From Atractiella rhizophila (taxonomy: Eukaryota): DNA of 33,659 nt. This document shows positions 1 to 33,659 of the stretch, in pieces; position 1 is the stretch's first letter, and every line of letters begins with the position of its first letter. The notes below the pieces were generated by a model that was given only the letters and a program-made list of their open reading frames with translations, made no database searches and was not told the DNA's origin. The translations under genes were made by a program, and so were the position numbers. The DNA is taken from contig MU271665.1 in assembly GCA_021432655.1 (NCBI GenBank), forward strand, positions 1 through 33,659, written 5' to 3'.

Positions 1-2045
1 AAGGGAGAGGATGGGATTGGGATTGGGAGTGGTGGTGGCGGTGGCGATGGACAGGAAGAGGAGGAGGTGAGCGAGTTTCAGTTTCGTTTCGGACGAGGAC
101 GGCGACTTAGAGGACGGTTCCTTGTAGACTTCTACTACTGTTCCTCCTCAACATCTTCCTCCGAGTCCCACGATGACACCGAAGAAGAAGGAAAAGAAGG
201 CAAACAAGGAGGAGAAGAAGAGAGAAAAGGAGAAGGGGAAGAGGTTCATTCATATCCCTCCGTTGGCGATCGCGTTCCCTGGCCCCGTGAAGGGAGTTGG
301 GAGGGGAGTGAAGGGGTTGATTGAGAAGAGAAGGAGGAAGAAGAAAGTGGTGATTGATGGCAAAGTGGAGGTCTGTCTTTCTTGCCTTTCCTGTTCAAAG
401 CCAAAACATGTGTCGATGGGAGCAGGAAGTGATTGTGGAAGAAGAAGAGGAGGACCCAGAACCAGCGCCACCGCCTCTGCCCTCTCATTTGCCCACGGAG
501 CTCCTCCTCCACATCCTGACCTTCCTCGTCCCCTCCTTCCATTCCTTCGTTCCCAACGATCCCTCATCTTTCCACCACGCCGTCTCTCCCCTCAATCCCC
601 TCTCTGGTTCAGCCCTAGAAGAGCACAACGAGTTTGTCCACACCTTCACCTGCCTACGCCTTGTATGTAGGAGTTGGTGCGAGATGGCCACCCCAGACTT
701 GTTCAAGGTGGTGTTGTATGTGGACATGGGGAATAGGAGACTGGGAGCATTGGCGAGGTGTAAAGAGGTCGCGGGGAAGGTGAGGGCTATGGTTATTGGG
801 CATGCAGCGGTTCTGGGCTTGCTCAATGATGTGGACATCGTTGATCCCATTCATCGGACAAGTGACGAAGGAGGAGAAGGGAGAGAGGAAGAAGAGGGTG
901 TGAAAGATATCGTGCCTTCCTTTGGACGGATGTTATCCAGCTTTGATAACCTCCAGTTTCTACAATGGGACCAATCCTCCATCCTCCAGATGCTTGTCTC
1001 TCTCCACCACGACGTCTCACTCTCCGCTCTCCCGTCCCTCACGTCTATCGCGATCTCGAATGAGCGTCGCTCCCCCGACATCATGAGGAACGATAATCTG
1101 CAACATATCCGAGCGTTGGACTGGAACCTGATTTCGAGGTGCATTCGAGGTATCAAGGGTTTGAAAGAACTCAAAGTGGGAGATAAGATCATGTCTCCCG
1201 CCACGATCCTCCTTCCGAGAGTAAGCGGCGTGGACTCGCACTTCCACGGCCTCTATATCTTCCCAGACTCCCTCCAATCCCTCACGCTAGGACACTCCAT
1301 CGTCACCTCCTCCAATAACTTTCCAAACCTCCTCTCCCTCATCGGTCACCAACTCACATCTCTCATCATCCGAGAATCCACCGTCTTCCCTGACCGCCTC
1401 TTCACCGGCCTCACGTACTGTGATAGACTCAAAAAGCTCACACATGTTGTCTCCAAGTATTCTCCACAAACGGCGAGAAGATATATGGACGGGATAGTCC
1501 ATATCCTCCCTCCCTCGCTTGAAGATCTGGACTTTGTCTCTGTCTTTGCGAGTGCGGAATGGGCAGAGGAATTAGAGCGTTCCCCCATCTCTACCTCACT
1601 CAGACGCCTCACGCTCAGAAACGTCTTGTCGGCTGTGGAGCCGCCAGAGAACGCGAACCAGAATACAAACGGAGCTTTTGAACCCGCTCTCGTCTGGAGC
1701 TCCCTCGTATCAGCGCTTCAGATACCCACCCCTCCTCCTCCAAACGGATATCTGAATGGAACGATGAAACAAGAAGGGTCCCGGTCGTCTTCTTCGTCTT
1801 CTTCCAGTTTCCCTTCCTCCGCACTTCCAACGTCTCAACAGCCGACGATGACGAGGACCACGCCTTTGTTGACGGCGCTAAAGGAGTTGACAATCTTGCA
1901 GACGCGAAGGTTCGGGGATTGGGACCATGAGGAGATGCCTGAGAGATGGATTGGGAAGGTGAGAGGCGTTTGCGAGAAGAGAGGCATCCGGTTGAGCATG
2001 GAGCAAGAGGATGAGATGCTGAGTTTGCCCTTAATGACAGAATAA
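1..2045 (+). CDS. F-box domain protein with LRR/RNI-like C-terminal region (5' end lies upstream of the window)
   Basis: F-box-like motif PLPSHLPTELLLHILTFL...CLRLVCRSWCEMATPDLF, followed by LxxLxL repeats (SLQSLTLGH, QLTSLIIRE, SLEDLDFV, SLRRLTLRN, ALKELTIL). Introns 67-127 (GTGAGC..TAG) and 371-425 (GTCTGT..CAG) join 1-66, 128-370 and 426-2045 in frame. Confidence 0.75.
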
Positions 2046-2349
2046 GGGAATGGAAGGGATACCCGACTGTAACCACTCGCTATTGCACTGATTGTCGAAA
2101 TATGTGATACCCATCATCGGCTCGTTCCGTTGCAAGATCACCCTGTTCTCATGCTTGCGGCGGGGAGATCAAGGACGCTACACCTGGTAGATTCGTGGGG
2201 CCTTCTGGATGATCATCTTTTGGCAGCGGCTGTTCGCTTTAGTATTCACATCGCTGATTTAGCAGTCCCAATTGAATAAGTAAGTTATATATTCTTCGAG
2301 GTATAACAGCTACTGTTACATGACAGTATCAGCGTCAACGCTGTCCAAC

Positions 2350-4800
2350 CTAATGCCGTGTTGTTGCCTAGATCGCCGAGTTTGTCAATAATCCTCTAAC
2401 CTGAGCAGGAAGAAACCACTTGCATCTGTGAGCTCAACCAATCTAAGACACTTTTGAGCATAGGCATGATCGTCTTCCACTCATTTTCAAAACGCTCCAT
2501 ATCACTCTTCAATTGTGGCAGATCGATTTCTCTCATCTCTTTGTAGGTTGTGTTGAGCCGCTGGTACATGCTCCCAAAAGCAGTGAAAGCCTTGCTATGT
2601 TTCTTGAATTCTTCATCAGCGTTTTTCTTGACTTCCGCCAATTCGGCTCGTAAAGCGTCGATGGTGGAGGAGCTATTGGAGGCTTTTTGGAGTTCTGCGA
2701 AGCGACGGTCATTTTCAGTTACACTTTGTTGATGCAAGGCCGCTTGCTCTGAGAACGATTCCTGAGTGACAAGCGAGGAGGATTGAATCTGCTGTGTTAT
2801 AGACTCTCGCACCATTGGCCGGATGGAGTTAAAGAGTTCTTCTGGTACAATGTCGCGCTTGATGAGGTTGAGCGTTTCTTCAGTCATTTTTATGTAGGAT
2901 ACGAAACGGTCCGTAACCCGAGTGATTTCCGGTGTTAGTTGATTTTTGACACTTTCGATTGACATCTGCCACTCCTGTTTTGCCTGCAGCAGAATTAAGA
3001 GCGTCCTAGCTGAAGACGACGGACTCACGGCTTGATTCTCAGTCTTAAGAACCTCCAAAGTTTCTTCCAAAACCTCAAGTCGTCTCTGCAATACATGTAG
3101 GTCAGGAATTTGTTGCTGTGCGTTCGGCATTTGAGCTCGCGGATCTTGCAGTTTATTCAAGCTCTCCAACTTTATGTTGAATTCGTTTCGCAACGCTTTG
3201 AGCTTAGCACCACGTTACAATCCGTTAAACGGTGAGAGAAAACTCGCCTCTGAAGCGCTGACACCATTGTCCTCTCCTTCCATCCGCATCCTTTTGGCGG
3301 GTCGCTCATCCAACTCCTCCCGCGATGGTCTCGCACTTGCTGCCAACTCACCCACTACCACTTGTATCTTTTCGGTTAACCTGAATGATTGTACCGCCAT
3401 AGCACTTAGATCCGTTTCCACAGCTTTCAGTTTAATATTCAGCTGATTCAGTTCCCTAACGCTCGCCGCATCTTCTCGTGATTGGAGTTGCGCACGAAGG
3501 AAGTTGTAACGATCGCGTTTGGAAACAAGGGCCTTCTTCCTTGCTAAGTGTTCGGCTTGTTCAACAACGATGTGAGAAGCTCGTTCAATGATGTCCTGCC
3601 CTATAGATTCCAGAGAACCAGACGCGGTGGGAACATCGAGGCGAGCGATGTTGGAGAGGGAGTTAGTGATAGCTTGACCGTGATCGACAGGGGGAGGTGG
3701 AGGCATCGTTCGCGCTTCACGTGCATCTCGCAGTGTCTGGTAACTTTGTGAGGCTGACGCTATGGGAGCTCCAGGGCGGAATTGGGCAGGGACGGCAGAA
3801 TCAGGTCGGGTGGAACGAGGCTGGTCTGGCCACAATGAGGACGGTGCACCTATTGGTCGCGGTAGGCTGTCCCTTTTCTGTGGTGGAGGAAGGGGGGGAG
3901 TTGGTTGACTGAAACTGGGGCGGGGTTGGCCTGGAACTACTCAGATTCAATAGGAAGGCTGAAGTCAAGTAACAAAATACATACTGGAAGATCGAGGGTT
4001 ACTGCTGGATTGACTGCCCGCTCGCTTGTTCCAGAGCTCGGGTGGACGAGTTTCTTTGCTAGTGTTGAATGGGGGCATCTAAATAGCAGAATGAGCCTGG
4101 TTTGAGACATCCAGAAATAGACCTGAATGTAGGCGATGCTGAGGGTACCAGTAGGTAATAGACCTGCATTAAGGTACCTGTTAACCTGTTCCATTCAGGT
4201 GCTACATGTGCAACATGGGGTTCTGGATGGCCAAACAGCGGTACTGATGATACAATGAAGCTGCAAATCTGAAGAAAGAATTATCATGAATATACTCAGA
4301 TGACGGCATTCCTCGAGATCACCTCCTTGGTCCTAATGGCTCGAGTTCTGGCAGTTGACTTCATCCAATTGCCCTATGAAAGACACAGACTCCTCGATAT
4401 CCACAAATAATGCTTGTATAAGATGGTTTCCCTACACAATGCATCAAATCGAATTCAAAGTAACAGGAATCTCGGCCCGTGAGACGGCATCATGCGGACA
4501 CATAGTGAAATTTTGGGACGACGCTCATAAACCTTTCTTTGATTAAGGCAGCACATAAGATGGAACGCACAGACCTCTAGCTAGGTCATGCATCAAAGAG
4601 AACGGTCTGAGTCGAGAAATTGAGAGGATCCGTTGAAGGAATAAATAATCGTTAGGCGATAAATCAACAATGATATTCTTGAACACTAAGGATGATACCA
4701 ACGCAATAAGCAAACAGATAGCGGGTAGAGAGCGGGTGACGGCTCTCCTTTGTTGATAAATTGAGGGTGCATCCACTGACACCTTCTAATGCTTATCTCT
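2350..4800 (-). CDS. Hypothetical multi-exon protein with Pro/Ser-rich middle and coiled-coil C-terminal half
   Basis: Long minus-strand ORFs 3215-3835 and 2396-3193 with heptad-like E/K/Q/L-rich sequence, separated by GT-AG introns. 5' exons and the start codon are not resolved. Confidence 0.55.
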
Positions 4801-5315
4801 GGATGATTTTCCAATCCCCACCCCACAGCATGCTCGAGAGAGCCAAAGAAACACGTACCTTGCTATTGCAATTAGTCGTTGGCTCTTGAAAAACCAACAA
4901 AGTACGCGTAGATGACGCTGTTTCTGAGCAAACGTCAAGAATGCTGGTGAATGCGACCCAAGAGGGAGGGGATCGCGACCGTCGCGTCGCTTTTGACCTT
5001 TCGAAATGAAAAGACAGCGATAGAACTCAGCAGCTGTCTATAGATATCGCTGTACCTGCAATGAGAATGAAAACGAACTGCAGACTTCAGAACTTCCCAG
5101 AATTGTCGTTGTTCCGGATCCGACTTGGGAAAAAATAGGTTTCTAAATCCGGCCTTCTGATGAGATTGCTACCCCGGACTGCGGATTCCGCATTTCGAGG
5201 ATGATCAATTTTGCCTTTCCGCCTCTCAAAAGAGCTGCCATGGGGATAGTCGAGCAACGGGTTTGCCAACTAGGCCTATTTGGGTGGTTTATCGATATTT
5301 AATAACGACAGGAGC

Positions 5316-7332
5316 ATGTTGAGCAACGCGAAGAGTGCCACTGCGAACGGGAAGCAGAAGGCGGAGGGCGAGCCGACATGGATGCATCCTTCTCAGCCTT
5401 TGGAAGAGAAAGATTTCTCAGTCGTGGTAGTTGGAGCTGGTATAACTCCCTTCTCCTTGCTCTAAACTGTCTCCTGACCAAGGCACTCGAAATGATGCAG
5501 GCATCGGCGGTCTCTGTTGTGCGATCGAATGTCGGCTTCGGGGCTTTCGAGTGATCTGTTTCGAGCAGGTCAAGCAGTTCTTGCGGCTAGGAGACACTAT
5601 AGGCATCATGCCTAACGCCTCAGTCCACCTGTATCGCATGGGTTTGCATCCTATTTTACGACCCAAATGCGGGAATAGTAGAGGTATTGAGATATTGAGA
5701 TATGATGGCAAATATCTTGTCAGTCCTACTTCCTCCCTCTCTCATTTCCGTGTGAATCATCTGGAGAAAATGTGTGCTGACACGGTCTGTAATATTGAGA
5801 ACAGGTGGATCAGAGAATGCCGAAAGAAATGGATCACTTGTTCCCTGTCCATAAGCCAATCTACGATGCTCACCGTGGAGATTTGCATGAAATCCTCGTG
5901 GAAAAGGCCAAAGAAGTTGGGGTAGACGTCAGTGCTCTCAATTATATCCCATTTCACTCCCACTGATTTCCTTCGCTCCAGCTACGACAAGGCGTCAAAG
6001 TAACTGAATACTCGGACGACACACCAGCCAAACCCTCCATCTCGTTCCTCAATCCTTCAACAGGGAAAAACGAGACGATCCACGCAGACGCCATTGTTGG
6101 GGCTGATGGAGTGAAGAGTCTGGCTAGACAGCTAGTGTTGGGGTTTGAGGACGCGCCAAAACCCTCTGGGTAGGTTCGACTAAAGTGAACGTCGAGGACA
6201 CGTCGCTAATATGGTACGTGGACAGATACGCAATCTTTCGCGCTTTCTTCCCTGGCGATGTGATACGTGACGATCCCGTCGTCGGACACCTGGTAGAAAA
6301 CCGGGTAGACAAACGGATCGTTTGGTGTGTGGCATCTCTCCTGCTTGTCTCCATTTCACTCACCTATTCGTTCGCTTCCGTTCAAGGATCGGTCCACATG
6401 TTCATTTCATCGGTGCCGGTATAAATGACACGAAAGAATATAGCTGGGTGATGACACATCCTGTGCGTCTCTCCTCCCCCCGCCATAACCTGAAACCTGA
6501 CCCCTAAACCCGTAAATTCGTAATGACAGGACGACGCGGACGTTTCTGAAGGTTGGCTCGAGAAAGGTTCGAAGGACGGCGCAATAAAGGTCATCGAAAC
6601 ATGGGACCCCGTGCTGAAGCGTCTGATCGAGCTGACGCCGCCGGACAATTTGCTCGACTGGAAATTGGTGTATCGTGATCCACTCCCGAATTGGATTTCA
6701 CCCTCTGGAAGGATAGCATTGATGGGCGAGTAGGTCTTCCCCCTTCTTTCTTCAATTAGAGTTCGTGCATCCTGATGTGATTTTTGCGTTGTAGTGCTGC
6801 TCACCCCTTCCTCCCCACATCCATTCAAGGCGCTTCCCAAGCAATTGAGGACGCAGTCACGATCTCTGTGGTGCTTGAGAAAGTGCACCAGTCCAAAGGG
6901 AAGGTGAAAGTTGAGGAGGGGTTGAGAGTATTCGAGATGTTGCGATATCAACGTGTGAAGCAGACACAGAAGACGGGAGAGACGTATGTTCTAGGTCCTG
7001 TGGACATGCGGTGGAGAAGTTGATGTCTGTTGTAATTGAACTGGATAGGACGAGGGATAAGTGGCATAAGATTGCAGATTGGGATAACATCGACCCCGAA
7101 TCAGTCCGTACCTTCGTTCCTTCCCTAGTTACTCATTCGATCCTCGTCCACAGATAAAGCTCACCCCCATGCCCGGACTCTTCGAGCATGACGCTCATGA
7201 CTACGCCCACGAGAAGTTCGAAGAGACGTTGGAACAGTTACGGTTTGTCTTCCCTCTGTTGACTTATTCTCCTCTCCTGATAGTGATTGCAGGAAAGAGG
7301 GCTATAAGAAGCCTTCAGACCGTGGATGGTAG
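5316..7332 (+). CDS. FAD-dependent monooxygenase (salicylate hydroxylase-like aromatic hydroxylase family)
   Basis: Spliced Rossmann motif VVVVGAG|IGGL, DG motif HADAIVGADGVKS, and GD-type motif ALMG(D)AAHPFLPTSIQGASQAIED. Multiple short GT-AG introns. Confidence 0.9.
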
Positions 7333-7410
7333 ATGTAAATGTACAGACAATAAATATATGCATTTCTTGTTGTAGCACCATTTCTCGTCGAACTAGAGGG
7401 ATGAGTTGTA

Positions 7411-8399
7411 TCAATTCAGCACATTCCCCTCCTCCGCGTTCTTCTCCACCCGCCTCTTTTTATGTCCACCCACATAAAATGGCTCCTCGAACAGGTCCTT
7501 CAGCCTTCGCGCCTTCTTCTCTCCTATTCCAGGACACTCGAGGAGGTTCTCTTCTACCGCTGATGCTTGCGCAATTCCATTCAAACTCTAGCGATTCAAT
7601 GCCAAAATCAAATAAACAGATGGAGTCCCAAAGGAGAGACAGGGCGAACCTTGAATCTGTTCAAGAGCGCCACCACATCTGTCTTGTTCACCCCCTTCGC
7701 ATTCATCAATACCGCTCCGACTTGACTCTGGAAGTCTTTCGGTGCGGGAGTCTTGATGCTCGTGGGAGGAGTAGAAGCTAGGGATTTGTAGAGCGTCAAG
7801 ATGTTTGCCGACTCGACGTTGGACCAGGAAATCATGAGCGTGTAGTTGTTAATTATCGCTAACTGTCATCACGGGAGGAGTCATCATCAGATAACGAACG
7901 ATAGGTGGAACATGGAATAAAACCCACTTTGGTCAGTTCCCTGATTGGAGCTTGGTGATCCGTCACATCGCATTGGACGAGCAAGATCCTCAAGTTGTAC
8001 GCTTGTCCGAGCTTCTGGAAGCGCGAATGGATGTAAGTTGGATGCAGGAGATGATATCTCAGCCTGTATCTCATTAAGCAAGGGCAGAATGGAGAGGGAG
8101 GGAACGAACGAGAGATATAACACGCCAGTCGTCAATCCCACCTGGTAGTCGCCTAAAATGTCACCGTACTCCCACGGCACGGTCTTAATAAACTGAAGCA
8201 AAGGGTTCCCTTTCTAACCCATCCGTCGACCAATCCTGGCGCGTTAAGAAAGCCATGATCGAAATGAAGAGGGACGAACCTGAACGGGCGAAACGAGGAT
8301 GGAGTTTGGGGCCGACCGCTTGATGTGCTTTGTGGGGTCTGGGCGGGATGGTTGTATGACGTTTGGCCGCGAGGAAGAGGCTGCAGAAGATGTCGACAT
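7411..8399 (-). CDS. ERCC1: DNA excision repair protein ERCC1 / Rad10 / Swi10
   Basis: Central domain VPWEYGDILGDYQVGLTTGVLYLS|LRYHLLHPTYIHSRFQKLGQAYNLRILLVQCDV and HhH motifs KGVNKTD and CPGIGEKKARRLKDLFEEPF. ATG at 8399, stop at 7411. Confidence 0.93.
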
Positions 8400-8532
8400 G
8401 GTTGTCTGATCATCAATGTTGACTCATGAACTCACAAACAAAATAGAGTTTGAATGCCTCCTTGTCATTTACAAGTTACTGAGTCATTTCCTTGTTGAAG
8501 GATCCAAACCTAACGACGACTACTGGGTAGAG

Positions 8533-10027
8533 ATGACGCGCCTGATAATCTTTGCGAATCCTCCGACAACAGCGCAGATGAGGGAGAAGAAGGGACATCG
8601 AAAGGGGAAAGAGCGGGAGAAGGAGGTTCAGACAAGCTACAAGTTGGATGTGGGCGAATGGGAAGACGTCCCTGCGCTCGATGAAGATCTATCCATTCCC
8701 ATGCTTCCGGCTCAGCAAAAAGCTAGGCTTCATGAAGGCGGAGGAAGGAGGGAGGTGACAGAGAGACCGACTAAGAGGAGGCGTGGTGCGTCTCATTGGT
8801 TTTCTGATGCATTTTTTACTGCAATTCCTCGTTCCAATATTGAGTGAAGAGCTTTACATCAGCCAGAGTTACGATAGACATCATAGCTGCAGCTTTGGTC
8901 ACATTGAACGGTGATGCTAGTGTGGTACCCGCCTCTATGAATGACGGTCTGAGCTTCTAGAGCGAGAACCAGAAATGAAGGATACAGAAGAATCGAGGAC
9001 TTGGCTTCAATGCAGGTATTGGTGCTGATGCGAATTCAAGGGGGGAAGGGAGACGAGCCACATGCGATCTCATTCGCTCCAGATGCAGGAGTCAGTGAAG
9101 GTCAGTCAACAATGCAGAAATGGCATCTCTCCATCCTTCCGCCTCCGACTCAACTTCCCCAACGAATCCCACGTGCGTCCTTTGCTCTTCTCTCTGTGTT
9201 TTCCTCTAATTTTCTCTTCTAATCACCTTCTCGTCCCTCCAGCGCTCGCAAGAGATTTCTCCCAGCTGTCCCTATCGCCTTCTCAACCTTCTCCTCTCGT
9301 TCCAAAGCCGTCAGGCCTCGTAGCTCCAGCTCCATTATCTCCCGCACAGTCTCCCGATATGTCCTTCCACACCGGTGTTGGAAATGGGAGCGGACTGCTG
9401 GAGGAGACGACGGAGGAGACCCAGTCGATAGTAACACTCCCCTCATGGATGTTCGACCTTTCGGACCTCTCGCCACTATCTCACCTCCCCGAACTCGTGT
9501 TGAACTGTCCAGAACACAAGGTCGTGACGTCGCTGTTGTGCTATGTGCTGGAGATCAATCGTCCTCGGCCATTGGACTCGCAGAGGCTGTTTGGGAAGAA
9601 GGCGAATATGAAGAGGAGCGTGTTGAGGGGCAGCTTGTTAGTCGCTGATAGGGAGGTAACGGTTAAAGTGAACGTGTGGGATGATATCGCACTGGGTTGG
9701 TGTGAGGCTTTAAGGGTGGGAGACGTCGTTTGCCTCAAAAGTCCGTTCCACGCAACACACACTTTTCCGTATGATGGATGCACTACTGATTGCTGATGCG
9801 GTGGGGAAACAGATATGACGATTACACTGTATAAATCGCAAGCTACTGCATCCGCCAGAGACGTCTCTCAAGTCCAGATATGCTATCGTACCCGTCCAAA
9901 CCGAGACGAGGACGGAGCGGGAGACGAGCACTTCAGACCAGACTTGAGAGGCGCAGAGTGGGAGGCGAGGACGAGGAGGGTAAGAGAGTTGGTGCAGGCG
10001 GTTAAGGAGGGGGGAGTGGGAGAGTAG
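8533..10027 (+). CDS. Hypothetical protein with a C-terminal OB-fold-like nucleic-acid-binding domain
   Basis: Low-complexity N-terminal half, then SLLCYVLEIN...LLVADREVTVKVNVWDDIALGWCEALRVGDVVCLK, an RPA/POT1-type OB beta-strand pattern. Ends ICYRT...FRPDLR. Several GT-AG introns. Confidence 0.65.
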
Positions 10028-10281
10028 TACAGCCCGTGTAGGAGGGGAAGATGTTTTTTGTGAGTTGAGGGAATTTCGCTCCTCCTGAACTTGATGTGCA
10101 TGCTCTTTGGAATGGTACTTCTTCTCCCAAGGTGACCGTTGTATTCATGTCGGAAGGATAAGGGATATTGCGAAAGCAAACGCATCTAATAGAGAGGTGA
10201 ATGATGATATCAAGTGCATAAAAAGGGTCTAGTAAAAATCTAGCACAGCAAGTTGTGGAATAATTTAGATGGGAAGACCAC

Positions 10282-10622
10282 CTAAATGGTAAAGCCTAGA
10301 CTTTCCATACACTCCCTATGCTTCCTCACTAAATCTCGACAATTATCCCCTTCGACATTTCCCAATCCCGGCCATTCCTTCTGATCCGGTCCAAGCCTCA
10401 AAAAGCACTCGTCACGAGCAGATTTCGTCTCCGGACAGGCGCAACAGCTAATGAAGCTCCTCAATAAGTCTCGCGCGAATAATGGAAGGAGGAAACGAAC
10501 GGCTTGATGCCCTTTGGGTTCTTGGGATTGAACGAAGGGTCTGAGAGCTTGCCTTGCTTTGGCGGTTCGGGGACTGGCTCGACAGGTGCATTCCCCCATC
10601 CAAACCATGAACTGACAGTCAT
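10282..10622 (-). CDS. COX17: Cytochrome c oxidase copper chaperone Cox17
   Basis: MTVSSWFGWG...KNPKGIKP|CCACPETKSARDEC...CRDLVRKHRECMESLGFTI: CCxC copper site plus twin CX9C motif. One intron, 10448-10500. Confidence 0.93.
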
Positions 10623-10886
10623 TTTGGGTGCTGGGAGGAAGGCAAAGGTAGTTGAAGACGTCGATGAGGATGCAGAGAGAAGTTACTCAGCGTTACGCGA
10701 AATGGCGAGACTGCAGACAAGGTTCCGTTTTTGCGCCGATCTTCTCATCCTTGCCTCGGCTTTGGAGGACTCCTTCAGCTGCACCATTCCATTACATTAT
10801 CAACCTGTCCAGGCGCCTCATCGGCTTTCTACAATTACTGTCCAACACAACATCCTGATTCTGGGTAAGATACTACGAGTGGACCG

Positions 10887-13800
10887 ATGTCAGACGCTTC
10901 TGGAGAAGAGAAGGTCGCGCTCCCTTCCTTTGCAGAGACGAATGGCCATTCTTCAAGTGCGAATGGAGGAGGAAAGAAGGCAAAGTCATGCCAGGAGTGT
11001 AGGCGGCTCAAAGTTCGTCATCTTCACTCTCTTCTCGATCCACTGTCAGATCAATCTCTCTGACCAATAAAATGGGGATAGTGTGAGTCCCTCAGTTTGC
11101 TTTTCATATAACAGAAGATCGCTGAATGAGAACTACCGTGATGCATGGATAGTGAAATGCTCGCGCACTTGGCCATGCACCAATTGTCGACGTCGAGGGG
11201 TACAGAACCTTTGCCCGTTCGTCCAACCTTTGCTCCTCTTCTCTGCCTGCCTTCGCTTCGCTAACTGCTAACCGATGCTGGTTCGCAGCGATGGCGTGCT
11301 CGAATACTCGTATGTCTTCTCCCACCGTATAATCGAAGAATTGATCGGAGGAGTCGATGGTAGGACAACGGAACAGCATCAGAAGACTTGTAGGCGACTT
11401 TTGGATCGGATCGTGGAGTTGGAGAGGATAGTGGACCTCATTTCTGGTCTGTATCTTCATCTTCTCTCTCATTCCATTCTTTTTCTGTGGAAAATTACAT
11501 GCATATTCACAAAGGAGCGACTGGACCATCCGCCAACATTATCCGATGAACGGCATGGCAAGCTCACCGGTGCCTTGGTACTCATTCTCAAATTTGTCAC
11601 CCATAGTTTGACTGCCAAAGGAAGAGGTAAAGATTACTATCATGCTGCCTCGGTGTGCAGGCCAAACCTTTGTGCCTCATAGTTACTTTTCATGGAAGCA
11701 ACGCCTGCACTAGAAAGATCTCAATATCTCACTGTGGCGAAGAGGCCACAATTTTCTCCCAATGCATATCCGAGATTTGAGACTAATGTTGAAAACAGGA
11801 GAGGAAGGTACTGGAGCGGCCTCAGGGAAACCTCTGAAACTTGACGGCGTGGATGTCGGAAAGGGGAAAGGAAAGTTGCGACTTGCACCAAACCTATTGA
11901 CGAAAGTGGCCGAACGTTCAGAGTCTGGGGAACGCTCAAGCGAGCATTCCCACGAACATGAGCATGAGGCGGATGACACGGAGGTCGAGGACGCCGAAGT
12001 GCACGACAAGAGATTCAACGACGAGATTGGGGTCCTGAACGTTTCGGAGGGCAAGCTCGACAGCGTGTACAGCTACGTTGGACATTCTGGAGCGCCGCTG
12101 CTGCTCAGCGCACATGAAGCACTTTCTGCAAGGGAGATGAAGGTATCGTTCACCTCCTGTAGTCTGAAATGTTGGCTAAGGAATTTGATAGCATTCGACG
12201 ACTATGCTTCCAGCTAACTTTATTATACCATCCCCAACAGGTTCCGCTCCAGTCGCCACTACTCTTCAACAGATGGTCGCCACATTCCCTACGGTGGACG
12301 AAGCCAGATCCCTCGCCCAATCGTTCTTCAACAACGTCTCCTGTTACTACCGCATCCTTGAGCCGAAGAATGTTTGTCGATCTAGCCCAACCTATGCCAC
12401 ATTCTTCTGACAACAGCCACGATAGGTGGACGCGGACCTCAAGACGTTATACGCCACTCAAAACTCAGACTCGAATGCCAGTACCCCGACTCCTGAAGTC
12501 TTGTTTGAAGGCGCGAGGAAACTGCATCCACACCGTTTAGCCGTTTTATGCATGATCTTCGCCCATGGATACGCCTTCTTCCCTTCCCCTCCTCGTCCTC
12601 CAACTCTGTTTTTCAATTTTGCACAAAACCTTCTCTCTTTACCATCCACCCACTTTATGTCTGCAACTACAATAAGCGCGTGCGAAACCCTCCATCTTAT
12701 GACAGCCTTCTTGTTCAATACCGGACAAACGGAGAGCCAGAATAGCGCATGGCCGCTGTTAGGTGCGTCTAGCCCTTCTGCTGGAAGAGACATGCTCATG
12801 CACAAGACCACAGGATTGTGTTTAAGGCTGGCTCAAGCTATGGGTCTTCATAAGGATTCGAGGAGGTGGCGTGGTGGAGTTGGGGAGGAGAAGTGGAGAG
12901 ATCGAGAACGAGTTTGGTTCGTATTGCTCTTGTCGCACTTCATCTTCTTCGCTGAGGAGAGAATAGGTGGGAATGTGTCAGCTACGATAGGCTACAAAGT
13001 CGTGCGTCTCTTCCCTCGCTTTTCTCACTCCTGCGTTCCCCACTCAAGAGTGAATACACATAGTCAATTTCGGACGGCCATACCTTTGCGCAAACTATCA
13101 AATGGACGCGAAACCTCCTGCTCTTCTCTTAGAGAACGCACACTTTCCCTCCGCAGATACATTCCACAATATCAGGTACGAGTTGGCAAGATGTGGGTCC
13201 CATTTTATGGGTCGTAAATTCACTGACAAGTGGCAGTCTTTGCTGACGTGAGCGACGCGTTGTGCAACGGTTCGACTTATGATCACGTCTGTAAAATCGA
13301 TCAACGCATTCGCACAATCGAGCGCACAGCTCCAGAGTTTCTGCAACTCCAGGATGGTGTCTTCAACTCCATAGAAAGGTTTCAGGCTATGGGTGTCAGC
13401 CGCGATGAATCGAAGCAGATTGTCGCTCAGCAGCACATGCTCAGTCTCTTGATTCACAAGGCATTGCTCTACCTGCATCGCCCTTGGTCAGCATGCGATT
13501 TATTTATTTCGCGGTCATCTGAGAACGTAACAGGTTTGCGAAAGCCCTTCAAACAGATGCCGATCCTATGAACAGCCCTTACGTTAGCTCGTTCGTAGCC
13601 TGTGTGACGAGCGCGAGGAAATATGCAAAAACGTTTGTATTTTCCTTCCAAGCTGTCTTTGCTCATCGACGAATAGTTCGTAAGCAATTCCGGCTGAATA
13701 GATTTCGACCGCTAAACCACCATCAGAGATTCCATCCTGCGCCAAATACCCGACATTGCAAGGTACGCATCCCGTGTTCTTATAACACAGCTGTAGGCTA

Positions 13801-14843
13801 AGATGGCTTCAGATGGTGGTTTTATCCCTTCCATGCTTTTACATCTGGTATGTAATGCACTTTAATGTGTAGCATCCTAACGCTTATCCTTACTCCCAGC
13901 TGCCATTCAAGTGTGTTCCTCCTAACTCTCACTCCTTTTTCATATTAGAAGCAGGCGCTTGTTATGATACGCTCTCCCCCAACTTGTATCCTTCTAAATG
14001 ATGTTTGGACCGACTTCAATTTCACTTACGACCTTTTCGTTCGTATGAGACAGCATGAAAACTGCAGCCGTATGGTCGAGCGAGCAATGCCTTCTTTGGA
14101 AAGCTTGAAGAGGAAAGCAAATGAGAGCTTGAAAAGGAGAAGGGGTTCAGGCTCGTTAGGCGAGTGTTCCTTGCTGGTTGAAGACGGCCCCTTTCATGTG
14201 TAAACAACAGGAACCGCACCAGTCTCCTATCCTACAAGTTCGACATATCCCCAACAACAACAGTTCTCGCCCTCAGGTCAGCCGTTCGCCTTTTTTTCGT
14301 GCCTTTAACATAGCGATTCTCAGTGCGCGAAATTCAACTTGCTCAAAATCCCTTCAATACCCCTTGGCAGGAAAGCCCGCTGCCTCCCATGTCAAGTATG
14401 CCTTGTAAGTGCAGCTCACTTGCAAAATTGATGCTCATTTTGTTGCTTAAGACACAGATACTTCTCAACCAGACATGGCCGCTTCCATCGGCGATGTGTG
14501 GTCCTCGATTGGCGGCCTGGATCCTGCATCATTGTTGGCTGATCAAGGCCTGCCCCAATTCCTGTCCAAACCTTCTGGCAAGTCTTTTCTGCGTTCATCC
14601 ACTCTTCGCGCTGACTCTCTGATATCCAACCAGAATGGAAAACTGAGATGGACCCGTTGATGCAAACGCTAGTCTTTTGGCATCGTAAGCCATCCTACTC
14701 GTTTTTCTCCCGTACCTTTTGACCCTTGTGTAGCTGCTGGGGCTATCCACTCTCTACCTACTTCAACTTCGAACGACTATGTCTTCACTCCTCCCTCAGG
14801 AGAGGGACCCAGTTTTGCTAGTATGTATGAAACAGGCTATTGA
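10887..14843 (+). CDS. Zn(II)2Cys6 fungal transcription factor with fungal-specific middle homology domain
   Basis: Spliced zinc cluster KSCQECRRLK|VKCSRTWPCTNCRRRGVQNLCP and middle-homology motif GLCLRLAQAMGLHKD...RERVWWECVSYDRLQSLNFGRPY. Many introns; exon boundaries approximate. Confidence 0.88.
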
Positions 14844-15075
14844 TCGTCGACCGTCCTCTTGAACATTAAGTTGGGCATTCCTGGGAATTGTTTTCAGTCG
14901 GAATCTGTACCTCATTGTTCACGACCATCGCGACTATCAGTGCTCACGCTCCAAAGTAGATTGTTAGACAATGAGGGATAATCTAATGAACCCTTTGCTT
15001 CTACTACCGTCTATACAATATGTATCCTGCAATCGAAATGCTCAACATGATCAAAAGTCCGTGCATCGGCGTGAT

Positions 15076-16260
15076 TCATTTTTCGTACTCGATGCTGTTT
15101 ATTAATGTTCCAATGCCTCCATTGACGGCTACTCGGAAGTCATCACCATCCCGAAGGATCTCTGGAGGGTCGTAAAAGCTGAAGAGACAGACAGTCAGCT
15201 GGAGCAAGTGCGAAAGGAGGATACGAACAATCCAATGCCTTTGGGAGTTCCTGTCAGGATCACTGTTCCAGGCAGCAGTGTTGTGCCCTTCGACAAGAAA
15301 GCGATGATTTGAGGGATAGAGAATATGAGGTCACTACCAAACGGTCAGCTTCATTTTCCACCGTATTAGGAGGAAACAACGTACTCCAGTCCGGATTCCT
15401 GCATCACCTTCCCATTCTTGATGCCTTGCAAAAACAGTTTGCTAGGATCGGGAATCCGTGATGGAGATACAAGAGTTGGGCCAAGAGGACAAGCTCGATC
15501 AAATCCTTTCTGTTCTGAGCGTCAGAACCGTACTTTTCACAGAGAACGATGTGACCAACCGAAAAACACCACTGCGACTGATCAAACTGGCTGGCACGCG
15601 ACGAAACGTCGTTCCCTGCTGTATATCCCAACACGTAGGACAGGGCATCAGCTTCTGACACATCCTTGCATGTCTTTCCGATGACAACAGCTGCAATGAA
15701 GGATCAGCTCAGGGATGCTTTCTTGAGACATCAAAAGGCACATACCCAGTTCCGCCTCGTAATCTGCAGATTGCGAGGGAATCGTCCACTTTGGGATGAT
15801 TATGTTTGCTGGATAAGGATCACACAAAGCGGTTGACGGCTTCCTATTTCACGGTCAGAAAACAACCAATGGAAGTAGCAGAGACATGCATAAATAAGAT
15901 GGGCACAGAGGGAATCTCCAGCCTTGTTTCCTCAGCGTGTTTCACGTACTGCAAAGTATGGTCAGATGCTCCATATTAGACATGCTGCAAATGCTAACTC
16001 ACATTCAAACCGATACACCGTATCGTTCCAACCTCGCGCTCTGTCAAAGGGCTCAAGATGCGTCCTATCGTTTCAATCCTCTCTGTCCTCGTCCCAGCAT
16101 CCAACACACTCGATCCACTGTACACTGCGACCTTCACTTCCTCTTTGTTGAAGGTAGCAAGCCCGACATCGACCTCCGCATCCACTGGCTCTCCAACGAG
16201 AACAGATGAAGGGTTAGAGGCGGGACAGAAGCGAACAATTCTCGACCACGACGCAGCCAT
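15076..16260 (-). CDS. Fumarylacetoacetate hydrolase (FAH) family protein
   Basis: Motifs [66 protein letters not shown]. Confidence 0.92.
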
Positions 16261-18139
16261 GTTTCGTCAAGTGATGTTGAATAGAAATGTCGATTTTTAC
16301 ATCCCAAGGTGTGATAAGTGGTAGCATGGTTAAAAGCAGAGTCGAATACACTCTGGACAAAACGACTGTGAGGGGCTCTGCACTAGATCTCCGTCACACG
16401 GCTGCCTGATGCAAATTGTGTTACCCGACGTGAAGTAGGGTCAGGGGAGGGGAGCCTTCGTTTCGATTCCTGTGTGCGTGGAGTCTCCAATCCGTGAGGT
16501 TTTGGAAATCTGTTGAAATGATTATTAGGAGGAACCGCACTAGTACCCGTGACACCTTCTCATCCACACTCTAATTTGGTGGGTCGTAAATGAAGATGAT
16601 GTGTTGCGTCAACGGTGCACGGAATTTGTCAGTCAACTCCTACTCCCGCAGCCGGCAGTCGGAGGTGTTTGACTGAAATACGACCATGGTCCACCAGGCC
16701 AAGCACTACGAATGGTAACATAAAGTGCCTCGGAGTCTGACTGCAGATGCCTCCGTTCGCTCGCTCGTCCCAGTTTGGCAATAGTTGAGGAGCAAAACAC
16801 CGGCGATCGAGCGTTTGCCAAGCTCCTTCACAAATGTTACCTCATCACTAGATAAAAAATAAACGTAGACAGAAATAAACGACGTTACTGCACAAGTGTG
16901 AGATGTGTCAAAAATGAAGTCAAGAGATGAGCTCACGGCGCGATTGCTCTAAGCATCCGCTTATGAGCGATAACATCACACACACCAGCAGCAAAGACTC
17001 TACTATATGTCAGAAAGATCGTGAAATCTAATTGAAAGATGAGAAACCTCCTAATAACGAATGTGAAGTTCCTTCCGATTTATCTGAAAGATTCGTGCAA
17101 ATCGGTGCGAACTCACACGTCCCGTATGCACAAATGTTAGGACGCTCAGCGCCAGACAAGTTGAGAACATGCCATCCGCTATTCGTCGCGTTTGTGTGTC
17201 AGGAGACCTCATGATAAACTGGTATGTCTGTCTGTCTGTTGAGACCTTTGGGGCCAAATGGATGCTAAGGGGTGCACCATCAACAGAAGTCATCAAATCC
17301 TTGTACAACATAGGAATGATATCCTTTGTGAACTCCAAGCTCTTTATTTTACCAAAAGAGAAACTACGCCCACTTGTCAATACTGGCTTTGGAGGTGGGT
17401 GGATGGTTACTTAATGTTCAGTTAATTGATTGACGGGTTTCATTTAATATCTTGGTTGTCTTGATTTTGTCAGGTGTAACACTTTCTTGACAGATCTGGA
17501 GCTCAAACATCCATGTGCCTTGTTATGGAAAGGATGAACACAACGACGCTGCAGCCCACAAAGATGAGGATTTGTTATTTTCAAGAAGACGAAGAAAACT
17601 AAAGGTTCTTCCCATGCTGAAAAGCCTCCTGGCGCTTTGTCACTTCAAAGCCTATACATCAACGACCTTTATCTTCCAAGCTGCAAGGGTTTTGTTTCTT
17701 TGCACTTTCAAAGGTATAAATGCAATTGCGCTCTCTCCTAGAGTCTGCCACAAAAGCAGAAATGGAGGTTTAAACCCGAAACGAAAGATAGAACAGGCTG
17801 ATGCAGAGATGGCCAGACAACTGCATCTTGATGAATGAAGTGACAATGGGTTTGAATCGAGTTTGAATATTTGAAAGGTCACACTTTCAGGTTCGTTCGG
17901 GTTCCAATCCTGAACAAGAAACAATGCTCAATTTCCCTGTTCTTCCTTGTGCATTGCGCAAATCAGTAACATGACAAGGAAAAGTAGTTACTGTAGGGGA
18001 TGTTCATTTTCATTGCCCGTCGTTCCGTTTCCGTCATGTCGAAAGGAGGAGGCTGGGCAGTATTTCACTCGCTGGCAGTCTGCCCGTTTCTCTCATCCAC
18101 CCAGCCTCAGGGTCGTTTTTGGAATCGTTTCAGGTGACC

Positions 18140-20112
18140 ATGTCATATCCATACTACTCAGTTGAAGAAGCCGTTCACGAAAAGCCCAAAGACGAGTCTA
18201 CTCTTAACAATCGTTTAGAATCCTTCAACTACGGCGAGCCTGTCAGGACCCGAACGTCGACTTGGACGGATAATTCCAAAACGGCGTTTTTCTCTAATAC
18301 ATGCCGCGATAGAGAACTTCGCAGTGGGCAGCGGTTCCACCACTCCATTTGTGCGATCTCTTCGTTTTCTTGAATGCTGAACACCTCACCGATCTGGTGG
18401 CATCCAGCTCGAGCGTGGTCGTGGATGATTGGCCTTTTCATTGGCGCAGCTATTGTAGCCGTCCTCCATGATGTCTACAACAGCATACTTGATGGAAAAG
18501 CGGTCTCCTCTCCGCGTTTGGGCTCGGTTAAAGCCTCCAACCTTTCCCAAGACTGGGCAAATCGCATCTCGACAGTGATCGCCTTGGTCTTCAAGACGCT
18601 TCTCTCCGCAGGTGTCAGCATTGCCTTTACCGCTGTGTTATGGGAGAAATTGAAGCGTCGACCTCTTTCCATTAATGCGCTTGATGCATTGTTCACCATC
18701 CAGAATGACCCGTTTGCATTTCGCCATATAGAGATTTGGCTGAGAGCTTTCTCGTACGTCGCCTCTCTTATCAGTCACAATGTGAGAGTGATACCAAACA
18801 TGTACAGGATAGTCTTTCTGGCTGGACTGACTTGGGCTCTACCTTTTGCCTCAGCATTCACACCAGACACACTCAGCGTTTCGGTCGAGCCTATATCCAC
18901 TACACGTATTTGCAATATTCCACTCTACGACCCATCATCTCCGTCAATGGTGTTGGATCAACATCTTGGAGCGAATGCCTATACAGGTCCAAATGCTGTC
19001 ATCAATTCCACATCTCTTCGAACACTTGGGACGGGTTCCTTTCTATCGATACCCAATCCTTGCGGATCAGGGGGGTGCGCATACAACGTTGCCGTCAAGG
19101 CTCCAATGTTCAAGTGCGAGGACGTGGAAGGAGGGTATTTCAATAGCACTGACCCTTTGCCAGATCGACAGCTGAGTGGGTTGTATTGGGAAGGATATGA
19201 GGTGATTGGGACAGATAAGAGCATCACTCTCGTCCTCGCTCATCGGGTTCGAGTGCTACATCAATCCTCACTCTTCATCTCTTCTGATAGTATGCATATC
19301 TGCAGAACGGAAACACGACATGTTCGCCCTTCTATGGAATGTACGACCTTAAGCTCTCTCATCAAAATGATACCCTCTCGATCACAAACATCACTCGCAA
19401 CTTTGTGGACCCAATGACCTACATCGCCTTGAACGAAAGCAACGTCTTCTTCACCTCTACGCAAGATATTCGTAACGCCTTCGCTATCAAAGACGCAGTT
19501 GTCGGGTTGCTAGCAGGGACCATCAAAGTGCTTCCTGCATCGACTGGTGTCGACACCTTCTTCACGAGCGCAGTAGGAGCGTCCAACTTCGCCTCCTATG
19601 CAACCGTCGACTCGGATCCAGATGGGCACGGAACGTTCAAGACAATTCTGAATATATCCAGGAGCGTAAGTAGCAGCGCCGAAAGCCTGCTCACCAATGT
19701 GTCGATCAGCCTTCTCTCCCTCCCCTCTGTCCAGAGACAAGATGTCCATTGCGACGCTACCGCCAATGTCCAGGTGTGGAAGTACGATCGTCGTACGCTT
19801 TGGCTAGCGTATGGAGCCGCCCTGCTTACCGCTTTAGGCTGTACGATATGGGGATCGTATGAGGTTTATAGGAACGGTGGTGGCATGGCGATTGACTTTT
19901 CCATGTTTTTGCTCACGACAAGGAACGAGTCCTTGAATGGAGTAGCGAGATTCGAGAAAGAGGAGTTGGAGGGCACAAAGCTCATGTACGGGCCAGGTAT
20001 GAAGGACTCACTGGCGCTTGACGAGGGTACATGGGCTTTTGGCACGGAGAAGGATTTTGGGGGAAGTTTTGATCAATCGCCTTTGCTACCATCGAGGTTG
20101 AACTGTCATTGA
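18140..20112 (+). CDS. Fungal multi-pass membrane protein of unknown function
   Basis: Hydrophobic helices (WMIGLFIGAAIVAVLH, VIALVFKTLLSAGVSIAF, LWLAYGAALLTALGCTIWG), a Cys-containing luminal region with several NxS/T sites, and C-terminal FSMFLLTTRN. The 57-nt intron 18351-18407 removes the in-frame TGA at 18371-18373. Confidence 0.75.
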
Positions 20113-20264
20113 GTAATGTACAACTTAACGTTGGTGCAAGGGAGAAATACTAGGGTTAAGCCAAAGGTCCATCTATAAATGAGAGAAATGGGAGCGATGT
20201 TGATATCGATTAGGAGGCTTCATAATTTTAAGTACGGCAAGAGGGTGGCCTGATGTGTCTGGTT

Positions 20265-23174
20265 TCATGGCATCGCCTGTCCCATTCCAACCTTTTCCGC
20301 AAACTATGCAAGATGGCGGTAGGTCAGAACACTTACTGCTTGCCTACAAGGAGAAACTCACAGCGGGGTAATTTTCGATGAACCTCTTCTGCGCTCGGCT
20401 AGCGTAGACGAAACACCAAGTCTGCACAAGCTCTCCTTCCGTCCTGGCCCTCTCGGCGGCCCTCTCAAACGTCCTTCCAGCCTCATCGATCCTATTTTGT
20501 TGAAGGAGGACCTGAGCGAGGGTGTTGATGGCGATATCGCATTGAGGGTCGAGCTTGAGAGCTTTCTGACAAAGCTCCTCCGCTTTTGTAAGATTGTTTT
20601 CGGATTGGATGAGACACATCGCTTGGTTGATAAGTGGAATGACATTGATAGGTGGTGGACGCTGTTCTTCGAGTTCATACGCTTTCTGGAAATGCGACAC
20701 TGCTTCTGGGAAGTTGCCTTGGTCCAGTAAAACTTCTCCGTAGTAGTTGTGCCTGTACAACGAAGATATGTAGTTTAGTTGAATGGGTTGAGGAGGCAAC
20801 ATACCCTTCTGGATTGCCAGGAAACTCTTTAAGGACTTGCAAAAACTTCGTCATCGCTTCCGACACCTTTACTTCATCTTAGCTGAGATTACAAGGTGAA
20901 AGTGGTCAACGTACCCTCTTGCCCTTGTAGAGGGCAACAGCGAGTTGGATATGCGAGAAGATGAAAGCAGGGTCATAAAGAATAGACTTTTCATATTGCC
21001 CCATGGCGTTATCAAAGTCTTGCATGATGAAGTAAACTTGTCCGCGATGGTAGTAGACGTCAGCATCCTCCGAATCGATCTTCTCAGCCTCATCAAAGTC
21101 CCTGAGCGCGCTCATAGTCTCCCCCAGCTCCATGTGCACGCTCGCCTTCTTGATCCAGGTCTGCACCCTGTTCTTCCGCCTCCTCTTCCTCGTTTCTTCC
21201 GAATCCTCAGGCCCATCCACAACCTTGTCGAGAATGGAAGAGGCAATATCAATATGTTCCTGTGCCGATTTCGCATCCCCTAGGATAAAGAAGAAGGTTC
21301 CCCTCCAGCACTGAGCCAAGCCCAATCGTTCCTGGTCGTCGATACCTTGCTCCAATGCTTCTCCTAGAAGCGTGAAGGCGTGTGTGTAATCGGCAGCCTT
21401 TACAGCGCCGAAAGCTAGCTCTAAGGTTTCATCACCTTGTGACGGGGTGGCAGGAAGCGGAGGGAAGGGGTTGGGGCGGAAGGCTTCAAGGTAGGCGCGA
21501 ACGAAGTTGACGGAAGGGAGGTTCAACGCGCGTGTCTGCCCATTCACAATTGTCAGCAATCTCGAACAACAGTCCAAAGGGGTAAGCGGGGCATGGACGT
21601 ACCTTGAGGACATCCTTAGCCTTGTCTCCAGCCAACCGCTTAACAGCAGCATCCACCTTCTGCGCCGTTTGCTCATCTTTGAACTCACCGAGGATGGCAG
21701 CAATGGTATAATCTGCACGACATCAGCCAACTTCATCCATCAACAAAAGTCAAGACGAGAAGCTCACCACAAAGAGCCTCAAAAAGGCTGTCCAAATCGC
21801 CCATAGCCTCTCTAGCGCTAGCTCTCCTATTCAACGCCTTGACATACGTATTATCCAACTCCAGCGCGCTCGTACAGTCTCGGATTACAGCCTCGGTGTC
21901 CCCGAGGTTGGTGCAGCAGGCGGCACGGTTGGAGTAGTATACGGCGGCGCGCTCAAATTCGATCGCTTTCGAGTAATAATTCAGAGCGGTTTGGTAGGAT
22001 CGTGCGCTGTAAAAGCGGTTGCCAGCTGTTTTCAGCTTGAGCGCGCGAAGATGTCGGTCCTGAATACGATGATGGTTAGTGAGCATTATTCAAAATTCTC
22101 TAGCGCAGACAAGAAATCTGAACGCAAAGACTGGAATTTGTCGAAGCACAGAACCCAAATCACGAAAAACCATGAAGTTCATCTCCCGGCGAATGAAGTA
22201 TTGCACATATTTAAAATGGCAAAAGGCTAGCTAGAAGCTGCAGAGAAATGTGAGGAAACATTGCTTGCTATCTTCTCCAAGAACATGGTTCAGAAAGGTC
22301 ATTTCAACTCAATCTAAAGAGAGGCAGAATCTTCTTGCTTCAGATGTTCTTGCCTGTCAGTCCCTCCTTGTCCTCCTATTTCAGTTTCGAGGACTGGACC
22401 TGAGAAATCGGTTGAAATTCTTTGTATCTGCTCCTTAAGAGGATACATTCTTGTACCCCAGGATGACCAAACTCCAAGGTTTGGGTCAACCAGAAACGAT
22501 ATAGAGCTTGCTTTCCCTTCAAAGGTGAGGCAGCAAGTAGACTACGGGCTATAGCCGTCGTAGGCAAAGAAAACTTCGTGAACAAACGAAAGAGCGAATA
22601 CAACAGAGACCACAGAACGAGATCAAACAGGGATCCCAGAGCGCACCCAAGTATGCGCTGCGACCTTTTCCTAGTGGCTGGGAAGAGTTCCAAGTGCTTT
22701 GGTGCGCTCTCTGACGTGTTACCACCCTCGGAGCGGTAACTTGCAGCTGACAGTAATATATGTCAACCAGTATCTAGAAGGGTAAGTGCAAGAAGTGTAG
22801 TTTACGATACGAACCAAGGTGAAAGATAAAGACAGTGGTTCTAAATGTAGAGAAAGTTCAAGCATTTTGAGGAAATATTTCGGCCCACCACTCTGGCTTC
22901 TCCCACTCCAGAATTTACGCACCTGCTGAGACAATGCCTTGATCTCATTCTCAGACATTTCAAGCAACAGTTGCAGCTCCGCCTTCTCCTTCTTCTCCTT
23001 CTTTTGCTCTTCCGTCTCCTCCCCTTCAACAACAGAAGCCGGAGAGTCACTCTTCCGTTTCCTCCCAGCCTTCTTCGTCTGCGGCTTCCCACTCCCACTC
23101 CCACTCCCCGCCCCACTAGAAAGATAAAGGGCTGCCCCAGCGCCGCCAGCTACGACGAGGGCAGTGATAATGAG
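20265..23174 (-). CDS. TOM70: Mitochondrial import receptor Tom70 (TPR protein); its first 27 codons lie in the mirror-reversed block
   Basis: N-terminal anchor LIITALVVAGGAGAALYL, basic/acidic linker, TPR clamp ALKLKTAGNRFYSARSYQTALNYYSKAI...VYYSNRAAC...YVKALNRRASAREAMG, and further TPRs (DVYYHRGQVYFI, IFSHIQLAVALYK). Contains an 863-nt intron, 22060-22922. Confidence 0.92.
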
Positions 23175-23200
23175 GCTGACTGCGTCAGCCTTACTATTTC

Positions 23201-24121
23201 GCGGGCTCCAAAATTTGTTCGATCCTGTACCTTTCGGTCAACTACAAACCTCGCAACCCAGGCAGATGAGAGAACCCAACTACGGTGTTGACTTGTTCTA
23301 ACACGTCTAGTAATGGATGTGCGACAAGCAGTGAGAAGTGGCATTATCGGAACTCCGATTATTTACAACGAGTGTCTGAGACGCCTATGTGTGGCAAGGC
23401 AAGACTCCTAGCCGCGCTTAACTAACGACTTTGTTGAGCTCGCTTTTAACTTAACAGTCACAGGGAAAACTAGGTAGTAACAAAAGAGTAGAGACTGTTT
23501 ACGAAATGTCAGTACTAGCCATAACCTTCTTACAGAGGCTTCGGCGATTCTACAAGTAGTTTTGCGACGACTTTGGCCTAGGTAGCCTTGCAGGGTGTCG
23601 CTGACGTCGCGAGTTGGAAGGACAAGCAGGAGAAACCAACGGCTGAGGGACAGAACAGGACTAGGCTTCGGGTCACCGAAAGATCGAAGTTTGGGAGGTG
23701 GCTCGTGCTAGAAAGATCACCAGACGCACTCTTGACCTTGGGAGCAGCCGTAACCTTTAGACGGTAAAGCCGGCAAGCATACTGACCCGCAGACTTCCCT
23801 GACAACTCGCACTTTTTGTACGTCGTTAGAAACCTCCTATGCCTATCGCTACAACCATGCATTGTGAAAGGAAATGAAAGTAAACATCCTCCTCGAAAAC
23901 TTTAGGACTGAACGCTAACTAAACATCTTATAGTATGCCCTCTTCTTCTGTTAGACCTGCTTCCTTGTTTCAGCTTTGCTGTGTCGTTCGTGGGCAGCGT
24001 TCTGAAGTTGTTTCTGCGCAGGTTTCTCCGTAGCTTCCTTCGTAGCTTCCTTGGGCAGGGACTCGGAGAACAGCGAGGTCTTCGTCAATTAGAGGTCGGA
24101 GTGCTACGACATTTCAGCATT
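23201..24121. CDS. C-terminal half of the Ca2+/calmodulin-dependent kinase, readable only as the complement of the + strand read left to right
   Basis: The complement gives (A)PEVLNKLGHGKPVDVWSVG..IITYTLLCGYTPFRSEDRRELIAETTRAKIEFHDRYWKNVSEAAKMFIKTLLKPDPSERPTATAALNLPWLSS...WNPRRHWKSAISAVRMTGRL...HDAVKS* with GT-AG introns. Confidence 0.93.
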
Positions 24122-24539
24122 TTCAAGGGGACCAGACCAGATTGCTAACAGTACATTGCTAGACAGGACGAGCGGGAGTTAGAGGTAAAACAAAGGAAAG
24201 AGGAACCCAAGTCTCAACCAAGACAAGCTTTTTTGATTCAACGACTGAAGAAATAACTATAGTTCGCTCTCAAGAAGACGGTAAACATTTACTTTCGCGC
24301 CACGTCTATCTGGACTATACATTATCCTTATCACCAAGTAACATTGTTATAGGGTCTCTTCGGAACTTCTCGTCCGTTCGTCTTAGAAGTAGCTCAAATT
24401 GTGTAAAGTGTAAGAGACTGTCAAATGTCTTTGTCTGTTTCGCTGTCTTGTGTTCGACAACGTGTTGTCGTAGGGTATTTAGTCGAGTATTCAATTACTT
24501 CGAAGAGGGTACGCTTGGCAATTCAGAAGTGTAAGCTCT

Positions 24540-25859
24540 AGTTCGTCACGCAGACTCCTGGAAGCGTCGGTGGGAGAACTTCTTGGTTAAGAAGAAGAAG
24601 ACGAGAGGTCGGCGAAAGGGAAAGGGGCAAAAGACCGTGACGCGGTTAACCAAAGACGTAACCACCCTAAACCTTTTCCTGTCGTCCATTAGGTGGCGTC
24701 GACTTGAGAAGCGCCCTCACTACCACTAACCTCGTGGCCAACCGCAAACTCCCTACATCAAGCGAAAGAAACCTCTCGCCCCGCTTCGCTAAAGAAACCG
24801 ACGCTAGTTAGTGTTAACAACAAGTCTATAACGGACTTCAACTCTCTTCCTCCTGATTGGGTCAAGCTCGAGTTTATCCACCAGATTACGCAGATGCATA
24901 AGCTCCCCTTGACGGGAGAGATGTATAGGGTCATTTCTTCAGTCTTTTGGATTATTTCTTATCACTCCTCCTCTACCAATGGAGAGGTTTTATGCTTCGG
25001 TGGGAGAAGGTATCAGAGGGTTCAGTTGTAGGACTAGCCTGGCTGCTGGAGGGTCCGGAGCTGCGGAAGGGTGGAGGAAGAGGGAAGGTTTTATCTGTAG
25101 GAGGGTTCGTGGGAGAGAAGGTAGGGAAACGAGTGAGGCTGTAGAAAGAAGCCGCGTTTGGACTTGAAAGCGAACGATAAAAGGTGGTTGCAAACCTCGC
25201 TTCTTGATCTAAACAGGCTCAGAAAGAATGTTCAACTTCATCTCTCCTACCGGCTTTGCACGCCTACCAGGCCAACTCCAAGCTGCTCCCTCCTTTTGTG
25301 CGGCCTTTGGCTCCAACCGTAAGGGGGAAGTTCACCGTAGAGCCAAACTCGAGGGTGAGGCAGCTACCTTCTGACCTACCACCTGTGCCATCTATTAGAG
25401 CTCGGTTCACCTATAACTTTTAGGTTCATCTGAAACCCTCGTCCTTCCAGCTCTCCCTCCTCCCTCTTCGGAACTACCTAACCCTACTGTCCGAACTCCG
25501 CTCCTCAACCTCCCATCTACTTCGAGAAAAGAAAGGCGCAGGTTCGACATATACATTGGATCGGTATTTCACTTGTAGGGAACGTCTACCAACTTTTGCT
25601 CCTCGTGTGGCTCTAGCAGATGAGGGTTAGCAGAATGAAGATCCTTTAGGCGTTCGAGAAGGAGACAGTTAGGGAGGCGCCGCCGCTCCGCAACTCGCGA
25701 GAGCGAGTTAGGTATTACCAAACGACGCAAAAGGCGCCCTCACCCCTCGAACTGCGGCTCCTTCGCCCTTTCTCCTACCTGACACCTGAGTTTACCCAAA
25801 CGTTGAGAAAGAGGTCCTTGCTCTGTATGGAACTAGAAATCTCTAACCCGCTTTCCGTA
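24540..25859. CDS. Hidden hypothetical gene, readable only as the + strand read right to left without complementing
   Basis: The reversed reading gives ATG MPFAQSLKIKVCLVPGERVANPFESTVHPLSRFLGVKLPTPAENAANHYGLSESAQRLAAAEGLTEEELADFLEVRRLG..., GT-AG introns, and a last exon KEIASPRSPKKANYIPQTPTG...KKKNWFFKRVAAKVLRRTA*. The frame of the middle exons is uncertain. Confidence 0.65.
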
Positions 25860-26097
25860 CAATGACATAATCAACTCACATTAACTATATACATTTCCCT
25901 CGCACTCCACGCACTCCAGCAGTCTATTATTCGTACTCACCCCCTAATCCTTTACCAGCAACAACAGCCTTCAGCCCTGCGTTCGAAGGTGCAAGAAATC
26001 CCAATCCCAACACGGTAGGAGCAGGCGCAGTGGTGTTTAAAACGGCGAAGGGTCAAGGGTCAGTCGTATTGGGAGGGGGTTGGGTTTTGTTCGTCCC

Positions 26098-26178
26098 TAC
26101 AGGTGGGGGCGGTGGAGGGGTGTTCGGCTTTGCCGGGAGTGCGCTCGCTGGAGCAAGTAAGTCCGTGTGGCCTTCCGG
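26098..26178. CDS. TOM70: Tom70 start and first 27 codons (complement reading)
   Basis: The complement of 26098-26178 is ATG TCC ACC CCC GCC...CGG AAG GCC (MSTPATSPQAETALTRATSFIQAHRKA). It fuses in frame to CTC ATT ATC (LII...) starting at 23174 on the minus strand. Confidence 0.9.
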
Positions 26179-26200
26179 NNNNNNNNNNNNNNNNNNNNNN
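26179..26200. other. Assembly gap (22 N), probably of zero true length
   Basis: Run of N. The 10 bases after it (26201-26210, GCGTCAGTCG) are the mirror image of 23175-23184 (GCTGACTGCG), so the two sides overlap. Confidence 0.9.
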
Positions 26201-26968
26201 GCGTCAGTCGCCAAGGAGGTAAGCGGAACGAAGATGCTAACCAGCATAACCCGGGCTCCCGCAAACTGTCGTGAGCATCTCATCACTGCTGCTCAGGTGC
26301 TTCGCAATGCCAAAGTCAGCGATGACCAGCTCGTTAGAGCCTTGTTCACGATAAAGCAAATTTTCGGGCTTCAAATCTCGATGAACGATGTCGTTGGAAT
26401 GAAGATACTCGACTCCTTCCTAAGTTGTGACGTGAGCAAGCGAATATGCTTATCGGAAAGGTTAGAGAAGACGCACCAACGTTGCGCGAATAACTTCCAC
26501 GGCATCGACCTCCGTGAACTTCCCTCTCTCACATATTCGATCGAAAAGCTCTCCTCCAGACGCAAGTTCGAAAACGAGGTAGTACTTCTCTCGGGATTCA
26601 AACCAGTCGAAGAATTTAACTATTAACCAGCATTCCTATAAACAACCGCCCATAATACCACGATAAAGGAGTAGAGCAGCAACGTACCAATGCGATTCGA
26701 ATCCAAATGCTTCATAACCTCCATTTCATCCCATACCACCTGTTCCTGTCCCTTCACACTGTGCTTCTTGATAATCTTCACTGCGACATCAATAGGAGGA
26801 TCGTGAGTTAACCAAGTCGCCTTCTTCACGCTCCCAAACGTCCCAGATCCCAAAACATGCTGGAACTCGTAATTCTTCTTCTTGTAGTAAGACGTGGGCT
26901 ACATTGATAAAATCAGCTGCCTGATACAGTGCTGAATCAACAAGCAGTACCTGACGTCCAAAGTGCAT
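26201..26968 (-). CDS. CMK1: Ca2+/calmodulin-dependent protein kinase (CaMK1/Cmk family), N-terminal half
   Basis: [92 protein letters not shown]. It breaks off inside an intron at the gap. ATG at 26968 is tentative. Confidence 0.9.
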
Positions 26969-27781
26969 CTCGGGCCAGAATCAGACGCCTCAAGGCTGGC
27001 ACTATTAGGTGACGTTGGTAGGATGAAGGGAGTGATTCTTGCGTTGAAACTGGAAGGATTCTTGGCCTCCTGATTCTTCAGCTGGAGGCACTGTCCGTAA
27101 GTTGGCCCTAGCAAACCTAATCTTTCCTGCCTTTTTTGGAGCAATGATTGTTCTCTTAGCTGTTAAGAAATATCCTTAAGCGTAGGGCAGGTATAGGCAC
27201 CAGTTGGGGCTAAAGATGGAAAGAACGCGATTGCGACTTGGGGGGTACCAACAATGCCAGTGGTAAGCGTGGTTGTTTGTTTACTTCATCCCAAAACTTT
27301 TTTCGAGTACCTAAGTCAAAGACAGTTGTAGGCTATACTGTAACACTTGTGGCTGCCTCCTTTCCTTGTATCTAAATTGTAAAAGGTTGGCTCAAAATGG
27401 ATAATGATAATGGGCAATCCATACAGTAACTTGACCGCTTCTCATTTGTATCACGAGCCCGTTGCGCTTCATCCTCCGTCTTCCATTTTTTAACGCATAT
27501 ACACCCGCGTCATATGCCTTCTCTCCCATCATTTCTCTTTCATGTGCTCCTAACCACGGCACTCTGCATCATCCATGTGGCCCTTGGTTGTCTGAAGAAC
27601 CAACCGTTAACCGGCTTGCCACACGCACCACTATCTTCCTCGTCCTAAGTAATAACTAATGACCTTATTCATTCATGTCTACTTTGACGAAATCTAATGA
27701 CGCTTCGGTATTTGGCCATATTGTTTATTCCTTCACATGTGTAGAAAGCTCAAAAAGAGTCAGATGAGTTCTCTAACATAT

Positions 27782-28832
27782 CTAAGTCTCTTTCACAGCC
27801 GCTCCTCCTTGCTCCTTTAAAGCCTTCAAATGCGTCACAATGTATTCCCAAGATCCCTCTTCTCCTTTACATATGCTGAGATCCCTTTTATATCCCTCTC
27901 TTTCTCCTGTTACCCACCATTCCCGTATCCTGCTTCGTCCGTGATACACATTCCAATGCAGTTTTGCACAAAGAGGAAACTCGGTGTCTTTGCCTACCTC
28001 GTCGATGGAATGGCTTTCGATTCGCCTCATGAAGTTTGCATGATCTGCATTTGGTTCGAGAGCTGAACCCAGAGCAAGAGAGGCGGATGGAATGGAATTA
28101 GGGAAGACAGTAGGCCAGAAGAGAATCATGAGGTCGAGCGCATAGGCGATGTATGCTTCTGCCACACTGAGCGGTTCATCTTGGCGTCCTGTCACTGAAG
28201 CTCCAACCGAACTTGAGAAAATACTTACTTTCGGAGGAAACGCTGAAGAAGTGGTCGAAGTCTTTTGTGTTGAGTTGATATTCCAGGCGCCGCAAGTTTG
28301 TGAGAACAAACTCTTGCTTGTATCCCTCCAACTTTTCTACCGTTATCCAGCCCTTTCAAGACGAATGTCAGTGAATATTCCTTTTATCGCGATAAAGTAA
28401 AATTGCGCACTGGCTCGGTGATGTAGAAAATGTTGAATCGATGCGTCGCCGCGGCGGTTGTCAACATTTTCTCCTTCGCCTTTATGAGGGCCCCTTTTTT
28501 TGCCTTTCTCTCCCTTAAGCATTGCTCATACATCGAGAGAGGAGCCTTACCAGGATACCTCCCCCAAACTCCTCTTCCAACAATGCACCAATGGCCAAAC
28601 ATTCCGAGAGGACGAAAGATTCGCCATGATACTTTGCTGTCAGAATGGGAAACAATCCGAAAGGATAACCATCCTCAGGATTCAACTTTCCTTGTTCTCT
28701 CAATGCAGAGATTTCTTCATATGTGATCGTGGAGTACTCGAAAGGACGACCCGAATTGATGAGCATGAGAAGGAGTGGCTCAACGAGACCGCGGAGAGGG
28801 ACATATTGCAACGAGATGTCTGTTAAGGCCAT
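27782..28832 (-). CDS. Glutathione S-transferase-like protein, tandem copy A
   Basis: Thioredoxin-like GST N-domain pattern SLQYVPLRGLVEPLLLML...YPFGLFPIL...FVLSECLAIGALL and C-domain N-capping-like LSVAEAYI. Three short introns. Confidence 0.7.
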
Positions 28833-29247
28833 GATAGTCAAGGCGACAAGAATATGGAACTGGTGGTAGTGCCTTTTGAGATGCTGAAGGATAACATAGG
28901 GCTAGGCTGCTTTTGTAACATTGCGATGCGGTTCGTACTTTGCGGCTCATACTTCTCCGGATGCGTTTGCCATTTGCATATCAGCCGTCACCCGCCTGCG
29001 TTTGCTTGGCGCCACTCTTTCGTCCTATTCTTTGCGGTTCATTCTGATCAATTAAGGGTGCCTCGCTGTTTAGGCTGTTTAGGTAGCTCAGGCAGAATAC
29101 CGAACTCAAGGTGGGATGTGGTGAATAGCAAACAATCTCGCAGTAGCTGTTCATTCGTGCTTCAACGCATGTTAATTACCCCTGTATGTTGAAAAAGAGC
29201 GCAAAACGAGATATGGCATCTCTCCTCTGACGTATCCTAAGATTCCT

Positions 29248-30282
29248 TCACAGCCGTCCTCCTTGCTCCTTTAACGCTTTCAACTGCGTCACAATGAATT
29301 CCCAAGATCCCCCCTCTCCTTTGCTTATGCTCAAATCCCTCTTACATCCCTCTTTTTCTCCTTTTACCCACCATTCTCGTATCCTGCTTCGTCCGTGATA
29401 CACATTCCAATGCAATTTCGCACAGAGAGGAAACTCGGTGTCTTTGCCTACCTCGTCGATAGAATGGTTTTCGATTCGTTTCGTAAAGGTTGCTTGATCT
29501 GCATTTGGTTCAAGAGCTGAGTGCAGAGCGAGAGAGGCAGATGCAATGGAGTTAGGGAAGACAATCGGCCAGAAGAGCATCATGAGATCGATCGCATAGG
29601 CGATGTATGCTTCTGCTACGCTGAGTAGCTCATCTTCGCATCTTGTAAATAAATACCTTATCCAACTTAGCAAATACATACCTCCAGAGGAAACACTAAA
29701 GAAGTGGTCAAAGTCTTTCGTCTTGAGTTGATATTCCATGCACCGCAAATTTGGGAGAATAAACTGGTGTTTGTATCTGTTCAACTTTTTTGCTGTTATC
29801 CCATTCTTTCAGGACAATGTAAATGATTGATATTCTGTCAGTGTGAAAGAGAACTGCGAACTGGATCAGCGACGTAGAAAACGTTGGATCTATGCGTGGC
29901 GGCGGCAGTTGTTAACATCTTCTCCTTCGCCTTTGTGAGCGGCCCTTTATTTTCCTTTCTCTCCCTTAAGCATTGCTCGTACTCGAGAGAGGAGCCCTAC
30001 CAGGATACTTCCCCCAAACTCCTCTTCCAATAAAGCACCAATGGCCAAACATTCCGAGAGGATGAAAGATTCGCCATGATACTTTGCTTTCAAAATGGGA
30101 AACAATCCGAAAGGATAACCATCCTCAGGATTCAACCTTCCTTGCTCTCTCAACGCAGAGATTTCTTCATATGTGATCGTGGAGTACTCGAAAGGATGAC
30201 CCGAATCGATGAGCATGAGAAGGAGTGGCTCAACGAGACCACGGAGAGGGACATATCGCAACGAGATGTCTGTTAATGCCAT
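29248..30282 (-). CDS. Glutathione S-transferase-like protein, tandem copy B
   Basis: Highly similar to copy A along its whole length (MALTDISLRYVPLRGLVEPLLLMLIDSG...), with apparently the same intron positions. Confidence 0.7.
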
Positions 30283-30604
30283 GACAATCGATGCGACAGG
30301 CGGAGCTGGTCGTATCTGGTCGAAGGTATAGAATCATGAATGCTGAGGACCGCTTTTGTAGCTGCCATGCGGTTGCTGCTTGTGGGACGACTGTCCGCAG
30401 GTTTGAATATTCTAATGTTGTCCGCTTCGCTGACTTTGCACTGTCGTCTTTCCGCGTTGTTTGACATTCGGACTTGCAGCCAACTAGTCGTAGTACCGAG
30501 ACAGCGAGCTGGGATGTGGCGAATAAGGTGCAACCCTGCTGTGAGGTCATCACGAAGTGCTGCGTCATGGATCGTAGCTCGAGATATCGTCACCTCTCCT
30601 TCTG

Positions 30605-30628
30605 TATAAAGCAGCGATAAAGTATAAA
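30605..30628 (+). promoter_or_regulatory. Two TATA-like boxes (TATAAA) upstream of the gene at 30721
   Basis: TATAAA at 30605-30610 and 30623-30628, about 95-115 bp upstream of the ATG. Confidence 0.45.
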
Positions 30629-30720
30629 AGCCATCCCATCCACCCCTGAATCCCAATTTCCAAGCACAAACCTTTGACGAAATCTAACGACTTAAAAATC
30701 TCTATTAATCAATCAACATC

Positions 30721-31281
30721 ATGGGTCTCTTTCGCAAGAACACCACCAACACCACCACCAATAACTCTCGCGGCGCTCCGCCTGCCACTCGAGACGCTGG
30801 CCGAACTTCGACTTCCTCCACCACCAGATCTGGCAGCATGTTTGGCAGGCGTAGCAACTCTCCTCGCAACTCCGCCGACAGTTTTTCTCACACCGATAAT
30901 CTGAGGAAACACGACAGGACGATCGGAGGTGCTCAACCCATCACTTCTCAAGCCTTGTCAGATGCGAGGAACGGATTGAATAGAGCCGTTCAGGCGGAAA
31001 GAGACGCACAAGCGGCTTTGGAGAGGAGCAAGGTTTCCCTGTAGGCATTTGAATATCCATTTCTTTTCAACCTCAGAAAGATGCTCACGCATCGCTTGTC
31101 TGGACTAGGCGAGAGGCGAAACAACACGTCACTAAGCTCGAGGAGGAGGCCAACAGGGAAGCCAAGTTGGCTCAGGCTAAGTTGAAGGAGGTAAGTTCAT
31201 TGTCTCTGCGTTCTCTATGCAATCTAATGGATTGTGTAGGCGTCTGGAATGAAGAAGGTCACTAGGGGCATGGGTCGCTAA
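30721..31281 (+). CDS. Small conserved fungal hypothetical protein with helical Ala/Glu/Lys/Arg-rich C-terminus
   Basis: MGLFRKNTT...ALSDARNGLNRAVQAERDAQAALERSKVSLREAKQHVTKLEEEANREAKLAQAKLKEASGMKKVTRGMGR* after removing two GT-AG introns (about 31041-31088 and 31191-31239). Confidence 0.75.
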
Positions 31282-32198
31282 ATCGCTCGTTATCCTTCGA
31301 TTTGTGTATAGTGGTGATGTGAATAAGTGAATAAGCCGTTTCCGGGCTTGAGTTCCTTTTCTTTGTACAACTTTGGCAGCGTACCCTTGTCTTTGTTATC
31401 CATATATACCATTGTGCAATTAGCGCATAATCTTACTACAAACATGGGACATTATCCATAATGGCTATCCCGGTTTTGATGTTCTGGAACCAGCCAGTTG
31501 GCCCCATCTCGACCAGACTGTGAGAAGGAATAATCTCTTAGTTGAGATTCCCGCTTAGGCTGGAAGCCCCAAGGCCAAGTATTCGGAAAGTTAATGCAAC
31601 ACAACATCAGTAGCTGTAATGAATCATGCTATGCCAATTCATTCTTTGCCAGCAACATTGTTATCAGATGTATATGAATAAGACAGCAAAGGGAACGGCA
31701 TGCTGCTTTTGTGAGATATGAACGGAACAACTAACGTGGTCCAGAGGGAACAAGGTCGTATTGTCAACCTGATTTTCTGCGTCTGCAAGCTTCAGCAACA
31801 TTTTTTACATGTAGAGCAAAAAGAGAACTCTCGGAGAAGGAGTTGAACCTCCGTCGACTGCAAGACCAGCAGGCATCCTACCGTTAGACCATCCGAGATT
31901 TGTTAATACTCCTTGAACAAACCAGCGTGAAGAATACAAAACTGTGACGGGGTTCGGTGTGCCTGCGGTCGTCGATCTTTGACCGTTCACCGTTCCTGCA
32001 CCTAGCTTGATCAGTGCATATCAGAAATGTTGGGAGCGCCAGAAGCTGAGGGACAGGGAGGCGGCAGTTCGACAGAATTAGGAGAAGCGAGCTGAGACAA
32101 CTTAACTTTCGACACTGAATCTTGTCTCTTGGAACTAGGGTTGGAGATAACACATACAGCATCGCCAATATACTCGTGAATCGGCTCGACAGGGATTC

Positions 32199-32275
32199 AT
32201 ATTAAGGCAGATAATTGCTACCTCAGACCAACTTGAGAAATATTAAGGCATATAATTGCCACCTTAGACCAACTT
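32199..32275. repeat. Imperfect 36-bp direct repeat, two copies, 41-bp period
   Basis: ATATTAAGGCAGATAATTGCTACCTCAGACCAACTT versus ATATTAAGGCATATAATTGCCACCTTAGACCAACTT (3 mismatches). Confidence 0.9.
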
Positions 32276-32843
32276 TCCTAGGGTGACACCAAACCCCATC
32301 ATCAGGGCAAATGAGAATGGGGCAGAAGTAATCCTACTGAGCTTGCCATCGAGCCTACCTGAGCGTAATAATCACCGCTCTTTCAGTAAAGCATGACAAC
32401 TCTTCTAACCAAAATATACTTCGCACGACACGCAAGTTCAAATGAGCCTCAAACAGTTCCTCGTGGACAGGTGAGGAGGTGAGGCTATGTACGATCAAAT
32501 GACCGAAAGAAAGGGCATAACCCACTTTCCTTAAATCTGTCCGAAAGCACCAGAAAACATACATGGCGTTCAGAAGCAGCTTGTTCACCTCCTACATACT
32601 GTCCCAAGATCAAAGGCCCCCTGCAACTACCACATAACATCCACAATTTCCCAGCCCCAATCCCCTCTATTCCTTCAGAAACATGTACCCAATCATGAAT
32701 TAGCTATGGATAAGGCGACAACGGATAACTCGAGCATCCATCTTCGATAGGTCCACCACACTATAGTTTATAGTACGGGAATTAGTTGTGTTCTTGTTCT
32801 TAACTGTTACTTCAAAGAGATCTCAACGCGTTATTACCTATTC

Positions 32844-33659
32844 ATGGACGCGTTTGCAGCTCTCCGAGCCGGACAAGCAAAAGCTTCAACAGCAGGGAAT
32901 GGACCAAGTGCTACTAATGGTGCAAAAAGGAAGGCGGAGTTAGACGAAAAGCTGCAACCGTGGGTTGAGAAATAGTGCGTCTTCCTTCTTACTGGGTAGT
33001 CTGGAATAAGGACATTGAAGCTCGGGATCGATGGAAATGGTGTGTAGCAGACCTAAGACGATCGATGATGTCGCTGCACAGGAGCATACCGTGCAGGTGC
33101 TGAGGAAGACTCTGGGAAGCAGTAATGTACTGCCGTCCCAAACGCCTACACACTGTTGAGGAATAGTCTATTAGCTCCCTCACATGCTGTTCTACGGCCC
33201 TCCTGGTACTGGAAAAACCTCAACTATTTTAGCATTGTGCCACCAGCTATTTGGGTAGGTTTCCTTCGCATCCTCCTTCATGGTTCATAGCTAAACTCGC
33301 GATTTAGACCCCTCTTCCATTCACGAGTTCTTGAGCTGAATGCATCCGACGAGCGTGGCATCGCAGTCGTAAGGGAGAAGATAAAAACCTTTGCCAAAGC
33401 CGCTGTTACTGAACAAACGAGCAAAACTGCGTTCGTCCTATCCCAGCCGTGAATGGAGCAGGACTAACGAGTTTATGCACCATTCAATTCGTTGCGTCCA
33501 TAGACCTCCATACAAGATCATTATTCTAGATGAAGCGGATTCAATGACAACGGATGCTCAGTCTGCACTTCGAAGAATCATGGAGACATACAGCAGGATA
33601 ACCAGGTTCTGTCTTGTCTGCAATTATGTCACGCGGTGTGTTATCTCTACTAACTCTAG
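32844..33659 (+). CDS. RFC2: Replication factor C small subunit (yeast Rfc2 / human RFC4 type), 3'-truncated by the window
   Basis: [92 protein letters not shown]. Confidence 0.93.

Follow-up and report, generated by a model that had tools for sequence, protein, structure and literature searches.

Architecture of the locus

The window analysed here is a whole contig of Atractiella rhizophila, 33,659 nt long. It carries two conserved genes on the minus strand, which the public annotation represents by a 577-aa 'TPR-like protein' (P0001, the Tom70 model) and a 184-aa 'Pkinase-domain-containing protein' (P0121, the kinase model). Between the correctly written parts of these genes lies a block of 3,004 nt (23175-26178) that is the plain reverse of the true sequence: it is reversed but not complemented. 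Stop-free frames, Markov likelihoods, homologue searches and contigs from public sequencing runs all support this reading. The text of the block is carried by no strand of the organism.

To the left of the block, positions 20344-23174 (minus strand) hold most of Tom70, namely the membrane anchor, the linker and the TPR body; the introns of this part are confirmed by the spliced joints of run contigs X3 and X4 (described below). To the right, positions 26201-26968 (minus strand) hold the 5' half of the kinase gene. This half runs from the start codon at 26968 through exons ending at 26242 and includes the first 41 nt of a 57-nt intron, as supported by the mapping of P0121, the X3 and X4 introns and Pfam. 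The missing parts of both genes are found in the block when its complement is read from left to right: the last 16 nt of the interrupted kinase intron (23185-23200), the 3' half of the kinase (23201-24121) and, at the far end, the first 27 codons of Tom70 (26098-26178).

The block sits immediately to the left of the only run of Ns in the window, a gap of 22 N at 26179-26200. Its first 10 nt (23175-23184), read backwards, are identical to 26201-26210 and are redundant in the true sequence. This mirrored 10-mer occurs a single time in the 33,659-nt window, at 23175. A 10-bp mirrored overlap beside the gap had been part of the original prediction; we found the match to be exact and present at the right end only, with no comparable mirrored overlap at the left end of the block. 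No inverted repeats spanning the block borders were found, and an Rfam search of the window returned no family.

Reversal of the block restores the kinase gene

To determine which reading of the block is compatible with the genes at its borders, we compared four versions of the contig: the sequence as written (A), with the block reversed (B), with the block reverse-complemented, as in a true inversion (C), and with the block complemented (D). Both genes were restored by plain reversal, and by neither the written text nor the reverse complement.

On the minus strand, the last kinase exon outside the block ends at 26242 and the intron is entered at 26241; the written text then breaks off at 26201. 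The plain complement from 23175 onward repeats the 10 redundant nucleotides, completes the intron and opens an exon that starts with APEVLNK. It had been proposed that this complement continues the kinase, closes a normal 57-nt intron and leads to a stop at 24121, and each of these points was recovered. The intron consists of 41 nt to the right of the break and 16 nt in the block, in agreement with the spliced contigs of X3 and X4, which also skip the three introns of the 5' half (26419-26475, 26620-26687 and 26899-26950). An anchor-guided intron search placed the exons of the 3' half at 23201-23262, 23308-23324, 23377-23454, 23511-23622, 23675-23855 and 23928-24121, separated by five further GT..AG introns of 45, 52, 56, 52 and 72 nt. 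This half encodes 214 aa and includes the stop codon, the last base of which is written at 24121. The corrected kinase has 397 aa.

Homology extends across the restored junction. Against a profile of 20 homologues (405 positions), the corrected kinase aligned over positions 11-375 with 498.6 bits, versus 297.0 bits for the public 184-aa model. Its identity to full-length homologues is 47-60% over 309-339 aa in nine of nine cases. In tblastn searches with these nine full-length homologues, the version with the reversed block gave colinear matches on the minus strand that reached query residues 271-350. With the block as written or reverse-complemented, the matches of all nine ended at residues 183-214. 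In version D, the same kinase stretch appeared on the plus strand, at 23200-23818.

The public kinase model covers positions 1-164 of the 263 positions of the Pfam Pkinase family. Two members of the homologue profile, P0130 and P0133, contain the full Pkinase domain, and the alignment to this profile indicates a complete Ser/Thr kinase domain in the corrected protein. The solved relatives closest to the 5' half are CaMK types 1D, 1G and 1. The homologues align to residues 313-330 of the model. Behind the kinase domain lies a basic-hydrophobic stretch, which by resemblance is a putative autoinhibitory and calmodulin-binding segment. Judged by its sequence, the corrected gene is predicted to be an ordinary CaMK1-like kinase. 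A protein search with the 91-aa kinase exon matched only the window's own model. A metagenome scan with P0121 yielded 143 relatives, the best of them 67% identical, from which 80 loci were kept; no contig of Atractiella rhizophila was among the 143.

Reversal of the block restores the start of Tom70

The complement of 26098-26178 consists of 27 codons that begin with Met, with an in-frame stop ahead of them. Its reading frame continues into the hydrophobic membrane anchor at 23174, confirming the fusion that had been proposed from the letters alone. Because the N-terminus of Tom70 is poorly conserved, tblastn with Tom70 homologues did not detect it in any of the four versions. We therefore used a profile built from the first 60 aa of 108 homologues. 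This profile matched the version with the reversed block with 44.8 bits (E 1.6e-12), starting at Met1 and running across the junction. In the written, reverse-complemented and complemented versions it scored 14.6, 16.1 and 16.5 bits, respectively, and matched only the anchor in the left flank.

P0001 matches TPR families, and its relatives are named Tom70. The homologues are 44-53% identical, with the exception of P0002, a 1,296-aa fusion protein, at 36%, and they share the N-terminal anchor. The corrected protein has an N-terminal membrane anchor followed by a TPR body. With its normal start and membrane anchor back in place, the gene appears to be an ordinary Tom70.

Run contigs match the mirrored ends of the block

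Independent evidence came from public runs matching 20175-29178, which we analysed as contigs: X1 (share 0.47), X2 (0.45), X3 (0.22) and X4 (0.12). X1 and X2 derive from one sample, and X3 and X4 from two others, giving three samples in total. The contigs of X1 and X2 lack spliced joints and extend over introns and intergenic DNA, so they are unspliced and DNA-like. Those of X3 and X4 skip introns with CT..AC ends and are therefore transcript-like.

At the borders of the block, the contigs lose their fit to the written sequence, and the letters that follow are those of the mirrored block. The X1 and X2 contigs lose fit at 26201, where the preceding 30 letters are the plain reverse of 23185-23214. 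The X2 and X3 contigs lose fit at 23174/23175, where the next 30 letters are the plain reverse of 26148-26177. In the spliced contigs of X3 and X4 the fit ends at 26242, and the 30 letters before that point are the plain reverse of 23201-23230. All three 30-letter consensus strings of these loose ends are letter-identical to the plain reverse, whereas a reverse-complement control is not identical. X2 additionally contains an alternative form of the left loose end that shows two differences. Beyond 26201, the records of X1 and X2 hold 1,459 more letters.

These matches define the true course of the DNA. From 23174 it runs directly into the mirrored end of the block, and the mirrored start of the block, without the redundant 10 nt, runs into 26201 with no gap; the mRNA splices from 26242 to mirrored 23201 across the 57-nt intron. 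In the X1 and X2 contigs, 26201 is joined directly to the mirror of 23185 onward, and not of 23175 onward. Since the mirror of 23185-23214 directly adjoins 26201 in these contigs, the 22-N gap is spurious and nothing is missing from it. The gene models and the loose ends agree that both junctions are exact to the base, as had been claimed, and the proposed 3-kb mirror reversal without complementation proved correct to the base, with every element that had been listed at its predicted position.

The loose ends provide evidence over 30 letters each, and for the interior of the block the support comes from homology and composition. Ten of ten depth bins from 23185 to 26194 were empty in all four runs, whereas 20 of 20 flank bins were covered by X1 and X2. 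Absence of cover is no proof on its own, and we therefore base the argument on the loose ends. The contigs are not all identical to the window: 19 of 38 X1 pieces are 95-99% alike to it. Given their many differences from the window, X1 and X2 may stem from another isolate or haplotype.

The loose ends also bear on two biological explanations of the block. A real chromosomal inversion between Tom70 and the kinase in this isolate would place the reverse complement between two split genes, and two split genes do bound the block, like a pair of breakpoints. But the kinase homologues still stop at the same residues after reverse-complementing, the Tom70 profile gains next to nothing in that version, the borders lack inverted repeats, and the run contigs carry the mirror rather than the reverse complement of the block ends. 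With no gene restored by the reverse complement and with the contig loose ends as they are, a true inversion is refuted, and we regard its probability as negligible.

Alternatively, the DNA of the sequenced isolate could truly have the written base order, either as a strand written in the opposite chemical direction or through a systematic exchange of A with T and C with G. The contigs come from public runs and possibly from an isolate other than the sequenced one, which leaves some room for this reading, and systematic exchanges have been proposed in print (see below). Against it, contigs of three samples, unspliced as well as spliced, show the normal orientation at both junctions. The block lies exactly beside the only N gap, and its 10-nt redundancy is what a contig overlap typically leaves when it is not recognised. 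The written order would, moreover, inactivate the kinase and remove the start of Tom70. To our knowledge, no polymerase or recombinase produces a plain reversal, nor do we know of any other mechanism for it. We consider a real written order extremely improbable.

Composition of the block

Under strand-symmetric Markov models of orders 1-4 trained on the flanks, reversing the block raised the log-likelihood by 46 to 56 nats. When the scan was carried out in sliding 1-kb windows, seven of 66 favoured reversal, all of them within 22501-26500 and all touching the block. The other 59 scored from -6.6 to -41.8, and we conclude that at 1-kb resolution the window contains no second block of this kind.

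Among the dinucleotides, TA has a frequency of 0.054 in the block versus 0.040 in the flanks, and AT 0.033 versus 0.063; AC/GT stands at 0.064 versus 0.054, and CA/TG at 0.053 versus 0.068. The pairs TA/AT, AC/CA, GT/TG and AG/GA show exchanged frequencies in the block compared with the flanks, and they assume flank-like values after reversal. The counts uphold an earlier by-eye remark that the block is richer in TA, AC and GT than its surroundings. The stop-free frames point in the same direction: the longest spans 218 aa in the reversed block versus 123 aa in the block as written.

Origin of the reversed block

The public gene models date the error. The first 17 aa of P0001 map to 24934-24884 on the minus strand, so that its first exon (24884-24934) is spurious and derives from the written text of the block. 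P0121 terminates within the interrupted intron, at a TAG. As a consequence, 184 of the 397 aa of the kinase are left, and the Tom70 model starts with a false exon and lacks the membrane anchor; the two conserved genes do look truncated, as had been foreseen. Since annotation thus worked from the faulty text, the error predates it; the error belongs to the deposited assembly and is not a later addition.

We conclude, with a probability of about 96%, that the 3,004-nt block is an assembly artefact left by half a reverse-complement operation beside a scaffold gap. The block is reversed, both of its junctions are exact, the 10 nt and the Ns are redundant, and the public models follow the faulty text. 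The kind of software or handling step that lies behind it is suggested by this anatomy: an exact join on the left, and an unrecognised 10-nt overlap with 22 N on the right, point to a half-done reverse complement of a gap-filling piece or contig.

In this scenario, a 3,004-nt piece next to a scaffold gap would have needed reverse-complementing, and only half of the operation would have been done. Whether the piece was reversed without complementing or complemented without reversing, the resulting text would be identical. In the real genome, the piece would follow directly after 23174 in normal orientation, and its last 10 nt would be the first 10 nt of the right-hand contig. This overlap presumably went unrecognised, which would have left 22 N between the piece and that contig. 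The 397-aa CaMK1-like kinase would thereby have been split and Tom70 beheaded, and automatic annotation would then have shortened the kinase model and given the Tom70 model a false first exon.

A variant of this account attributes the reversal to human hands or to a script for file handling, acting at the finishing or submission stage that follows assembly, or even after download of the window. The sequence does not tell a program from a person, and a left junction that is base-exact and free of Ns resembles the product of manual or patch-based finishing. Addition after download is excluded by the dependence of the public gene models on the written text. An edit between assembly and annotation is indistinguishable from a gap-filler bug and amounts to a version of the artefact reading itself; we consider an origin by hand or script unlikely overall. 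The original prediction had attributed the block to a software error in gap filling or scaffolding, or to an in-silico edit, and not to biology. Our data support an artefact, with an edit later than the public models eliminated. The block as written does not exist in the living genome, and its biological interest is nil.

Relation to known assembly errors and proposed sequence exchanges

The assembly artefact shares several traits with orientation misassemblies at scaffold gaps: a wrongly oriented piece lies beside an N gap, genes are split at the borders of the piece, and a short overlap with the next contig (10 nt here) goes unrecognised and is left as Ns. An ordinary misorientation, however, is a reverse complement, and its genes are still found by a six-frame search; here, only half of that operation took place. 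Unlike an ordinarily misoriented piece, the written block is unrecognisable to BLAST, gene finders and read mappers. The claim that such a block is invisible to six-frame annotation is borne out by the homologue searches, in which the genes of the block went unrecognised in the written text.

Single marker-gene records that were deposited reversed and non-complemented are known database entries. They result from the same string operation and are equally invisible to standard searches. Those entries are whole records, whereas here a 3-kb block inside an annotated genome scaffold is affected, with a base-exact join on one side. Full-text literature searches found no description of reversed-but-not-complemented sequence as a class of assembly error, and the accessible text of the species-naming paper does not describe the assembly procedure.

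A formal likeness exists to 'swinger' sequences, for which systematic nucleotide exchanges, including A<->T plus C<->G, are proposed as a biological polymerisation process (PMC4942731, PMC7027195). The written block equals the true minus strand with each base swapped for its complement, and so formally corresponds to one of the transformations proposed there. It differs from them in that DNA-like and RNA-like run contigs carry the ordinary sequence and that the block is tied to an assembly gap. As for the genes themselves, once the block is read correctly neither shows anything unusual for a CaMK1-type kinase or a Tom70 receptor.

The locus is of value as a data-quality case. In a public, annotated scaffold, 3 kb of text correspond to no real strand, the models of two conserved genes are wrong as a result, and the error belongs to a rare type, well documented here, that escapes not only BLAST and gene finders but also ordinary misassembly checks. 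A simple test detects it: the likelihoods of a sequence window read forward and backward are compared under a strand-symmetric Markov model. The same comparison can be applied to the gap-adjacent pieces of any assembly.

The middle of the block

Between the kinase stop and the Tom70 start, the true layout has a middle part of 1,976 nt (24122-26097), which comprises the kinase 3'UTR and the promoter and 5'UTR of Tom70, and possibly more. In the corrected reading, its stop-free frames on the true plus strand reach 218 aa. It is conceivable, if rather doubtful, that a systematic bug of a gap-closing pipeline has reversed other gap-adjacent pieces in this genome and its sister genomes, and that the middle may hold an unannotated third gene. 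If such a bug exists, genes would be hidden or truncated beyond the reach of any six-frame method.

A tblastx comparison of the corrected middle with the 80 fungal metagenome loci gave no match at E <= 1e-3. With a codon-usage score trained on seven frames only, the open frames of the middle lay between -0.06 and +0.11 per codon. The comparison set, 60 frames of 100-249 aa from outside the block, gave a median of 0.029 and peaked at 0.109. The support for reversal of this 1,976-nt part comes from composition, with the 1-kb windows at 24001-25000 and 24501-25500 favouring the reversed direction by +23.8 and +18.1, respectively.

Transcript structure of the Tom70 and kinase genes

One intron of the Tom70 gene spans approximately 863 nt (window 22059-22921, minus strand) and is defined by the spliced contigs of the two transcript-like public runs, X3 and X4. 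The X3 contigs skip 863 nt, with ends CT..AC, while those of X4 skip 864 nt, with one letter between the joined pieces; across both runs the joints run from 22058/22060 to 22922/22925. The remaining introns seen in the analysis of these runs measure 48-68 nt. An Rfam search placed no family within 22059-22921.

Past the membrane anchor, the Tom70 linker (22950-23110, minus strand) is of low complexity, with Gly-Ser repeats followed by a Lys/Glu-rich run. This explains the slightly positive score (+6.1) that the reversal scan gives for 22501-23500, a 1-kb stretch with only 326 nt inside the reversed block.

In the public 184-residue kinase model, P0121, the C-terminal glycine and the TAG (26237-26242, minus strand) are really the opening bases of the 57-nt intron, whose donor, GTTAGC, is unusual as a donor sequence.

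Interval between the two genes

Once the block is re-reversed, 1,976 nt (24122-26097, read mirrored) separate the kinase stop from the Tom70 start. This interval contains stop-free frames of 218, 202 and 179 residues, all on the true plus strand, and a tblastx comparison with 80 fungal metagenome loci gave no matches. It is possible that the interval holds a third gene, a candidate so far unannotated.

Sequence variation among public runs

Across 20175-29178, numerous single-site differences separate the window from the contigs of all four public runs, X1-X4. In the unspliced run X1, 19 of the 38 aligned pieces are 95-99% alike to the window, and X2, from the same sample, carries two sequence variants directly behind the 23174/23175 junction. 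The site differences and the double variant in X2 point to several haplotypes or isolates of Atractiella rhizophila in the public data.
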